Shown here: positions 1 through 64,000 of the stretch, piece after piece
Layout: each line of letters opens with the position of its first letter
How positions within the stretch are numbered: position 1 is the first letter of the stretch
From: Gemmatimonadota bacterium
GTDB taxonomy: Bacteria > Latescibacterota > UBA2968 > UBA8231
DNA: 64,000 bases
Assembly: GCA_018660835.1 (NCBI GenBank)
Contig: JABJJN010000008.1
Coordinates: forward strand, 46,977-110,976
Reading direction: 5' to 3'
Made by a program: the position numbers and the translations under genes
The notes under the pieces: model-generated
The model's database searches: none
What the model saw: the letters and a program-made list of their open reading frames with translations, nothing else
What the model was told of the DNA's origin: nothing

Positions 1-416
1 ATCTGCCCAGGAGGGACATGGACTTCGCCGACGTCGTCAGTCAGATCGGACATCAGCAACAGTCCATCTACTTCACATCGATAGCGACACAGTTCGACGG
101 CCTCCGACGCCAGTCCGTTCGCCGCGACTGGTTTGGCAGGCGCACGAAGTTGTCTTGAAAAATGCAACAGTCGCCGCGCTGCGGTCATGGCCGTGGCGGA
201 CCAGTTGCGGGCTGTTCGTGCATCCTGCAGCAATTCCGCATCAACGCGTGCATCGGGCTCCTGGAGCCGCTCAAGGAGCAGCTCCACGTTGCCATTGACG
301 ACGCTCAACGCATTGTTGAGGTCATGCGCTACGGCACCGGTTATCTCACCTGTCAGATCGAGTCGCTGACGGTGGCACAGTGCCTCCAGCAGCAGTGCCT
401 GGGTATCGCTGTCCAT
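1..416 (-). CDS. sensor histidine kinase, N-terminal part only (runs off the window start)
   Basis: Reverse-strand reading from the ATG at 416-414 gives MDSDTQALLLEALCHRQRLDLTGEITGAVAHDLNNALSVVNGNVELL... This places a DHp H-box (AHDLNN) about 30 aa from the start. The frame is open to position 1. It is absent from the ORF track because it has no stop in the window. Confidence 0.7.
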   Translation of the reverse strand, partial: MDSDTQALLLEALCHRQRLDLTGEITGAVAHDLNNALSVVNGNVELLLERLQEPDARVDAELLQDARTARNWSATAMTAARRLLHFSRQLRAPAKPVAANGLASEAVELCRYRCEVDGLLLMSDLTDDVGEVHVPPGQ

Positions 417-629
417 TGATTGGGAACTCCGCCTCAAATAGGGAGTGCTACGATACAACTCCTGTGGCCCGATGCCAACATCGTCGTGAACCAATCTGCT
501 TCCCAGGCGTATACATGATCGAGCCACGCTAGAGCCGCTGTGCACTTCAGGAAGTGAAGCCCTCGTACTCTACTTCCAGCTGCTCCCGAACTCTGACATC
601 CCCGCACCTGATGCCAGTGGAGATACCTG

Positions 630-1811
630 ATGCGAAAAATCCTGCTCCTCGTTGCCTGCACGAACGTTGTTGTCTGCACCAACATCGTACAGGCTGATTC
701 AGCGCCAGAAACGACCCCGGCGCTGAAAACGGAGGTAGCGCCTTTACCGGTAAACCTGGCCCGTCGTGTCGGCTTCCTAGCGACGAACTGGTATCAGCAG
801 CAGGCCGAACGATGGCAGGATCGTGTCGACACGACCCCTGACGACGCCGAAGCGTGGCGCTCGCTGTTTCTTGCATCCGAATATGGCAGGAATGTATCAG
901 AGACCGAACTTGATGAGTTGTTGTCAGCCATGGCAGCGAAGGTCCCGGGGAGCTGGCAACTACCCTATCTACGCGCCCGTCACGTAGGGCTCACAGATCT
1001 TGACCAGCACGTCAGGTATCTCGAAGAGGCCAGCGATCGCTGCCGCAGCTCTTGTGCAGACATCCAGGAGAGCCTCGGACTGGTGCACGAATTACGCGGT
1101 GACGTGGCCGCTGCCACTGCGGCATGGAAGAGCTTCTACGAGAGTCACACCCTGGCCGCGGGACTGCTCGACTACAACTACAACATGCTACAGACGGTTG
1201 GAGCCTCGGGTGTACTGATTACCAATGGTGACAATGACACCATGCCTGCCTGGCTCCTGCAAAGGGTCCATGACGTGCGAACCGACGTCACCCTCATCAA
1301 CCTCACCGTTGCCATGGCGCATCGTCCCTGGCTATCGCGACGTCTGACCGAGTTGGCGCCGACGATGGATGCCACATCTCTTCCCCCCCAGCATGCCGAC
1401 TTCCTGCAAGCTCTCACAACGGGGCTCGCTGCTGCGGGGCATCCTGTATCTATCGCGCTCACTGTGCCCGCCTCGCACCGGCAAGCAATCGAGCAGGATC
1501 TGAAGCTGGTGGGCCTGGCCGCACGCTACGATCCGCAGGACACAGTCGACGCGAGCGCCGTTCTGCATAAGAATTTCTCCCGGCGTTACCGACTCGATCG
1601 GTTGCAGCTGGGATGGTATGATGAATTCCACCTGTCCTGGCGCCCGATCGTGCGACGACTGAATACGAATTATGGCTTTGGTTTGCTGGCGTTGGCTGCG
1701 ACAGACCCCGAACAGGGCCGATGGGCGCGGCTGGCCCAGCATCTTGCCCGTGTCAGCGATGATCGGCATTTCGCCGAATTGGTCGCAGCTCGACTCGAGG
1801 AGTTACACTGA
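630..1811 (+). CDS. secreted protein related to the C-terminal extracytoplasmic region of DUF2723/TMEM260-like proteins
   Basis: N-terminal signal peptide (MRKILLLVACTNVVVCTNIVQA). The motif VLITNGDNDTMPAWLLQRVHDVRTDVTLINLTV resembles the conserved NGDNDTFPLWY..VRTDVRVVNLSL block of DUF2723 proteins. GGAGA lies upstream of the ATG. Confidence 0.6.
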   Translation: MRKILLLVACTNVVVCTNIVQADSAPETTPALKTEVAPLPVNLARRVGFLATNWYQQQAERWQDRVDTTPDDAEAWRSLFLASEYGRNVSETELDELLSAMAAKVPGSWQLPYLRARHVGLTDLDQHVRYLEEASDRCRSSCADIQESLGLVHELRGDVAAATAAWKSFYESHTLAAGLLDYNYNMLQTVGASGVLITNGDNDTMPAWLLQRVHDVRTDVTLINLTVAMAHRPWLSRRLTELAPTMDATSLPPQHADFLQALTTGLAAAGHPVSIALTVPASHRQAIEQDLKLVGLAARYDPQDTVDASAVLHKNFSRRYRLDRLQLGWYDEFHLSWRPIVRRLNTNYGFGLLALAATDPEQGRWARLAQHLARVSDDRHFAELVAARLEELH

Positions 1812-1828
1812 TCGAGTCCTTACGTGAG

Positions 1829-2398
1829 ATGATTGACGAGCAACTCATCTGCCGCCTGCAGGCAGGAGACACGAGGGCCTTTGATGAACTTTACGATCGC
1901 CATAGCCCGCGATTGCTCGGCTACCTGCGTCGCATGGTGGGCGATAGCGAACGTGCCCAGGACCTGCTGCATGATGTGTTCCTTCGCCTGGTCGAGCGCT
2001 GCGATCGCATCGACACGCAACGCCCCTTTTCACGCTGGCTCTATTCCGTCGCCCACAACCTGTGCTGTAGTGAGTTACGTCATTCCCATGTCCGCCGTGA
2101 CAAGAGCAACGATCTGAGCCTCGAACTGCGGTTTCAGGTTGCCGAGACACAACCTCTGACACCAGACCACGGACTAGACGATGAGCGTTTTCTTGCGGCC
2201 CTCGATTCGGCGCTGGCGAATCTGGAGCCTGAGCGCCGTAGTGTCTTTGTACTCCGTCATGCCCATCAATGGCCAATTGCTCAGATCAGCGAAGCAGTCG
2301 GTTGCCCGGAGGGCACTGTAAAGTCACGACTGTTTCATGCGACCCGCGCATTGGCTGCAAGTCTGCGCCCCTTTGATCCCACAGGACCGACACCATGA
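1829..2398 (+). CDS. ECF-type RNA polymerase sigma-70 family factor
   Basis: Region 2 (FDELYDRHSPRLLGYLRRMVGDSERAQDLLHDVFLRL) and region 4 HTH (WPIAQISEAVGCPEGTVKSRLFHA). 189 aa. Confidence 0.9.
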   Translation: MIDEQLICRLQAGDTRAFDELYDRHSPRLLGYLRRMVGDSERAQDLLHDVFLRLVERCDRIDTQRPFSRWLYSVAHNLCCSELRHSHVRRDKSNDLSLELRFQVAETQPLTPDHGLDDERFLAALDSALANLEPERRSVFVLRHAHQWPIAQISEAVGCPEGTVKSRLFHATRALAASLRPFDPTGPTP

Positions 2399-2958
2399 AC
2401 GAACGACATGACACGAATCCGTATGACACAGATACAACCGACTGTGAGCGACTGCATACCTTGCTGGATATCAACGGCGGGCTCGTCAGTCTGCAGACGC
2501 TTGATCGACAGTTTGCCGATCTGCACCTGTCAACTTGCGAAGCATGCCGACGGGAGCAGCACCTTTTGACCTCGATTTCAGCAAAGTGGTCGTTGACACC
2601 TCAGCCACAGCCGCACGGCGCCATCCGATCGAAGCTGCACGCAGTCATCCGTCGACAACACACGTCGGTCCTCGACGGGATCTTCGCTTGGCTCCGACTA
2701 CCGGCGCCAGCCTACACGATTGCGGTGATCGCTTTGCTGATCGCCGGTGTTTCAGGTGTGCAGACCGAGCGAGCACCGCAGTTGCTGATGATCCAAACGG
2801 TTCCCAGTCTGGTGGACACGAGTGCCCCCCTTCCTGAGTTGACGCGCACAGACAGTGACAATGTGTTGGCCAATTTCCGCCTGCTGGACCGGCTGCAACG
2901 ACCCGAGTTCCCTGATTCGGCCGCCCGTGTTCTGCCCTATCGACGCGTAGACGGCTGA
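2395..2958 (+). CDS. anti-sigma factor, zf-HC2 type, single TM
   Basis: ATGA overlap with the sigma gene. H-x3-C-x2-C motif (HLSTCEAC). Central TM segment (YTIAVIALLIAGVSGV). Confidence 0.75.
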   Translation: MNERHDTNPYDTDTTDCERLHTLLDINGGLVSLQTLDRQFADLHLSTCEACRREQHLLTSISAKWSLTPQPQPHGAIRSKLHAVIRRQHTSVLDGIFAWLRLPAPAYTIAVIALLIAGVSGVQTERAPQLLMIQTVPSLVDTSAPLPELTRTDSDNVLANFRLLDRLQRPEFPDSAARVLPYRRVDG

Positions 2959-3009
2959 GTCTCAGAGGCTGAGTATGGCAGATGAGGGTGACTGGGAGAT
3001 CAACGTCAC

Positions 3010-3867
3010 TCAGTCACGATAACGCAGCGTTCGCAGAGACAGGCTGTCGTCCTCCAATTGTTGCGTCACCGCGTCGACCTGGCCGCGGATCGCTCCCTGC
3101 CATTGCAGTTGGTCGAGGGATTCCGGCAGCGGCACGTCGACTCTCTTGATCGAGAGATTCCGGTAGAGGATGGCCTCTTGCCGGCGCTCACGAAAGACCT
3201 GCTGAAGACGTTCCTGGCCGCGGATCTGCACCTCATCCCACGGCTCTTCAGCGACCGGGATGGACTCCATTCTTCCATAGCGACGGATCACGGCAGCGGC
3301 GGCCTTGGGACCGAATCCGGGCAACCCTGGTATCCCATCGGACTTGTCTCCCACCAGAGCCAGGTATTCAGGAATCCGTTCTGGGATGACGCCGAATTTC
3401 TCAGCGACACCGACTTCGTTCAATGTATGCCGCTTGATCCGATTCAGCACGACGACCTTGTCGCCGCGCACGCATTGGGCAAAATCGTTGTCACTGGAAC
3501 AGATCACGATCTGCTCCAGCTGCTCATCCTCAGCAAACCGATGTGCTGCAGTTGCCAGGGCATCATCGGCCTGTATGTGTGACGACATGGGCCAGAGAGT
3601 CATTCCAAGGGCACGGCAGACGCTCAAGGCTATATCGAATTGCGCCTGGATCTTTGCCGTGTCATCGTCCTCTCGTGCGGCGAGACTGGTCATGCTGTCA
3701 AAAGCGATGGCGACGTGCGTGAGGGTCGGGTCACGCAAGAGCGAGGTCAGCGTATGAAACAAGGCGCGCGCGGCCCCCACTTGTTGGCCATCGCTGCGCT
3801 GTGCCTGCGGCGCACCGTAGTAGCAACGAAAGAGCTCGAAGCTGCCGTCGACGAGGTAGAGTCGCAT
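3010..3867 (-). CDS. 5'-3' exonuclease / flap endonuclease family (PIN plus H3TH)
   Basis: MRLYLVDGSFELFRCYYG..., then SSDNDFAQC and LVGDKSDGIPGLPGFGPKAA (H3TH). I chose the internal ATG at 3867 rather than the 437-aa ORF start because the N-terminal 152 aa overlap the upstream gene and look non-coding. Confidence 0.85.
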   Translation of the reverse strand: MRLYLVDGSFELFRCYYGAPQAQRSDGQQVGAARALFHTLTSLLRDPTLTHVAIAFDSMTSLAAREDDDTAKIQAQFDIALSVCRALGMTLWPMSSHIQADDALATAAHRFAEDEQLEQIVICSSDNDFAQCVRGDKVVVLNRIKRHTLNEVGVAEKFGVIPERIPEYLALVGDKSDGIPGLPGFGPKAAAAVIRRYGRMESIPVAEEPWDEVQIRGQERLQQVFRERRQEAILYRNLSIKRVDVPLPESLDQLQWQGAIRGQVDAVTQQLEDDSLSLRTLRYRD

Positions 3868-4289
3868 CAGGAAGCGAGTGAGGATAACAACCAGAGCAAC
3901 AACAGCGCTCGCACAGACCAGCAGATCGTACGAATCCAGTTGCCCGCCACAAGCCGCGGAATCAGACGCACACCATCCCCCTCTCGTAGACGATGATGGA
4001 GGGGCATCTGCACGACGATTGTGGATATCCAGATCAACAGTAGAATGCCGGCATTTATGCGCAGGCCAAGCGTCATCGCCGCATCTGCTGACCAGGCGAG
4101 CCACAGGCCGCTGAGCAACTCGAGAATCATGACGGGCGCCACAACGGGGGTCGTGCGCCGCGTGTGTTCGTGGGAGTAGGTCGAAAAACGTCCCCCCACA
4201 AATTCGAACAGTGGGTAGTGGACAATCTGGACGAACCAGATCACTCCCGTCATGAAGAAAGTTGCGGCGCAGTGCAGGAAGAAGATCAA
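3867..4289 (-). CDS. small 4-TM membrane protein (possibly DUF1772-like; family uncertain)
   Basis: 140-aa hydrophobic ORF (VIWFVQIVHYPLFEF...). Its stop overlaps the exonuclease start by 1 nt (TGATG). Confidence 0.6.
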   Translation of the reverse strand: MIFFLHCAATFFMTGVIWFVQIVHYPLFEFVGGRFSTYSHEHTRRTTPVVAPVMILELLSGLWLAWSADAAMTLGLRINAGILLLIWISTIVVQMPLHHRLREGDGVRLIPRLVAGNWIRTICWSVRALLLLWLLSSLAS

Positions 4290-4338
4290 AAGATACCTTC
4301 AGCAGCCGACGTGTGCCGGCCACCCTCCCCTGGTGTGA

Positions 4339-5154
4339 TCAGGGCTGGAGAAAGAAGATCCGGCGCAGGGGCTCGTTTAACAGCAGCGGCGCGGGTCCCA
4401 CGACCGCGATCCACGCCCAGATTCGTCGCAGCAGTGGGTAGCGACGCAGTGCACGGTCTCCCATCCAGCCCAGGGGTTGCAGCATAAAATAGAGGAGCAT
4501 GGAGCCGAAGGGCACGCTGGCACCCGCCAGGTACACCGGCAGGTGGAAGACGAGTTCGTGCCACAGCCCCGACGCGAGGAAGGCGCAGAAGAGAGCCACA
4601 TAGGGGTAGTGCCGGAGTGGACGAAAGAACTGACTGCGCAGCCAGCCGCCGATCCACCGATTCCATCTACGCCCCCAGAATTCGGCGACACTCCCTGAGA
4701 CGAGGGGATTGGCATGCAAGGGTCGCAAAGGCAGTCCGCCCAATGCGAAGGGCAGTGCCATAATCGCCCCCATCGCCTCCGTCACGATATAGAATGGCAG
4801 GACAGCAGCAAAGGGGAACAACCACTCGGCCATCAGTCCGTGGGTGGCAACGTAGCGGAAACCGAAAATGGCCGTCGCCGCCAGTGGAACACTCCAGCCG
4901 ATGCGAAGGAATGCGGCAATGACCGCCTCGCGGCGGCCAATCACATCTCGCCAGGCATCCAGTGCATAGGAAGGTGACAGCAGCACGAAGATCCGCGGGA
5001 AGCCGACGTGTGTTCGACTCTGCAACACGGTCAGCGCCTTGGCCACTGCTCCGGCGCAGGCATACCACAGGAGGAAATCCGTCGACATCGCCAGATTTGC
5101 GCTCATCTGCCCACGCCTCGCCCTGCCTTGCACACGCAAGAATTGCGCACACAC
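4339..5154 (-). CDS. membrane-bound O-acyltransferase-like protein (wax-synthase/MBOAT_2-like)
   Basis: Multi-TM protein with EFWGRRWNRWIGGWLR and a conserved His (GLWHELVF). The start could instead be the ATG at 5106. Confidence 0.7.
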   Translation of the reverse strand: MCAQFLRVQGRARRGQMSANLAMSTDFLLWYACAGAVAKALTVLQSRTHVGFPRIFVLLSPSYALDAWRDVIGRREAVIAAFLRIGWSVPLAATAIFGFRYVATHGLMAEWLFPFAAVLPFYIVTEAMGAIMALPFALGGLPLRPLHANPLVSGSVAEFWGRRWNRWIGGWLRSQFFRPLRHYPYVALFCAFLASGLWHELVFHLPVYLAGASVPFGSMLLYFMLQPLGWMGDRALRRYPLLRRIWAWIAVVGPAPLLLNEPLRRIFFLQP

Positions 5155-5303
5155 TTGCCAGGTTGGCTCGTATGCTCAAGGGAGAGACTCGGAACGTCTA
5201 CCACGGCGTTTGCGTCATCAGTCAACTCGATCAACTACAGCGGGATACAAGTTCACGGGTCGAGAATGTCGCTCTCCTGGTGGCCTCGCGCAACGACGAG
5301 CCT

Positions 5304-6227
5304 TCAAATGCTCTCTCGTGGGACTGTGAGCAGATGGGTGAGGGCGGCGCTCAGGTCCTGCTGTTGGAAGGTGTAACCACTTGCCAGCAACTGCCCTGGG
5401 TGCACGCGAGTTGAGGCCAACAGCAACTCCTCGCCCATCTCACCGAGCAGTAAACGGACGGCCCATCCGGGCAAGGGCAAGATAGATGGTCGGTGCAGCG
5501 TACGACCGAGCGTGCGAGCAAACTCTGCCTGAGTGACTGCAGCGGATGTTGTCACATTGACGGCTCCAGCTATCGTGTCATGTGCCAGGACGTGATCGAT
5601 CACAGCCACGACATCGCCCAAAGTCACCCAACTCACATACTGACGCCCCGAACCCAAGGGCCCGCCCAGACCGAGTTTGAAGGGCAGCAGCATCGACGTC
5701 AACGCGCCACCAGACGAACTCAGGACAAGACCAAAACGCAGATGCACGACGCGGATGCCAGCGGCAAGCGCCGCTGCAGCGGCGCCTTCCCAATCACGCA
5801 CAACCTCTGCGAGGAAGCCGGCACCCGCCGCACTCTCTTCGTCGACGATCTCGTCACCTCGGTCACCATAGTAGCCGATTGCCGACGCGCAGATCAGCGT
5901 CTTCGGAGGACGCGCACACTTTGCCAGGGCCTGTGCTAACAGGGCCGTCCCGCCGACTCGACTGTCTCGAATTCGAGTTTTTCGTGCCTTCGACCAGCGA
6001 CTGGCGATGGTTTCCCCTGCGAGGTGAATGACGGCATCAAATCCTTCGAGCCCGTCGGCGTCGATGTACCCCGTCACGGGATCCCATCTGACCGTCAAGG
6101 CACCATCAACATCGGCAGCGCGAGACAGATATTGCAGATCTGTCGCAATTGCTTGCGAAGCCAGATACCGCGAGAGAGCGGAGCCGATCAATCCCCTGCC
6201 GCCGCTCAACAGCAGGCGCGTCGTCAC
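5304..6227 (-). CDS. SDR-family epimerase (YfcH/TIGR01777-like, with DUF1731 C-terminus)
   Basis: Rossmann motif LLSGGRGLIGSAL. C-terminal end LLLGEMGEELLLASTRVHPGQLLASGYTFQ is typical of DUF1731. Confidence 0.8.
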   Translation of the reverse strand: MTTRLLLSGGRGLIGSALSRYLASQAIATDLQYLSRAADVDGALTVRWDPVTGYIDADGLEGFDAVIHLAGETIASRWSKARKTRIRDSRVGGTALLAQALAKCARPPKTLICASAIGYYGDRGDEIVDEESAAGAGFLAEVVRDWEGAAAAALAAGIRVVHLRFGLVLSSSGGALTSMLLPFKLGLGGPLGSGRQYVSWVTLGDVVAVIDHVLAHDTIAGAVNVTTSAAVTQAEFARTLGRTLHRPSILPLPGWAVRLLLGEMGEELLLASTRVHPGQLLASGYTFQQQDLSAALTHLLTVPRESI

Positions 6228-7348
6228 GATGGGTCTACCCTGGTCATGGCATCAGCCAGAGCGGCAGCGAAAATTTCGTGGTCAGCAGGACGACCAACCG
6301 TTACGCGAAGGCATCGATCACCCGGAGAACTTGAAGGCATGCGCACGAAAACGTCAGCCTCAATGAGATAAGCCAATAGCTGACGCGCCCGCGCGCCACC
6401 GCCAACATCGATATTGACGAAGTTCGTCGCTGAGGCGAGGCAATTGAGTCCCAGGCCATCAGCCACCTGTCGAAGCTGCTCGCGCCCCGACCACACGCCG
6501 TCGACGACGCGGGCGACGAAGTCGGTATCGGCGAGGGAGGCCAATGCGCCGACCTGGGCGATTCGATTCACGCCAAACTGATTGCGCACTTTCTTTAGCA
6601 CATCGACGATCTCACGATCGGCGAGCAAGTAGCCGACACGAGCACCTGCCAACCCATGTGCCTTGGAGAAGGTTCGCGTACGAATGACATTTCCTGGTGC
6701 CAGCGCCAGCGGCTGTGTCACGACACAACCTTTGGCTTCCTGCGGCGCGAAGTCGGCATACGCCTCATCGAGAATGATCATGCACTCCGGTCCCACGGCG
6801 TCGACGAAATCACTGATCTGCTTCGCCGTACGCCATCCCCCCATCGGATTATCGGGATTGGCTACGTAGACCAGTCGCGCGCCGGTTTCCTGCACGCGAA
6901 CAGCGAGACCGACCAGATCAACCTGATCATCGACGTAGTCCACCGTCTCGAGGCGCGCGCCGTGACCGGTCGTGTGATAGGCAAAGGTTGGGTAGGAGCC
7001 ATTGGACATGACGACAGGCTCGCCACGATCGGCAAAAATGCGCACGAGCAGCCCCAGCAGTTCATCGATTCCGGCACCCACCAACACTTGCTCGAAGGCC
7101 ACACCATGGGCCTGCGATAAGGCCTCGGTCAGGTCGTACGCCTCGGGATCGTTGTACATCCAACTGTCCTGCACGGCCGCTTGCATCGCCTCGCGAGCGG
7201 CGGGTGAGATCCCGAAGGCACTCTCATTGGCGCCGAGTCGAACTCGCAGCTTGCGACCCTGGCGCCGCTCAAAGGTTTCGGGGCCAATGAAGGGGACCAT
7301 TTCGGGCAGATCGCCCACGACGGGGGTCAATGGCAATCTGGGGCCCAT
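6224..7348 (-). CDS. PLP-dependent aminotransferase, histidinol-phosphate aminotransferase (HisC) family
   Basis: LGANESAFG near the N-terminus. PLP-lysine motif RTFSKAHGLAGARVGY. Its stop overlaps the epimerase start (ATGA). I chose the start at MGPRLPL (7348); the longer ORF to 7699 overlaps the divergent gene. Confidence 0.8.
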   Translation of the reverse strand: MGPRLPLTPVVGDLPEMVPFIGPETFERRQGRKLRVRLGANESAFGISPAAREAMQAAVQDSWMYNDPEAYDLTEALSQAHGVAFEQVLVGAGIDELLGLLVRIFADRGEPVVMSNGSYPTFAYHTTGHGARLETVDYVDDQVDLVGLAVRVQETGARLVYVANPDNPMGGWRTAKQISDFVDAVGPECMIILDEAYADFAPQEAKGCVVTQPLALAPGNVIRTRTFSKAHGLAGARVGYLLADREIVDVLKKVRNQFGVNRIAQVGALASLADTDFVARVVDGVWSGREQLRQVADGLGLNCLASATNFVNIDVGGGARARQLLAYLIEADVFVRMPSSSPGDRCLRVTVGRPADHEIFAAALADAMTRVDPS

Positions 7349-7389
7349 GAGGTGTCGCTCGCGACGAAGAGAGGCTAGGTTGTGGTCGT

Positions 7390-8067
7390 ATGGATTCTTC
7401 ACAAAATACAGACGATCCTGCACGCGACGCAGAAGAAGCCGCCCCCTCGCAAAGTCGTCAAGCGTTTGGCGTGCAACTGCCCCGTCCTGGCGACCCGGCG
7501 TTGCGCTCTCTTCGCGGGCAGAATGTGCCGCACTATCAGGGGCATCGTCCCTGGAATGCGAGCTGGCTGCTGATCTCCTATTTGGAGCAAATCCATCTCG
7601 AGGGCCTGCGCATCGTCGACGTGGGCTGTGGTTGGGGACTGGCCTCCATCTATTGCGCGCACCAAGGCGCGCAGGTGACTGCCACCGACATTGACCCACA
7701 GGTATTTCCCTACGTCAGCATGCTCAGCACGCTCAATGGCGTTGAAATGGACCACGTCACTGCGAGCTTCGATGAACTACCTACTGAATTGGTCGCCGCG
7801 GCGGATTTGCTCATCGGTGCCGACATCTGCTTCCGCGTTGGCATGGTGGCCGATCTATACGACCTGATTCAATCAGGTCGCGCCGCCGGCCTAGGGTCTG
7901 TGGCCATAAGCGACCCGGGCAGAATTCCCTACCGTGACTTATCGGCGCGCTGTGTGGCAGATCTGGGTGCCCAGGAGGGGCCGTGGCAGACAGTGGAGCC
8001 GCTGCTGGATTGGCCCGGTGAACGGCCGACGGTCACGGGACGACTCCTGCGCCTTGGTGGAACGTAG
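7390..8067 (+). CDS. class I SAM-dependent methyltransferase
   Basis: Motif I VDVGCGWGLASI followed by the acidic loop VTATDID. 225 aa. Confidence 0.75.
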   Translation: MDSSQNTDDPARDAEEAAPSQSRQAFGVQLPRPGDPALRSLRGQNVPHYQGHRPWNASWLLISYLEQIHLEGLRIVDVGCGWGLASIYCAHQGAQVTATDIDPQVFPYVSMLSTLNGVEMDHVTASFDELPTELVAAADLLIGADICFRVGMVADLYDLIQSGRAAGLGSVAISDPGRIPYRDLSARCVADLGAQEGPWQTVEPLLDWPGERPTVTGRLLRLGGT

Positions 8068-8334
8068 ATCGCAGTCGACGGATCCATCTACAGCGGGGTT
8101 GAGTGCGGAGATTCGAGCAGGCGTCAGACGAGACGATCTCGCCACAGTCTCTACGTCTCAGGGGCATCCATGTCCCGCTGCTGACATGGATTCGCCCAAG
8201 CAAGAGCCAGTCGTCCTGCCCAGGCCCTGATGGCATCTGCCTTGCTTTGTCCTTGTCGAGCCCCGCGCCGTGGGACAGCGCTCACAGGCCGCGGGGGTAG
8301 CGACCATCGAAGACCTCAAGGGAGGAGGCCTGTT

Positions 8335-8457
8335 GTGAAACGCTTTCATCAGATCATCGAGCACGAATTGCTCTTCGGTGCATTCATACTTGCCTTCTGG
8401 ATTGGTGCGATGGTCTTTACCATGGCCTCTCACCTGGTGATCAGGTCCTTGAATTGA
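8335..8457 (+). CDS. 40-aa single-TM membrane peptide (hypothetical)
   Basis: GGAGGAGG at 8321-8328, with GTG at 8335 six nt after it. Product VKRFHQIIEHELLFGAFILAFWIGAMVFTMASHLVIRSLN. A strong intrinsic terminator follows about 35 nt after the stop. Confidence 0.5.
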   Translation: MKRFHQIIEHELLFGAFILAFWIGAMVFTMASHLVIRSLN

Positions 8458-8491
8458 GTGATCCGACGACCCAGCTTCTTGTCCATTGCAG

Positions 8492-8526
8492 ACGGCCACC
8501 CCCCCAGGGTGGCCGTTTGGGTTCTG
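8492..8526 (+). terminator. rho-independent terminator
   Basis: 10-bp GC-rich stem (ACGGCCACCC / GGGTGGCCGT), 5-nt loop, then TTTGGGTT. Confidence 0.65.
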
Positions 8527-8666
8527 CCTCGCAGGTGACCACTTGGCCCGCCACTCGCTGGATCTCGGGGCCAGTATCTGCGGTGAGGACTGGACGTGCA
8601 CGCCTGAAGGGCTTTCCATCTGCATCAACCAACACATAATCCACAGGCAGATACAGGAGAGATGTC

Positions 8667-9443
8667 GTGCGCAGGATTGACTGCCACATGCATGTAAGAG
8701 GTGCTGGCGTTGATTGGAGTTGGGACCACAATGATCGCATCATTGAGGCTGCCGATGCACTGGGAATCGATCAGTTGGTTGTGTCGATCCCTGTCATGCG
8801 CGGTATGCCGGATTATGCGACGGTCCGACGCTGCAATGACGCTGTGATCGAATCGATGCAGCAGTATCCAGGACGAATTCTCGGCTACTGTTATGTCGTG
8901 CCCGGGCAGAAAGAATCGCAGGACGAAATCAGCCGCTGCCTGGACGCGGGGATGATCGGGATCAAACTGTACAACCAATACAAGATCTGGGACCCAGCGG
9001 TTCATCCTGTTCTCGAGCGCGCCATCGCTGAGGCTGTGCCCGTGCTGGAACATGCGGGACGCCCCACAACACGCGAGTTTCGCGAAGAGCAACCCAATAT
9101 CTCCGACGCATCCGATTTCGTGCGTGCTGCGACACTCTATCCCGAATGCATGCTGATTGAGGGCCACATCGGTGGTGGCGGTGACTGGGAGTGGTCCATC
9201 AAGCAGTTGCGCGAGGCCCCCAGTGTCTACCTGGACACGTCAGGGTCGATTATCGATGACGGGATGGTGGAGATGTGCGTGCGGGAACTGGGCGCTGATC
9301 GACTTCTGTTTGCCACAGACATGACCATGGAGGGTGGCGTGGGGAAAATTCTCGGCGCCGAACTGACACGTGCACAGCGGGAAAAGATCTTCTGGAAGAA
9401 TTTCCAGGGCATTCTTGACCGACGGGCAGGAGCTACATCATGA
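8667..9443 (+). CDS. amidohydrolase (Amidohydro_2/TIM-barrel metal-dependent hydrolase)
   Basis: N-terminal metal motif RIDCHMHV. GTG start after AGGAGAG. Confidence 0.8.
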   Translation: MRRIDCHMHVRGAGVDWSWDHNDRIIEAADALGIDQLVVSIPVMRGMPDYATVRRCNDAVIESMQQYPGRILGYCYVVPGQKESQDEISRCLDAGMIGIKLYNQYKIWDPAVHPVLERAIAEAVPVLEHAGRPTTREFREEQPNISDASDFVRAATLYPECMLIEGHIGGGGDWEWSIKQLREAPSVYLDTSGSIIDDGMVEMCVRELGADRLLFATDMTMEGGVGKILGAELTRAQREKIFWKNFQGILDRRAGATS

Positions 9444-10213
9444 CCGCTCCCCTGCTAGATATCAACACGTGGGTCGGTGCATGGCCATTCAGGCAACTGC
9501 GTGATGCCTCCGTCACAGGCCTGCTCAAGCGGATGGACAAGCACGGGATTGAGCGTGCCGTCGTCGGCTCTTTGACGGGTATTCTCTATCGCAATGCACA
9601 CCCGGCGAACGAAGAATTGTCACGGCAGGTGCGTCGTCATCTGGATCGACTCGTGCCCTTTGCCCTCGTGAATCCCTGCGATCCGAGTTGGCAAGTCGAC
9701 CTGCAGCGATGCGCCGATGATCTCGGCTTGGTCGGCGCCCGTCTTGTGCCGCAGTATCACGAGTACCGTCTCACCGATCCGGCTGTACTCGACGTGATCG
9801 ATGCCATCGCCGAACGTGGCTGGTGTATCCAGGTTCCGCAGCGAATAGAGGATCGCCGCTCGCGGCATCCCTGGGACCAGGCGCGCGATCTGGCGCCCGT
9901 CGAATTCGAAGAAGCGCTGGTCGCCCGACCTAAGGTGGGCTGGATGTTTCTGAACACACTCGGGCTGGATGGATCCCGTCTGCCCGAGAAAGCCCGATAT
10001 GTTGTCGACATATCACGGATGGCCAGCGTCCTGCAGCGCAATATGCAGGCCTTCCTTGATAGCGCCGGCCAGGATCGATTAGCCTTCGGTACGGGGATGG
10101 CCTGGAGTATGCCGGAACCGGCGCTGCTAAAGCTGGATCTGCTGGACCGTCCAAAGAAAATCAGGGACGGGATTGCCTGGCGTAATGCGGCCAAGCTCCT
10201 CAAGCTGCCGTGA
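9440..10213 (+). CDS. amidohydrolase-related protein lacking the N-terminal HxH motif
   Basis: ATGA overlap with the upstream amidohydrolase and similar length. The equivalent N-terminal segment reads LLDINTWVG instead of DxHxH. Confidence 0.65.
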   Translation: MTAPLLDINTWVGAWPFRQLRDASVTGLLKRMDKHGIERAVVGSLTGILYRNAHPANEELSRQVRRHLDRLVPFALVNPCDPSWQVDLQRCADDLGLVGARLVPQYHEYRLTDPAVLDVIDAIAERGWCIQVPQRIEDRRSRHPWDQARDLAPVEFEEALVARPKVGWMFLNTLGLDGSRLPEKARYVVDISRMASVLQRNMQAFLDSAGQDRLAFGTGMAWSMPEPALLKLDLLDRPKKIRDGIAWRNAAKLLKLP

Positions 10214-10249
10214 TCAAGACACCTGATCGAAACAAGAAGGGGTGAGTTT

Positions 10250-11002
10250 TTGACATTCGATGACCAATCGAAGCAGGACTTTGACCGCGACGGCTTCGTC
10301 ATACTCCGTGATTATCTCAACCCTGAGGAAGCGACCGATGTAGATGCCAATGTCGAACGCTTCATTCAGGAGATCCTGCCAGGTGCACCAGACACGACCG
10401 CGTTCTATGAAGACCCGAATGATCCGACGTCCATCATGCGGCTGCAGAACATGCTCGACCACGATCCGTGGTTCCACGATCTGTTCTACAGCGAACGGAT
10501 CGCCGGCCTCGCGCGTCATCTGCTGGGTGACGAAGTGGTCGGCAAGAATCTGCAGTGGTTTAACAAACCTGCTGGTGTCGGCGGCCCGACGCCGGCCCAT
10601 CAGGATGGCTTCTACTTCATGCTGGACCCGAACATCGCCATCACTCTATGGCTTGCCCTCGATCACATCGACGAAGGCAATGGCTGCGTCCGATATGTAC
10701 GCGGCACCCATCTCGATGGCATGCGACCCCATCAGCGATCCAATGTGATCGGCTTCTCGCAAGGGATCACCGACTATGGTGAGGCTGATACGGCCAGAGA
10801 AGAGCCGATTCACGCCAAACCAGGTGATCTGTTTGCCCATCATTCGATGACGATGCATCGTGCGGATCCGAATCCGTCGACGCGAAGACGGGCGGCACTT
10901 GGTTTTGTCTTCTTTGCAGCGACCGCAAAGGAAGACGCAGATCGCGCCGAAGCATATCGACAGACTCTCTACGAACAATGGGAAAAGGAGGGAAGACTAT
11001 GA
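10250..11002 (+). CDS. phytanoyl-CoA dioxygenase (PhyH) family Fe(II)/2OG oxygenase
   Basis: FDRDGFVILRDYL; iron ligands HQDGFY...H (PAHQDG, HHSMTMHRADPN). Confidence 0.85.
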   Translation: MTFDDQSKQDFDRDGFVILRDYLNPEEATDVDANVERFIQEILPGAPDTTAFYEDPNDPTSIMRLQNMLDHDPWFHDLFYSERIAGLARHLLGDEVVGKNLQWFNKPAGVGGPTPAHQDGFYFMLDPNIAITLWLALDHIDEGNGCVRYVRGTHLDGMRPHQRSNVIGFSQGITDYGEADTAREEPIHAKPGDLFAHHSMTMHRADPNPSTRRRAALGFVFFAATAKEDADRAEAYRQTLYEQWEKEGRL

Positions 11003-11682
11003 GTCTATCCTATAGTATTCAGAGGGCCTCGAGCCCGCTTGGCACACCAGATCTTACGAATGATGCCCGCTGGGCAAATGCCAGCGATGCACAGGTTACG
11101 CATTTCTCCTGGGAGGACTCGGGTCATCGACCCGATGCGCGCACTCGCTTGCTCTACGATGACAATTGGCTCGCCGTTCGCGTCACTGTGCAGGACCAAT
11201 ATGTGCGTGCTGTGGCTGAGAAGTTCAATGATTCGGTCTGCAGCGACAGTTGTGTCGAATTTTTTGTCGCCCCGAATGCGGACCCGGCGCAGAGCGCCTA
11301 CTTCAATTTCGAAGTGAATTGCGGCGGCACGATGCTGCTACACGCATGTCCTTCCCCGGCACAGCGAAATGCGGGAGCAGACATCGTCTACGTGAGCGAG
11401 GAAGATGGTTCAACGATTCAGATGGCTGCGACCCTACCGAAAATTGTTGAGCCGGAACTGACAGATCCAACATCATGGGCTGTGGAATACCACATACCGT
11501 GGGCACTGTTTGAGAAGTATTTCGACGTGGAGCGACCGCAAGCAGGTCAGACTTGGCGAGGAAATTTCTACAAATGTGGTGATCGAACTTCACATCCACA
11601 TTGGGGGTCGTGGTCACCCGTCAACACACCGAGCCCGAGTTTTCATCAGCCCGATTCCTACCAACCTCTGCGCTTCGCCTAA
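10999..11682 (+). CDS. CBM9-like (CBM9_2/DOMON-like) protein, no signal peptide
   Basis: GGAGG before the ATG at 10999. Motifs DSCVEFFVAP, YFNFEVNCGG, NFYKCGDRTSHPHWGSWSP. Confidence 0.75.
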   Translation: MSLSYSIQRASSPLGTPDLTNDARWANASDAQVTHFSWEDSGHRPDARTRLLYDDNWLAVRVTVQDQYVRAVAEKFNDSVCSDSCVEFFVAPNADPAQSAYFNFEVNCGGTMLLHACPSPAQRNAGADIVYVSEEDGSTIQMAATLPKIVEPELTDPTSWAVEYHIPWALFEKYFDVERPQAGQTWRGNFYKCGDRTSHPHWGSWSPVNTPSPSFHQPDSYQPLRFA

Positions 11683-11689
11683 GAGAGTC

Positions 11690-12373
11690 ATGGAATACAC
11701 GATACGCCGCGCCAAACGGCCACTCGGCCACCCCAGCACAGACTGGAGCGGTCCCCTGTGGGGCGATGTAGAGCCACTGCAAATCGCGGATTATCGATTT
11801 GACGACTCCGGTCATCATCCTCACACACAGGTTCGCATCGCCTACGATGATGACTTTCTCGCCGCGATCTTCCGCGTTGAAGACCAATATGTACGAGCTG
11901 TCGCGAAGGAATTTGGCGATCCGGTCAGTGCCGATAGCTGCGTCGAATTCTTCCTGTCCCCCTATGCCATGGGACAGACAGATGCCTACTTCAACTTCGA
12001 GCTCAACTGTGGTGGCAAGCTGCTGCTGCGACGTTGCTCGTCCACGACGGAACGGCAGTGGGAGCGCCCCAGTCCGTTGTTGGCCCGAGAAGACGGTGCG
12101 CTGGTTCGAATTGCCCACACCATGCCACCGCGCGTGGAGCCGGAGATCACCGTTCCAACGACGTGGCTTGTAGAGTTTCACGCCCCCTTCGATCTCTTCA
12201 GCCGCTACTTCGTTGACTTGCCTCGACCGGAACCGGGTGTTGAGTGGAAGGGCAATTTCTACAAGTGCGCCGCCGCGACATCCCATCCCCATTGGGGCAC
12301 CTGGGCACCACTTGAGATGGAAAAGGCCAGTTTCCACGCACCACAGTTCTTCCAGCCTCTGACTTTTTCCTGA
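11690..12373 (+). CDS. CBM9-like (CBM9_2/DOMON-like) protein, tandem paralog
   Basis: Roughly half of the residues are identical to the upstream gene by eye (DSCVEFFLSP, YFNFELNCGG, NFYKCAAATSHPHWGTWAP). I chose the start at MEYTIRR. Confidence 0.75.
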   Translation: MEYTIRRAKRPLGHPSTDWSGPLWGDVEPLQIADYRFDDSGHHPHTQVRIAYDDDFLAAIFRVEDQYVRAVAKEFGDPVSADSCVEFFLSPYAMGQTDAYFNFELNCGGKLLLRRCSSTTERQWERPSPLLAREDGALVRIAHTMPPRVEPEITVPTTWLVEFHAPFDLFSRYFVDLPRPEPGVEWKGNFYKCAAATSHPHWGTWAPLEMEKASFHAPQFFQPLTFS

Positions 12374-12393
12374 ATCGGCCCCGGACAGGCTCC

Positions 12394-13611
12394 TCAGTCG
12401 ACCCACTCGCCCTGGGTCATCAGTGGTTCCTGCGCACCATCGGCACGCAGACCAAACACATCCATCTCACTGCCGCCGATCATGAAGTCGACGTGGGTCA
12501 GACTGTCATTGACACCGTGTGTGAGTAGGGCCTCAGCAGTCATCTCATCGGCGCCACGAACACATTCATCATACGCCTTGCCGAGGGCGACGTGACTTGC
12601 AGCATTTTCGTCGAAGAGAGTGTTGTAAAACAACAGTCCCGTGGCAGCGATGGGTGAGGATGCCGGCACGAGGGCAACCTCCCCCAACCGCGAGGCCCCC
12701 TCGTCCGTATCGATCAAGCCCTGCAATACGTCTTGGCCTGCCGCCGCCTTGATCTCGACGACCCGGCCCCCGGCAAAGCGCAGATGGAATTCCTCGATCA
12801 GATTGCCCGCATAGTTGAGGGGCTTCGATGCAGCCACGGTACCCTCAACGCGTTGGCGATGAGGGGTCGTGAAGACCTCTTCTGTTGGCACATTGGGCGT
12901 GAAAGTGATACCCGACTCTGTCGTTGATTGGCCGCCAATCCACTTGTGCCCATCGATGAGTCCAACCTTCAGATCGGTACCAGGTCCAACAAAACGCAGA
13001 CCGTCGTAGGCAGCATCCGTCAATTGCGCTGCCCGCCCAGCCAATTGCTGCAGGTGTGTTGTCCACGCCGCGACGGGGTCGGCTTCTTCAAGACGACAGG
13101 CGCGCCCGATCGCCTGCCACAGGTCCTCGATGGGGTCGTCGACGTCGGGGAAGATGCGTCGCGCCCACGAATCGATCGGTACTGACAGGACACACCAGTT
13201 CACCTTGTGACCGGTGATGTAGCTGAGATACGGCCGTGAATGCTCCGCCTGGGTCCGCTGAACCGTCGTGACAAGGGCTGGATCTTCATCCTTCAGTAGT
13301 GCTGGGTCGGTGCCTCGAAGGCTCAGGAAGGCGTCTCCCCTCCTGGCTGCGGCAAGCATTGCCTCTGCCCGCCACGTCGGGAATTCGGCGAAGGAATCGC
13401 GTGGCGCATGGTGAAATCGAGCCAACGTGAGATCGTCGTCGGTCCAATTGACCTCAACGAGGATCGCACCTCGTTCATACGCTGCTGCCGCCACGACGCG
13501 TACCAGATCGGCGGCGACAATGGGCGCTGTGAGAAACAGGCGTTGGCCAGCCTGAAGATTGAGTCCCACACTCAGTGCCAGGTCGGCATATGCACGGTAT
13601 CGGTCCTGCAT
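12394..13611 (-). CDS. aminopeptidase, M29 (AmpS/PepS) family
   Basis: YADLALSVGLNLQAGQRLFLTAPI..., then HVALG and VDFMIGG motifs. I chose the start at MQDRYRAY. Confidence 0.85.
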   Translation of the reverse strand: MQDRYRAYADLALSVGLNLQAGQRLFLTAPIVAADLVRVVAAAAYERGAILVEVNWTDDDLTLARFHHAPRDSFAEFPTWRAEAMLAAARRGDAFLSLRGTDPALLKDEDPALVTTVQRTQAEHSRPYLSYITGHKVNWCVLSVPIDSWARRIFPDVDDPIEDLWQAIGRACRLEEADPVAAWTTHLQQLAGRAAQLTDAAYDGLRFVGPGTDLKVGLIDGHKWIGGQSTTESGITFTPNVPTEEVFTTPHRQRVEGTVAASKPLNYAGNLIEEFHLRFAGGRVVEIKAAAGQDVLQGLIDTDEGASRLGEVALVPASSPIAATGLLFYNTLFDENAASHVALGKAYDECVRGADEMTAEALLTHGVNDSLTHVDFMIGGSEMDVFGLRADGAQEPLMTQGEWVD

Positions 13612-13628
13612 TCTGCTGCATCCTTCCT

Positions 13629-14573
13629 TCAGTTGTCTATCCATAGCAGCTGCCCGTCGGCACAGCTGAATTGTTCGCGTAGCCATTGCAGACGCTCACC
13701 CTCCAGTGGTGAGCGGAGAATGGCATCAGTACTGGATCGCAGGTGATCGGGACGCCCTGTACCGACGAGAACCACATCAATCGCCGGTTGCGCAGCAGCA
13801 AATTGAAAGGCGAGGTCGGCGACAGTCGTCGTCTCATCCAGCAATTCTTCAAAAGCAGCAGACGTCGCGCCGCCGTGGCGTGCAAGTGCCTGATGCAGTG
13901 AGTCGAGGTCGGTGAAGGCTGCTCGTGCAGCAGACATACAGAACACGCCCACATCCTGCTGTTGCGTGGCGGTAAAGGTCGCCCCCTCTGCCACCTGGTC
14001 CAGAATGCTGTATTGGACCATCAGTGTTTCGAAGTGTCCACTGCTGACAGCAGCCTGTGCCATCTGTTGCTGATGGTCGACACTGGGATCCTCCGTAATA
14101 CCTATGTGCCCAATCTTGCCCTGTTGCTGCAGTTGCCGCGCTGCCGGCAGCAACTGATCGATCACCGTGTCGAGATGGGCGGGCCGGACGGCATGAAACT
14201 GGAATATCTCGATGTACTCGCGACGCAGATCGGTGAGACTCTGTTCCACTTCAGCGATCAGACGCTTCGCACCCATCGATGTCGTGGGTGCCTCATCCTT
14301 GGGGCCGCGAAAACAGTCCACCTTGGTGGCGACCATCATGTCGCCTGCATTGAGTCGCTGCAAAGCTCGACCGATCGCCGGTTCCGTGCCATAAGCGCGC
14401 GCTGTATCGATGTGATTGATACCAAGGTCTCGGGCACAACCGATGAGAGACTCCACATCCTCATCACCGGCGCCACGCAGGGTCCCTAGCCTCGACGGGC
14501 CACCGGCGCCTAAACCGACGCGGGATAGACACAGACCCGTGCGACCAAATCTGTGGTAGGTCATTGCATTCAT
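13629..14573 (-). CDS. aldo/keto reductase
   Basis: YHRFGRTGLCLSRVGLGAG, then INHIDTARAYG. Confidence 0.85.
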   Translation of the reverse strand: MNAMTYHRFGRTGLCLSRVGLGAGGPSRLGTLRGAGDEDVESLIGCARDLGINHIDTARAYGTEPAIGRALQRLNAGDMMVATKVDCFRGPKDEAPTTSMGAKRLIAEVEQSLTDLRREYIEIFQFHAVRPAHLDTVIDQLLPAARQLQQQGKIGHIGITEDPSVDHQQQMAQAAVSSGHFETLMVQYSILDQVAEGATFTATQQQDVGVFCMSAARAAFTDLDSLHQALARHGGATSAAFEELLDETTTVADLAFQFAAAQPAIDVVLVGTGRPDHLRSSTDAILRSPLEGERLQWLREQFSCADGQLLWIDN

Positions 14574-14669
14574 AGAGATCTATTCCACTTAGAATATTGT
14601 GAGCGTAGGCGACGCAACGGTCCGGTTGCCTGCCCCCTTGACGAGCACGGCAGATGCGGGCAAGATGAC

Positions 14670-15557
14670 ATGATGAATCGTCGCAGCCATCTCACCGGAC
14701 TTGCCGTGACCACGGCTGGTGTCATCCTCATCAGTCCCGATAGCCTGTTGATCAGATTGTCGCTGACCGATGTCTGGACTCTCAGCGTCTGGCGTGGACT
14801 CGGTCTCGCGGTCGTGCTGTTCGCTGTACAGCTGATTCGCCACCGATTACGCACCTTCGAGATCTTCCACGACCTCGGACTGCGGGGCGTCGCTGCTGCG
14901 GGGCTGTCAGGCGTGGGCACGGTTCTATTTGTCGCAGCCGTGCAATACACCAGTGTCGCCAATGTCCTGATTCTCATTGGTGCGTGCCCACTGATTGCTG
15001 CTCTGTTGTCACGCGTCTTTCTACACGAAGAAATACCGCGTCGCACGTGGCTCGCCATTGGCGCCACCTTGGCGGGTGTTGGCCTCGCCGTGGGTGGTGG
15101 ACTCGAAGGGCCTCGATGGGGAGATCTGTATGCCGCGGGTGCATCGACGTGCATGGCGGCGTATCTGACGACGATTCGGGGTGCGGGCAACAAGGACATG
15201 ACCCCCTGTATCTGCCTCAGCGGTGTCGTGGTGGTTTGTGCCACCTTGCCGATGGCGAATCCTTGGGCAGTACCTGCTTCTGGGGCGTGGTATCTGGCCC
15301 TGCTGTGCATCGTCGTCATCCCCCTTTCCTTCTCATTGATCACCATCGGCCCTCGCTATCTCCCCGCCCATGAAGTGAGTCTGATCGGGGCACTGGAGAC
15401 CTTTCTAGGACCCCTGTGGGTCTGGCTTGTGTTGGACGAGAACCCCGGGGTCTTCGCCATCGTGGGCGGTCTGGTCGTCATCTGTGCCCTCGCCCTGCAT
15501 TCGGTCATGGGGCAAGTGATCGCCGGCGGATCCAATCGCGACGATTCGGCCAGCTGA
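14670..15557 (+). CDS. EamA/DMT-family transporter
   Basis: About 10 TM segments with two EamA-like halves. I chose the start at MMNRRSH. Confidence 0.75.
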   Translation: MMNRRSHLTGLAVTTAGVILISPDSLLIRLSLTDVWTLSVWRGLGLAVVLFAVQLIRHRLRTFEIFHDLGLRGVAAAGLSGVGTVLFVAAVQYTSVANVLILIGACPLIAALLSRVFLHEEIPRRTWLAIGATLAGVGLAVGGGLEGPRWGDLYAAGASTCMAAYLTTIRGAGNKDMTPCICLSGVVVVCATLPMANPWAVPASGAWYLALLCIVVIPLSFSLITIGPRYLPAHEVSLIGALETFLGPLWVWLVLDENPGVFAIVGGLVVICALALHSVMGQVIAGGSNRDDSAS

Positions 15558-15564
15558 CACCGGC

Positions 15565-16551
15565 CTAATCCCACTCCAACAAGACGCCCAGCGCCTCTCC
15601 AGGTCGATTCCACAGCAGGTCAAAGGCTTCCGCAGACTCGCTGTAATGAAAGCGATGCGTCGTCATCTGCTCGGCCTGCACCTGCCCGGACGCCAGCAGT
15701 TGCATGCCACGGCGATAGGAAGACAGACCGATGGACTGGCCATAGTAACCGCCGAGGATCCGCCGGCGCTGGACCTTGCTGGATGGTAGAGACAGCGGCT
15801 CGTCCTCATACAGGCCAATCAGATGCAGCGTACCGTCGACGCCCAGCATGTCCAGTCCCTGTTCGAAGGCACGTGGACCCGCGGGACCTCCCACGGCGTA
15901 GACGACAAGGTGAGCACCGACCCCATTGGTCAGCTTGCGAACGGCCGCCACGGGATCTTCCTCGGCGGCATTGATCACACGATCCGCGCCCATATTGGCG
16001 GCCATCTCACAGCGACTGTCCAGGGCGTCTACGGCGATGACATAGCCGTTGCCATTCGCCTTCATCGTCTGCAACATCAGTGACCCCACCAGCCCCTGCC
16101 CCAGAATGACAACGGTGTCCGTCGGGCCGATTTCCTCGGCCTCCACCCAGGCAACAGATCCCGAAGTCAGTGGATAGTAGGGGGCCGCCTCCCAGTTGAC
16201 GTCATCCGGCAGAGCGACAACCCAGGCCATCCCATGCGGTCCATCGACGGTCGCCTTGCGCACGCTGTATTCTGCATGTGGCGACAGGGAGACGACGCGA
16301 TCGCCTATCTCATAGTGCGTGACCCCCTCGCCGAGTGCATCGATCGTACCTGCCATCGAATAACCCATGATATCCGGTGAAACGGCGTGATCGCGCGTGT
16401 AGCGGGCGCCCATCTCCGAGCCACGACTGATCAGGGAGCGCACGGCTCGTATCCTGACCTCCCCGGCGGCTGGTTCGGGCATCGGCGCATCTTCGACGAC
16501 GAGATTGTATTTTCCCTCTGGCTTGGCTAGTCTTTTCATCTGTCTCCTCAC
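15565..16551 (-). CDS. zinc-type alcohol dehydrogenase (MDR superfamily)
   Basis: GSEMG...GYSMAG (GroES-like part), then Rossmann VILGQGLVG. The start may be the ATG at 16539. Confidence 0.8.
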   Translation of the reverse strand: MRRQMKRLAKPEGKYNLVVEDAPMPEPAAGEVRIRAVRSLISRGSEMGARYTRDHAVSPDIMGYSMAGTIDALGEGVTHYEIGDRVVSLSPHAEYSVRKATVDGPHGMAWVVALPDDVNWEAAPYYPLTSGSVAWVEAEEIGPTDTVVILGQGLVGSLMLQTMKANGNGYVIAVDALDSRCEMAANMGADRVINAAEEDPVAAVRKLTNGVGAHLVVYAVGGPAGPRAFEQGLDMLGVDGTLHLIGLYEDEPLSLPSSKVQRRRILGGYYGQSIGLSSYRRGMQLLASGQVQAEQMTTHRFHYSESAEAFDLLWNRPGEALGVLLEWD

Positions 16552-16605
16552 GATCTGTCATCACGCTGGCCGTGATCACAACTTTGAATTACAAGGAACG
16601 CCTCT

Positions 16606-17439
16606 ATGCATGACACGCTGACTGCTGAACTGATCGACCACTACCGCACCCAGGGATTCGTCGTGATCGACAACTTTCTCGACGCGGACGAACTGGCAAC
16701 GTGGCGCCAGGCCGTGGATGACGCAGTGGAACAGCGCCAGGACCGCAAGCTGGCCCACGGCGACAGCCGCGAAGGAGACAGCTACTACGACAAGGTCTTT
16801 ACGCAGAGACTCAACCTGTGGATGGACCACGATGGTGTGCGACAGTTGATGCTCGATCCTCGTCTCGGACAGATGGCAGCGACCCTTGAAGGCGTAGATG
16901 GTATCCGCATCTGGCATGACCAGGCCTTGATCAAGCAGCCGTGGGCAAATCCCACAGGATGGCACCTGGACAATCCCTACTGGTCATTCTCTTCTCGACA
17001 CGCCATCAGTATCTGGGTCGCCCTCGATGACGCGACCCCCGACAATGGCTGTCTGTATTTCATCCCGGGATCGCACCAGGAAGCAAATTGGGACAACTCT
17101 CCCATCGGTCAGAACATGGGCGAGTTATTTGAACTCTATCCACAATGGGCCACGCGGGCCAGCTTCGCCGCCCCCATGCGGGCAGGTTCGGCCTCTTTTC
17201 ACAATGGTCTGACAGCGCACGGTGCGGGCGCCAATATGACCGCAGGCCTGCGTCGGGCCATGACCTGTGCCTACATGCCCGATGGGGAAGTCTTCAATGG
17301 CCAGGCCAATGTCCTGCCCCCGGAATACATTGCCACCCTCAAAGAGGGCGATGTGCTGGAAAAAGACGAACTGAATCCACTGCTCTACCACGTGAGCAAG
17401 GACTGCCCTGCTGTAGGAGATCGAACCGATCAAGCCTGA
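16606..17439 (+). CDS. phytanoyl-CoA dioxygenase (PhyH) family oxygenase
   Basis: YRTQGFVVIDNFL; WHLDNPYW; FHNGLTAHGAGAN. Confidence 0.85.
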   Translation: MHDTLTAELIDHYRTQGFVVIDNFLDADELATWRQAVDDAVEQRQDRKLAHGDSREGDSYYDKVFTQRLNLWMDHDGVRQLMLDPRLGQMAATLEGVDGIRIWHDQALIKQPWANPTGWHLDNPYWSFSSRHAISIWVALDDATPDNGCLYFIPGSHQEANWDNSPIGQNMGELFELYPQWATRASFAAPMRAGSASFHNGLTAHGAGANMTAGLRRAMTCAYMPDGEVFNGQANVLPPEYIATLKEGDVLEKDELNPLLYHVSKDCPAVGDRTDQA

Positions 17440-17500
17440 GATGTAGCATGCTCAGATATGTCGGTTGGCAACAGTCGGGTGCGATCCGCAGAGACACGGA

Positions 17501-18619
17501 TCAGATCCCCTCGAGGAAGACGACGAACATCTTTCCACCTACGGCATTGCCTTCCACTGGCCGCCAGGGCTTGCCAACGATATCCAGTTTGCCATTGCCG
17601 GTGATGTCGCCGACGACGATCTCATGTCCGCCAAGATTTTCGTCAAGGATGACATGCTCCTGCCATTGGCCGCCCTTGCCATCGACATTCTCCCATAGAT
17701 ACCAACGCGGTGGGCCGTCGCCACCGACAGCCTCCATCTCGGCGGAGAAGATGTCGAGGTCACCATCGCCGTCTGCATCCAACACCTGCAGCGAGTGGTA
17801 GGCGCCACGACGCGGTCCTTCTGACTGGGGCAGATCATGTCGGGTCCATGTTCGACCCTCGCCATCGGCATTCTCCATCCACCAGATCTTCCCACCGGGA
17901 ATTTCCGCGTCTGTGAAGACAATGTCGTTTCTGCCATTCTGATTCATGTCGCACACGACGGCTTTCGTCGCATCGAAGGCGAAGGGTGGTTGAAAATCCT
18001 CTGGCGGCGGCGTGCTGGGGCCGATGGGAATCTGTTCCCACTCTGAGCCATCGCCCTTCACATTCCGATACCAGACATTCGTCCGCACCACATCGAGGTG
18101 GCCATCGCCGTCCATATCTCCCAGGGCGAGGCCCGCATGTACCGGATCACCGATGCGGGTCGATGCGGGCCAGGGCTGTGTCGGATCGTCGCCGATCCGA
18201 TACCAGCGCACATCGTTGCGATCGGACATGGTCACCACCTCGACACGGCCATCGCCGTCGATATCACCGATGGCCACGTCGTGAACACCCGCAAGATCAG
18301 CATCGAAGACAAAGCGCTCGAAGGGAACGGAGAAGTCCCCGCTATTGCGATACCAGGCGCCACCGGTGACGACGTCTAAACGACCATCGCCATCGACATC
18401 GACGATCGCTGCCCCTACGTCAGAGGGTGAGTCACTTCCCAGCAGATAACAGGTCCAATGATCGGGAGCGCGGTATTTGTAGACGTAGAGTTCTCCCTCA
18501 CGGCGGCCGACGATGAACTCGGGTCGCCCGCAACCGTCTAGATCGGCGAGCGCCGTCTGCGCATAGCCACCTCCCTGCAGACCCGTATCGATGACGTGGT
18601 GCTTGTAAGTGAGACTCAT
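17501..18619 (-). CDS. FG-GAP/VCBS repeat beta-propeller protein, no signal peptide
   Basis: Repeated DxDGDGxxD motifs (DVDGDGRLDV, DIDGDGRVEV, DMDGDGHLDV, DADGDGDLDI). The N-terminus MSLTYKHHVID is not hydrophobic. Confidence 0.85.
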   Translation of the reverse strand: MSLTYKHHVIDTGLQGGGYAQTALADLDGCGRPEFIVGRREGELYVYKYRAPDHWTCYLLGSDSPSDVGAAIVDVDGDGRLDVVTGGAWYRNSGDFSVPFERFVFDADLAGVHDVAIGDIDGDGRVEVVTMSDRNDVRWYRIGDDPTQPWPASTRIGDPVHAGLALGDMDGDGHLDVVRTNVWYRNVKGDGSEWEQIPIGPSTPPPEDFQPPFAFDATKAVVCDMNQNGRNDIVFTDAEIPGGKIWWMENADGEGRTWTRHDLPQSEGPRRGAYHSLQVLDADGDGDLDIFSAEMEAVGGDGPPRWYLWENVDGKGGQWQEHVILDENLGGHEIVVGDITGNGKLDIVGKPWRPVEGNAVGGKMFVVFLEGI

Positions 18620-18780
18620 TCCTCTTCCTTCGCCTCGGTTTCTCTGGCGTGCTCCAACAGGGAGCGCAACATGTCACCAATGTCCCGGGCACCGCCAAAT
18701 ACGACGACAACTTCCACGAGAAAGAACAAGACCACGGAGAGACCGAAGATCCATGTCCAGAATGTCTGTAGGCCCGTCAT
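18616..18780 (-). CDS. 54-aa single-TM protein with acidic tail (hypothetical transporter accessory subunit)
   Basis: MTGLQTFWTWIFGLSVVLFFLVEVVVVFGG...ETEAKEEE. It has ATGA overlaps at both ends, with the SSF stop and with the FG-GAP start. Confidence 0.5.
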   Translation of the reverse strand: MTGLQTFWTWIFGLSVVLFFLVEVVVVFGGARDIGDMLRSLLEHARETEAKEEE

Positions 18781-20291
18781 GAGGTCGCTCCTGTCGTGCG
18801 CAGTGGTCGCGGCGGATGAGAGGTTTGTGTCAACAGGGATACGATGACGATGCAGGCGAAGCTGGCGACGAAGGTCGCAATGCCGACGACCTTGTCCTGC
18901 ACCATCCACTCGTACTCGGCAGGCAGGATGCCGGCGCCATCGAGAAAAATGGTCGTCAGCGGCAGGGTACCAGCAACGACGAGGGATGCGAGAGTCCCCG
19001 GTGTGTTTGCCTTCTTCCAATAGAGTCCTGCCGCCGTCGTGAGCAGAACACTGGCAGAATACATCGTCCCCGTGATCGCCATAAAGCGGAAGAAGGTTTC
19101 AGGCGGTGAATAGAGATACCCCCAGCCCAGGACAAAGAGTCCGCAGCCGACAACGGCAAAACGAGTGAGCTTGATCTTCTGGCGATCATTGAGTTCTGGC
19201 CGCAGAGGCAGCACGATGTCATTGATGAGAATCGAACTCCAGCACAGCAGATACGAATCGAAGGTCGACATCATCGCCGCCAGCGCTGCTGCCGCCATGA
19301 GTCCACGTACGCCGGCCGGCAAGATCTGCGACAGATAGACCGGCATGGCTGCCGCCGTATCGGGCTCGCCATCCAGCAGCGGCAGGCTCACAGACGAATC
19401 GCCAGTGAAATACACAAAGGCGCAGATTCCCCACATCATCGGCATCAATGCTCTTCCCAGGAAAGACAGGCCGATGAAGCTGTAGAGTTTCTTCGATGTG
19501 TCGCCGTCGACGGTAGACAACGCCCGTGACAGAGCCGGTGGCCACATGCCGGAAAATGGTATGCCGAAGACGAGCCAGACGATGAACAGCCAGCCCAGGT
19601 CCTCACTGAGGAAGGGATCGAATCCCCCGTCGCCGTATTCGCGCTGTACCGTGTCGAGAACCGTGTCGTAACCTACATGCGTGATGGCGAAGTAGGTCGT
19701 GAAGACGACACTGGTAAACAGAATGAGGAATTGCAGGTAGTCGGTCAGCACAACAGACACCATGCCGCCGACGACGGTGTAGGCGAGAACCAGAAGTAGC
19801 AGACCGACCATGAGGTAGGGCAGCATGTCAGGGGGCAGCCCAACCATATAGAGCAGGAACTTTGCTCCCAGGACCAGAAACAGCCCCATGTTCATCAGGC
19901 CCGCTGCAAAGGTGATCACCGCCGCGATGATCTGCGTCGAGCGATTGTAGCGTAGTCCGAAGAACTCGGCGATCGTGCGCATTTCAAGATCGCGCAGTCC
20001 CTTGATGATGAAACCTGTCTTGCCGACGAAACTAAAACCGATCAGGGCAATGACACCGATGGCGAAGGCGGAAAAGCCACTGCGAAAGCCCTGTTCGCTG
20101 AAATACATCAGCGTCACCAGGCCCAGTTCGGTGGCACCCATCGTCGCCATCGCCAAATACAGCTTCAGCGAACGACCTGCGAGCAGAAACGAGTCGTAGT
20201 CGCTGATCAGGCGACGCGTACCCAGTGCCACACCCGTCGTGATGGCCAGAAAGGCGATGACGGTGGCCCAGTCGATCCAGATAAAGTGCAA
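18777..20291 (-). CDS. sodium:solute symporter (SSF) family transporter
   Basis: 504 aa, about 13 TM segments, typical SSF layout. TTG start six nt after GGAGA. Confidence 0.85.
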   Translation of the reverse strand: MHFIWIDWATVIAFLAITTGVALGTRRLISDYDSFLLAGRSLKLYLAMATMGATELGLVTLMYFSEQGFRSGFSAFAIGVIALIGFSFVGKTGFIIKGLRDLEMRTIAEFFGLRYNRSTQIIAAVITFAAGLMNMGLFLVLGAKFLLYMVGLPPDMLPYLMVGLLLLVLAYTVVGGMVSVVLTDYLQFLILFTSVVFTTYFAITHVGYDTVLDTVQREYGDGGFDPFLSEDLGWLFIVWLVFGIPFSGMWPPALSRALSTVDGDTSKKLYSFIGLSFLGRALMPMMWGICAFVYFTGDSSVSLPLLDGEPDTAAAMPVYLSQILPAGVRGLMAAAALAAMMSTFDSYLLCWSSILINDIVLPLRPELNDRQKIKLTRFAVVGCGLFVLGWGYLYSPPETFFRFMAITGTMYSASVLLTTAAGLYWKKANTPGTLASLVVAGTLPLTTIFLDGAGILPAEYEWMVQDKVVGIATFVASFACIVIVSLLTQTSHPPRPLRTTGATS

Positions 20292-20331
20292 GTGTTGTCT
20301 CCGTTTTCTTGTTCTGGGTTTTTTTCTGGGG

Positions 20332-22359
20332 CTACTTCAACAGCAGCAACTTGTGTGAGAGGACGCTCGCAGACAAAGTCAGGCGGGCGACATACGTGCC
20401 GGATGCGACATCTCGACCGTCCTGGTCCCTGCCGTCCCATGCGAGGCGATGGGTTCCCGCTCGAGAGAAACCCGACTGCAGGATCTTCACGCGCTGGCCT
20501 GTCAGATCATAGATAGACAGGTCGATGTCACCGTCTCGAGACAGCGTGAAAGGAATCATCGTCGTGGCATTGAAGGGATTCGGATAGTTTCTCGCCAGCG
20601 AGGATTCAGCGGGGGTCGTCTGCCCGTCGTCGAGAATCGCCGTCATGAGGGGGGCCAGATACTTGGTCAGCTCGGCGCCGCTGACGACGTGAAGTTCACC
20701 GGCATTGTTGCGCACATTGAATGGCCCGTCACCTGCCATGCCATTTGGCATCACATCTGTGTGGCCATCGCCATCCATGTCGCCCGCCGTCGCCCAATAG
20801 GCGGAGTAATCATTGGCATCCGGTGCTTCGATCCAGACTATCGGTACGACAGGATCTGCCAGATCAATCTCCCTGGGGAGATCCGGGCCGCCTGAGATCA
20901 CGACGATTCCTCCCGCGTGGCGACGCAGCAGGGGTCCATCGTCGCCGGGCACGCCGATAAACAGATCATCAAAGCCATCGCCCTGGATGTCGCCCGCAGA
21001 GATCGCATCACCGGAAATAGCGCCAACGGTGGCACCATAGATGATCATGACATCTGACGGTGGTTCAGCCATATCGATCACGCGATCGCGCAGATTCGAT
21101 GCACCGTAGACGACGTACGTGTCCCCCGCATCGCGACGTGAATTCCCCGGCCCATCGGCGCGATAGGCGCCGACGAGCAGATCAGCCAGGCCGTCACCAT
21201 TGATGTCCGCCGTCACAAATTCCTCGCCGAGACGATCAGGAGAATCTGACCCGCCATCGGCACCATACATAACAAGGATGGATTCACCGGTGCCTTGCAG
21301 GGCGCTTGCCAATTCGACACGACGGGCGCGGGTTCCATTACCAAAGATCACATAGAGTTCACCTGCCTGCGGTCGCAGATTGTCTGGCCCATCGCCGGCG
21401 CCCCCCGTCGCGTCATAGGCATTGCGCAGCGTCCCGTAAGCGCCGGCACCGATGACGGCATCGGCGAAACCATCGCCATCGACATCGTCGCAAGCGAGAG
21501 TCGAGCCGATATGATCCATTGGATCGGCACCATAGATGATGCTCGCACCATCCGGGGGGGTCGCCAACTCGGTCATCTGACCAAATTCATGTGGCCCGTA
21601 GAGAATCCATGTCTGGCCGGCTTCGTTGTCCATGGCGGCCGAGCCGCCCGCCTGATCTGCGCCGACGACGATGTCGCTGAAACCATCTGCGTCTACGTCA
21701 CCAGCAGCCATCCAGACACCGAGTCGTGCACGCGACTGCGGACCGTGAAAAACACTCACCCCGTCCATTGGCAGATTCGCCAGATCAAGATTCTCGCCAC
21801 GGGACAGCAGGTCGGAAAGCAGATGACCAGAGATCGCGTAGAGTTTGCCCGCATCGGCCCCGGCAGGGCCATCGGCATAGAAGGCGCCCACGAGCAGATC
21901 GTTGCGACCATCACCGTCGACATCGGCCACTTCCGATTTGATACCGAAGGTGTCCTGCGCCTGCTCACCGTAGATGGTGACGACATTGTCGAGGGACTGA
22001 CGTAGGTCCGCTGTGCCCGCAATGACGCCGAGGCTGAAATACACCGCCACTTCACCGGAGTTCGCGCGCAGATCATCAGCGGGCCCGTCGCCAGCCATGG
22101 CCGAAACCACCAGATCATCCAGGCCGTCGCCATTCAGATCGCCGGATCGAACGGGCGTCCCGAACTGCGCATCCTGGGGATCAGGGTTGTAAATCGTGAA
22201 TTGACCGGGGCGATCCGTCTCGGCCAGATCCCATACATGGACGATCTGGGCGGACGCGTCGACCCCAAACAAGAAGATCTGCAGGAACAAGAAGACTTGC
22301 AGGCCAAACAGGGACGTGTGCAGAGTGCTTCCGACGAGACCGGTGACGCTCGTACGCAT
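20332..22359 (-). CDS. secreted FG-GAP repeat protein with T9SS type-A C-terminal sorting domain
   Basis: Signal peptide; many FG-GAP/integrin-alpha-type repeats (GDLNGDGLDDLVV, DVDGDGRNDLLVGA and others). C-terminus NYPNPFNATTMIPFTL...IYDLTGQRV...AGTHRLAWDGRDQDGRDVASGTYVARL. Confidence 0.9.
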   Translation of the reverse strand: MRTSVTGLVGSTLHTSLFGLQVFLFLQIFLFGVDASAQIVHVWDLAETDRPGQFTIYNPDPQDAQFGTPVRSGDLNGDGLDDLVVSAMAGDGPADDLRANSGEVAVYFSLGVIAGTADLRQSLDNVVTIYGEQAQDTFGIKSEVADVDGDGRNDLLVGAFYADGPAGADAGKLYAISGHLLSDLLSRGENLDLANLPMDGVSVFHGPQSRARLGVWMAAGDVDADGFSDIVVGADQAGGSAAMDNEAGQTWILYGPHEFGQMTELATPPDGASIIYGADPMDHIGSTLACDDVDGDGFADAVIGAGAYGTLRNAYDATGGAGDGPDNLRPQAGELYVIFGNGTRARRVELASALQGTGESILVMYGADGGSDSPDRLGEEFVTADINGDGLADLLVGAYRADGPGNSRRDAGDTYVVYGASNLRDRVIDMAEPPSDVMIIYGATVGAISGDAISAGDIQGDGFDDLFIGVPGDDGPLLRRHAGGIVVISGGPDLPREIDLADPVVPIVWIEAPDANDYSAYWATAGDMDGDGHTDVMPNGMAGDGPFNVRNNAGELHVVSGAELTKYLAPLMTAILDDGQTTPAESSLARNYPNPFNATTMIPFTLSRDGDIDLSIYDLTGQRVKILQSGFSRAGTHRLAWDGRDQDGRDVASGTYVARLTLSASVLSHKLLLLK

Positions 22360-22459
22360 GGACGTGCCTTCGTTGAGGTTCTAACCGTCCTCAACAACGA
22401 CATGAAGTGGCGCCTTTGGCAAGGTCACCGACCGGGCAGACCAGACGGGATTCAGCGCA

Positions 22460-22498
22460 CAGTCAGGCCAGACAGTCAGGCCAGACAATCAGGTAGGC
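22460..22498. repeat. 13-bp tandem repeat, about 2.8 copies (cagtcaggccaga)
   Basis: Two perfect copies at 22460-22485, then a degenerate third (caatcaggtaggc) that contains the stop of the 22489-23175 gene. Confidence 0.6.
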
Positions 22499-23175
22499 GC
22501 GGAAGGTTGCACCGGAAGCGAAACATGCAGATGGTCGGCAGACCCAGCGTGGCGGTCTGCTTTGAGTCCCATCAGCAGAAACAGGCCCTGACGGGCCCAG
22601 TTGCGTAGGTCCCCCGCGTCGTGGACTCGCAGATCAACTGCATGAGCGTATCCATCCGTTTGCGGATAATGGCGGGATGTAAAAGGCAGACGCAACCCCA
22701 TCAGGTGATAATCCTCTGGACCACGGCGCAGATCGGTCAGCACGAGTGACTCGTCGCCGAGTCGAGCAACCCACAGTGCGTGCCGCAATGTCGGATGCAG
22801 ATGTGTCCATTCTGCACGCACATCGTCGCTCTTGAAGTTGTCCCGTGGGAAATGCGTCGTCGCCAAGGTGCCGGCCAGAACCATCAGAAGCGGCAGAGCA
22901 AGCAGGAGTCCGCCCGCTCGGCGAACCGAATGCAAGCGGAGGATCAGTCCAAGAGAGAGAAATAGAACAACGCCCCCTGCCGCCAGACCGGCAGCAACGG
23001 CCAGCCAGTCTGGAGACAGATGACCGGAGGCATTCTGATAGGAGAGGATCGCCAGTTGGCCCCGTACGGCGACAAACAGGGCCAGCACGGTTCCCGCCAC
23101 GGCACCGACGAGTCGCAAGCCCAGGTACATCACCCGGTTGCCCAAACGCCGATCCGCCGTGAGCCAGGTATTCAT
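22489..23175 (-). CDS. 3-TM membrane protein with extracytoplasmic LAS/peptidase-M15-like domain
   Basis: Three N-terminal TM helices. C-terminal domain with TSRHYPQTDGYAHAVDL (SxHxxGxAxD-like) and a terminal DHLHVS (HxH). ATGA overlap with the upstream DUF4097 gene. Confidence 0.55.
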   Translation of the reverse strand: MNTWLTADRRLGNRVMYLGLRLVGAVAGTVLALFVAVRGQLAILSYQNASGHLSPDWLAVAAGLAAGGVVLFLSLGLILRLHSVRRAGGLLLALPLLMVLAGTLATTHFPRDNFKSDDVRAEWTHLHPTLRHALWVARLGDESLVLTDLRRGPEDYHLMGLRLPFTSRHYPQTDGYAHAVDLRVHDAGDLRNWARQGLFLLMGLKADRHAGSADHLHVSLPVQPSAPT

Positions 23176-23969
23176 CTGCTCTGCAGTCGTACGCGACCGA
23201 TGTTGGCACGAGCCTTCAGCGTGGGGCCTCCGCCATTGATATCCCCGGAGAGACGTTCGCCGATCCAGGAGTCACGCTCGGTGCGAACATCAAAATCGCT
23301 GTCGACACTGCCGATGTTCACTGATGCATCCAGATGCACGGCAATATCCACAGGCAGCGTCAGTTCAACATCGCCCACATTGGTTTCGAATCGCAGTCGC
23401 CCTTCGCCTGCAAGGCGCCCGAGATTCACTTTGATCCGCCCGACATTGGCTTTGGCCTCGACGGTGCCCTCTTGCATGTCAACGTCGATCTCACCCACGT
23501 GAGTTTCGACGGCGACACGTCCGGACACACCTTCGACTGCGACCCTGCCCACATCCAGTTCCGCATCGATCTGCACTTGGTGCGGGACGGTGACCTCATA
23601 GTCGACGACATAGTCCTCATCCTTGTCATCGAGAAACTCACCTGGCACACGGGTGCGAACGTAGACTGCCCCTGGCGTCTCTTCGACGCGTATTTCCACT
23701 TCCTGCAGAAGGCGCTCGGCCTCTTCCTTGTTGTCAGCGTCGTCTACTTCGATCCGCACGACGATCCGCACTCGATCGACGTCTGCCCCCTTGATCTGAA
23801 CGTCACCGACCGTGTTGTCGATTTCGAATCGACCACCCGGTGCAAGAGAGGCAGAATAGGTCTCTTCCATCGTCGCTGAGGCTGCCCAGCTGGCGACGAC
23901 CATGCCCACGCTGAGCAGACTGATCGTGAGCAGATTCCGGCCGAGTGAGTGGGTCCGTTTCATGCTCAT
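23172..23969 (-). CDS. DUF4097 (toastrack-type beta-strand repeat) protein, secreted or anchored
   Basis: Signal/anchor segment, then repeated xVGxVxV strands (VGDVQIKG, VGRVAVEG, VGEIDVDM, VGRIKVNL, VGDVELTL, IGSVDSDF, IGRVRLQS). Confidence 0.8.
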   Translation of the reverse strand: MSMKRTHSLGRNLLTISLLSVGMVVASWAASATMEETYSASLAPGGRFEIDNTVGDVQIKGADVDRVRIVVRIEVDDADNKEEAERLLQEVEIRVEETPGAVYVRTRVPGEFLDDKDEDYVVDYEVTVPHQVQIDAELDVGRVAVEGVSGRVAVETHVGEIDVDMQEGTVEAKANVGRIKVNLGRLAGEGRLRFETNVGDVELTLPVDIAVHLDASVNIGSVDSDFDVRTERDSWIGERLSGDINGGGPTLKARANIGRVRLQSR

Positions 23970-24976
23970 GATTCTTCACCTGATTCCGCTGCGGCGTCAG
24001 TTCCCTGTGTCTCGTTGAATCTGCGCTCCAGGCGTTCGCACTTCTCGTTGAGAGCAAGCAGGATATCCTGCGTGTCGGTGAGTCGCTTTTCGATTTCGAT
24101 GAGACGCCCCCCCTCAGCCGGAGGCAGCGCCACATTGCGTAGAGCCATGCCGCCGGCGACGACGGCAAGGGCACCGATACCGTAGAGCAGAATCTGTCCG
24201 AGAGTGCTGGCTACAGACCCGACGGAAGACCACCACGGCATGAAAGCCCGCTCCGTGGACAACACGAGGGTGCCCACCCGATCTGGACCGTGGAACTTCT
24301 GCTCAGCGGAATTTCCCCATGGAATCCAGCGATGACCGTTGGTCTGCTTGTCGACGACAACCAGATCGAATCCGATGGCTCGACCGGCGTCAGTCAGATC
24401 GATTGGCAGTTCATCGAAATCGGTGAAGACGGGCACCGACCATTCATAGGTCACTTGATCACCATAGCCGTGGTAGCGCTGATAGGCCGCTTCGACGCCC
24501 TTGGAGGCCGCATCACGCCGTCGATTACCAACCAAGGCGCAGGGATTCCCACAACCCGGTACGTATTCACCAGCCCCAGGAACGAAGGAAAACTGGATGG
24601 GATTGTGCATCCCTCCACGGGGTTCACACGGAGCATCACTCTTGGGGTCGCCTCCCCAGGTAAAGACCTCCATGCCGTCTGTTGAATTCCAATGATTGCC
24701 GATATCGACTTCAGCGTAATCGACAACGGCAGCGACAAAGATACGATCGCGCTCAGGACTGTAGAGGACGCGAAAGGCGCCTTTGGGATTACTCGAGGCG
24801 CCATACTCTACGAGACCGTCTGGCCAATCGCTCAGGTCACCATCGATCTCGATATCGTCGTAGATCAGGGCGACCGCTTCGTTGCCACCACCACACAGAT
24901 CGGCCCGAATCGGGCTTGTGGCGGCCAGGCCGAAAACAACCAGGAAAATGAAACGAAACATGGTGGTGCTCTTCAT
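23966..24976 (-). CDS. bitopic membrane protein: CBM9-like ectodomain, one TM, conserved cytoplasmic C-terminal helix
   Basis: Signal peptide MKSTTMFRFIFLVVFGLAATSPIRA. CBM9-like marks (IDGDLSDWP, IGFDLVVVDK, WIPWG). TM segment ILLYGIGALAVVAGGMAL. Tail LIEIEKRLTDTQDILLALNEKCERLERRF. Confidence 0.75.
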   Translation of the reverse strand: MKSTTMFRFIFLVVFGLAATSPIRADLCGGGNEAVALIYDDIEIDGDLSDWPDGLVEYGASSNPKGAFRVLYSPERDRIFVAAVVDYAEVDIGNHWNSTDGMEVFTWGGDPKSDAPCEPRGGMHNPIQFSFVPGAGEYVPGCGNPCALVGNRRRDAASKGVEAAYQRYHGYGDQVTYEWSVPVFTDFDELPIDLTDAGRAIGFDLVVVDKQTNGHRWIPWGNSAEQKFHGPDRVGTLVLSTERAFMPWWSSVGSVASTLGQILLYGIGALAVVAGGMALRNVALPPAEGGRLIEIEKRLTDTQDILLALNEKCERLERRFNETQGTDAAAESGEES

Positions 24977-24980
24977 TCGA

Positions 24981-26564
24981 TCATACTCCCTGACTCGGCT
25001 TCTCGTCGAGTCGATCCAGCTTTTCACTCAGAGCGATCATCACATCCTGCGTATCGGTGAGACGCTGCTCAATGCGCTCGATCCGGTCCGTCATGCCTGA
25101 AACCTGCTTACCCGATTCACCACCTGTACGTCGTAGCACGGTGATGGTGATACCGATGGCACCCACCAGAAGAGCCAGCCCCATCAACGTGGAGAAAACG
25201 ATCTCAGACACATGCTCAGCACGGCTGCCAACATTGATGTCGGGAATGACAGGGATCGGGTAAGATGGGATGGATGGGATGGCCTCCATTTCGATGACGC
25301 TCCCTTCCGCCGCGGCAATGGCTTCAGCGCCGATCGCCATAGCGATCGCTTCCGCCACACGCACCTGCACCTGAGACTCGCTGGCGCTCCGAATCTGCTG
25401 CTCAATGGTCTGCTGCTGGCCGAAGCGAGCTTCGTTAATTCCCTCCTGCAATTCGGCCTGCGCAAGTTGTAACTCTTGTTGAGCCTGCTGCAGTCCCTGA
25501 CGCATTTCGGACAGATCCGCTTCGCTGGCCCCTTCTTGACGCATCCATTCCAGAACGCGCTCGTCATCGGTCGCATCCTGAACACCTTCCAGAATTCCGG
25601 CGACGAGGGAACCAATCCCATTCACGGCAACATCAAGGTCATCGGCGTGATTCTCATGAATCACAACATCTCCGGTATGTCCTACGTGACCGGTATGGGC
25701 CTCAGGCGTCGTCTCTGCGTGCGTTCGATGTGACCCACTCGCTGTCCAGGCGGAGAGCACGAGGTCACGCGGCTTCAGACTCGTCCCAGCGGCAAACATG
25801 GGACCACCTCCCAGCAGAACCCGCCCGACACGATCGTTGCTTGCCCACTTGGTGCCCACCGGCGGTCCCCACGGAACCCAGGCTGCATTGCCGGTACCCG
25901 GTCCATCGTGATCGACGATGACCACATCCAGACCGATCACATCTCCCGCCGTCAGATTGCTGCGCTGTCCAGGCCGATCAAACAGATCGATCTGCCACTC
26001 GTACGTGGTGATGTCTCCTTGGCGTCGCCAGACAGCTCGCGTTCTCGTCCGCCCGATAGCACCATTGCGCATCGCCGGATTGCCCTGATAGGAAACCATC
26101 TGATGGTCTCCAGGCACCATGACGTACTTCGTCGGCTGCTGTCCAGGTGAATTGCCTACCAGGCCCGATACGTAAATCTCCAAGCCATCGCTTTGTAGAT
26201 GATTCGGCCGCTGGGGGTTGTAGTTGACATCGTCGCGGACCTCGACGGCCAGATAGAGAAGATCTACGTCCGGCTGATAGCCGACCATCATGACGGGTGT
26301 CAGATCCTGACTGTCCGTCAGATCGCGCCCTGCCAGGTCGGTTCGCCCATAGACTTCAAAATTGTTGACGATCGGCTGCATCGACATCCCACGGGGCCAA
26401 TCGGACAGATCGCCATCAAGCCGAATACCATCCAACGGTACCGCCAGCGTACTCTGCGAAATGGCTTGAGTTGGCGCGGCACTGGCCAACAATGTGACGA
26501 TGCAAGTCGCAGCCAGGAACGAACAGCCTATGAGTCTGATGGAAAGTCTCTGTGGAGGGAGCAT
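24981..26564 (-). CDS. bitopic membrane protein: CBM9-like ectodomain, His-rich and coiled segment, one TM, the same cytoplasmic C-terminal helix
   Basis: Signal peptide. LDGDLSDWP, IGLDVVIVDHD, WVPWGPP. His-rich stretch HRTHAETTPEAHTGHVGHTGDVVIHENH. TM segment LMGLALLVGAIGITITVL. Tail RIERIEQRLTDTQDVMIALSEKLDRLDEK. Confidence 0.75.
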   Translation of the reverse strand: MLPPQRLSIRLIGCSFLAATCIVTLLASAAPTQAISQSTLAVPLDGIRLDGDLSDWPRGMSMQPIVNNFEVYGRTDLAGRDLTDSQDLTPVMMVGYQPDVDLLYLAVEVRDDVNYNPQRPNHLQSDGLEIYVSGLVGNSPGQQPTKYVMVPGDHQMVSYQGNPAMRNGAIGRTRTRAVWRRQGDITTYEWQIDLFDRPGQRSNLTAGDVIGLDVVIVDHDGPGTGNAAWVPWGPPVGTKWASNDRVGRVLLGGGPMFAAGTSLKPRDLVLSAWTASGSHRTHAETTPEAHTGHVGHTGDVVIHENHADDLDVAVNGIGSLVAGILEGVQDATDDERVLEWMRQEGASEADLSEMRQGLQQAQQELQLAQAELQEGINEARFGQQQTIEQQIRSASESQVQVRVAEAIAMAIGAEAIAAAEGSVIEMEAIPSIPSYPIPVIPDINVGSRAEHVSEIVFSTLMGLALLVGAIGITITVLRRTGGESGKQVSGMTDRIERIEQRLTDTQDVMIALSEKLDRLDEKPSQGV

Positions 26565-26629
26565 GTTGGGCCTCTGAGCAGGTGTGACGGCGAAGTCATT
26601 GGAAGACAGATCAGAATAAAGAAAACAAA

Positions 26630-26992
26630 TCAGTATTGGACGTATTGTACTCGTTGATCAACGCGGTCGCTCATATCGAGCAGTACCCCTTGAAGATCTG
26701 TCAGCTGGCCGTCGATTCGATCAATTCGGCCCTGCAATTCTCCGACACGGGCAGGCGCTACATCGGGCTCCTCCCACCGTCGCAACGGCCGACCTTCCAC
26801 GTCACGGAAGGAGCCGACGATGATGAAGATCAGATCGATCGTCGCCCAGATGCCAAAACCGCCGAAGGTCAGGACCATGAGGATCGCTGTGCCAATTTTG
26901 CCAACATAGAAACGATGAACACCCAGCCACCCGAAGAAGAAACACAGCAGACCCGCTGCCAGGCGAGACTTGGGAGAAACGTCAGCTTGCAT
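26630..26992 (-). CDS. TM2-domain membrane protein with the same C-terminal helix motif
   Basis: FFFGWLGVHRFYVGKIGTAILMVLTFGGFGIWATIDLI (TM2 domain). Tail RIDRIDGQLTDLQGVLLDMSDRVDQRV. I chose the start at MQADVSPK. Confidence 0.75.
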   Translation of the reverse strand: MQADVSPKSRLAAGLLCFFFGWLGVHRFYVGKIGTAILMVLTFGGFGIWATIDLIFIIVGSFRDVEGRPLRRWEEPDVAPARVGELQGRIDRIDGQLTDLQGVLLDMSDRVDQRVQYVQY

Positions 26993-27743
26993 TGGTCTCC
27001 TCTTTCTTATCGGATTCGGCTGCTTTGTCAGGTGCTGGCTCCTCGCCTCTGAGTGCAGCCAGCTCCTCATCGACGCGCCGGCGCAGGGCCAGTTTCTCGA
27101 ATTCCTGATTCAGCCCACCGTCGCCGAAGATATCCCGGCGGACCTCATGGGTCGCCGTGTCGGCTTCCTCTGCCAGGTCCAGGCGCTGACGAAGTCGTTC
27201 GAATTCGCTGCGCTTCTCCTGCAGTCGGCGCTCCATATTCTGTACATCTGAGACGGGGTCGCGCTCGGGCGTCACATCGATGTGCTGCTCGTCAGTTCGA
27301 CGGGCATTGCGCAGACGAGCGATGAGCGCTCCCTGCCGATTCTGGGCATCACGCAGATCGTCGCGCAACATGGACAGTTTCGCGCGTAGATCCTCGACCG
27401 TCTGCTGTCCCTGCGTCAGGGCAGGGTCGATGCCGGCGATCGTCTCTTCGAGAACCACTTTGCGCGCCAGTGCCTGTCGAGCCAGTGGCTCGTCACCCAG
27501 TTCAAGAGCGCGCGTCGCTTTGGCCTGCATCTGTTCAATGCGCTCACGCGTCGCCTTGCGTTCCTTCTCAAGGCGCCGCTGATCGGCGACGGCCGTGCTC
27601 ACAGCCCCAACGGCTCGATCCACAGTCGCTTCCATATCGCGAACCATCTGGCGCACCATCTTTTCTGGATCTTCAAGTCGGTCAAGGACTTCGTTCACAT
27701 TCGAGCGGACGATGTGGGTAATTCGATTCAGTGTCTTGTTCAT
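26982..27743 (-). CDS. pspA: phage shock protein A (PspA/IM30 family)
   Basis: MNKTLNRITHIVRSNVNEVLDRLEDPEKMVRQMVRDMEATVDRA..., with coiled coil throughout. AGGAG lies upstream of the ATG at 27743. The longer ORF start at 27824 falls inside the predicted promoter. Confidence 0.9.
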   Translation of the reverse strand: MNKTLNRITHIVRSNVNEVLDRLEDPEKMVRQMVRDMEATVDRAVGAVSTAVADQRRLEKERKATRERIEQMQAKATRALELGDEPLARQALARKVVLEETIAGIDPALTQGQQTVEDLRAKLSMLRDDLRDAQNRQGALIARLRNARRTDEQHIDVTPERDPVSDVQNMERRLQEKRSEFERLRQRLDLAEEADTATHEVRRDIFGDGGLNQEFEKLALRRRVDEELAALRGEEPAPDKAAESDKKEETNAS

Positions 27744-27815
27744 TTCTTCATCTCCTGAAGTCGGCCCCACCCTCGATCTGGTGGGAAGTGCATCGGTATC
27801 GGACGACACACCCAT

Positions 27816-27832
27816 TGCAATCACCGTACCAG
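27816..27832 (-). promoter_or_regulatory. sigma54-type -24/-12 promoter upstream of pspA
   Basis: The minus strand reads CTGGTACGGTGATTGCA, against the consensus YTGGCACGrNNNTTGCW. There is one mismatch (C to T in the -24 box) and the GG/GC spacing is correct. It lies about 70 nt upstream of the pspA ATG. Confidence 0.65.
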
Positions 27833-28033
27833 CTGTCGAACAACCCGACTTAAGTAGATAGTTTTACTTCACTTAGATGACATTTCAGACAACCGTAATT
27901 GGCACAGGATTCGGCCGCTCACGCCAGTTGAGTGGCGACAGCCGCCACCACGGAGGCAGCCGTCAGAGCTCACGTATGCAGCGTCGTGGGCGGTGCGGGT
28001 AGCGGTTTTCCGGGAAGTGGATGGTCCTCCCCT

Positions 28034-28070
28034 GGCAACGAGAAAGGCCCGCAGCAACTGCTGCGGGCCT
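28034..28070 (-). terminator. rho-independent terminator after the small HTH gene
   Basis: Perfect 11-bp stem (AGGCCCGCAGC / GCTGCGGGCCT) with a 4-nt loop, followed on the minus strand by TTCTCGTT. Confidence 0.7.
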
Positions 28071-28109
28071 GGCCCGTACGACGTCATATATGCAATGTGC
28101 AGCGAGGTC

Positions 28110-28322
28110 TTAGCCGCCTGGAGATCTGTCAGCGATGGTGCCTAATCGCCGGCAGCTACTGAGTTGACGCCGTCGCTTCGCGTAGGGCGTCTCGATTCCA
28201 TACTTGGTGCACAGCCGGCTGAAACTGCGCAGGGTGATGCCCAATGCCTTCGATGCGTCTCCATTGCTGCGATACATCCGCGCGACACGTTCGATTGTTT
28301 CCTGGTCATAGCCGCGAATCAT
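28110..28322 (-). CDS. small Fis-type (HTH_8-like) DNA-binding protein
   Basis: MIRGYDQETIERVARMYRSNGDASKALGITLRSFSRLCTKYGIE resembles the C-terminal HTH of Fis/NtrC-type proteins. It has its own terminator. An in-frame TTG start as far up as 28520 cannot be excluded. Confidence 0.55.
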   Translation of the reverse strand: MIRGYDQETIERVARMYRSNGDASKALGITLRSFSRLCTKYGIETPYAKRRRQLSSCRRLGTIADRSPGG

Positions 28323-28594
28323 GACGAATCCCACTCCGTGATGGTGTTGATGGAAGAGTGGAGGAGAAGAAGCGTCCTCCATGCACCCAGTCGTCATAGC
28401 AACGGTCGTACCCACACAGAGGCAGCCGGCTTTGCCCTCAGAGAAACCTGCAAGTGTCACGGTCTGGCCACTGTCGAATTGGCTCGGGCCGCCACTACAC
28501 TGGCGGATTTGGCCGGCCAAAAAGAATCAGCTGTTGGGTCGAGGCAAGCGTGTTGATCGCTGGCCATGCAGGTCAAACCGAGTCGTGGGTCGTC

Positions 28595-29674
28595 TCAACT
28601 CGTCACCTCGCCTGAACTGAGCAGATACTCTTTGACGGCATCCATATCCAATTCACCACCAAGCCCGGGTCCGAGTGGGACGCTGATGCGCTCACCTTCG
28701 CGATCGGGCATCTGCACGACAAAATCGTCTACGTGTAGAGGCGTCGACAGAATGTCGTGCGGGACTGTGGCCGCCTCAGGCACGGCGCAGACGTGGATGT
28801 AGGACAGATCCATGATACCGAGATCGACGCCCGATCCATGCCAGCATGATTTGCCCGCGGCACCGGCCACGTCGACCATGGTGACAAATTCGAAACTGGA
28901 ATTGGGACTGCAGTTGAAGATATCTGCTGCATCCGCCTGCAGAGCACCGACAACGGCCTGCGTCGACCCTAAGTGGAGGGCAATGGGGATGTCGGTCTCT
29001 TCTCGCAGGACACGATACCAGTCGTAACGATCCTTTGGCAGTGGATCCTCCAGGCATACGACATTCAGATCAGCCATCTGTCGTGTGAGCACGCGCATCT
29101 CATCGAGATTGTCGTAGCGCGACATGGCGTCGACGATGAAACGTAGGTCCGGGGCGACCTCGCGCATCCGCTGCAGACGCTCGATCACTTCCATTCCCTG
29201 CATGATCTTGATCTTCAAACAGCTGTATCCCCCATCTCGTGCAGCCGCTGCGGCGGCCAACGAGTGAGTCGGATTCTGCAGACCAGCCCAGTAGCTGCCG
29301 ATCACCTGATCTCGGCATGCCCCACCAAGCAGATCACACATTCGCATGTTGTGTATGCGCCCCACCATATCGAGCAATGCGGTCTCATAGGACTTGTAGA
29401 CGGAAGCCAGGGCACCGTCCAAGGGCAGGCGACGCAGCGGGATATTGCGAGGGTCCAGCCCGATCATCTGCCGCGCTGCGGCCTCTACGTCGGCGCCTTT
29501 GGCTCCCCGTCCTGTCTCACCGACACCATAGGTGCCGTCGTCTGTGTGTAGACGAATGAGATATTTCGGCACGAGATCCCACTGTTCGTGGGTGTCGGCG
29601 TATTCAGGACTGTTCACCATCTCCTGATGGACGAACTGATTCACTTCCCACCATTCGACGCGGTCAATTTTCAT
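28595..29674 (-). CDS. enolase-superfamily enzyme (mandelate racemase/muconate lactonizing family)
   Basis: N-terminal capping domain (GVGETGRG) and a barrel with KIKI...DAM...EDP acid ligands. 359 aa. Confidence 0.8.
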   Translation of the reverse strand: MKIDRVEWWEVNQFVHQEMVNSPEYADTHEQWDLVPKYLIRLHTDDGTYGVGETGRGAKGADVEAAARQMIGLDPRNIPLRRLPLDGALASVYKSYETALLDMVGRIHNMRMCDLLGGACRDQVIGSYWAGLQNPTHSLAAAAAARDGGYSCLKIKIMQGMEVIERLQRMREVAPDLRFIVDAMSRYDNLDEMRVLTRQMADLNVVCLEDPLPKDRYDWYRVLREETDIPIALHLGSTQAVVGALQADAADIFNCSPNSSFEFVTMVDVAGAAGKSCWHGSGVDLGIMDLSYIHVCAVPEAATVPHDILSTPLHVDDFVVQMPDREGERISVPLGPGLGGELDMDAVKEYLLSSGEVTS

Positions 29675-30630
29675 GTCTCGTCTCCCTCTGTGACGCGGTC
29701 TGCACCCTCGTCATCTGTTTGCTCAGTATCATCGGATTGCTGTAGCTCGATCGGTAGGTCAGGTACGATCTGTTGTCCACTGAAGTCCGCCTGGGAGATG
29801 CCTGACAGATTGACATTGGCAGCCGTCGGTGTGGAATCGGCCTCAGGTGCATCGATGCCGCGATCCGCGAGAAAGCGCCTGATGAGGGCCTCCCCGTGAT
29901 GCATACTACGGCGCAGCCAGCGTAGCCTGATCTGCATACGCTGTGTCGGATTCATGGAGGTGTCCGTGTCGGTCTCGGCACGCAGCCGCGCTGTCAGCTG
30001 ACGCAGAATCAACGCTGCACTCACCGAAACATTCAGGCTCTGTGTGAAGCCCACCATGGGTATTCGAATCGACTCATCCACGTGTGCCATCGCCTGCGCG
30101 GTGAGTCCCTCCAGTTCAGTGCCAAAGATCAACGCCATGGGACCACGACTCACATCGACATCCTCGAGATCCGTCGCCGTCTCATCAGGTGTCGTTGCCA
30201 GCAACCGATAACCACGATTCTTCAAGGAAGAGCAACAGCGACGAATGGCTTCTTCACTGCCGGGCCCCTGATGCCGATATAGATCCAGCCATTGTGCAGA
30301 CCCCAAAGCGACCTGATGATGGACCTTGTAGTCGTTGCGTTCGTCCACAATGTGGACGTCCTGCACACCAAAACAGTCACACGTGCGCAGAATCGCACTT
30401 GCATTGTGCGTCTGATACACCTCCTCGAGGGCGACAGTAATCCAGCGTGTTCGGTGCGCCAGCACATGCTCGAGTCGTTGCAGGCGTTTTGGCGAAACGA
30501 ACTCGGCAAGGTATTCACACAGCTGCTGTTGCAGACCCTGCTCGTCAGGAATCGGTGTCTCTTGCGCCGGGCGCAGACGAATGGCTTCGGTCTCACTCAA
30601 CGCTGGCACCCGCCGTCGCGGCGCAGACAT
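29671..30630 (-). CDS. trmH: SpoU-family RNA 2'-O-methyltransferase (TrmH-like) with acidic C-terminal extension
   Basis: RLQRLEHVLAHRTRWITVALEEVYQTHNASAILRTCDCFGV; LIFGTELEGL; IPMVGFTQSLNVSVSAAL. The start is uncertain: both ATG candidates (30630, 30675) overlap the galK 3' end. Confidence 0.75.
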   Translation of the reverse strand: MSAPRRRVPALSETEAIRLRPAQETPIPDEQGLQQQLCEYLAEFVSPKRLQRLEHVLAHRTRWITVALEEVYQTHNASAILRTCDCFGVQDVHIVDERNDYKVHHQVALGSAQWLDLYRHQGPGSEEAIRRCCSSLKNRGYRLLATTPDETATDLEDVDVSRGPMALIFGTELEGLTAQAMAHVDESIRIPMVGFTQSLNVSVSAALILRQLTARLRAETDTDTSMNPTQRMQIRLRWLRRSMHHGEALIRRFLADRGIDAPEADSTPTAANVNLSGISQADFSGQQIVPDLPIELQQSDDTEQTDDEGADRVTEGDET

Positions 30631-31747
30631 AGAGCTGAGGTTCGTGGCCACTGCGGGATCGGTACAGGGCCTCAACTTTGGTGCAGAACGCCGGCGCCTT
30701 TTCGCTGTCTACGAGGGCCACGGCACAGCCGCCGAAACCAGCACCTGTCATGCGAGCACCAAGACAACCATCTGTGCCGCGAGCGCAGTCCACGATCGTA
30801 TCGAGGGCCTCACTTGAGACCTCAAAATCATCTCGCAGACTCACATGGCTGTCGTCCATCAGTTGCCCCAGAAGAGCCCTGTCACCGGCACGCATTGCCT
30901 TTGCCGCCTGGGTCGTTCGCTCAATTTCTGAGATCACGTGACGCGCTCGTGCCCGGGTCACTTCATCGAGTTCGTCTTGCCGCTGTGCAAACGAGGTCAG
31001 CGACACGTCGCGCAAGGCCTTCACGCCAAAGTGTGTCGCGGCGATCTCGCATTGTTCACGACGCTCGTTGTAGGCAGAATCAACCAGACCTCTGCGCGTG
31101 CCCGTATCCAGCACGACAATGCTCGTGGCTTGAGGTAATGGCACCAACTCGCCCTCGAGGGATCGGCAGTCGAGGAGCAGCGCATGATCGACGCCTCCTG
31201 CAGCGCTGATCATCTGATCCATGATGCCGCAATTGACGCCCACCCAGCGATTTTCGGCACGCTGTCCTCGCACGGCCATCTGTGCTGCGTCCCAGTCGAG
31301 GGCAGCGATATGCGCACAAGCGCGCGCGACGGCCAGTTCAACGGCTGCCGACGATGACAAGCCAGCGCCAATCGGCACATCACCCACCATCACGCCATTC
31401 CAGCCCTGCAGAGACAGCCCATCGAGTTGCAGCGACCATGCAGTGCCACGGATGTAGTCAAGCCATTGTGTCGCAGGCTGACTCGGCAGCTCCCGCACCG
31501 ACGCAAGGGTGAATTCCTCCGTCATCTCGTAGTCCAGAGAGGACACGCGGATCGTGTCGTCGGCGCGTGGACCGATGGCAATCCAAACTGCACGATCGAT
31601 CGCCATGGGCAGGACAAACCCATCGTTGTAGTCTGTGTGCTCGCCGATCAGATTCACCCGCCCTGGAGCGCGCACAAGGGCAGTTGGCGCCACCTTGAAT
31701 ACCTGGCCAAAGGCGTCCGTCGCCTGCGATGCGAGTGATATCGTCAT
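30593..31747 (-). CDS. galK: galactokinase
   Basis: Signature GRVNLIGEHTDYNDGFVLP; GHMP motif GAGLSSSAA. Confidence 0.9.
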   Translation of the reverse strand: MTISLASQATDAFGQVFKVAPTALVRAPGRVNLIGEHTDYNDGFVLPMAIDRAVWIAIGPRADDTIRVSSLDYEMTEEFTLASVRELPSQPATQWLDYIRGTAWSLQLDGLSLQGWNGVMVGDVPIGAGLSSSAAVELAVARACAHIAALDWDAAQMAVRGQRAENRWVGVNCGIMDQMISAAGGVDHALLLDCRSLEGELVPLPQATSIVVLDTGTRRGLVDSAYNERREQCEIAATHFGVKALRDVSLTSFAQRQDELDEVTRARARHVISEIERTTQAAKAMRAGDRALLGQLMDDSHVSLRDDFEVSSEALDTIVDCARGTDGCLGARMTGAGFGGCAVALVDSEKAPAFCTKVEALYRSRSGHEPQLYVCAATAGASVE

Positions 31748-31757
31748 GGGATGGTGA

Positions 31758-32783
31758 CTACTCTGCAGGCAGCTGGCGCAATCGAGCCGCTGCTTGTTCG
31801 GGTGTCAGATCGCGCTGCGCCTCGGCGAGCAGTTCATAACCTACCATGAATTTGCGAATTGATGCCGAGCGCAGCAGGGGTGGATAGAAGTGTGCATGCA
31901 AATGCCAGTGATCCGCCGATGCCTCGCCCGGTGCACCATGCCACCCCATGGAATAGGGAAAGGAAGTAGAGAACAGCGCGTCGTACCGTCGCAGCAGCCG
32001 CTGCATCACGCGCGCCAGGGAGGATTGGAGTAAAGGCGACAGATCATCGAGGTGGGCGACCGGTTCACGTGGTGCCAGGAGAATCTCGAAAGGCCAGACC
32101 GCCCAGAATGGGACCAGAGCGACCCAGTGATCGTCAGCCTCAACGATACGTTCCTGCCGTTCGCATTCAAGGGCCACATAATCCCGCAGCAACGTGCGCT
32201 TCATGTCGGCAAAGTAGGTCGCCTGCGTATTTTGCTCGCGCAGCGCTTCATTCGGCAAGGCATCCAACGCCCATATCTGGCCATGAGGGTGAGGATTCGA
32301 ACATCCCATCATGGCACCCTTGTTCTCGAAGACCTGAACCCACCGATAGCGAGGGCGTAGTTCACGCACTTGTGCCCCCCAGCATCGGATCACTGTCTCA
32401 ATTTCCTGCGCCTGCATGGCGGCGAGGGTCAGATCGTGGCGGGGGGAAAAGCACATCACGCGACATGTACCGCGCACGGGGGCGGCGCGCAGCAGGGGCG
32501 ACTCAGTATCGGCCTGAGAATCGCGTCCATCATCGAGCAGGGCAGCGAAATCGTTGTCGAAGACGAAGACATCCTCATAGGCCGGATTCTTCTGCCCTGC
32601 CGCCCGTTCGTTCCCCGGACACAGATAACACTGTGCGTCATGTTGTGGTCGTGTCTCGACGGTGGGTGGATCAAGCTGTCCCTGCCAGGGCCGTTGCATA
32701 CGATGAGGAGAGACTTGCACCCAATCACCGCTGAGTGCGTTGAATCGTCGATGCGGCTGGGCTTGCAAATCGATGTTCGTCAT
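31758..32783 (-). CDS. galT: galactose-1-phosphate uridylyltransferase
   Basis: CYLCPGNERA zinc motif and active-site HPHGQIW. Confidence 0.9.
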   Translation of the reverse strand: MTNIDLQAQPHRRFNALSGDWVQVSPHRMQRPWQGQLDPPTVETRPQHDAQCYLCPGNERAAGQKNPAYEDVFVFDNDFAALLDDGRDSQADTESPLLRAAPVRGTCRVMCFSPRHDLTLAAMQAQEIETVIRCWGAQVRELRPRYRWVQVFENKGAMMGCSNPHPHGQIWALDALPNEALREQNTQATYFADMKRTLLRDYVALECERQERIVEADDHWVALVPFWAVWPFEILLAPREPVAHLDDLSPLLQSSLARVMQRLLRRYDALFSTSFPYSMGWHGAPGEASADHWHLHAHFYPPLLRSASIRKFMVGYELLAEAQRDLTPEQAAARLRQLPAE

Positions 32784-32907
32784 ACAGGTTGGTCTCTTTT
32801 CTGATAACCGTCAGATCGTGCTGCGCGCTCTGGTGATGGTAGCCAATGACACCTATCGTAGTCGACGACGATCGTAGATACACAAACCTTCGAAGGGAGC
32901 CCGACTT

Positions 32908-33615
32908 TTGTGCGGCCGCTTCACACTACATCACGTCACTGAAGACGTGGCGGCGGCCTTTGCCGTCGAGCAAACCCTCCTCGATCTCAAACCACGTTAC
33001 AATATCGCTCCCACCCAACCCGTGGCCTGCGTCGTCCAGCAGGAGAGTCGAGTCCTGCAGCATCTGCAATGGGGGCTGGTCCCCTCCTGGGCCCGCGAGC
33101 CATCTATGGGAGCTCGCATGATCAATGCCCGCGCCGAGACCGTTGCGGTCAAACCTGCCTTCAAGCGCGCCTTCACCCACGGCCGCTGTGTGATTCCTGC
33201 AAGTGGCTACTATGAGTGGAAACGGCGTCCCCATGGCCAGCAGGCGGTCCCTATGCTCTTTCATCTGGCCGGTGGCGGCCCCATGGCTTTTGCAGGTCTC
33301 TACGAACAATGGGAGACGCCGGAAGGTGCCACGCTGCGAACCTGTTCCATTGTCACGACCCAAGCCAATGAGGTCACCAATGGCATCCACCACCGCATGC
33401 CCGCGATCCTGACAACAGTCGAGACCGAGCAATGGCTCGATCGCCACATTCAGAGCCCTGGAAATCTGCTCCCCCTGCTTCACCCATACAGATTGGGCGA
33501 CCTCGACGTTCATCCCGTCTCCGATCGGGTCAACAAAGTCAGCGAAGACTCGCAGGATTGCATCACGCCCGTGGTGCGAAGCACGGAATCGGACCAACTG
33601 GAACTCGGATTGTAA
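32908..33615 (+). CDS. SOS-response-associated peptidase (SRAP/YedK family)
   Basis: N-terminal MCGRF (catalytic Cys2). INARAET, GYYEW. TTG start after GAAGGGAG. Confidence 0.85.
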   Translation: MCGRFTLHHVTEDVAAAFAVEQTLLDLKPRYNIAPTQPVACVVQQESRVLQHLQWGLVPSWAREPSMGARMINARAETVAVKPAFKRAFTHGRCVIPASGYYEWKRRPHGQQAVPMLFHLAGGGPMAFAGLYEQWETPEGATLRTCSIVTTQANEVTNGIHHRMPAILTTVETEQWLDRHIQSPGNLLPLLHPYRLGDLDVHPVSDRVNKVSEDSQDCITPVVRSTESDQLELGL

Positions 33616-33644
33616 GATCCTCTGAGCCACAGGGGCGGTCGATG

Positions 33645-35216
33645 CTACCGATCGGTTTGATCCTTCTTCTGCGGGACCGTGTAGGCCGTCGGTGTAAACA
33701 GAATCCTGGCGATGTCCCCCAGCCCAGGTCGTGCGCCAACAGCCAGAACGCCCACACGAAACAGCCGTGCCGCGCCCTTGACGGTGAGCCAGATCGAAAG
33801 GATCAGCAAGATACCCGTCGCCACAACCTCCCACCACGCAGGGGGCCCAGCGGCTCTGTTCATCATGATAAATGGAGTCAGCGGCGGGACGAAAGACAGC
33901 ACTCGGGCCAGCAAACCATTGGGATCCTCCACAACATGCTGCATTGAGAACATGGCCGTAAAAAGTGGGATCATGGCTGGCCACATGACGTTCTGTGCTT
34001 CTTTGAGCGTTCCACACAGGGAACCCAGACCAACGAGCATACTTGCGTAGAGGAGGAATCCGAGCAGGAAGTAGATGATGAATGTCGCCAGGAACATTGG
34101 GTCCGTTGCGACACCACCTAGATCGACATCCACGCCGATCAATCTGGGCACAATGACGATGGCAGCAGTGAATACGGACGCCCATGAGGCGACGACGATC
34201 AACCCGGCGCCGGCAACGCCAAGGATCTTGCCAAACATGAGTTCTTCGGGCGCGACGGAAGAGATGAGGATTTCCATGATCCGCGCCGACTTCTCCTCGA
34301 TCGTACTCGTGATCAACATCTGTGAACTGGTGAAGACGGCGATCCAGAGCAAGTAGGTGAATACGAGGGGCAGAAACTGGCGGAACTTGTCACGATCTTC
34401 CACCTCCTCCACATCGCCCCGATCGTCGATCTTTCGTGCTTCAAAAGACAGGGTAGTCTGGATCCACGCTGCCGTCTCGGCGTCGATCCCTTCGTGTGCG
34501 ATCCGCTCTTCACGCACGATGCTCTCCGCCCGTTGGCTGAACCAGCGTCGCAAATCCCGGTCGGTGAGATTGTTGGATACGTATCTGCAGCCCTCATCGG
34601 TGACGACAGGATTTTCACCGATGACGAAATACGCAAACAGGTCGCCTGAGTGGATTAGCTCATTCAGGGCGGCAATCGTGTCAATTGCAGCGGGCAGGGG
34701 ATGACGAACGTAGTGACGGCGAGTCAACTTGATGTCGTGGTGCTCATCCACCCGTCCCGGATCGGCCGACAGCCACCACTCGTACACATGGGCCGCATCA
34801 CCGTGGTTGACGAAGTCGAAATCACTGGATCGAGAATCACCAAATCCCTGCCTCGCCATCTGCTCGACAAGGCGCTCCCGGGGCGACTCCTCCAAAGCCA
34901 TCCATGCACCGACGAAGGCGCGCACCGAACTTGGCAGGTCGCTGTAACCGGCGGCGTCTTCACGGCGCAATTCCCGACCACGTTCGGCAATCTGCTGCAG
35001 ATCTTCACTGTAAACACGCTGCTCCACGGCGTCCAACAGGAAACCGGAATGATCGATGACGGCGAAGGGGCGTGCCTCCTTGGCCTGTTTGAGCAACAAG
35101 GGCACGGCAATGGCCAAAGCGAAAATGACCGGAAATGCGGCGAGGCCAATCCAGAACGCTTTCGTGCCGACAGTCTGACGGAATTCCTCTCGAGCGACAA
35201 GAAATGTCCGGTTCAT
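33645..35216 (-). CDS. ABC-2 type transporter permease (NatB-like)
   Basis: N-terminal TM, a large extracytoplasmic loop, and a C-terminal cluster of 5 TMs. ATGA-type overlap with the upstream ATPase gene. Confidence 0.75.
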   Translation of the reverse strand: MNRTFLVAREEFRQTVGTKAFWIGLAAFPVIFALAIAVPLLLKQAKEARPFAVIDHSGFLLDAVEQRVYSEDLQQIAERGRELRREDAAGYSDLPSSVRAFVGAWMALEESPRERLVEQMARQGFGDSRSSDFDFVNHGDAAHVYEWWLSADPGRVDEHHDIKLTRRHYVRHPLPAAIDTIAALNELIHSGDLFAYFVIGENPVVTDEGCRYVSNNLTDRDLRRWFSQRAESIVREERIAHEGIDAETAAWIQTTLSFEARKIDDRGDVEEVEDRDKFRQFLPLVFTYLLWIAVFTSSQMLITSTIEEKSARIMEILISSVAPEELMFGKILGVAGAGLIVVASWASVFTAAIVIVPRLIGVDVDLGGVATDPMFLATFIIYFLLGFLLYASMLVGLGSLCGTLKEAQNVMWPAMIPLFTAMFSMQHVVEDPNGLLARVLSFVPPLTPFIMMNRAAGPPAWWEVVATGILLILSIWLTVKGAARLFRVGVLAVGARPGLGDIARILFTPTAYTVPQKKDQTDR

Positions 35217-36148
35217 GGCTTATCCTGCGGATCGATGGAAGCTTCCTCGACACTGTGACCGACATTGCGCACGAAAATCTCATGCAATGACGGGGAACGC
35301 AGATCAAATGTGTGCAGACGGATCTCGGCGCCGACCAGGTGTTTGAGCACCTGCTGGGGGTCGATGCCTTCGGCCAGAACAACCTCTGCCTGCCGACCGG
35401 TGTCGTTGATGTGCAGGACCCCCTCCATCTGCCGCAATGAACCCAGATCACCCTCATAGTCGAGATGAACCGCCCCACCGCCGTGGCCCCGCACCTGATC
35501 AATAGGTCCATCCACAATTTTGCGTCCGCCGTCGATCAACACGACGTGGTCGCAGATCTGCTCTGCTTGTTCCATGATATGTGTCGAGAAGATGACGCTG
35601 TGGCCGTCTTCTCGAAGTTTCAGGATGACATCACGCATGAGATCCCGGTTAACCGGGTCGAGACCTGAAAAGGGTTCATCCAGGATGACCAAATCTGGTT
35701 CGTGCAGCAGGGTTGCCAGAATCTGTGCCTTCTGCGCCATCCCCTTTGATAGAGATTGACACGTCTGCTCAAGATTCTCCCCGAGCCCATATTCGTCGAG
35801 CAAGCGCGCCGCTCTCTCACGGGCGGCCCCCCGAGACATGCCCTTCAGGGTTCCGAAATAGGCCACCTGATCGACGACTTTCATCTTCGGATACAGGCCG
35901 CGCTCCTCGGGGAGATAGCCGAGTCGCTGGCGAATCTCGGTTGGATCCTGCGATCCGAGAACGCTCAATTGGCCCTCATCCGGGGCAAAAATCCCCAGGA
36001 TCATGCGCATCGTCGTTGTCTTGCCAGCACCATTGGGACCGAGAAAACCGTAGATACTCGCCATGGGCACTGTCAGAGAGAGACCATCTACGGCGCGCTT
36101 GTCGCGGAAGGCCTTACTCACGCCACTCAGGGTGACTGCGTCCGTCAT
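35213..36148 (-). CDS. ABC transporter ATP-binding protein
   Basis: Walker A GPNGAGKTT, signature LSKGMAQK, Walker B LVILDEP. ATG at 36148 preceded by AGGAG. Confidence 0.9.
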   Translation of the reverse strand: MTDAVTLSGVSKAFRDKRAVDGLSLTVPMASIYGFLGPNGAGKTTTMRMILGIFAPDEGQLSVLGSQDPTEIRQRLGYLPEERGLYPKMKVVDQVAYFGTLKGMSRGAARERAARLLDEYGLGENLEQTCQSLSKGMAQKAQILATLLHEPDLVILDEPFSGLDPVNRDLMRDVILKLREDGHSVIFSTHIMEQAEQICDHVVLIDGGRKIVDGPIDQVRGHGGGAVHLDYEGDLGSLRQMEGVLHINDTGRQAEVVLAEGIDPQQVLKHLVGAEIRLHTFDLRSPSLHEIFVRNVGHSVEEASIDPQDKP

Positions 36149-36328
36149 TTTTTCTCCTGCTGGCGTCGGCACGATGTCGCCGCTGTAGCCTGCGTCACGG
36201 TTGCGCTCGGACCATACCTTACCATTATATGGTGAAAGCCAGCCGCAGTCCTCTATCAGGCTCGCAGGCTGCCCTCGATTGTTGCTCGTTTCATGGTATA
36301 TTTACAGAAACCCTGACTCGACTCTCTC

Positions 36329-38209
36329 TTGCCTGGACGACGATCGCCCGTGGAAGCAACCTCGACAGCCATTCCCCAGCAGATCTCTGATGCTGTCGAT
36401 GCAGATCTGCACCGTGAGCTCTGGCAGCGAATCGCTGGACGCCTGCAGCGTGGGGACGCGCTCATCACCACTGAGGATTTCCTCAAGGTGCTCGAGGTAG
36501 AATACCAGGCGGTGACGGGCAACCCGGTCACGGACACGCTGCGGGAAGTCTTCGGCAAGACCATCAGCAGCTTCAATCGGGAGAACCCTGAGCGCTATGT
36601 CGCCGTCGGTGTGCAGAACTGTGTGCGCCGCGTTTTCGAGTCCAACTGCTTCAAGCTGGATTGGGATCTGGGCCAGATTGAGGATGTCGGGTCGCGCTCC
36701 ATTGCGCGCTTCAAATCACAGAATCTCGTGCAGGATCTGCTGCGCGACGTCAATGTCAGTACAACGGCCATCGACGGCGATGATTGTGTTCGCAACGCGG
36801 TAGATGTCGTTTCCGAACGCAAGCCTCGGACACAGAAACACGAGCTTGATGAGCCGCTGGCCGACGTTGACTTGCTCGAGCCAGTTGCTTCCGAGCCTGA
36901 ACCAGAACCCGAGCCCATCGCCGAAGAAACACAGGAAGCACTCAAGGACGGCACGATCTCTGATGGCGAATTGCAGGCTCGTCAGGCGGAGCAGGATCAG
37001 GCCCACGATCGACTCGAACACCGCGAGATGGGTCGCGTCGTTGAGCGTGTCGACCAGTATGTCCAGCAGGGCTACCTCACCACGGATGAGGGCGAGACGG
37101 TCCGCAAGTTGCACGACATCGATGAGCAGCAGAAGAGTGGTGCGATCGATGCCGAGGAAGCCAGTCGCCTGCGAAATTCTCTGATGACAGAAGAGTTGCG
37201 CACAAAACTTGACCGCAAGGTCAAAGGCGCCGTCGACCATGCAGTGCGCTTCCTGCAGGCCTTCGAATCGATGCAGCGCGTCTCAACCTCCATAGATGAG
37301 GCGTTGCGATTTCTGATTCATCACAAACACATTCTCGATCCAGAGCGCAGTGATCGGGAACGCGGACTAGCAGCACAGGAATTGCTCGAAGACCGCGAAC
37401 TTCTGCACCTGATCATCGAGATCATGGAGCGCAAGGACCATGAGATTCGCATGATCTCTGTCTGCTTACCGCCCTACAGCTACATCGTCAAGCGTGGCAA
37501 TGAGCGCATTGGGAATCTGACGATCGAAGAAGATTTCATCGATGACCTGCGCGAACTAGAAGCCGACGATATGTCCGACAAGTTGCACTCGGAGGACGCC
37601 CTGACCCGAGTGCGACCGGCGGCTGACATGCAGTGCCTGATTGCCATACTCAACCATCTGATCAAGGCAACGCCGTGGCGCAAGGAAGTGCGCATGATGC
37701 GGGTACAGGATTCCCTGGAGCAATTTTACCAGGAGACCGACGACCTGGGCGAGGCGCGTAAGCAGGCCGAAAACTTCCTTGCCAGACGGTTGCGGCGCAT
37801 GTTCAAGGATCTCAGCAATGATGAGAAGCATGAGATCGAAGAGCGCGGCGCCCAGATGCTGGACAATATCGAAGAGAAAGTGATCGCTGAGCGTCAGGCC
37901 AAAGCGGATGACGCGGCCACCGAAGCGGCGGCTCAGTCTGGTGGTGCAGGCGCAGGAGTGGAGGACGACGCCGAGTTGTCCGAAGACGAACTGAAGAAAG
38001 GTGCTGTCTTTGGCCGGGTAGAGATGCGCGTTGCTGGACAGATGCGTCGTGTCCCCCGCAAGCTGATGCTCGATCCGGATGACGGTGAGACCTATTGTCT
38101 GGCCCAACGCAATTCGGACACGGGTGAACTGGAACCGGTTCTACGAAGAGGTGCCAAACGCATCGTCGAGCGCGGCACCGATGGGCTCTGGCGCACCAAA
38201 GAGCGGTAA
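36329..38209 (+). CDS. large acidic hypothetical protein (626 aa), no domain I recognise
   Basis: Long uninterrupted ORF with no convincing competitor. Mostly helical, with E/D/R-rich composition, a PEPEPEP linker and a small C-terminal segment (GRVEMRVAGQMRRVPRKL...). The start is uncertain: TTG at 36329 or GTG at 36347. There is no in-frame ATG for about 230 codons. Confidence 0.65.
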   Translation: MPGRRSPVEATSTAIPQQISDAVDADLHRELWQRIAGRLQRGDALITTEDFLKVLEVEYQAVTGNPVTDTLREVFGKTISSFNRENPERYVAVGVQNCVRRVFESNCFKLDWDLGQIEDVGSRSIARFKSQNLVQDLLRDVNVSTTAIDGDDCVRNAVDVVSERKPRTQKHELDEPLADVDLLEPVASEPEPEPEPIAEETQEALKDGTISDGELQARQAEQDQAHDRLEHREMGRVVERVDQYVQQGYLTTDEGETVRKLHDIDEQQKSGAIDAEEASRLRNSLMTEELRTKLDRKVKGAVDHAVRFLQAFESMQRVSTSIDEALRFLIHHKHILDPERSDRERGLAAQELLEDRELLHLIIEIMERKDHEIRMISVCLPPYSYIVKRGNERIGNLTIEEDFIDDLRELEADDMSDKLHSEDALTRVRPAADMQCLIAILNHLIKATPWRKEVRMMRVQDSLEQFYQETDDLGEARKQAENFLARRLRRMFKDLSNDEKHEIEERGAQMLDNIEEKVIAERQAKADDAATEAAAQSGGAGAGVEDDAELSEDELKKGAVFGRVEMRVAGQMRRVPRKLMLDPDDGETYCLAQRNSDTGELEPVLRRGAKRIVERGTDGLWRTKER

Positions 38210-38331
38210 CCTCTGAACGGAGGAGCGGTCAAAAACTTCATGATCGCCCAAGTTCGCCGATATAGGGAAGACGGACTCCCCTGTCCGCAGGCAAGGAATT
38301 CTTTTCCCCTTTCCCCTGTGTCGCCGGTTTT

Positions 38332-40566
38332 ATGCCTGTAATCAACTCTGCCCTTGGCCTCGTTGGCCTGGCTACACGACGTCAGCTCAATCAAGCCGTC
38401 GATCGCAAAGATCGCTGGCATGGATTGGTACGCGAGGTCTTCGGGCAATACTATCTCAAATTCCGCGAAAGCTCCCTCGGCAATATGCCGGAGCTGCCGA
38501 GTCGTTATTCGGCAGATTGGGAGCGCCAGATGCGCGACGAACTGGACGCCTTCCTCAATCTCGATCTCGAATCGGTAGGCGATCTTCTCGATGCATGTGG
38601 CTATGGCACCGATAAATGGGAGAAACTGCAGGAAACTGGATTCCCTGCCCTGCGCCGACTTCTTGATGAAGTAGCCGAAACGGGTGAGACGCCGACGAAC
38701 CTCGGCAATGGCCATGCCGCCATCAGTGACGAGGACCTGACTGAGGCGGTCAATGAGGATGTCCTCGATCTGCTGCAGCGCCATCCGGATCTTGCCGAGG
38801 AGATGGTGCGGCGCGTCGATCTGGATTCGGGCCGCCTGCTGCTTGACCCGGAAGATCTGGAAGCGAGTGAATCTTATCGTCAGCTGCAAGCCCACCACGA
38901 AGAGTCACTGGAGGAACTGAAGCGTTTTCGGCGCGGTGGTCGCCAGGCCCTGGAGCGCATTCAGCAGCTACAACTTCAGATCGAGGAACTACAAGGTGAA
39001 GCTGCGCCCTTGTTCTCCCCGCCGCAGCCGGCGGATCCCGATCCTGACCTGGAACGAGAAGTTGCCAACCTCCGCACGGAGCTGCGAGCGCGCGAAGCCT
39101 CTTCGGCAGCACTACGTGATCGAATTGACGGCCTGGAAGGACAGCTCGGCGAGCAGAGTCCAGATGAAACGCTGAGCGAGTCTCTCGCCTTCGCTGAAGA
39201 TGGCATCCAGGAGCGAGACGACACGATTGTACGTCTTCAAGCAAGAATCGAACGTCTCGAGAAACAACTGGAGGAAGAGACCGCCGAGGCAGATGAGAGT
39301 GCTGAACTACGCGAGCTGCGCTCTAGCCTGAAATCCCGCGAGCATGAAATCGAGGGATTGAAGGCAGATCTCGAGCAACTTGCGTCCATCGATAGCGCTT
39401 CAGCGACCGATTCGACGCAACTGCAGGAGCAGATAGACGAATTGCAGAGCCAGCTGCAAGCACGCGATCACAACCTCCAGTCTCTGCGAGAAGAGATTGA
39501 GCGCCTGCAAAACGAGTCGGCGACACTTCGCCCGGATCGGGCCGACGACGAAAGGGAAGAGGACGCGGCGCAATTGCGTCACCTGCTCAATGCCCGTGAC
39601 CAGACCATTGCGGGTCTGCAGGAGCAGATTGCCGCCCTCGAGGCGGGTCTGGAAACCGATGGGAAACAGATCGTCGGCGATGAGGCAGAGGAGGACGGCG
39701 ACCTGCAGCAATTGCGCAACGATCTACGCGTGCGCGAGCACACGATTGAGACACAGCAGGAGCAGATCGAAAAACTCGAGGCCGACCTGGAGCGGGTCGA
39801 ACGACGCGCGGGTCGTGGTGAGGAGAACGAAGAGGGCACCCCTGGCAGTGGCCTCGTTGACCGTGGGGATGAACGCCTCAGTGAAGAGGTCGGATCTCTG
39901 CAGCGCGACCTGAGTGTGAGGGACGCAACCATCCTCGATCTGCGCAAACAGGTGCATGCCTTCGAAGAGGAATTAGGACAGGCCCGTGAGTCTCTGTTGG
40001 CCGAAGTCGACAAGCTCAAGGCACTCACTTCTGGCGAATTGGAGCTCAAACCGTCCGCAGAGCTGGACGAGATGGACTCCGACGAACTGCTCGGCTATGC
40101 ACGAGACGTCGCCGAAGATCTCGATGTTCGCCGCCAGACCCTGGACGAAGGTCTGTCGGGCATCGAGTCCGTGAAGGGCTCTTATGAAGAGAGCAAGCGC
40201 GTCTATCAGGACCAGGAAAAAGAAATGCAGGACCAGCTGGAATCCCTGCGTGGCGAACTGGAATCGTATCAGGTGGAGCAGGAGCGAGACAAGGCAGCAG
40301 GTGGTGCGGAGTCACATGAACTGATCGTCAAGCAGCGTGAGCAGCTCGATCTGCTGTCTACACGTATTCGACAGCTCGTATCCAGCAATCAGGGCCTCAA
40401 TGAATCAAACAAGAAGATGTACGAGAATCTTGAGCAGGCTGTGAAACGAGTGATCCCCCTGCGTAAGCAGATTGAAGACCTCGACAGCCTCAACGAGGCC
40501 TTGCAGCGCTACATCAGGCAAACCCACGACCGTACCTTCACGACCAAGAAGCTGACCGCCGTCTGA
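38332..40566 (+). CDS. large coiled-coil hypothetical protein (744 aa) with periodic repeat
   Basis: Globular N-terminus of about 190 aa, then about 450 aa of heptad-rich sequence. It holds seven copies of the R[ED]xx[IL]xxLxxx[IV]xxLE motif. Confidence 0.7.
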   Translation: MPVINSALGLVGLATRRQLNQAVDRKDRWHGLVREVFGQYYLKFRESSLGNMPELPSRYSADWERQMRDELDAFLNLDLESVGDLLDACGYGTDKWEKLQETGFPALRRLLDEVAETGETPTNLGNGHAAISDEDLTEAVNEDVLDLLQRHPDLAEEMVRRVDLDSGRLLLDPEDLEASESYRQLQAHHEESLEELKRFRRGGRQALERIQQLQLQIEELQGEAAPLFSPPQPADPDPDLEREVANLRTELRAREASSAALRDRIDGLEGQLGEQSPDETLSESLAFAEDGIQERDDTIVRLQARIERLEKQLEEETAEADESAELRELRSSLKSREHEIEGLKADLEQLASIDSASATDSTQLQEQIDELQSQLQARDHNLQSLREEIERLQNESATLRPDRADDEREEDAAQLRHLLNARDQTIAGLQEQIAALEAGLETDGKQIVGDEAEEDGDLQQLRNDLRVREHTIETQQEQIEKLEADLERVERRAGRGEENEEGTPGSGLVDRGDERLSEEVGSLQRDLSVRDATILDLRKQVHAFEEELGQARESLLAEVDKLKALTSGELELKPSAELDEMDSDELLGYARDVAEDLDVRRQTLDEGLSGIESVKGSYEESKRVYQDQEKEMQDQLESLRGELESYQVEQERDKAAGGAESHELIVKQREQLDLLSTRIRQLVSSNQGLNESNKKMYENLEQAVKRVIPLRKQIEDLDSLNEALQRYIRQTHDRTFTTKKLTAV

Positions 40567-40583
40567 GGTGTCGTCGAGGTGCT

Positions 40584-43283
40584 CTACGGGCCGTCGCGCA
40601 ATTGGGCTGCGAGTTCTTCCAGGTCAACTCTCAGGGCCGCGACGAGATCTACCCCCAAACTCAGATCGCCCACCTTTCCAGCTTCCTCGATCAACAGCGC
40701 CGCCTCCCGCACTCTTTCGGCCCCAATATTGGCCGCAGCTCCCTTCACCCCATGAGCCGTCCTGCCCATTTCTTCGACGTTGCCCGCGTCCAGATGTTGC
40801 TGCAGTAAGGAGACTTGCTTCGGCATGTCTTCGAGGAAGAGTTCGATCACTTCCTGCAACAGTTCTTCGTCATCAGCCATGCGATCAAGAGCCGCAACGC
40901 GATCGAAAACCGGCTTTTTCTTTGGCGCCTGCGGCGTCGAGAGGCTCGCAACATCGACGGCGGCCGGTGTCAGTGGCGCAGATGTGCCGGTCCAATGCGC
41001 CACCACTTCGTATAGCTGTTGCCGGTTCAGTGGTTTGGGCAAATAGTCATCCATCCCAGCTTCCAGGCAGCGTTCTCGATCTCCGGTCAGTGCATGGGCG
41101 GTCATTGCAACGATCGGTAGTCTGGCCGAGCCCTGTTCCTCCTCAGCGGCGCGGATCACCGCCGTCGCCTCCAAGCCATCCATCTGTGGCATCGACACAT
41201 CCATCAGTACCAAATCAAAGCTGCCAGTCTGAACCATCTCGACGGCACGCTCGCCGTCCTCAGCGATCTCGACGTCGTGGCCAACCCGTTGGAGCAACTC
41301 CCGCCCCAAGCGCTGGTTGACGATGTTGTCCTCTGCCAGCAGGATACGCAACTGTCGACGGCGTTCACGCAGTGTGTAGCGGGTGATCAGATCTGCGGGC
41401 GCGTCGGGGCCACTGGCCAACACAAGAGCCTCATGCAACTCATCACGAGTGGCCGCCTCGTTGAGGTAGGCCGCCACGCCATGACGACGACAGTCACTGG
41501 CATCACCGCGCTGCCCACCACGGGCCAGGATCAGAGTCGGTGGTGCCGAATCCCATCGCTGCGCCAGACTACTCGCAACGGCGAGACAATCTGCCAGCAC
41601 CAGATCCAGTACGATCGCCGCAATTTCCTCTGTTTTTGCGCCATCAGAGTCGTCTTCACGCAGCGCCACTGCATCAAGCACTTTCTCGAGACCCGCCGCA
41701 TTCTCAACATTCCAGCCGCGCTCTGTCAGCTCATCACCGATTCCACGGCCCTGCGAACGCCCATCGCTGACCAACAGCAGGTGACGCCCATGGTGATCGT
41801 GCCCAACAGCCACTGCGTCCTCTATGGGGGGATCACTGAATTGCATGTGCACGAGAAAGTGGAAAGTGCTGCCCCTGCCCTCTTCGCTCTCAACCCAGAT
41901 CCGCCCATCCATGAGATCGACGATCTGCGTACAGATCGACAGCCCCAAACCCGTCCCGCCAAAGCGACGCGTCGTGGAACCATCAGCCTGTGTAAATGAT
42001 TCGAAGATCCTTGGCTGTTGCTCGGTAGGAATGCCGATCCCTGTGTCCTCGATTGAACCATGCAGCACGACATCTGCATCCTTACGGGACTCGACCTCAA
42101 CCTTAACACTGACATGTCCGTGATCTGTGAACTTGATCGCATTGCTGACCAGATTGGTGACCACCTGACGTAGGCGCGTCGGATCGCCGCTCAGATTCGC
42201 CGGCACTTCGTCGGTTACGTGGCAACGAAGGTCGAGCCCTTTCTCTCGTGCTCGTAGGCGCACAGGGAGCAGGGCCGTATCGAGACTGGTGCGCAGATCG
42301 AAGTCAATCGCCTCGAGCTCGAGGCGTCCCGCCTCGATTTTCGAGAAATCCAGGATGTCGTTGATGATCTCCAACAACGAATCCGCCGATGTTCGCACCG
42401 CCTCCAGGTATTCACGGGTCTCGTCCTGAACGTCGGCATCTTCCAGGGCCAGGTCAGTCATGCCGATGATGCCATTCATCGGCGTACGGATCTCGTGTGA
42501 CATGTTCGCAAGAAACTCGCTCTTCGTCCGACTCGTCGCTTCGGCTGAGTCGGCCGCCGCGCGCAGGGCGGCCTCCGCCTCCTTCTGCTGGCGGATATCG
42601 CGCACGACCAGCACGTAGCGCGTCTCATCCGCCGAAGGCAATTGGCCGACGGTGATGCTCATGGGGAAGAGGGTGCTATCCACATGCTGGCCCTCCAATT
42701 CGTACCCCGATTGTGGGCTCAGTTCATCGGCAAAAAGATCATCGAGGCCGAGATTCAGCGTGCTGATAGGCAGTTGCTCATAGGAAGGCACAAGCAAGCC
42801 AATGTGCAGACCGAGCATGTCCGACGATGCGCGTCCGAACATCTGTTCCGCTGCAGGATTGGATCGCTCCACCAGACCAAGCGTATCAATCGTGAGAATT
42901 CCATCGGCCGCTGTCGCCAGAATGGACTGCACTTCCCCTTCGCCGACGAAGGCCATGGAGATCAGCTCGTTCACCGTCGCCGCCAGCTGCCCCACTTCGT
43001 CGCGACTCTCGACGACAAGATGAATGTCGCCGTCGCCATCGATGCGTTGTCGCAGGGAATCGATCGCACTCAGCAGCGGCCGCTGAACCTGGTCTCGCAA
43101 CCACACGACGGTGAAGGCGGCAGTAACTGATGCACCCAGCAGAGCCGCCCCTCCCATGGCAACGGCACCAAGCCCGGCGATGGCCCCCACGAGAGCGGAC
43201 AACACGGCGATGGCTGCGATCGCAGGTAACAAGCGGCGAGCCAGATGCGCGGGCAGAGCGTCGAGAGTCTGTTCGTCGTCCAT
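40584..43283 (-). CDS. hybrid sensor histidine kinase (TM-HAMP-PAS-HisKA-HATPase-REC-REC-Hpt)
   Basis: H-box MSHEIRTPMNGIIG. N/G boxes (VSNAIKFT, DTGIGI, GGTGLGLSI). Second receiver LLAEDN...DLVLMDVSMPQMDG...YLPKP. Hpt HGVKGAAANIG. I chose the start at MDDEQTL (43283). Confidence 0.9.
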   Translation of the reverse strand: MDDEQTLDALPAHLARRLLPAIAAIAVLSALVGAIAGLGAVAMGGAALLGASVTAAFTVVWLRDQVQRPLLSAIDSLRQRIDGDGDIHLVVESRDEVGQLAATVNELISMAFVGEGEVQSILATAADGILTIDTLGLVERSNPAAEQMFGRASSDMLGLHIGLLVPSYEQLPISTLNLGLDDLFADELSPQSGYELEGQHVDSTLFPMSITVGQLPSADETRYVLVVRDIRQQKEAEAALRAAADSAEATSRTKSEFLANMSHEIRTPMNGIIGMTDLALEDADVQDETREYLEAVRTSADSLLEIINDILDFSKIEAGRLELEAIDFDLRTSLDTALLPVRLRAREKGLDLRCHVTDEVPANLSGDPTRLRQVVTNLVSNAIKFTDHGHVSVKVEVESRKDADVVLHGSIEDTGIGIPTEQQPRIFESFTQADGSTTRRFGGTGLGLSICTQIVDLMDGRIWVESEEGRGSTFHFLVHMQFSDPPIEDAVAVGHDHHGRHLLLVSDGRSQGRGIGDELTERGWNVENAAGLEKVLDAVALREDDSDGAKTEEIAAIVLDLVLADCLAVASSLAQRWDSAPPTLILARGGQRGDASDCRRHGVAAYLNEAATRDELHEALVLASGPDAPADLITRYTLRERRRQLRILLAEDNIVNQRLGRELLQRVGHDVEIAEDGERAVEMVQTGSFDLVLMDVSMPQMDGLEATAVIRAAEEEQGSARLPIVAMTAHALTGDRERCLEAGMDDYLPKPLNRQQLYEVVAHWTGTSAPLTPAAVDVASLSTPQAPKKKPVFDRVAALDRMADDEELLQEVIELFLEDMPKQVSLLQQHLDAGNVEEMGRTAHGVKGAAANIGAERVREAALLIEEAGKVGDLSLGVDLVAALRVDLEELAAQLRDGP

Positions 43284-43466
43284 CACTTGGCCGGATGTTG
43301 GATTCTGGGGATGTTGGTTTCTGCGAGAAAGGCGGTGAATGTAGGCGGCACACTGGCACCGGGCAACGCTCTGACAGGGCCACACCAATCGGCCAGAACT
43401 GACGGGCAGACAAGCAGTTACGAATTCCAGTCGGCTGTGGTCACACCTAGCACCTATATTGCAGGA

Positions 43467-43661
43467 ATGGACAGTGACCCACAGCGCGATCCACAGACTG
43501 ATTCAGAGTCAGGACAGTGCGGGCTATGTCAACACGTCCGTATCATACGCAATGGACGCTCTGATTTCTTCCTTTGTGAGCGCTCCGTAGACGACGACCA
43601 ATATCCTCGCTATCCGCGACTCCCGATGGTGGGTTGTGGCGGCTACAAACAGGGCCACTAG
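43467..43661 (+). CDS. small cysteine-rich protein (CxxC...C...C), conserved hypothetical
   Basis: MDSDPQ...CGLCQHVRIIRNGRSDFFLCERSV...YPRYPRLPMVGCGGY. 64 aa. Confidence 0.55.
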   Translation: MDSDPQRDPQTDSESGQCGLCQHVRIIRNGRSDFFLCERSVDDDQYPRYPRLPMVGCGGYKQGH

Positions 43662-43673
43662 GGAACATCGTCG

Positions 43674-44042
43674 ATGGCGAAGTCACGCAAGAAACGTGTT
43701 GTTGGGCGCAAGAAGCGGCCCCGGCGTCGGCCGCCGTCGACGGGAGGTATGCTTGTAGTCGGCCCACTCGCCGCTCTACTGGTGATCGCCATCGGCGGAT
43801 ATCTGCTCTTTGACGACCGTCATTGGCACGCCTTTGACGAGGCCGGTGATGGTGCCTTTTCGCGACAGAACTACGCGTATGCGCAAAGTATGTATCGCAA
43901 AGCCTTGCTCGAAGCGGAACGACTTGAGGATCGGCAACTGATGGTGGCCACCCTGGCAGATCTACAACGTGTCACCCACGCGCAAGGTTTGAGTAGCCAA
44001 GCAGCAGATTATGCTGCTCGTCGGGCCGCGTTAGGCCGCTAA
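43674..44042 (+). CDS. small membrane-anchored protein with TPR-like helical tail
   Basis: Basic N-terminus (KSRKKRVVGRKKRPRRR), a TM segment (MLVVGPLAALLVIAIGGYLLF), and a helical tail (YAYAQSMYRKALLEAERL). Confidence 0.55.
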   Translation: MAKSRKKRVVGRKKRPRRRPPSTGGMLVVGPLAALLVIAIGGYLLFDDRHWHAFDEAGDGAFSRQNYAYAQSMYRKALLEAERLEDRQLMVATLADLQRVTHAQGLSSQAADYAARRAALGR

Positions 44043-44305
44043 CACGCCGGCCTCCTGCCGAAAATTCGTCAGGGCCACAGCCAGTAACTTCGCAGAAGGT
44101 CACTTCCAGGTTGCCAGAATCACCACCTGGGGGCTAAACTAGGGGAGACGTTCTCCCCGAACGTTTACTGCCCATCCTCCTGGTACCCCCTTTCCTTGCT
44201 ATGACCGTGAATGCCCCACGTGGGGGCCTGCATGGTTACATGACACACCGGCATTGCGACGAGCATTCTGCACGACCGTCGCGGTGATTCGGATGCCATG
44301 AGATA

Positions 44306-45373
44306 TTGGGAAATGTGAATCAGGTTCCTGCCAGTCCATCTACCGCCAATCAGTTTCCTCAGATTGTGGCGGCGGGCAGTGCGTATGAATTGGGTCTTGC
44401 CCACGGTCATCAAGGGGCAGACTTGATCGAGCGCTATCTACGTCTGATCGAGAAGAGCACGAACCGCGATCGGTCTGTCCTCGCTGGTGGCGCCATGGCC
44501 TTCGTCCCTCTCATCGAGAGGCTCAGTCCGTTGTATCTGGACGAGGTAAAGGGACTTGCTGAGGGTGCCCGAATCAGCTTCGAAGAGGCCATGATCTGCC
44601 AGGTGAGAGGTGCCGCAGTGCAGGGCATCGACAACGATGGCTGTACCGCCTTCGCCTTGACAGGCGAGGCGACGCGCGGAGGCCGTACACTGGCTGGGCA
44701 AAACCAGGATCTTGGGGCAGAATTCGCCGATGTGGGTGTCGTTCTGCGACTGGCGCCGAATGATGGCCGCCCACGAGTTGCGATGTTCACCTTTGCCGGC
44801 CAACTCGGCTACATGGGGATGAACGAATACGGCGTCGCACACTTCGCCAATGGACTGGGCAATTCCCCATTTCAGCGAGGTCTGACACACTATCCTCTGA
44901 AACGCCGCTGCTTCGAAATGCGCAATGTCGGCGAATGCGTTGAGACACTACGCCAGCACCGCACGTGTGGCGCCGGCAACATGGTTTTCTGCGATGGGGA
45001 GGGTGGGATTGCAGACGTGGAGATCCGACCCGAGGGAATCGCCGTCTTCAATGACACACAGCCCTGTCAGCGCCTGCACACCAACCACTATGTCAGTGAC
45101 CAGTTTGCGGCCCATGAGGACGGCAACACGCCAGATTCCGTGCCGCGCCTGGATCGGATCCGTGAATTGGTCGCCGCCAACTGGGGTGACGTGACCATCG
45201 ACTCCATGAAACAGATCCTCGCCGACCACGACGGAGATCCGGGAGCGATCTGTCGCCACGGGGCTCGCGGTTCCTTTTCCGTTGCTGGCTACATTGCCGA
45301 TGCCACGTCTCGCGTTTTGCACGTTCGACGCGGCTTTGGCTGTACGGGCACGTGGAGTGAATACGAGGTATAA
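44306..45373 (+). CDS. C45-family peptidase / acyl-CoA:6-APA acyltransferase-like Ntn hydrolase
   Basis: Autoprocessing/nucleophile motif DNDGCTAFAL about 110 aa from the start. 355 aa. TTG (44306) or GTG (44315) start. Confidence 0.75.
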   Translation: MGNVNQVPASPSTANQFPQIVAAGSAYELGLAHGHQGADLIERYLRLIEKSTNRDRSVLAGGAMAFVPLIERLSPLYLDEVKGLAEGARISFEEAMICQVRGAAVQGIDNDGCTAFALTGEATRGGRTLAGQNQDLGAEFADVGVVLRLAPNDGRPRVAMFTFAGQLGYMGMNEYGVAHFANGLGNSPFQRGLTHYPLKRRCFEMRNVGECVETLRQHRTCGAGNMVFCDGEGGIADVEIRPEGIAVFNDTQPCQRLHTNHYVSDQFAAHEDGNTPDSVPRLDRIRELVAANWGDVTIDSMKQILADHDGDPGAICRHGARGSFSVAGYIADATSRVLHVRRGFGCTGTWSEYEV

Positions 45374-45529
45374 AAGAATCATGTGGTAGAAGAAGGCGCC
45401 CCCCAGGCGTCGAATGCGGTGGCTCCCCAGTCACCTCCCACCCACGCTTACATCCCCCTGCAGTCAGGCGGCTCCCCGCCATCATGCGTCAAGTGATCGC
45501 AGCTGTGGTCACCGACATCAAAGGATTCT

Positions 45530-46801
45530 ATGTCATCCTACCATCGCGTCGTGCTGGGCGATTCTCGTTCAATGGCTCAGATCGACGATGAGGACGTGCA
45601 GCTTGTTGTCACGTCTCCGCCGTACTGGCAGTTGAAGGACTACGGCCACGAAGAACAAGTAGGCTTCAGCGATACGTACGAAGATTATATCAACCATCTG
45701 AATCTCGTCTGGGCCGAGTGTCACCGTGTGCTCACGCCTGGCTGCCGGCTCTGCGTCAATATCGGTGACCAATTCGCTCGCGCCGCGTACTACGGTCGCT
45801 ACAAGGTGATTCCCATCCGCACGGAGATCATCCGTTTTTGCGAGACCATCGGCTTCGACTATATGGGCGCCATCATCTGGCAGAAGGTGACCACGACGAA
45901 CAGCTCCGGTGGGGGTGCCGTGATGGGCTCCTACCCATTTCCACGCAATGGGATCGTCAAGCTCGACTACGAATTCATCCTCCTCTTCCGCAAGACGGGC
46001 AAGGCACCGGCGCCTGACCCCGATCACAAGGAAGCGTCACGTCTGACTGCAGAGGAGTGGAATAGTTACTTCAGTGGACACTGGAACTTTCCGGGAGAGC
46101 GACAGGACCGTCATCTTGCCGCCTTTCCAGAGGAACTGCCACGACGCTTGATCAAGATGTTCTCCATGTCCGGTGAAACCGTCCTGGATCCCTTTCTCGG
46201 ATCCGGGACGACCAGTGTGGCAGCGGCACGTCTCGATCGACGTTCGGTGGGCTACGAGATCAACGAAGACTTTGCGCCATTGATCCGCGAACGCCTCGGT
46301 GGTGTGGAGGTGGACTTTGTTGACGAACTACCCACAGGAGTTGATCTGGGAAGTCGACTGCAGCAGTTGCCGTATCGCTTCGTGGATCCAGTGCCCATGG
46401 ACAAACGAGCAGACCCCCGTGACTCCAGCTATGGATCACGTATTGACGGAGACGGTGGTGGCGAGCGTCGCGAATCGCTGCATCGAGTAAAGCAGGTCTT
46501 GGCACCAGATCGAGTGCAATTGGAAGATGGGAAGGCCGTCCGACTACTCGGCGTGCGCTCCATCGCGCAGAGACGACGGCAGGCGGAGGAGCATCTGCGC
46601 GAACTGACAGGAGGCAAGAAGGTATATCTGCGCTTTGATGACGCCTGCCCACCCAGAGACGATGATGCCCTGGTCTATCTCTATCTGCGCAATCGCACCC
46701 CCATCAACCGCCACCTGATCCGCTCGGGCCTGGTAGAGGTCGACACGACACGAGACTACCGCTTCAAGAAGGCCTTTCTCGCCGAGCGCGGACAAATCTG
46801 A
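45530..46801 (+). CDS. beta-class N4/N6 DNA methyltransferase fused to a C-terminal SNase-like (thermonuclease-fold) domain
   Basis: Motif IV VVTSPPYW (nt 45614-45625) comes before motif I DPFLGSGTT (nt 46193-46213). The C-terminal 105 aa (nt 46475-46789), AVRLLGV...LVYLYLRNRTPINRHLIRSGLVEV, resemble staphylococcal nuclease. Confidence 0.85.
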   Translation: MSSYHRVVLGDSRSMAQIDDEDVQLVVTSPPYWQLKDYGHEEQVGFSDTYEDYINHLNLVWAECHRVLTPGCRLCVNIGDQFARAAYYGRYKVIPIRTEIIRFCETIGFDYMGAIIWQKVTTTNSSGGGAVMGSYPFPRNGIVKLDYEFILLFRKTGKAPAPDPDHKEASRLTAEEWNSYFSGHWNFPGERQDRHLAAFPEELPRRLIKMFSMSGETVLDPFLGSGTTSVAAARLDRRSVGYEINEDFAPLIRERLGGVEVDFVDELPTGVDLGSRLQQLPYRFVDPVPMDKRADPRDSSYGSRIDGDGGGERRESLHRVKQVLAPDRVQLEDGKAVRLLGVRSIAQRRRQAEEHLRELTGGKKVYLRFDDACPPRDDDALVYLYLRNRTPINRHLIRSGLVEVDTTRDYRFKKAFLAERGQI

Positions 46802-46828
46802 CCGACCGCAACAAGTCAAAGTGACGAA

Positions 46829-46868
46829 AGAGCCCCAGCCGCATCAGCGACTGGGGCTCTTCTTGGTT
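46829..46868 (+). terminator. rho-independent terminator after the methyltransferase gene
   Basis: 10-bp stem AGAGCCCCAG / CTGGGGCTCT, 12-nt loop, then TCTTGGTT. Confidence 0.6.
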
Positions 46869-47004
46869 CGAGTGACTCGTATGGAAGGATCAGTGCACCT
46901 ATTGGTTCTGAAGTACCACCGACTGGCGCAGCATAGAGTCGCGAAGCGACTCGTCTCGAGGGATCAGCGCCACCAACCAGAACCGGACATCGCGGCAAAT
47001 CCCG

Positions 47005-48420
47005 TCACATACATTGAGCAACGACCGTGCGAATCTCCTCTACCGTCGATTCCTCGAGATCTTCTTTGATTTGTTCCAGCGCGGCGGCACTGACACCGAC
47101 CTGCGCCATGGCCTTTTCATCGAACTCAGGCTCGTCGCCTGGCAGAAAACCAAGCCCGACCGCCTTGGCCAGATTGTCGGCCAGGTGCACGAGGCATTCG
47201 AGATCTGTCGTTTCGTGCAGATCGTGATGATGACCGACGACTCCGACCGCCTCGGCTCCCATGTCAGCATTGATCAGCAGGAGTTGTCCCAAACGCTGAT
47301 GCCCCGCTACATCCCCCATGTCAATCTCGGCCTGGCGAAAGCTGACACTCTTGTTGCGACTATGGCCCAGGAGCCGTGTCGTCCAGTCCCAGAAGAAGAA
47401 GCCGAGGACGAGTTTGCCAATGTCATGCAGTAGCGAGCCGATCCAATAGTCGGTGAACTCCAGTTCACCGCCCGCGAGGCGCAGCTTCTTCTCCACGCAC
47501 AGCTTGTCAGCGATAATCGCTGTCGCCACGGAATGCTCCCAGAAGCGCTGCAACTCAAAATCACTGTCTTCTGGTTTGACCAACCCATTGATCATCTTCA
47601 CCTGCTGGGCAATGGCACCCACCTTCTTCACGCCCAGACGTGTGATGATCTCCTTCAGCGTCCATTTCGATGTGCGTCCAGCGGTGCCGGTGAATACGGG
47701 CGACCGCATCACCTGCAGCAATTTCATGACGATCGCGGGATCCGTGCACAACACGCGTTCCAGTTCGTCTGGCGTCGTCTTTGGATCGTTCACCATACGC
47801 ATGATGCGCATGACGATCTCGGGCATGGTCGGCAGGGTGTTGATATTGCGCAGGCGGCGCTCCACCTGCTGACGAATCTGATCGTACGGCAGACTCTCGA
47901 CGTCAGTGATCAGGTTGCCGATTCCACCCTCTTCGAGGGTTGTGCCGACTGTACTCTGCAAGGATGCATTGCCGTGCGTGAAGGCCTGTTCCCATGCGCA
48001 GTAGGAGATCGCCTCCAAACCACTGGCGGCCATGCGCTGCATGCCAAGCTTCTTCGTCGGCAAGATCAGAAATAGGCGGATTTTGCCCTGCATTCCCAGA
48101 GCCTGCAACGCGACGGCGCTGGATATCTCAGTATCCTGAATCACACAGACGCAGCGAATTCGCTCACCGTGCTGTGCCAGCAGTTCCGCAGCTTTGGTCA
48201 GATCGGGTGCAACGACGATTGACAGTCCGTATTGGTAGTTCAACATCAGATTCAGGAACTTGGCAAGCACTTGCTGTGGCTTGCCTTGCTGGAGAACCAG
48301 CAGGCCGTATTCGTGTGTCGCGGCAGGGTTGGTCGTCATAAATGTCTGTTTGAAGGTCTTTGGCTTGGAAGGAAAGTCAGCTGCAATTCGATCGTGAACA
48401 AACAGTTCCATACCACACAA
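47005..48420 (-). CDS. HDOD-domain signalling protein with degenerate receiver-like N-terminus
   Basis: LPTMPEIVMRIMRMVNDPKTTPDELERVLCTDPAIVMKLLQVMRSPVF; HD-like LLHDIGKLV...HH. The start is uncertain (48420, 48411 or 48339). Confidence 0.8.
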   Translation of the reverse strand: MCGMELFVHDRIAADFPSKPKTFKQTFMTTNPAATHEYGLLVLQQGKPQQVLAKFLNLMLNYQYGLSIVVAPDLTKAAELLAQHGERIRCVCVIQDTEISSAVALQALGMQGKIRLFLILPTKKLGMQRMAASGLEAISYCAWEQAFTHGNASLQSTVGTTLEEGGIGNLITDVESLPYDQIRQQVERRLRNINTLPTMPEIVMRIMRMVNDPKTTPDELERVLCTDPAIVMKLLQVMRSPVFTGTAGRTSKWTLKEIITRLGVKKVGAIAQQVKMINGLVKPEDSDFELQRFWEHSVATAIIADKLCVEKKLRLAGGELEFTDYWIGSLLHDIGKLVLGFFFWDWTTRLLGHSRNKSVSFRQAEIDMGDVAGHQRLGQLLLINADMGAEAVGVVGHHHDLHETTDLECLVHLADNLAKAVGLGFLPGDEPEFDEKAMAQVGVSAAALEQIKEDLEESTVEEIRTVVAQCM

Positions 48421-48478
48421 GGCAATGCCTCAGTACCATCATTCACCACCCAATCACCGCACGCGGGTACAAGTTGTG

Positions 48479-49231
48479 TCAGTTTTGTCTGTTTTTTTCT
48501 TCGAAAGACTTCACGACGAGTTCAGCATCGTCCACGGGATGATAACCCAAATCGGCCCTCGCATTCTGCAGGTCCCAGTAGGCTCGGGTATTTGCACTGA
48601 TCCCATAGTAGATGCCGAACAGGACCGAAGTATCTAGACTGCGCGTCACCAGTTGCACGGCGTCGCGCGGACTGAGCCAGGTAGACAAGATCCGATCGTC
48701 GTCGCGCTCGACGACATCGCGCTCAGGGCGAAAGGTGCCGATACGCAGGCAGATGACACTCAGACCAAATTCATCGGCATAAAACCTCGCAAGATCTTCA
48801 CCAAAAGCCTTGCTCACACCGTATAAACTATCGGGGCGGGAGGGCATGTCCGGTCTCGTAAACACGCCCTCCTGCTCATAGAACCCTGTGACATGGTTGC
48901 TGCTGGCGAACACGACTCGCCGTACTCCCTGACGCCGGGCAGCCTCCAATACGTGGTAGGTGCCGCCCATATTGACTTCGAAGCACGGTTCCCAAGGCGT
49001 TGTGCCTTCTCGATGCCCTGCCAGATGTACGATGGCATCCATCCCGGATGCAGCTTCCTCCATGGCAGACAGATCACGAATGTCAGCGACGACAGCCTCT
49101 TCTCCCTGCCGCAGTGGAACGATGGGCATCAGATCACCGAGGCGAAGCTGATACTTGGATCGCAGGGCCGGTCGCAGAGCCGTTCCTATGTCGCCGGCAG
49201 CACCGGTGATGAGCAGTCGGTCGAGACTCAT
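48479..49231 (-). CDS. NAD-dependent epimerase/dehydratase family (uronate-dehydrogenase-like)
   Basis: LLITGAAGDIGTAL; catalytic YGVSK. Confidence 0.8.
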   Translation of the reverse strand: MSLDRLLITGAAGDIGTALRPALRSKYQLRLGDLMPIVPLRQGEEAVVADIRDLSAMEEAASGMDAIVHLAGHREGTTPWEPCFEVNMGGTYHVLEAARRQGVRRVVFASSNHVTGFYEQEGVFTRPDMPSRPDSLYGVSKAFGEDLARFYADEFGLSVICLRIGTFRPERDVVERDDDRILSTWLSPRDAVQLVTRSLDTSVLFGIYYGISANTRAYWDLQNARADLGYHPVDDAELVVKSFEEKNRQN

Positions 49232-49242
49232 CGTTACTGGCT

Positions 49243-49890
49243 CTAGCGCGCCGCCCAGAGTGACCCCCGGCGCTGAATCTCGCGTGCCTCGGGTACATCA
49301 AAGTCCGTCGCCACGTGGCCCAGGGAAGAAAAGAAGACCTTGCCTTGTCCCCACATGCGCTTCCACACGACGGGCATAATGGTCCCATTGACCCACGGTG
49401 TGGATTGGGCGTCGAAGGTCGTCGTCGCCAGCACGTCATTGCCTGGATCGGTGTGCATGTAATACTGCTCTGAGTGCATGGCAAAGTCTTCGATTCCCGC
49501 AACGATTGGATCGTCACTGCTGATGTTGACGGTGTAATCCTTTACGCCGTCGGGGTGACCGACAAACTGCCCACCCGTCATCATTTGGTATCCACACTCG
49601 TTGCGGAAAGCGTCACACATGCCGCCGTGCCAACCTGCCAGACCGACGCCACTCTCGACTGCCTCGATCAGACCTTGATTCTGCTCGCGCTCTATGGTTC
49701 CCATGGTCCAACAGGGAACGATCAAGCTCAGACTCTGCATCAGATCGCTGTCTTTGTAGCTATCCATCGTATCTGAAAGGATGACTTCAAATCCCTCGCC
49801 CGCCAGAACGTCTGCAAAGATCTCCGCCGTCTGTTTTGGTTCGTGGCCATCCCAGCCACCCCACACAATCAGCACCTTCTTATCGGCCAT
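49243..49890 (-). CDS. ThuA-domain protein
   Basis: KVLIVWGGWDGHEP..., then GWHGG and SLGH. 215 aa. Confidence 0.75.
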   Translation of the reverse strand: MADKKVLIVWGGWDGHEPKQTAEIFADVLAGEGFEVILSDTMDSYKDSDLMQSLSLIVPCWTMGTIEREQNQGLIEAVESGVGLAGWHGGMCDAFRNECGYQMMTGGQFVGHPDGVKDYTVNISSDDPIVAGIEDFAMHSEQYYMHTDPGNDVLATTTFDAQSTPWVNGTIMPVVWKRMWGQGKVFFSSLGHVATDFDVPEAREIQRRGSLWAAR

Positions 49891-49914
49891 ACGAGTACTC
49901 CTCCAACAAACTGG

Positions 49915-50355
49915 TTACGGTTCGTTTTGTGGCTCGCTCGAGTTGAAGCGACCATGCATCAGGGCGATGACAATGCCACCCATGCCCTGCTCAATGATGT
50001 GCCATGAGGCATCGACAATGACGAGGGTACCCGTGTGATTGCCCTCTGCGCCGTAAAGAATGATACCGTGGGGGAGGGTAAACAGCACCCCCATCAACAT
50101 GCCGAAACGCACTCCCTCTGCCAGTGGATCCCCACCTGAATATCCCTTGGGATAGATATATGTCATCAAGAAAGCAAGCAGAACGTAGCCAAGGATAATG
50201 ATCCTTGTGAGCGGGACCTGCCGAGGCAACGCCGTATGCTCCGCGTAGAAGGCTGCCATGAATGAATCGTGCCACAACCAACCCAACGTCAGCATGACCA
50301 ACGCCGAGGCAGCTGTCGCCAGGAGAAATCGTTGTGTGCTCATAGAGTTTCCCAC
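49915..50355 (-). CDS. small 4-TM membrane protein (possibly DUF1761-like)
   Basis: Hydrophobic 146-aa ORF with no competing ORF of better quality. The family call is tentative. Confidence 0.5.
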   Translation of the reverse strand: MGNSMSTQRFLLATAASALVMLTLGWLWHDSFMAAFYAEHTALPRQVPLTRIIILGYVLLAFLMTYIYPKGYSGGDPLAEGVRFGMLMGVLFTLPHGIILYGAEGNHTGTLVIVDASWHIIEQGMGGIVIALMHGRFNSSEPQNEP

Positions 50356-50478
50356 TGGGCCGTGACAGGGCGCTTCAACGCGCCATGACTGATGACAATC
50401 TTTGGCCTGCAGCCGGGTGCGTCAAGACGGCGACAGAGCAAATTGAGCACAGCCCCCTGTTTGACCTACTCTAACCCT

Positions 50479-51375
50479 ATGATCTTACCCGTCATTCTGC
50501 CGCTGCTGGCCCTCGTGGCGATCGGCTGGCTATTGGGTCGTTGGCGCCACGCCGACCCCGCAGGCGTTGCCGACGTCGTCCTCTATTTATTCATGCCCCT
50601 GCTCATGTTTACGTCTCTGGTCAAAGATCCGGTCAGTTGGGGCCAGGCGGGGCAATATCTGGGCTGGTATCTGTGCTACGTGCTCATCATGTGGGCTGTG
50701 GCAGTCATCGCCGGCCGGTGGCTACAGTGGACCCAGCCCCTGCGTGCTGCACTTGGCCTGGTGCTGACAGGGATCAACGTCGGCAGCTACGGGGTCCCCA
50801 TCGTATTGTCCGTCGTCGGTGAGCAGGTCCTGTCAGGCGCCATGTTATTGCTCGTCGCCTCGAATGCAGCAGCAGGTTCACTCGGTGTCTATCTCGCCGC
50901 GGGCGGCCGTCTACGCCCCGCCCAAGCGGCAAAGAGCATCTTCCGCCTGCCTCTGGTCTATGCCGTGGTGGGTGCAGTGGGTGTGCAAATCTCAGGTCTG
51001 CATATTCCAAACGCTTGGCTTGAGCCAGCCTATCGGGTCGGCATGATGGGCCCAACCCTTGCTTTGGTCGTCCTCGGCCTGCAATTGAGTCGTGTCGATT
51101 GGTCTGGCATGGGCCGGCAGATCGGTTGGGTCGCCGGCGCCAAGCTCGCCATCGGCAGCTGCGTCGGCCTCGTGCTTGCCACAAGCCTGGGTGCCCAGGG
51201 TGACGACCTGGTCGCTCTTGCAGTGATGGGATGCTTGCCGTGCACGATCAACAGTGTGTTACTCTCACTGCGCTTTGACACACGCCCGGACTTTGTCGGG
51301 GGCGCTTGCTTGTTGACCACTCTGATGAGCCCTGTGGCGCTGCTTTTCGCCCTGAGCTGGCTCGGACGCATCTGA
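50479..51375 (+). CDS. AEC (auxin efflux carrier) family transporter
   Basis: MILPVILPLLALVAIGWLLG..., about 10 TM segments in a two-half architecture. Confidence 0.75.
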   Translation: MILPVILPLLALVAIGWLLGRWRHADPAGVADVVLYLFMPLLMFTSLVKDPVSWGQAGQYLGWYLCYVLIMWAVAVIAGRWLQWTQPLRAALGLVLTGINVGSYGVPIVLSVVGEQVLSGAMLLLVASNAAAGSLGVYLAAGGRLRPAQAAKSIFRLPLVYAVVGAVGVQISGLHIPNAWLEPAYRVGMMGPTLALVVLGLQLSRVDWSGMGRQIGWVAGAKLAIGSCVGLVLATSLGAQGDDLVALAVMGCLPCTINSVLLSLRFDTRPDFVGGACLLTTLMSPVALLFALSWLGRI

Positions 51376-51386
51376 GGAGGAATACC

Positions 51387-52052
51387 CTGCATCTGGAATT
51401 GCGAGAGGTCGATCTTGCCTTTGACGGCAAACCTCTGCTACAGCGGATCGGCCTGTCCATTCGCAGCCGTAGCGACGACGTGGGGGATTTCGTCGTCATC
51501 GAGGGCCCCTCAGGCAGTGGCAAGAGCAGTCTTTTGCGCTTGCTCAATCGCCTTGTGGAACCAACGGCAGGGCAGATGCTTGTTGATGGAGTGATTCCTG
51601 CTGCCGCACAGACACCGGCCCTGCGCCGGCAAGTCGCTTTGCTTCAGCAGACGCCCGTGATTATGTCAGATACGGTACGGGTGAATCTTCTCCATGGTGA
51701 TGCCTTTGCCACCCAATCAGCCGCCAAGGATGAGGCACAGTTGCGCCGAGATCTGGATAGGGTGGGCCTGGAGCACATCGCCTTGGACGATGCCGCCGAA
51801 CCCCTGTCCGTGGGGCAGCGTCAACGTCTGGCCCTGGCACGACTGCTACGCGTGCAGCCGCGATTTCTGCTCGCCGACGAGCCAACATCCGCTCTCGATG
51901 ACGAATCGCGCCGTGTGGTCCTGGCCAGACTCGAGTCGCTCTGCGTCGATGGCGGAATGGGCGTTGTCCTTGTAACCCATCGACAGTTCACCCCCGCACG
52001 AATCACCCCGCGCCGCCTGCGACTGCAGGATGGGCACCTGAAGGAGGTCTGA
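51387..52052 (+). CDS. fetA: ABC ATP-binding protein, FetA/YbbL-like
   Basis: Walker [10 protein letters not shown], signature LSVGQRQR, Walker B LLADEPTSALD. Probable CTG start six nt after GGAGG. Directly abuts the FetB-like gene. Confidence 0.7.
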   Translation: MHLELREVDLAFDGKPLLQRIGLSIRSRSDDVGDFVVIEGPSGSGKSSLLRLLNRLVEPTAGQMLVDGVIPAAAQTPALRRQVALLQQTPVIMSDTVRVNLLHGDAFATQSAAKDEAQLRRDLDRVGLEHIALDDAAEPLSVGQRQRLALARLLRVQPRFLLADEPTSALDDESRRVVLARLESLCVDGGMGVVLVTHRQFTPARITPRRLRLQDGHLKEV

Positions 52053-52826
52053 GTGGGCCCCCTCGCGATCGGCCCGGTGCAGCTGGCTCTGTGTCTGGTC
52101 TTCATCCTCATCGCCGGCTTCGCCTCACTCGCATTGGGGCTTCGTCTCGAGCGCGACCTTCTGTGGGGCTCCCTTCGAGCCTTTGCGCAGTTGTTACTGG
52201 TCGGCATCCTGCTGGATACGGTCTTCCAACTGGACCGAGCCGTCCTCGTGCTCGCCGTCTTCGTGTTTATGGTCTTCTGGGCGGCCCATGCCGTGCGCGG
52301 TCGCGTGGCCGATGCGCAGATCGGGGTCTTTCTCCCCACCTTCGTGTCGATGGTGACCAGCTACCTTGTTGTCACCATCGTCGTCACGGCCGCCATCATC
52401 CAGGTTGATCCGTGGTGGTCACCACAATACTTCATTCCCATTGGCGGCATGATTGCCGGCAATTCGATGAATGCCATCTCTTTGTCACTCGAGCGCATGC
52501 TGCGTGACTTTCGTCAACAGCGGGCGCAGATCGAGTTGGCACTGGTCCTTGGGGCCACGGGCGCTGAAGCGACTGCACCCATTCTCCGAGCCGCGATCCG
52601 TGCCGGCATGATTCCGTCGATCAATGCTCTTATGACGGTTGGTCTCGTCTCGCTTCCGGGCATGATGACGGGGCAGATTCTGTCCGGCACCGCCCCGGGA
52701 GAAGCAGTCCGTTATCAGATCGTCGTCATGCTGATGCTCGTCGCCTCTACGACCATTGGCGCCACACTCGTGACCTACGTCGTACGTCGTCGCTGTTTCA
52801 CGCGTGCCCATCAGTTATCAATCTGA
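52053..52826 (+). CDS. fetB: FetB/YbbM (UPF0014) family ABC permease
   Basis: 7-TM protein with IPIGGMIAGNSMNAISLSLER and MIPSINALMTVGLVSLPGMMTGQIL. GTG start. Confidence 0.75.
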   Translation: MGPLAIGPVQLALCLVFILIAGFASLALGLRLERDLLWGSLRAFAQLLLVGILLDTVFQLDRAVLVLAVFVFMVFWAAHAVRGRVADAQIGVFLPTFVSMVTSYLVVTIVVTAAIIQVDPWWSPQYFIPIGGMIAGNSMNAISLSLERMLRDFRQQRAQIELALVLGATGAEATAPILRAAIRAGMIPSINALMTVGLVSLPGMMTGQILSGTAPGEAVRYQIVVMLMLVASTTIGATLVTYVVRRRCFTRAHQLSI

Positions 52827-52919
52827 GAGTCATGCAAGAAATCCCTTGCGCGAAGGTAGGTCGTGTTTGCCTACTTTACCGTCAAGGAATCCTTGTTGCC
52901 ACACATGGAGGAAATCACG

Positions 52920-53657
52920 ATGGAAACGCATGACGCCATGAACGAAGACATTGGCCTGGTTGGACGTATGATTCGTCTCTTTACTGCGCCAGCGGAAACA
53001 TTCGAGGCGGTCCGCATTCGTCGCAGTTGGCATGACTGGGTGATACCTACTTTGCTGGCCGCCATGGTGGCCACCGTGTGTGCTCAGATCACGATGCCAT
53101 TGCTGATGGAGCAACAGCAGGTTGCCGTTGAGAAACAGATGCGCGCCAATGAGGCGAATATGACGAAGGCGCAGATGGAGCAGAACGTGAGATCATGGAG
53201 AAGATGGAGGGTGTCACCGGCGCCATGACCCTCGTCATGACACCCGTGTCGATCTTCGCCATGCTCTTTGTCATCTCTGGTCTGGTTCTACTCGTGGGAC
53301 GCTTCATCATGGGAGGTGAACTCACGTACGGGCAAGTTCTGGCCTGCGAAGGCTACATCTCGCTGATTCTTGTGCTGCAGGCCGCCGTCCTCACACCGAC
53401 TTCGAGTCGCCAAAGAATCGGTCCTGATCATGCTCGGCCCCGGGCTCTTCTTCGACAACGATGCTTTGACCGGTGTCGCCGGACGCATGCTTGCCATGGT
53501 CGACATCTTCGTACTCTGGCAGGTCATACTCGGCGCCGTTGCCCTCACGGTTCTGACCCGCGGCAGTTTTGGCAAGGCTGTCGGCTCGATGCTCGGTCTT
53601 TGGTTCGTCTACCTCGTCATTTTTGGTGCGATTACCAACATGAGCGCCGGAGGTTGA
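52920..53657 (+). pseudogene. Yip1/DUF1282-like membrane protein gene interrupted by two compensating frameshifts
   Basis: Three consecutive ORF pieces are involved. Piece 1 (52863 ORF) ends at 53228. Piece 2 (53195 ORF) is in another frame. Piece 3 (53370 ORF) returns to the frame of piece 1. Joined, they read as one 5-TM Yip1-like protein. GGAGG precedes the ATG at 52920. Confidence 0.6.
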
Positions 53658-53658
53658 T

Positions 53659-55041
53659 GTGACCCAGACGTCAACCCCGCCGCCCTTTGGTGGCGGTCGT
53701 AAGCTGGGGTGGAAACCAAAGCTTCTCATCTTTCTGTTGCTTGCCGGTTCGATTGGTGGTCTATCCTGGGTGGCTCTGAAGAAGGAAGAGCCGACAGAAA
53801 CATTCCCCGTCTTGGCCCTCAAGCGAGGCAACCTCGTCGACAAGCTCGGAGATACAGGGACAATCGAGTTGGTGCGCACCGTCGAGGTGAAATCGACGAT
53901 CGCCGGGGAGATTCGCAAGCTGCCTGTCGAGGCGGGCGACGCCGTCGTCGAGGGCCAGCTGCTGGCCGTCGTTGAACCCGACCCGAATCAATCACTGCAA
54001 TTGGAGCAGAAGCGCGCCGCTGTCGAACGGGGCAGACTCAGTGTCGCCGAACTCGAACGTGATCTCGATCGCCAGCGGGCGCTCTTTGAGCGCAAGATGC
54101 TGTCCGCCTCCGAATTCGAGAATGCTGAGATGCGTCTGACTCAGGGTCACAACGATCTGCGTCTGGCACGACTCGAACTGGAAATCCTTGAGACCAAAGC
54201 AAATCTGAGTCAGGACGAGCGGCTGCAGAAGTTGCAGCTCGATGAAGTTCGCGTCCTGTCGCCGATCAGCGGCATTGTCGTCCGTCGTGGCGTTGAGATC
54301 GGCGAGGTGGTCGCCTCGGGGCTGAATGCATTCTCGGGCGGCACACTGCTATTCGAAATCGGTGACCCGAGTCAGATGATTGTGCGCGGCGACATTGCTG
54401 AAATCGATATCGGCAAACTGGAAACAGGGCAAGAGGTGGATATCGTTGTCGATGCCTATCCCGACACGACCTTCGCCGGCCGTGTTCGCTGGATCGCACC
54501 GGTCGGTGCACAGAAGCCGGGCTCGCCGATCGTCACCTTCGACACGGAAATCAACATCATCGATCTGGAACCACGCTTGCGCCAAGGCATGTCCTGTGAC
54601 ATCGACATCATCTTCAGCCGCCGTGACAGCGTCACATACCTGCCCGTCGAAGCGGTGCTGGAGGTATTCGACGAAGTGGAGGATGACGACGACGAGGATG
54701 CGGGCAAGGGGCGACGGGGACGATTCATCGCCTTTCGGGTTGAACCGGATACAACCAGTTCAGCGGACTCAGAGGCCGATGCAGAGGGTGACGATAGTGA
54801 CGGCGACGATCTGGACAAGGACGACGATGCTGTGCAGGCCCCCGCCGATCCTGATCCAGTTGAATTGTCACGCTTCGTGGAGATAGATCTTGAGATTGGT
54901 CTGCGCACGAACACACGGATCGAGATTCTTGGTGGCCTCGCCGACTCAAGCCTCGTCGCCGCAGATCCGCAGCAAATATCTGACGAACTCGAAGAGTTGG
55001 CAGAGGAGGAATCAGAGGATACCGAGGACGAGGACGACTAG
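53659..55041 (+). CDS. HlyD/MacA-type periplasmic adaptor (membrane fusion protein) with long acidic C-terminal region
   Basis: N-terminal TM, lipoyl/barrel segments (VKSTIAGEI, VLSPISGIV), a coiled hairpin, and D/E-rich stretches near the C-terminus. GTG start after GGAGG. Confidence 0.85.
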   Translation: MTQTSTPPPFGGGRKLGWKPKLLIFLLLAGSIGGLSWVALKKEEPTETFPVLALKRGNLVDKLGDTGTIELVRTVEVKSTIAGEIRKLPVEAGDAVVEGQLLAVVEPDPNQSLQLEQKRAAVERGRLSVAELERDLDRQRALFERKMLSASEFENAEMRLTQGHNDLRLARLELEILETKANLSQDERLQKLQLDEVRVLSPISGIVVRRGVEIGEVVASGLNAFSGGTLLFEIGDPSQMIVRGDIAEIDIGKLETGQEVDIVVDAYPDTTFAGRVRWIAPVGAQKPGSPIVTFDTEINIIDLEPRLRQGMSCDIDIIFSRRDSVTYLPVEAVLEVFDEVEDDDDEDAGKGRRGRFIAFRVEPDTTSSADSEADAEGDDSDGDDLDKDDDAVQAPADPDPVELSRFVEIDLEIGLRTNTRIEILGGLADSSLVAADPQQISDELEELAEEESEDTEDEDD

Positions 55042-55049
55042 AGCCCCCG

Positions 55050-56282
55050 ATGGTACTACCTGAAACGATCTTCGTCGGCCTGTCTCAGCTACGCGCCAAC
55101 AAACTGCGTAGCACGCTGACCTTGCTCGGTATCGTCATCGGTGTCGCTTCCGTCATCGGCATCATCTCCATCGGCGAGGGTCTGCGGCGCACGATCGTTA
55201 ACGAATTCGCCCGTGCCGGCGGAGCGGGGACGGTATTGATACGCCCCCCCGACTCCGTCGAACGCAAAGAGGGACGTCGGGTAAAGCGCTCGTGGGTGGA
55301 GTACCTGACCGCCAAGGATCACCAGGCCTTCCTCGAGGAGTCGGGCGAGCACATTGATACTTCTGTGCCCAGTGTCTGGGGGCAGGCCGAGTTGCGTGTC
55401 GGCAAGACCACCATGAGTGGTATGTATGTGGGCACGTCGGAGTCGATTAACGAGGGATATTCGTGGCCCGTTGTGGAGGGCAGATCTCTGACAAGCGAGG
55501 ATATCCTGTTCTCGCGCAAGGTCTGCCTCATCGGTCAGAAAGTGAAAAGCGATCTGTTCGCCGGTGAGGATCCGATCGGACTGGATCTCAAACTCAATGG
55601 CACACGTTATACCGTCGTCGGTGTTCTGGAAGAACGCATTCGTTTCGGCCGCGATGAGGGAGACCGCGTCTTCATCCCCTACTCAACGGCACACAAACGT
55701 CTATTAGGCCACGAGCGTTTCCTCGGCATCACGCTCTTCATCGATGACCTGGAGGCCGTTTCTCGAGTCGCCGATGATGTGCGCCGTGTCCTGACTCGAC
55801 GTCACGCACACGGCGATGAGTTCTGGGTGGAAACGAGTCAGAATCTGTTGGAGCAGGTAGGCAAGACGATCCGTGTGATGAAGCAGGTCGCCGGAGGCAT
55901 CGCTGGTATCTCGCTGTTGGTTGGTGGCATCGGCATCATGAATATCATGCTCGTCTCCGTCACGGAGCGCACACGTGAGATCGGTGTGCGCAAAGCTCTT
56001 GGAGCGAAACCTCGTCATATTCTCATGCAATTCGTCGCTGAGGCGATCATTCTGAGTTTCGTCGGCGGCGTGATCGGCGTCGGTATAGGCATCGGCTTTG
56101 GCGTAGGTATAGAACAGTTGATCTCTCATTTCGACGAGAACAGCCCATTTGCGAGTGTTGTGTCCACTCAATCCGTCGTCATGGCTCTCGGTTTCTCCAG
56201 TGCCGTGGGCATGTTCTTCGGTGTCTATCCGGCCGTTCGCGCCTCGCGACTGGACCCGGTTGAAGCGTTGCGTCACGAGTGA
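55050..56282 (+). CDS. ABC transporter permease, MacB/FtsX type
   Basis: MacB_PCD-type periplasmic domain between TM1 and TM2. FtsX block [16 protein letters not shown]. Confidence 0.9.
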   Translation: MVLPETIFVGLSQLRANKLRSTLTLLGIVIGVASVIGIISIGEGLRRTIVNEFARAGGAGTVLIRPPDSVERKEGRRVKRSWVEYLTAKDHQAFLEESGEHIDTSVPSVWGQAELRVGKTTMSGMYVGTSESINEGYSWPVVEGRSLTSEDILFSRKVCLIGQKVKSDLFAGEDPIGLDLKLNGTRYTVVGVLEERIRFGRDEGDRVFIPYSTAHKRLLGHERFLGITLFIDDLEAVSRVADDVRRVLTRRHAHGDEFWVETSQNLLEQVGKTIRVMKQVAGGIAGISLLVGGIGIMNIMLVSVTERTREIGVRKALGAKPRHILMQFVAEAIILSFVGGVIGVGIGIGFGVGIEQLISHFDENSPFASVVSTQSVVMALGFSSAVGMFFGVYPAVRASRLDPVEALRHE

Positions 56283-57502
56283 TCTTTCTCGAATCCATCG
56301 GCATCGCTTTCTCCCAGCTATGGGCGAACAAGGTTCGCTCGCTGCTGACATTGTTGGGGATGCTCATCGGTGTCGGTTCCGTTGTTGGCATCGTGTCGAT
56401 CAGTGAGGGCCTTCGACAGATGGTCTACGAAGAATTCGGCAAACTGGGGGGCGCAAACTTCGCCTACATCGTACCGCAGGAGTTTATCCGCAAGGACGGT
56501 CGTCGCGTTCGCGCACCTCACTTCGAACCGATGACCATGTCCGACGTAGAGCTTGTGAGTGGAGTGTCCGATCGTATTGAAGCCGTGTTGCCGATCCTCA
56601 GTACCGGGGCAGACGTGCGTTACCGCAAGGCGACGTATCAATCACAGGTGGAAGGCACCACACCTGCCTACGCTGCCGCCTATGACTGGGAGATAGAAAA
56701 GGGACGTTTCCTGCTCGCAGATGATCTCGAGAACCGTCGCTCTGTCGCCGTCGTCGGTCAGCGGGTTGTGGAGGAGGTCTTTGGCCGCCGTCCCCCATTG
56801 GGGGAAGAGATCAAGATTCGCGGCCAGCGCCATCTTGTGGTGGGTGTCATGTCACCACGAAAGATCTTTGACCAGGATTGGGGGAATCGTGTCATGGTGC
56901 CTGTCACGACAGCGCAGATGAGACTGCTCGGAGTGAAGACGATCGGTGGGTTGCTCGTCTATACCAAAGACGAAGATGACGCACCTATTGTGCTACCGCA
57001 GATTGAAGAGGCCCTCAAGGCGCGCCACGGTGAAGACGTCAGTTATGAGATCCAGAGTGGCAAGGGCATCCTCGACCAAGTGGAGCAAACGATCATGGTG
57101 ATGAAGCTTGTTACCGGCGGCATTGCCGGAATCTCGCTTCTTGTAGGTGGCATTGGTATCATGAACATCATGCTCGTCTCGGTCACGGAACGCACCCGTG
57201 AGATCGGTATCCGCAAAGCCCTGGGGGCCCGCCCTGCCACGTTGCTGACGCAATTCGTTATTGAGGCGATTGTGTTGAGTCTGATCGGCGGCGCCCTCGG
57301 CGTTGGTTTTGGTGTCGGTGTAGGATTTGGCATTTCCGCCGCCATTGAGCACTATGCGGAAACCCCCTTCCCGAGCATCGTCTCCGGTGCCTCCGTCACC
57401 CTGGCGCTGGTCATCTCTACGGGTGTCGGCCTGTTTTTCGGCATCTATCCGGCAGCACGCGCATCTCGCCTGAACCCCGTTGAAGCCTTGAGCCACGAAT
57501 GA
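56279..57502 (+). CDS. ABC transporter permease, MacB/FtsX type (paralog)
   Basis: Same architecture; [20 protein letters not shown]-type overlaps on both sides. Confidence 0.9.
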
Positions 57503-58224
57503 CGCAGACCCCAGAAGTGCCGCCGACTGACAGGCCCGTGCTCATCGACTTACAGGAAGTGCGCAAGATCTATGTGCGCGGTCTGGAATCCGTTCATGCT
57601 CTCAGCGGCGTCGACCTGCAGATCGAGAAGGGAGAATACGTCGCCATTATGGGGCCATCAGGATCTGGAAAATCCACCCTGATGAATATCGTCGGTTGTC
57701 TCGACACGCCCACCAGTGGCGTCTATCGACTTGAGGATGTTGACGTATCCGGGATGAATGCCAACGACCTGGCTGATGTGCGCAATCGACAGATCGGCTT
57801 CGTCTTTCAGACATTCAACTTGCTGCCGCGATCCACGGCGCTGGCCAATGTCGAATTGCCCCTGCTCTACGGTGGAGCTCGTCGTCGGCTTCGGCGCGAA
57901 CGAGCGGCCGATGCATTGAATCGGGTCGGACTGGCGGATCGCATGACCCATCGTCCCAATGAACTGTCAGGTGGTCAGCGGCAACGCGTCGCCATCGCCC
58001 GCGCCCTGGCGAATTCACCCTCCCTGTTGCTGGCAGACGAGCCTACGGGCAATCTCGACAGCCGCACAGGAGAGGAGATCATGGCCCTGTTTGATGCACT
58101 CCACGCCGAGGGCAACACGGTCATCATTGTGACCCACGAAGAGGCCGTCGCGCGTAAGGCACATCGTGTCGTGCGCATCCTCGACGGACTCGTCGCATCA
58201 GACGAGCCTGTCCTTCACGAATAG
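57499..58224 (+). CDS. ABC transporter ATP-binding protein (MacB/LolD-type)
   Basis: Walker [37 protein letters not shown]. Confidence 0.9.
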
Positions 58225-58303
58225 GTCGTGGACCAGCTCATCGCAGGTCGTGGACCAGCTCATCGCAGGTCGTGGACCAGCTCATCGCAGGTCGTGGACC
58301 AGC
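58225..58303. repeat. perfect 22-bp tandem repeat, 3.6 copies (gtcgtggaccagctcatcgcag)
   Basis: Units at 58225-58246, 58247-58268 and 58269-58290, plus a 13-nt partial unit at 58291-58303. It begins immediately after the ABC ATPase stop and covers the last codons and the stop of the convergent gene. Confidence 0.95.
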
Positions 58304-59072
58304 CGTATTTGGTCTCGATCTCACGAATGGTGATCTGCGTCGCTGTGAGTTCATCCACTGAATCATGGAATTCGACACCCGTCGTTGCGTCCCTCACGAG
58401 GACATTGTTGTAGCCCCGTCCCTGCATGGCAATCATGCCATAGTCACGACCAATCACACACCAGTTGGTCGCGAACCCGGCGTACAGCAGGTGTAGGATC
58501 CGACGCGAGCGTAGTTCCTCGTGCATCTGCTCACCCGTCGCGATCACGACATCCCCCGGCTGCGGCTGCATAAGGGGCGAGATCTTCAGTTCCTGCTCGT
58601 AGCGTGCGTGTGCATCCTGAAGTCGCTGCTCCTGGTTGCGGCCAAAATCTGCATAGTCGCCAGTGCGATACAACCCGTGAAAGGCGGCGGGCGGCCACTC
58701 ATCGACGCCGGCACGCTCTGCAGCCGGCTGGACCGGCTTGCTCCTTGCCTGAAGCGCCGTTGGCATCGACTCTGGATGCTGTCGCTCCACAACAAAGGGT
58801 GATGGGGCATGGATGATTGTGACACCAGCTGCCCGTAGTGCCGTGGTCAGAGGCAGGATCTTCTCAGCCGTGATCGCCGCCGCACGCTTGAGCCAACTGT
58901 CGATGTAGTGCGTCGCCCACACGTCGACCAGTACCAGCGCCGTCTGCGCCACAGGCAGAGGCAGTTGACGCTCGACGAAGTGAAAATTCTCCTCATCACA
59001 AGGCGTATCGGCGTCGGTGTAGACCCGATAATAGCGCGCCGCAATATCCAGAATCCCCTGTGACTCAGCCAT
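58260..59072 (-). CDS. isochorismatase-family cysteine hydrolase
   Basis: LVLVDVW (Asp), then LLYAGFATNWCVIG (Cys). 270 aa. The C-terminal CDELVHDLR and the stop lie within the tandem repeat. Confidence 0.75.
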   Translation of the reverse strand: MAESQGILDIAARYYRVYTDADTPCDEENFHFVERQLPLPVAQTALVLVDVWATHYIDSWLKRAAAITAEKILPLTTALRAAGVTIIHAPSPFVVERQHPESMPTALQARSKPVQPAAERAGVDEWPPAAFHGLYRTGDYADFGRNQEQRLQDAHARYEQELKISPLMQPQPGDVVIATGEQMHEELRSRRILHLLYAGFATNWCVIGRDYGMIAMQGRGYNNVLVRDATTGVEFHDSVDELTATQITIREIETKYGWSTTCDELVHDLR

Positions 59073-59868
59073 CGATCGCCTTCAATTCGCCTTCTCCTAC
59101 CAGATAGTCCCACACCTGTCGTCGGATCGCTCGTTCCTTGTAGTGATCGGACTGTGATACACCGATGGGATTGCCAAAGGTGAGGATATTCTTGGGGTCT
59201 GTTGCCCTGTCACGGTTATTCCGATCAGTTGGCACATCGGTCGCCCCAGCCTGGTGCTTCCATGTCGGTGTATCGTTGTCCTGTGTTCGACGGAAGAGAA
59301 ACTTGATCATGTGACGTGGCATAGATGATCGATTCGCCGCCGTGCCATGCCAGAGATCATAGTGCGTGAAGGCAATGGTGCCGGCTTTCACGGTCAGAGG
59401 AATCTGCCCGCGAATGTTGGTATACGTCGCCATCCGATCGGTTGGCGCATTCCGGTACTGCGTACCAGGCACGATCACGGTGGGTCCCATATCAGGCGTG
59501 ACATCGCGTGGATAGTAGAGGCCGAGAAAGCGATTCAAACGCAGATCGCGATTGTTGGTGCCGTCCTGATGCCACTGCATACCACCAGAGCCGGCCGGTT
59601 TACAGTGCCAGTGACGATGGCTTTGCACCTCGAAGTCGGGCCCCAGGAGACTGACCAACACGCCACGCACTTCGGCGTGCTCCAGGACCTGCAACAGTTC
59701 AGGAATCGAGTCTGTGATGGCATCACCCGGATTCGACTCGAGTCCATCGAGTTGGGCGGCGATCGACTCATTGAGCCCCGCCGCCAGATCGGGCTCGACC
59801 ACGTGGTAGCCATTGACGATGAACTGGGCCACCTCGGCGTCACTGAGGAGGAAATCTTGAGACGTCAT
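59065..59868 (-). CDS. phytanoyl-CoA dioxygenase (PhyH) family oxygenase
   Basis: QFIVNGYHVVEP; WHQDG...; YDLWHGTAANRS. Confidence 0.8.
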   Translation of the reverse strand: MTSQDFLLSDAEVAQFIVNGYHVVEPDLAAGLNESIAAQLDGLESNPGDAITDSIPELLQVLEHAEVRGVLVSLLGPDFEVQSHRHWHCKPAGSGGMQWHQDGTNNRDLRLNRFLGLYYPRDVTPDMGPTVIVPGTQYRNAPTDRMATYTNIRGQIPLTVKAGTIAFTHYDLWHGTAANRSSMPRHMIKFLFRRTQDNDTPTWKHQAGATDVPTDRNNRDRATDPKNILTFGNPIGVSQSDHYKERAIRRQVWDYLVGEGELKAIDG

Positions 59869-60155
59869 GAGTCGATGACCTCCATTCTCTGCAGGATGAA
59901 TTCGTAGCCAACCATGTCGAGATCGCGATCATCGAATGGTGCCTGTAGATACGGAAACTGCACGATCTGCCAACCATCGACGATCGCTTGATGAACACTC
60001 TTGTACGGCCACTCGACCGATTCTGCACTGATCTCGACGCGGTAGCCGGCGACGGGCTCGATCTGTGTCAAGGCGACGATATCCGAGAACACATTCGGTG
60101 TGCGAGCGTGCAGATACAGCAACCTTTGCCGCGGTTGTGAGGCCGTTGTGACCAT
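59865..60155 (-). CDS. 96-aa hypothetical protein
   Basis: ATGA overlap with the PhyH start. I chose the start at MVTTASQ; the N-terminal extension of the 179-aa ORF looks non-coding. Confidence 0.45.
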   Translation of the reverse strand: MVTTASQPRQRLLYLHARTPNVFSDIVALTQIEPVAGYRVEISAESVEWPYKSVHQAIVDGWQIVQFPYLQAPFDDRDLDMVGYEFILQRMEVIDS

Positions 60156-60321
60156 ATTCCCATTCTCCCATGCAACACAATTACGTGTCTCAAAACGAGG
60201 TTCGAGCGATATTCGGACGAATCCACCAGTAGGGCGACGCGCATCATACGGACCTGACTCTCCCCTTGCAAGGGATCGGTAGGATCTTGAGCCGCTACAC
60301 CCCAGTGCTTCGGAGAAATTC

Positions 60322-61200
60322 ATGACCCACCACCACTGCCATCGATTTCTGCCAACACTTCTGCTTGGTGTCGTCGCTTCTTGTTCGACGATTCCACCTG
60401 CCAATCACGGTACCGCCGCCCTCGGCCCATCCGGTTTCAGTCATGAACTGATCGATCAGGTGCAACAGCGCTTCGTTGATGCTCGTGGTCGCGTGGACTA
60501 CGCTGCCCTGCAGGCCGACCCAGAGGCTCTCGACGGCTACTACGATCTCATCGCCGCGCACACACCGGACACGGATCCGCTGCTGTTTCCCGATGACGAC
60601 AGTCGCCTCGCTTTCTGGATCAATGCCTACAACACGGCCGTCATGAAGACCGTGATCACGCACTATCCGATCACTTCTGTCTCCGACGTGCGTCCCCCTC
60701 CATTGCTCTCACTGCTCTCGGAGCAAAGCGGCTTCTTCTATTTTCAGCGTCTGATCTTCGGTGGCGAAACGCTGAACCTTTACGATCTGGAGCACAAAGT
60801 GATCCGCGGACGCTTTGCGGATCCGCGCATTCATTTTGCCATCAACTGTGCCTCTCTTGGCTGCCCAAAATTGCCGTCTGAGGCATTCCAGCCTGAGCAG
60901 CTACAACAGCAACTAGAGCGGGAGACGAGACGCTTTCTCAATGAGGAACGGAATCTACGTGTCGACGACGTGGCCCAGACCGTTCATCTTTCCAGCATCC
61001 TCTCATGGTACGAGGAGGACTTCCTCAGCTGGTATCTAGGCGAATTCCCGGCAGACACAGATCCGACACTGCTGGACTATGCCCGACTCTATGCAACCGG
61101 TGATCGGCTCGCTGCCATCGAACGGGCGCAGGCTGTGAACTACGAGATCATCATTGAACCCTACGACTGGCGCCTGAACGACCAGACCGCCGACTACTAG
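60322..61200 (+). CDS. DUF547-domain lipoprotein
   Basis: Lipobox-like LLLGVVASCS. LAFWINAYNTAVMKTVITHYP and HFAINCASLGCPKL are typical of DUF547. Confidence 0.8.
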   Translation: MTHHHCHRFLPTLLLGVVASCSTIPPANHGTAALGPSGFSHELIDQVQQRFVDARGRVDYAALQADPEALDGYYDLIAAHTPDTDPLLFPDDDSRLAFWINAYNTAVMKTVITHYPITSVSDVRPPPLLSLLSEQSGFFYFQRLIFGGETLNLYDLEHKVIRGRFADPRIHFAINCASLGCPKLPSEAFQPEQLQQQLERETRRFLNEERNLRVDDVAQTVHLSSILSWYEEDFLSWYLGEFPADTDPTLLDYARLYATGDRLAAIERAQAVNYEIIIEPYDWRLNDQTADY

Positions 61201-61213
61201 AAGGACGAGAGCC

Positions 61214-61585
61214 ATGGGGCGCGTCGCCCACTTTGAGATCAGCGTCGATGACCCGCAGCAGGCGGCGGCTTTTTATGGTGGTGTCTTCGGTTGGGAATTT
61301 CGTCCCTGGGACGGCAAGGGTGACTACCTGCTCGTACTCACCGGTGATGACGACGAACTGCCCGGGATCAATGGTACGATCGTGCGACGCGGCACCTCAC
61401 CAGTGGGATCGGTGAATCTCATTGATGTGGAATCCCTGGATTCATCTCTCGTGCGGGTCGTCGAGCAGGGCGGTGTCATCGTGCACAGCCGCACGACGGT
61501 GCCGAACATTGGTTATATCGCCTATTGCCGCGATCCTGATGGCAACCCTTTCGGGTTGATCGAACGTTCGGCAACAGCATCCTGA
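61214..61585 (+). CDS. VOC/glyoxalase-family protein
   Basis: HFEISVDDPQQAAAFYGGVFGWEF..., then GYIAYCRDPDGNPFGL. Confidence 0.8.
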   Translation: MGRVAHFEISVDDPQQAAAFYGGVFGWEFRPWDGKGDYLLVLTGDDDELPGINGTIVRRGTSPVGSVNLIDVESLDSSLVRVVEQGGVIVHSRTTVPNIGYIAYCRDPDGNPFGLIERSATAS

Positions 61586-61643
61586 AGCGTGACAGACAGT
61601 CGCCAAGCCTCAGCCCCCCCTGCACCTTGATCGATCAGCTGAT

Positions 61644-63104
61644 CTAGGCCTGCCCACGCTCCTGTTTATAGGCTTTTTCCAGCGCCACTCGAAAGGGATG
61701 TTGAGGGACACTGGTCGCCATCTGCTGTGTGTGCTGGTTCTGTAACCAGTGCTCCAATAGACGGGCGCGTAGGCGACTTTCCACCTGGGCAACTTCAGGC
61801 CGACCCGCCAAATTCTCCACCTCCATCTGGGGTGCTTCTACGGTCAGATCGTAGAGTTCGGCTTCGCCTGTGACATAGTGGCAGTATTTCCACTGACCAT
61901 CGGTCACCATCACGCGACCTGTGATCTCGCAGAACACGACGTCATGTGTCGATGCCATCGGATCCTCAAGTAGCGGCGTCAGCGACTTGCCCTGCACGGT
62001 CTTCGGCGCCTGCACGCCACACACATCGAAGAATGTCGCCACCACATCCAATCCACTCACAACACTTGCACAGCGACCGCCCGCTGTAGCCCGTCGCTGA
62101 CCATCTGGTGCGTGTGGTCCACGCACAATCATCGGTACATGCGCCATGCTCTCGTAGAAGTAGCCCTTGAAGGGCAGCCCGTGATCGCCGAGGGCATCGC
62201 CATGATCGGAAGTGAAGATGATGAGTGTATTCTCCAGGGTCCCATGGGCCTCGAGGGCGGCGAGTATCTTGCCGATGCCCTCATCAATAAGGCTGATGTT
62301 GGCATAGTAGTGGGCCCGCCAGCGCCGCATATCTTCAGCCGACGCCGTCGACGGATCGATGCGGAACATGGAATTGTTCAACGATCCCGCCCCCTTGTCG
62401 CCCTGCCCTTTCGGCTTATTCACCAACTCGTCAGGTCCACCGACAGGTTCCGGGATATCGGCCTCGTAGTACATGTCTGCCATATCTTCGGGGGGATCGT
62501 ATGGATCGTGGGGGCCGGCAAAACTCACCCATACGGCAAACGGTGAATCCCCGTGTTGCTGCAGCCACTCGGCGGCCCGGTCGCCAGTGTAGCCGTCTAC
62601 ATGGAATTTACGATCGTGAGGAAAAACCGATGCGCCGACCCAATCGAAGTAGCCAGGATTCGACGTCGGATGCGGTCGTTCGATGCCGTGGGCGCGTAGA
62701 TACTGATAGTGATCGTCGGGCAGGTAGACGTGACGCTTGTCCTCGGCGATGACACGCTCATCGAAACCACCGGAAATATCCCAGGGCATGAAGTGCATCT
62801 TGCCAATGGCAGCGGTGCGAAAGCCTGCGGCACTCATCAGGGCCGGCCATGTGGGTGTTGACTCGTCTAGCCATTGACCATTCGACAACACACCCGTCGA
62901 CGACGGCCATTGCCCACTCATCCATGCAGCTCGACAGGGCACACACACGGGCGCTGGCGTGTAGCAGCGTTCGAAGACAACCCCCTCCGCCGCGAGGCGA
63001 TCGATATTCGGCGTCTGCATGAAATCCAGACCGTAGCATGGCAGCGAGTCGAATCGCTGTTGGTCTGTCGTGATGAAGAGAAGATTGGTCGCAGTGGTTT
63101 CCAT
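61644..63104 (-). CDS. sulfatase (Cys-type formylglycine motif), no signal peptide
   Basis: LLFITTDQQR; C-x-P-x-R motif CVPCRAAWMSG; IIFTSDHGD. Confidence 0.85.
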   Translation of the reverse strand: METTATNLLFITTDQQRFDSLPCYGLDFMQTPNIDRLAAEGVVFERCYTPAPVCVPCRAAWMSGQWPSSTGVLSNGQWLDESTPTWPALMSAAGFRTAAIGKMHFMPWDISGGFDERVIAEDKRHVYLPDDHYQYLRAHGIERPHPTSNPGYFDWVGASVFPHDRKFHVDGYTGDRAAEWLQQHGDSPFAVWVSFAGPHDPYDPPEDMADMYYEADIPEPVGGPDELVNKPKGQGDKGAGSLNNSMFRIDPSTASAEDMRRWRAHYYANISLIDEGIGKILAALEAHGTLENTLIIFTSDHGDALGDHGLPFKGYFYESMAHVPMIVRGPHAPDGQRRATAGGRCASVVSGLDVVATFFDVCGVQAPKTVQGKSLTPLLEDPMASTHDVVFCEITGRVMVTDGQWKYCHYVTGEAELYDLTVEAPQMEVENLAGRPEVAQVESRLRARLLEHWLQNQHTQQMATSVPQHPFRVALEKAYKQERGQA

Positions 63105-63189
63105 CGTCGTGTATGTCCGTTGTCATCGAGGACGTCGTGGCAAGGAATCTCGTGGCCAGAGGAAGCTCCTCACTCTACTGTTGTCGGCG

Positions 63190-64000
63190 ATGGAACCTAA
63201 TTCGCCCCAGACACCTGGCCAACGACCGGTTCCCGGACGGGCCACCCTGTTACCGGTCCTATACGCCGCCGGCTCCTGGCTGCGCCATCATCTTGACCCG
63301 CCTGAGTTGTCCTACGTCGGCACCTACTGGCTCTTCCTGCGTGCCCTCGGCGCCGTCTATGCCGTCGCCTTTCTCGGCCTTGCCCTGCAATTGCAGCCAT
63401 TGCTCGGCGACAACGGTCTACTGCCTGTATCCCTGTTCCTGGAGCGCGTCGCTGCGGGAAGTAGTACACCGTGGCTGCAGGTCCCATCCCTCATGTGGCT
63501 TGGTCACAGTGACGGATTCATGCTCAGCCTCGCCTGGATTGGCGTGGCGCTGAGCCTGGCACTGGCTGCGGGCTATACCCACGTAGTGCAGATGCTCGTT
63601 CTGTGGATATTGTATTCCTCCTTCGTCAACGTCGGCCAACTGTTCTACGGCTACGGCTGGGAGATCCTGCTGCTGGAAGTCGGCTTCCTCAGCATCTTTC
63701 TGGTGCCGCGATCAAAGGCGGTTTTGTGGCTACTACGCTGGGTTCTGTTCCGCATCATGTTCGGCGCTGGTCTCATCAAGCTGCGTGGCGATGCCTGTTG
63801 GTGGGATTTGACGTGCCTGCTCTATCACTACGAGACCCAACCCATACCCAATCCACTCAGTCCGTTTTTTCACGCCCTGCCAGATGTCTTCCACAAAGCA
63901 GGCGTGCTTTTCAATCACCTGGTCGAAGTTGCTGTGCCCTTTCTGTTGATCGGCCCCCCGCGAAGCCGCTGGCTCGCCGGTGGACTGATGCTCGCCTTCC
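63190..64000 (+). CDS. lipase maturation factor (LMF)-family membrane protein, 5' part (runs off the window end)
   Basis: From the ATG at 63190: MEPNSPQ...LFYGYGWEILLLEVGFLSIF...FRIMFGAGLIKLRGDACWWDLTCLLYHYETQPIPNPLS. It has no stop in the window, so it is absent from the ORF track. Confidence 0.75.
   Translation, partial: MEPNSPQTPGQRPVPGRATLLPVLYAAGSWLRHHLDPPELSYVGTYWLFLRALGAVYAVAFLGLALQLQPLLGDNGLLPVSLFLERVAAGSSTPWLQVPSLMWLGHSDGFMLSLAWIGVALSLALAAGYTHVVQMLVLWILYSSFVNVGQLFYGYGWEILLLEVGFLSIFLVPRSKAVLWLLRWVLFRIMFGAGLIKLRGDACWWDLTCLLYHYETQPIPNPLSPFFHALPDVFHKAGVLFNHLVEVAVPFLLIGPPRSRWLAGGLMLAF

What the first reader, a model, noticed from the sequence alone, without database searches (positions are those of the whole stretch)
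23966..26992. Three consecutive membrane proteins downstream of pspA share one conserved cytoplasmic C-terminal helix
Seen in sequence:
- The three genes after pspA encode proteins with very different extracytoplasmic or membrane parts: a 2-TM TM2-domain protein and two signal-peptide/CBM9-like ectodomain/single-TM proteins.
- All three end with the same roughly 27-29-aa motif shortly after the last TM.
- The motif reads RIDRIDGQLTDLQGVLLDMSDRVDQRV (nt 26648-26728), RIERIEQRLTDTQDVMIALSEKLDRLDEK (nt 24999-25085) and LIEIEKRLTDTQDILLALNEKCERLERRF (nt 24017-24103).
- Two copies are nearly identical at the DNA level over the core (ctcaccgaYacgcaggat).
- By topology reasoning (signal peptide plus one TM, or two TMs with the N-terminus inside), the motif is cytoplasmic, which is where PspA acts.
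Established knowledge: PspA/LiaH homologs are recruited to the membrane by small partner proteins (PspB/PspC in E. coli, LiaI in Bacillus).
Inference: this motif may be a modular PspA-docking (or mutual zipper) helix. It would couple carbohydrate-binding-type envelope sensor domains to the PspA effector. I do not recognise this architecture as described.
Basis: partly seen in the sequence, partly recalled or inferred. Interest (0 to 1): 0.8.

Follow-up and report, generated by a model that had tools for sequence, protein, structure and literature searches.

The report
Unannotated tail helix marking PspA-operon membrane proteins
Three different membrane proteins encoded after pspA end in the same cytoplasmic helix, which defines an unannotated protein family that almost always sits in sigma-54-driven pspA operons of Latescibacterota and probably plays the membrane-partner role that PspB/PspC play in E. 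coli.

Summary
The three motif copies translate exactly as quoted, and each lies shortly after the last TM segment on the predicted cytoplasmic side.

The two CBM9 proteins are paralogs, so the window holds two independent architectures. The TM2 tail is nevertheless truly homologous to the others (hhalign 98.7%, E 3e-16).

The motif, R-h-x-x-h-E-x-R-[LM]-T-D-[TV]-Q-D-V-M-I-A-L-S-E-K-h-D-R, hits no Pfam, NCBIfam or PDB entry above threshold.

- It defines a family of 336 clusters at 90% identity. All named members are "hypothetical protein" from Latescibacterota or "Gemmatimonadetes" MAGs.
- Most members are 70-125 aa: one or two TM helices plus the tail, an architecture like PspB.
- Minorities carry CBM9 ectodomains or TM2 domains, as in the window.

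PspA lies just upstream in 18 of 18 genome loci, 19 of 21 metagenome loci and 5 of 5 further contexts. It usually has a sigma-54 promoter (33 of 42 upstream regions; window 27816-27831).

Many operons also encode a soluble TPR histidine kinase and a sigma-54 response regulator.

Similarity to PspB and PspC is weak and subthreshold. Direct PspA binding is plausible but untested.

Verdict: a new variant of the PspA membrane-partner theme.

The parts
27816..27831 (-). Sigma-54 type -24/-12 promoter element TGGTACGGTGATTGCA, about 73 nt upstream of the pspA ATG
   Evidence: One mismatch to TGGCAC-N5-TTGCW. The same element lies upstream of pspA in 33 of 42 distinct related loci, against about 0.02 expected per region.
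26982..27743 (-). pspA (PspA/IM30 family). The ATG at 27743 is the likely start; the longer GTG ORF reaching 27824 would overlap the promoter.
   Evidence: PF04012 E 8e-31 and TIGR02977 E 3e-27. The exact protein is named PspA/IM30 family protein in NCBI MAGs.
26630..26992 (-). Gene for a TM2-domain protein with the C-terminal tail. The likely start is the ATG at 26992; the ORF extends to 27070.
   Evidence: PF05154 E 2e-20. Orthologs with the same tail occur in L002, L005, L010, L014, L017 and L018.
26648..26728 (-). Tail motif copy 1: RIDRIDGQLTDLQGVLLDMSDRVDQRV (TM2-type variant)
   Evidence: Translation. The subfamily is homologous to canonical tails, hhalign 98.7%.
24981..26564 (-). CBM9a gene: signal peptide, CBM9-like ectodomain, long linker, one TM, tail (527 aa)
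   Evidence: PF06452 40.5 bits; TM at residues 459-477; annotated as hypothetical protein MBT5058353.1.
24999..25085 (-). Tail motif copy 2: RIERIEQRLTDTQDVMIALSEKLDRLDEK (canonical)
23966..24976 (-). CBM9b gene, a paralog of CBM9a: signal peptide, CBM9-like ectodomain, one TM, tail. The likely start is the ATG at 24976; the ORF extends to the GTG at 25027.
   Evidence: PF06452 26.8 bits; 30% identity to CBM9a.
24017..24103 (-). Tail motif copy 3: LIEIEKRLTDTQDILLALNEKCERLERRF
23172..23969 (-). Toastrack (DUF4097, LiaG-like) protein with an N-terminal hydrophobic segment. Its start overlaps the CBM9b stop by 4 nt.
   Evidence: PF13349 26.9 bits against cut-off 22.9; NF049997 LiaG E 3.5e-11, below its cut-off.
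22489..23175 (-). 228-aa multi-TM protein that closes the operon. It is conserved at this position in related type-1 loci.
   Evidence: No Pfam hit. Orthologs follow the tail genes in L001, L005, L009, L010, L012-L015, L017, L018 and L027, and in L069-L071 and L082-L087.

Best explanation
The shared C-terminal helix is the defining cytoplasmic module of an unannotated family of membrane proteins that belong to sigma-54-controlled pspA operons in Latescibacterota.

Shown:
- The module is a conserved helix of about 27 residues. Its hydrophobic a/d positions fit a heptad pattern, and its polar face is almost invariant (T-D-x-Q-D ... S-E-K-x-D-R).
- It starts a median of 20 residues after the last TM, on the positive-inside side.
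- It rides on at least four unrelated anchors: TM2 domain, CBM9 ectodomain plus TM, and small 1-TM and 2-TM proteins.
- One to four tail-bearing paralogs lie immediately downstream of pspA.

Inferred:
- These proteins are the membrane partners of PspA in this lineage, functionally equivalent to PspB/PspC or LiaI.
- The tails assemble with each other and present a conserved surface that recruits or regulates cytoplasmic PspA.
- In the window's operon, the CBM9 ectodomains and the TM2 domain would couple events in the envelope to that cytoplasmic step.
For: Homology and conservation:
- Motif logo from 83 near-complete unique cores (of 251) shows more than 3.3 bits at R, E, R, T, D, Q, D, S, E, K, D, R.
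- TM2-type and canonical tails are homologous.
- AlphaFold2 gives a TM helix plus a long helix, with pLDDT about 90 over the motif.

Modularity:
- Among 144 representative hits: 60 small 1-TM, 16 small proteins with two or more TMs, 22 CBM9 plus TM, 5 TM2.

Linkage to PspA:
- 18/18 GTDB loci.
- 19/21 metagenome loci with enough upstream sequence.
- 5/5 contexts of diverse representatives.
- The link holds for two different PspA paralogs in the same genomes.

Regulation:
- Sigma-54 promoters lie upstream of pspA in 33 of 42 regions and in the window.

Topology:
- K+R averages 2.3 after the last TM against 0.5 before it.

Precedent and weak similarity:
- In E. coli the post-TM leucine-zipper region of PspC is needed for PspA interaction, and the soluble PspC69-119 fragment binds PspA (PMC3068692).
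- The top recurring weak NCBIfam hits among 51 members are PspC (4 members) and PspB (3 members, best E 1.8e-4). One member hits Pfam PspB at E 0.001.
Against: - No interaction with PspA was predicted or measured.
- Two of 21 metagenome loci carry a tail protein with no PspA within the available flank (L073, L078).
- The PspA association counts come from related genomes of one lineage, so conserved operon inheritance inflates them.
- Most operons also encode a soluble TPR histidine kinase, which is an equally plausible binding partner.
- The PspB and PspC resemblance is subthreshold. It is limited to the TM and the first 'RLxxhEr' turns, and the invariant core has no counterpart in either protein.
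Confidence: 0.5

Rival explanations
1. The tails are only a zipper that holds the different membrane proteins of the operon together as homo- or hetero-oligomers. PspA is contacted by something else or not at all.
For: - The hydrophobic positions fit a heptad a/d pattern with a broad hydrophobic centre (VMIAL) (sequence inspection).
- Most operons carry two to four tail paralogs with distinct, subfamily-specific variants. Examples are the TM2-type ending RRxYGHL next to the canonical type, and RTRDVLDVMIALSEKMDRWE next to RRLTDTQDVMIALSEKMDRWE.
- E. coli PspB self-associates and binds PspC (PMC3068692).
Against: - The polar, solvent-facing positions are as invariant as the hydrophobic ones. 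A plain zipper does not need that; it suggests a further partner.
- Some operons have a single tail protein (L029, L039, L054).
- This explanation is not exclusive of PspA docking.
Confidence: 0.25
2. The tail is the input ligand of the operon's soluble TPR histidine kinase. Membrane-anchored tails bind the TPR domain and so control the REC-sigma-54 activator that drives the pspA promoter.
For: - In the operons of all five diverse representatives and in 20 of the 52 metagenome loci, the tail genes are followed by a kinase with N-terminal TPR repeats (Pfam for L021/L029) and no TM segment (maximum hydropathy 1.2 or less in the six kinases tested), then by a REC-Sigma54_activat regulator.
- Sigma-54 promoters precede pspA.
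- TPR domains typically bind short helical or extended peptides (established knowledge).
Against: - The window-type operon (PspA, TM2, CBM9, 228-aa protein) has no kinase or regulator next to it.
- PspA itself could be the TPR ligand, by analogy with PspA-PspF.
- There are no interaction data.
Confidence: 0.2
3. The resemblance is a generic coiled-coil or low-complexity similarity with no specific function. The window's three copies reflect paralogy plus chance.
For: - CBM9a and CBM9b are paralogs.
- The TM2 tail has only 12/32 identities to CBM9a.
- Many weak Pfam hits are to unrelated coiled-coil families.
Against: - Profile-profile comparison of the TM2-type tails with the others gives E 3e-16.
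- Bridging proteins exist, for example the L025 TM2 protein with a canonical RLTDTQDVMITLSEKYDRLE tail.
- 177 representative clusters score E 0.001 or better against 1.84 billion proteins.
- Polar positions are near-invariant.
- The position after the last TM and the operon context are conserved.
Confidence: 0.02

Closest known systems
PspB (PF06667 / TIGR02976), the proteobacterial envelope stress response membrane protein
   Same: - Typical family members are 70-125 aa with an N-terminal TM anchor, a basic stretch and a cytoplasmic helix.
- They are encoded directly after pspA behind a sigma-54 promoter.
- The helix begins with a similar R-h-x-x-h-E turn (PspB RMRERIQALES versus eRLeeiEr).
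- One member reaches E 0.001 on Pfam PspB, and three reach E 1 or better on TIGR02976, best 1.8e-4.
   Different: - All hits are below the curated cut-offs.
- hhalign probability is only 57% over 14 columns.
- The invariant core TDxQDVMIALSEKxDR has no counterpart in PspB.
- PspB's ILDAEHPNWR ending is absent.
- The module occurs in several paralogs per operon and is fused to TM2 and CBM9 proteins.
C-terminal leucine-zipper region of PspC (E. coli residues about 69-119)
   Same: - It is a helix after the TM, with leucine-zipper character, in a Psp membrane partner.
- In E. coli it is required for PspA interaction and psp induction (PMC3068692).
- There is weak local similarity: PspC ETRLREMER aligns to the start of the motif, and TIGR02978 is the most frequent weak NCBIfam hit.
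   Different: - No PspC domain (PF04024) was detected in any tail protein or in the precomputed annotations of neighbouring genes.
- Similarity does not extend into the conserved core.
LiaI and LiaF/LiaG (Toastrack) partners of LiaH in Firmicutes
   Same: - A small membrane protein encoded next to a PspA homolog is thought to anchor it.
- The window operon also contains a Toastrack/LiaG-like gene.
   Different: - There is no sequence similarity to the LiaI-LiaF-TM region.
- Regulation here is by a sigma-54 promoter and an NtrC-type regulator, not LiaRS.
- Toastrack is absent from most related type-1 loci.
SHOCT and SHOCT-like short C-terminal helical modules described for PSP-associated and TM2 proteins (PMC11237479)
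   Same: A short helical module found at protein termini on many otherwise unrelated domains, proposed to assemble membrane-associated complexes.
   Different: - No SHOCT model hits the tails.
- The tail is one long helix, not a bi-helical unit.
- It has its own conserved sequence.

Membership tests
PspB (PF06667 / TIGR02976) | Scores above the curated model cut-off | tested here: not met
   The window tails give no hit at E 10 or better. One of 51 family members hits PF06667, at 19.5 bits against cut-off 25.6. Three of 51 hit TIGR02976 at E 1 or better, best 1.8e-4. hhalign against enterobacterial PspB gives 57% over 14 columns.
PspB (PF06667 / TIGR02976) | About 75-aa protein with one N-terminal TM and a cytoplasmic helix | tested here: inconclusive
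   Met by the 60 small 1-TM representatives and by the AF2 model. Not met by the three window proteins, which carry TM2 or CBM9 modules.
PspB (PF06667 / TIGR02976) | Encoded in a sigma-54-dependent pspA operon together with pspC | tested here: inconclusive
   pspA adjacency and the sigma-54 promoter are met. No PspC-domain gene was seen in the loci.
PspC (PF04024 / TIGR02978) | PspC domain (N-terminal region plus TM) detected by the model | tested here: not met
   There is no PF04024 hit. TIGR02978 gives only four weak hits, best E 0.0027. The family HMM scores 7.9 bits on E. coli PspC, limited to the TM and ETRLREMER.
PspA-binding membrane partner (functional class) | Physical interaction with PspA | not testable with these tools
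   No multimer prediction or experiment was available. Only genomic linkage could be shown.
SHOCT (PF09851 and SHOCT-like models) | Match to a SHOCT model; bi-helical C-terminal unit | tested here: not met
   No SHOCT hit on the tails or family members. AF2 shows one continuous helix.
Coiled coil / leucine zipper | Heptad a/d hydrophobic periodicity in a continuous helix | tested here: met
   Hydrophobic residues at motif positions 12, 15, 19, 22, 26, 29, 33 and 36 (3-4 spacing) in the logo. The helix spans residues 42-85 with pLDDT about 90. The oligomeric state was not tested.
TM2 domain (PF05154) | Pfam model above cut-off | tested here: met
   73.1 bits against cut-off 27.9 for the 26630-27070 ORF.
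CBM9-like (PF06452) | Pfam model above cut-off | tested here: met
   40.5 and 26.8 bits against cut-off 23.4. Carbohydrate binding itself was not tested.
PspA/IM30 (PF04012) | Pfam model above cut-off | tested here: met
   107.8 bits against cut-off 33.9.

The most novel reading that the evidence does not exclude
The tail is a portable docking module that plugs any membrane anchor into the PspA (bacterial ESCRT-III) membrane-repair machinery, its TPR-kinase/sigma-54 control circuit, or both. Under this reading, the CBM9-tail proteins would be the first Psp partners with a dedicated extracytoplasmic glycan-binding sensor domain, so that the state of envelope polysaccharide would directly gate PspA recruitment or induction.
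Probability: 0.3. Interest if true: 0.75.

Novelty: new variant of a known kind. Interest (0 to 1): 0.6.

Why it matters
How PspA/IM30/ESCRT-III proteins are targeted to damaged membrane is understood only in a few model bacteria (PspBC, LiaI).

This finding defines a sequence-distinct, unannotated partner family with a sharp motif of about 27 residues, which makes it easy to test by two-hybrid, peptide binding or multimer prediction.

It also shows the module being fused naturally to extracytoplasmic CBM9 and TM2 domains. That suggests what signals the system may read.

The work also outlines a complete candidate regulon for an uncultured phylum: a sigma-54 promoter, pspA, tail proteins, a soluble TPR kinase and an NtrC-type regulator.

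If PspB and PspC turn out to be distant relatives, the family would extend them well beyond Proteobacteria.

Tried and rejected
- **Known domain.** Pfam, NCBIfam and PDB sequence searches of the tails and of 51 family members gave nothing above threshold. The only PDB hits were chance 10-18 residue matches.
- **More copies in the window.** None were found.
- **Tail as a mimic of a PspA helix.** The idea came from a visual resemblance to FERFEQRVEDTEAE. The tail HMM scores on 48 PspAs were no better than on reversed sequences, so it was rejected.
- **True PspB homology.** hhalign against an enterobacterial PspB alignment gave only 57% over 14 columns. That PspB alignment had low diversity because only the closest 120 hits are listed, so the question stays open.
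- **Pure paralogy or chance.** Rejected.
- **Technical notes.** Fold search was not run, because a single helix gives meaningless matches. PspA-tail complex prediction was not possible with the single-chain tool.


Full report
**1. What is in the window**

On the minus strand there is a tight operon.
- pspA, 26982-27743. The longer GTG ORF reaches 27824.
- A TM2-domain protein, 26630-26992/27070.
- CBM9a, a 527-aa protein, 24981-26564.
- CBM9b, a 353-aa protein, 23966-24976/25027.
- A Toastrack/LiaG-like protein, 23172-23969.
- A 228-aa multi-TM protein, 22489-23175.

Gene ends overlap or lie within 65 nt of the next start.

Pfam confirms PspA_IM30 (E 8e-31), TM2 (E 2e-20), CBM9_1 in both large proteins (40.5 and 26.8 bits, cut-off 23.4) and Toastrack DUF4097 (26.9 bits, cut-off 22.9). 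NCBIfam agrees on PspA and gives a sub-cut-off LiaG match.

**2.

- The three peptides translate exactly as quoted.
- Hydropathy puts each peptide after the last TM. CBM9a has a signal peptide and a TM at residues 459-477. CBM9b has a signal peptide and a TM at about 272-296. The TM2 protein has a hydrophobic block at residues 56-84 (two TMs expected for a TM2 domain).
- The DNA core is 17/18 identical between the CBM9 genes.
- A three-sequence HMM finds only these three copies in six-frame translation of the 64-kb window.
- The CBM9 proteins are paralogs (30% identity over about 260 ectodomain residues), so their shared tail is inherited.
- The TM2 tail is more divergent (12/32 identities to CBM9a, E 1e-4) but truly homologous. 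Ten TM2-type tails aligned against 51 small-protein tails give hhalign probability 98.7%, E 3e-16.
- Bridging proteins exist, such as the L025 TM2 protein ending in RLTDTQDVMITLSEKYDRLE.

**3. The motif defines a family**

- A word-seeded search with the tails found ten small proteins or fragments carrying R[LM]TDTQDVMIALSEKLDR.
- An exhaustive HMMER scan of 1.84 billion representatives found 177 clusters at E 0.001 or better. About ten of these are repetitive false positives.
- A later profile search of the 5.8-billion set gave 336 clusters. None has a Pfam domain. Every named one is a 'hypothetical protein' from Candidatus Latescibacterota or 'Gemmatimonadetes' MAGs.
- The window's own proteins are in NCBI as MBT5058355.1 (PspA/IM30) and MBT5058353.1 (hypothetical) from a 'Gemmatimonadetes bacterium' MAG. 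GTDB record titles of close relatives say Latescibacterota.

Census of 144 usable representatives:

| Architecture | Count |
|---|---|
| Small 1-TM plus tail | 60 |
| Small, two or more TMs, plus tail | 16 |
| CBM9 plus TM plus tail | 22 |
| TM2 plus tail | 5 |
| No TM detected (many are truncated gene calls) | 38 |
| CBM9 fragment plus tail | 3 |

- The motif begins a median of 20 residues after the last TM and ends a median of 9 residues before the C-terminus.
- K+R averages 2.3 in the 12 residues after the last TM against 0.5 before it. The tail is therefore cytoplasmic in 1-TM (N-out), 2-TM (N-in) and signal-peptide-plus-TM proteins alike.
- The logo is R-[LIM]-x-x-[IL]-E-x-R-[LM]-T-D-[TVI]-Q-D-V-M-I-A-L-S-E-K-[LYF]-D-R-h-[ED]. 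Both the a/d hydrophobic positions and the polar positions carry more than 3.3 bits.
- AlphaFold2 with a 51-sequence alignment gives a TM helix (residues 2-39), a low-confidence linker and one long helix (42-85). pLDDT is about 90 over the motif.

**4. Genomic context**

*GTDB species representatives.* The motif pattern hit 18 loci, all in Latescibacterota-type MAGs. All 18 have a PspA gene within about 2 kb upstream. Two operon types occur, often in the same genome.
- Type 1, the window type: SpoU methylase ... PspA, TM2+tail, CBM9+tail, optionally a second CBM9+tail, then the 228-aa protein.
- Type 2 uses a different PspA paralog. It is followed by a protein of about 155 aa with two TMs and a winged-helix-like C-terminus (only weak HTH hits). 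Next come one or two small tail proteins, a TPR histidine kinase and a REC-sigma-54 activator.

*Diverse small representatives.* Contexts of five of them (L028, L029, L031, L034, L037) show the same type-2 layout, with one to four tandem tail paralogs.

*Metagenome scan.* It returned 52 loci. Of the 21 with at least 2.5 kb upstream, 19 have PspA. The exceptions are L073 (a 99-aa 2-TM protein with the tail) and L078 (a 304-aa CBM9+TM+tail protein).

*Kinases.* The six tested have no TM segment, and Pfam shows N-terminal TPR repeats in the two scanned (L021, L029).

*Caveat.* These counts are not phylogenetically independent, but they span two PspA paralogs and representatives below 50% identity.

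**5. Regulation**

TGGTACGGTGATTGCA at 27816-27831 (minus strand) is a one-mismatch sigma-54 -24/-12 element about 73 nt upstream of the pspA ATG. It argues for the ATG at 27743 as the start.

The strict pattern TGG[CT]A[CT]-N5-TTGC[AT] occurs upstream of pspA in 33 of 42 distinct related loci of both types. About 0.02 would be expected per region.

This looks like a Psp-type regulon: a sigma-54 promoter plus an enhancer-binding regulator. The regulator here is a two-component REC-AAA+ protein with a soluble TPR kinase, not PspF.

**6. Relation to known partners**

- No curated model is passed.
- Weak signals point consistently at Psp membrane proteins. One member hits Pfam PspB at E 0.001, 19.5 bits (cut-off 25.6), covering the TM through the first 20 motif residues.
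- Among 18,950 NCBIfam models, the two most recurrent weak hits across 51 members are PspC (4 members) and PspB (3 members, best E 1.8e-4).
- The family HMM scores 11 bits on E. coli PspB and 7.9 bits on PspC. These matches are confined to the TM and to RMRERIQALES / ETRLREMER.
- hhalign against a low-diversity PspB alignment gives 57% over 14 columns.
- The invariant core has no counterpart in either protein.
- The comparative PSP survey (PMC11237479) does not mention TM2, CBM9 or Latescibacteria. [quoted passage not shown]
- In E. coli the post-TM leucine-zipper region of PspC is required for PspA interaction, and soluble PspC69-119 binds PspA (PMC3068692). This gives a direct precedent for the proposed role.

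**7. Mechanism**

Best-supported reading: the tail proteins are the membrane partners of PspA in this lineage.

The tails probably oligomerise, given the several paralogs per operon and the heptad pattern. They present a conserved polar surface to a cytoplasmic partner.

PspA is the most likely partner, because it is the one gene that co-occurs in both operon types. The soluble TPR kinase is a serious alternative in type-2 operons. A pure inter-paralog zipper is also possible.

The hypothesis that the tail mimics a PspA helix was tested and rejected.

None of the binding steps is shown.

**8. Verdict**

The feature is real, conserved and unannotated.

The fourth, interaction with PspA, remains untested.

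It is best classed as a new variant of the PspB/PspC/LiaI partner theme. Its unusual natural fusions to CBM9 and TM2 modules are the most interesting aspect.

Noticed in passing
L005 2385-2387 (also L006, L016); L002 1668-1675; L007 2058-2076; L009 6529-6532: In several relatives the CBM9 ectodomain and the TM/tail lie on separate ORFs. L005 has an in-frame TGA inside the TM helix. L002 has an 8-nt ATGGATGA overlap that yields a 39-aa tail-only peptide seen on 5 contigs. L007 has a separate 73-aa TM+tail gene in another frame. The split recurs at the same junction, so it may be real gene fission and not assembly error.
   Followed up: partly
L027 1350-2059; L082-L087 (e.g. L085 5417-6126); proteins P0155, P0148: One clade has a decayed type-1 operon. 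The TM2 and CBM9 genes are reduced to ORFs of about 47-85 aa, while a roughly 47-aa tail ORF stays intact. P0155 joins an N-terminal CBM9 fragment directly to the tail with no TM. The tail seems to be retained when its anchor is lost.
   Followed up: no
L021 7304-7774; L029 7515-7976; L037 6152-6667: A conserved protein of about 150-190 aa sits directly after pspA in type-2 operons. It has two TM helices and a C-terminal winged-helix-like domain (RLTVTEAA..GLTxEExExILKxLxxGGYVExEV). Pfam gives only weak HTH_IclR / SelB-wing hits. It looks like another unannotated Psp-operon component.
   Followed up: partly
L031 7455-10292: One type-2 operon variant inserts an ECF-type sigma-70 factor, a 201-aa protein and a Band_7 (flotillin/stomatin-like) protein between the tail genes and the TPR kinase. 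Band_7 is a known PspA neighbour in other phyla.
   Followed up: no
window 22489-23175: The 228-aa protein that closes the operon has about three TM segments and a C-terminal region containing AHAVDL and DHLHVS. These are reminiscent of the H-x-x-x-D ... H-x-H signature of LAS-type metallopeptidases. Pfam and NCBIfam give no hit, so this is only a visual lead.
   Followed up: no
window 20332-22359: Downstream on the same strand is a 675-aa FG-GAP repeat protein ending in a T9SS/Por-type C-terminal sorting-like sequence (NYPNPFNATTMIPFTL). Similar FG-GAP plus Por_Secre_tail genes lie near the operon in relatives (L001).
   Followed up: no
window 23172-23969: The Toastrack/LiaG-like gene is present in the window's operon. 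In the type-1 relatives examined it is absent from this slot; where detected (L027, L070/L071, L082, L084, L085, L087, L079) it lies downstream of the 228-aa gene, not between CBM9b and the 228-aa gene as in the window. It has an N-terminal hydrophobic segment, so its side of the membrane is unclear.
   Followed up: no

Follow-up and report, generated by a model that had tools for sequence, protein, structure and literature searches.

Control of phage-shock (psp) genes by sigma-54 and the activator PspF is textbook biology in enterobacteria and, to our knowledge, has been worked out almost entirely there. The E. coli pspF-pspA intergenic region holds the sites TGATGAAATTCGCCA and TAGTGTAATTCGCTA, which are 20 bp apart and start 100 nt before TGGCAC. 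W56 of PspF is a surface residue for PspA binding and negative control (PMC3128695). Outside enterobacteria, sigma-54/PspF control of psp has been inferred in Desulfovibrio vulgaris (DVU2989, PspF, with the regulon DVU2988-2986; PMC4641369). Operons combining PspF and Toastrack genes occur in spirochaetes and alphaproteobacteria (PMC11237479), in a cross-phylum survey of Psp systems that by its own statement did not analyse the regulators in detail.

The stretch of DNA analysed here, referred to as the window, is 64,000 nucleotides long and lies on a 423-kb contig (C4) of a Latescibacterota MAG (G000; 7.09 Mb, 93% complete, 8% contamination). As judged from the sequence, the pspA gene of this organism is preceded by a sigma-54 promoter that is genuine and conserved, together with an enhancer of its own. 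We assign a probability of about 0.82 to the reading that this is a functional-type sigma-54 promoter of a six-gene envelope-stress operon, driven in trans by a PspF-type activator from a second psp locus. The features of the locus, given in window coordinates, are as follows.

22489-23175, minus strand: 228-aa membrane protein, the last gene of the operon
23172-23969, minus strand: Toastrack/DUF4097 protein
24981-26564 and 23966-24976, minus strand: two CBM9-like membrane-anchored proteins
26630-26992, minus strand: TM2-domain membrane protein, called as 120 aa, its start overlapping the end of pspA
26982-27743, minus strand: pspA, 253 aa, PspA/IM30 (PF04012, E=5.8e-31, residues 5-234)
27744-27805, minus strand: predicted pspA 5′ leader, 62 nt, with the Shine-Dalgarno sequence AGGAG at 27756-27752 and the ATG at 27743
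27767-27785, minus strand: small leader hairpin, CCCACC-N7-GGTGGG, read from the sequence
27816-27832, minus strand: sigma-54 promoter of pspA, CTGGTACGGTGATTGCA, based on sequence, a PWM score of 16.8 bits and conservation in 27/30 related pspA loci
27833-27911, minus strand: spacer between enhancer and promoter, A+T-enriched (GC 0.46 vs 0.585 in the genome), presumed looping region
27912-27947, minus strand: tandem UAS of pspA, TGGCG-N5-CGCCA twice, conserved in register, best tandem match genome-wide
28045-28070, minus strand: intrinsic terminator, a stem of 11 bp (9 of them GC pairs) followed by a T-run
28110-28322, minus strand: stand-alone HTH protein, 70 aa, putatively of the NtrC/Fis DNA-binding-domain type
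28398-28413, minus strand: sigma-54-type promoter of the HTH gene, gGGTACGaccgTTGCT, predicted +1 near 28387
28480-28515, minus strand: second tandem UAS, CGGCCAAATCCGCCA-N6-TGGCGGCCCGAGCCA, about 100 nt 5′ of the HTH promoter

The original prediction placed a near-consensus sigma-54 site with one mismatch and exact GG/GC spacing at 27832-27816 of the minus strand, and re-reading the sequence gave the same result. The single mismatch of CTGGTACGGTGATTGCA to YTGGCACGrNNNTTGCW is a T for C at -22. The GG (27830-27829, -25/-24) and the GC (27818-27817, -13/-12) are separated by the exact 10-nt gap and are thus exactly one helical turn apart in TGGTACggtgaTTGCA. The distance from the element to the pspA ATG is 72 nt, and transcription is predicted to start near 27805. 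As in E. coli psp, a sigma-54 -24/-12 promoter precedes pspA.

The site was scored, as had been suggested, with a sigma-54 PWM built from 26 other G000 sites (TGGCAC-N5-TTGCW), the pspA site itself being excluded. At 16.8 bits it ranked 50th genome-wide, where 17.7 sites were expected at that score under a first-order Markov null as long as the genome, so that motif strength alone amounts to roughly two-to-one odds. By PWM, chance would place about 2e-4 such sites in a particular upstream region of 150 nt. The pattern TGGYAY-N5-TTGCW occurs 46 times in the genome, mostly just upstream of ORFs (groES and dnaK among them), against 10-16 times for three composition-matched scrambled patterns. The decisive evidence that the motif is not due to chance is its conservation. 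Among 30 pspA loci drawn from 40 related genomes, 27 carry TGGCA(C/T)-N5-TTGC 60-93 nt 5′ of the pspA start, a count that covers 13 genera. At the population level no polymorphism was found around the promoter, seven contigs being identical. The search for rpoN that had been proposed along with the prediction recovered a single, intact copy on contig C73, so the prediction does not founder on a missing sigma factor. Its 493-aa product has the domains PF00309 (AID), PF04963 (core-binding) and PF04552 (DNA-binding) and the RpoN box ARRTVAKYR. Motif, conservation and rpoN together support the promoter class originally proposed for pspA.

Other sigma-54-type sites in this genome were also recorded. 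A site almost identical to the pspA promoter, TTGCTGGTACGGAGATTGCAATAG, is located outside the window at G000:C4:197641-197664, 40 nt 5′ of a small lipoprotein gene, with no psp-type UAS upstream of it at the threshold used. Many of the best sites in the genome have an extended -12 region, TTGCAATAG, in common, which points to a preference, specific to this lineage, at the positions 3′ of the GC. The groES (G000:C92:30204-30227) and dnaK (C92:265047-265070) genes have the sigma-54-type promoters TGGTACGGCCATTGCA and TGGTACAAGACTTGCA. In 16 of 30 related groES loci (L120-L149), TGGCAC-N5-TTGC was found 58-160 nt upstream; all 16 belong to this bacterial family and have no CIRCE. A perfect CIRCE operator was found instead in five of six groES loci from sister families. 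Heat-shock chaperones under sigma-54 look like a family trait.

The pspA enhancer consists of site 1, TGGCGGCTGTCGCCA (27947-27933, minus strand), and site 2, TGGCGTGAGCGGCCG (27926-27912, minus strand), with a pitch of 21 bp, centres near -135 and -114, and a distance of 116 nt to the -24 element. It is the top tandem match in the whole genome (18/19 positions). In the relatives the palindromes show a spacing of 21-22 bp and a distance of 111-128 nt from their start to the -24 TGG, in register across genera. E. coli psp likewise has a tandem pair of activator sites, about 100-130 nt upstream, and the half-site CGCCA is common to both systems. In one relative (L036, G014:C1) a unit of about 50 bp with the palindrome GGTGGCGATCAGCGCCAC is present in three tandem copies upstream of the pspA promoter, so that the enhancer has been amplified by tandem duplication. 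No IHF consensus at one mismatch or fewer was found in the window spacer, and the spacers of the relatives contained only scattered 1-mismatch matches; IHF involvement is therefore not claimed.

All six genes of the operon (pspA, the TM2 gene, the two CBM9-like genes, the Toastrack gene and the membrane protein gene) are intact, and the last two, which close the operon, are joined by overlapping stop and start codons. The pspA product scored 96 bits against TIGR02977, under the 243-bit cut-off, and so does not qualify as an equivalog of the E. coli protein. Unlike E. coli psp, which also differs in regard to the IHF consensus, the operon includes no pspB, pspC or pspD, and has TM2, CBM9-like and Toastrack proteins instead. 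The operon had earlier been described as Lia-like in content because of DUF4097, and the Toastrack gene bears this out. As in liaIHGFSR of Bacillus subtilis, a PspA homolog would be co-transcribed with a DUF4097/Toastrack (LiaG/LiaF-like) protein and placed under two-component control. Unlike liaIHGFSR, this control would involve sigma-54 and a bEBP, and not SigA and the NarL-type LiaR. LiaRS-type two-component genes are missing from the operon (none among the eight ORFs scanned), no sigma-70-like promoter of the SigA kind was found, the LiaH model scored 68 against a 380-bit cut-off, and the Toastrack protein is the sole common component. Rfam gave no match in the leader or in the intergenic region, and the leader hairpin is not kept in a genome of the same genus. 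The terminator at 28070-28045 is located just 3′ of the upstream HTH gene, and the same hairpin is present in two relatives (G001 and G018). Since this strong terminator separates the HTH gene from pspA, read-through is unlikely.

The absence of an AAA+ sigma-54 activator from the 64 kb, stated in the original prediction, was if anything understated. G000 has about 38 bEBPs and 42 PF00158 matches, none of them on the whole of contig C4. Five relatives encode a bEBP of about 470-500 aa at a distance of 1-8 kb from a pspA gene. The five proteins are mutual orthologs composed of a receiver (REC), a coiled-coil linker, an AAA+ domain with GAFTGA and an HTH. Orthologs were found in 25 of the 28 pspA-bearing genomes and in none of the 13 pspA-less ones, a pattern that holds over 22 genera, the genomes being related and not independent. 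G000 has exactly one ortholog, at C71:8773-10014, with the motif HEKGAFTGA and 71-76% identity to those of the relatives, vs about 40% for the next bEBP. Receiver-less short bEBPs on C44, C11, C64 and C61 were considered as PspF candidates and rejected, as orthology by the same figures picks the C71 protein alone.

A full-length homolog, P0001 (472 aa), is 90% identical to the C71 protein. It is 49% identical to E. coli PspF along the whole of PspF, both AAA+ and HTH included, and the recognition helix is nearly identical (HTH QKDAAAGLGLTYDRFRHLLRKHDL in P0001, QKRAAELLGLTYHQFRALLKKHQI in E. coli PspF). The best NCBIfam match was TIGR02974 (pspF) at 362 bits, under the equivalog cut-off of 443.55. 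Judged from P0001, the putative cognate activator appears to be a PspF ortholog, and we infer from co-occurrence and the similarity to E. coli that a C71-type activator binds the pspA UAS. The lead given originally, to PspF-like bEBPs lacking a receiver, held for the PspF relationship and failed for the receiver. All full-length orthologs possess an N-terminal receiver, unlike the PspF (TIGR02974) type, which has no N-terminal domain. The position of W56 is Ala in both P0001 and the C71 protein, and the activator also differs from E. coli PspF in its coiled-coil linker and its partner, a TPR-sensor histidine kinase. NtrC1/DctD-type bEBPs share the order REC, coiled-coil linker, AAA+ with GAFTGA and Fis-type HTH, as well as the partner kinase in the same operon. 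They are unlike the present activator in that its AAA+ and HTH belong to the PspF clade, its targets are membrane-stress genes and its receiver is cut in half in this genome. Since promoter, enhancer layout and activator core all match E. coli psp, the system is considered homologous to it except in its signal input.

The closest full-length relative carries, in this order, aminotransferase, aldehyde dehydrogenase, FGE-sulfatase and SSF transporter (-), then pspA2, four small genes, the kinase and the activator, and further on NifU and SOD. The pspA2 gene of this relative has the same UAS and a TGGCAC-N5-TTGCA promoter. The partner kinase of this locus is the TPR-sensor histidine kinase, and we infer that it senses envelope stress. 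Unlike its E. coli counterpart, the activator gene is not divergent from pspA and belongs to the downstream part of a second pspA operon. A locus of the window type (HTH, pspA, TM2) is 450 kb from the pspA2-kinase-activator locus in the complete genome G018. Gene order, the pspA2 UAS and the distance in G018 together indicate that the window operon is a trans target of a probably autoregulated activator encoded at a second psp locus. The lack of a local activator would follow from a regulon that this lineage operates in trans, and a promoter without a nearby activator is explained as ordinary regulon architecture.

Under this reading, E-sigma54 would form a closed complex on 27830-27817, and dimers of the PspF-type AAA+ activator would occupy the two TGGCG-N5-CGCCA palindromes near -135 and -114. 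The activator would then oligomerise, loop across the A+T-rich spacer and drive promoter opening at the expense of ATP. It would be supplied by the second locus, which comprises pspA2, small genes, the TPR-sensor histidine kinase and the REC-AAA+-HTH PspF ortholog, and its predicted targets are its own promoter, the window pspA operon and the adjoining small HTH gene. In G000, only pspA and the HTH gene were found to have both a strong palindrome and a good promoter with the spacing expected between them. A weaker third candidate is located at C73:21708-21745, where perfect tandem palindromes, TGGCGGGATCCGCCA-N7-GGCGGATCCCGCCG, are followed about 108 nt beyond by TGGTGCGCGACTTGCT on the minus strand. 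This candidate lies upstream of a gene for a secreted CBM9-like protein, a possible third member of the psp regulon.

The C71 locus of G000 has undergone a deletion. At C71:8604-8789 (L070), 3.94 kb of the relative's locus are replaced by 157 bp of unrelated sequence, with both flanks kept. The loss took with it pspA2 and its promoter, the four small genes, the kinase and some 66 codons of the receiver, the phospho-acceptor Asp among them. Homology resumes at FGAGEPDG, just past the phospho-acceptor, and LDLDF becomes NSTNF; Pfam recovered receiver positions 56-101 of 111 only. The missing receiver N-terminus was not found elsewhere in the assembly. The identical junction was present in GCA_018660165.1, which is 9 SNPs apart across 6.1 kb, so that the deletion is not an assembly chimera. 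An orphan ORF of 42 codons in the 157-bp filler has a good Shine-Dalgarno sequence and no homolog. We considered the same-genus genome G001 as a test of an earlier activator loss; the whole C71-like region is unassembled there, and the comparison was uninformative.

The remnant retains 415 intact codons, with a dN/dS of 0.02-0.03 against P0001, including in the receiver remnant. Since dS is saturated, this indicates that the deletion is recent relative to the split from P0001, and nothing more. No convincing start codon or ribosome-binding site was found for the remnant; gene callers use a TTG without a Shine-Dalgarno sequence, and the first ATG in frame comes 84 codons into the reading frame. 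Having lost the phospho-acceptor Asp, the product, if made, cannot be phosphorylated, and it may be either constitutively active or inactive. Receiver deletion makes NtrC1/DctD-type activators constitutively active. An intact copy of the activator could also be unassembled in the MAG, or C71 could come from a close relative, though its composition fits C4 (GC and tetranucleotide usage agree between the two contigs).

The deletion gives rise to the strongest alternative to activation in trans, namely that the sigma-54 promoter and UAS are relics. The sole cognate activator would have been killed by the deletion, leaving the operon silent or fired only by cross-talk from the roughly 37 other bEBPs. 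The loss of kinase and phospho-acceptor, the lack of a good translation start on the remnant and the absence of a second activator ortholog from the assembly all favour this explanation. The low dN/dS, extending even into the receiver remnant, would fit an event so recent that decay has not yet begun. It is countered by the intact state of the six operon genes and of the 415-codon remnant, and by the UAS, which is still the best such site in the genome. Moreover, the C71 protein keeps the long coiled-coil linker of the NtrC1/DctD-type activators that are constitutive without a receiver. The locus is identical in seven samples with no sign of decay, though this is also uninformative. On balance we regard an orphaned operon as unlikely, and prefer activation in trans by the C71-type PspF ortholog.

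The gene directly upstream of pspA encodes the small HTH protein, an arrangement found in at least 6 genera. The protein family is present in 22 of 24 genomes of this bacterial family (9 copies in G000) and in 0 of 16 from sister families. A UAS palindrome was located 150-200 nt upstream in all eight psp-linked HTH genes of relatives and in none of 22 unlinked paralogs. Most of the psp-linked genes of relatives also have TGGCA-N6-TTGC, in other genera 55-65 nt before the start, and the same enhancer with a sigma-54 promoter accompanies the small HTH gene in at least 7 genera. Because it is preceded by a sigma-54 promoter of its own and by the same enhancer, the HTH gene is best regarded as a member of the regulon and not as a substitute activator.

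The AF2 model of the protein (pLDDT 76) consists of three helices and a C-terminal helix. Its best compact PDB matches were 2m8g (rmsd 1.6 Å, 33% identity) and 4l5e, both sigma-54 activator DNA-binding domains, with E-values of at least 0.5 that are not significant. Identity to the C-termini of the bEBPs of the same genome was 27-34%. The protein had no match to Pfam HTH_8, and the family profile found nothing significant among PDB sequences. Weak, sub-threshold matches to RWP-RK, a Pfam family described as a plant/algal DNA-binding domain, occurred in all 23 small-HTH members of alignment A1 (best E=2.7e-4; motif LGI..RSFSRLCR.YGIETPYARRRR). At G000:C61:38900-40000 there is an NtrC-like AAA+ protein without GAFTGA (ELFGVDRDDKAPRKG) and without a DNA-binding domain. 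A 62-aa member of the small-HTH family follows it after 10 nt, and the two form a naturally split AAA+/HTH pair.

The small HTH protein itself could be the reader of the UAS, either as the detached DNA-binding subunit of an AAA+ protein without such a domain or as a DNA-binding-domain-only feedback competitor. Its conserved position upstream of pspA, a fold that best matches sigma-54 activator DNA-binding domains, the C61 paralog next to an AAA+ gene of that kind and the UAS at every psp-linked copy would agree with this. We nevertheless consider it quite improbable. Two genomes (G003 and G014) and contig 1 of G010 have the UAS with no adjacent small HTH gene, and a PspF-like activator instead. 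The family is absent from the sister families, where UAS, promoter and activator persist. The recognition helix, TLRSFSRLCTKY, differs from that of the activator, TYDRFRHLLRKH, at most exposed positions, and the PspF-like activator has an HTH of its own. With the activator as the reader, the small HTH protein may act as a feedback competitor, an architectural factor or a secondary regulator.

That the element is a chance motif, with pspA transcribed from a housekeeping-sigma promoter or by upstream read-through, is very improbable: an equal or better score would turn up by chance at about 18 places in the genome, but 27/30 loci conserve the element at a fixed distance from pspA and UAS, no sigma-70-like hexamer pair was found in 27650-28650 and a strong terminator lies upstream.

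A further reading joins two parts of the activation-in-trans scheme and is offered only speculatively. The C71 deletion would have made a receiver-less activator out of a phosphorylation-controlled PspF ortholog, with the small HTH protein as its DNA-binding-domain-only feedback partner. If so, C71 would be a natural snapshot of how PspF-type activators devoid of a regulatory domain arise from response regulators, and such control of the psp regulon as is left in this genome would be exerted mainly by the small HTH protein.

The PspF proteins of Desulfovibrio vulgaris (DVU2989), spirochaetes and alphaproteobacteria have no N-terminal domain, unlike the activator described here. A PspF with receiver and kinase, a regulon acting in trans, a co-regulated small HTH gene and Latescibacterota as such are not in PMC4641369 or PMC11237479.

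Sigma-54 activation in trans by the PspF ortholog would mean that the promoter class is conserved in an uncultured phylum, along with an activator DNA-binding domain still recognisable as homologous and a related half-site in the enhancer. Signal input would have been rewired, with a TPR histidine kinase and a receiver in place of direct PspA-PspF binding. One activator would serve several loci in trans, and its regulon would include a previously unannotated small HTH protein. The outcome is a concrete predicted regulon of three promoters, one enhancer motif and one activator, together with a natural receiver-truncation allele.
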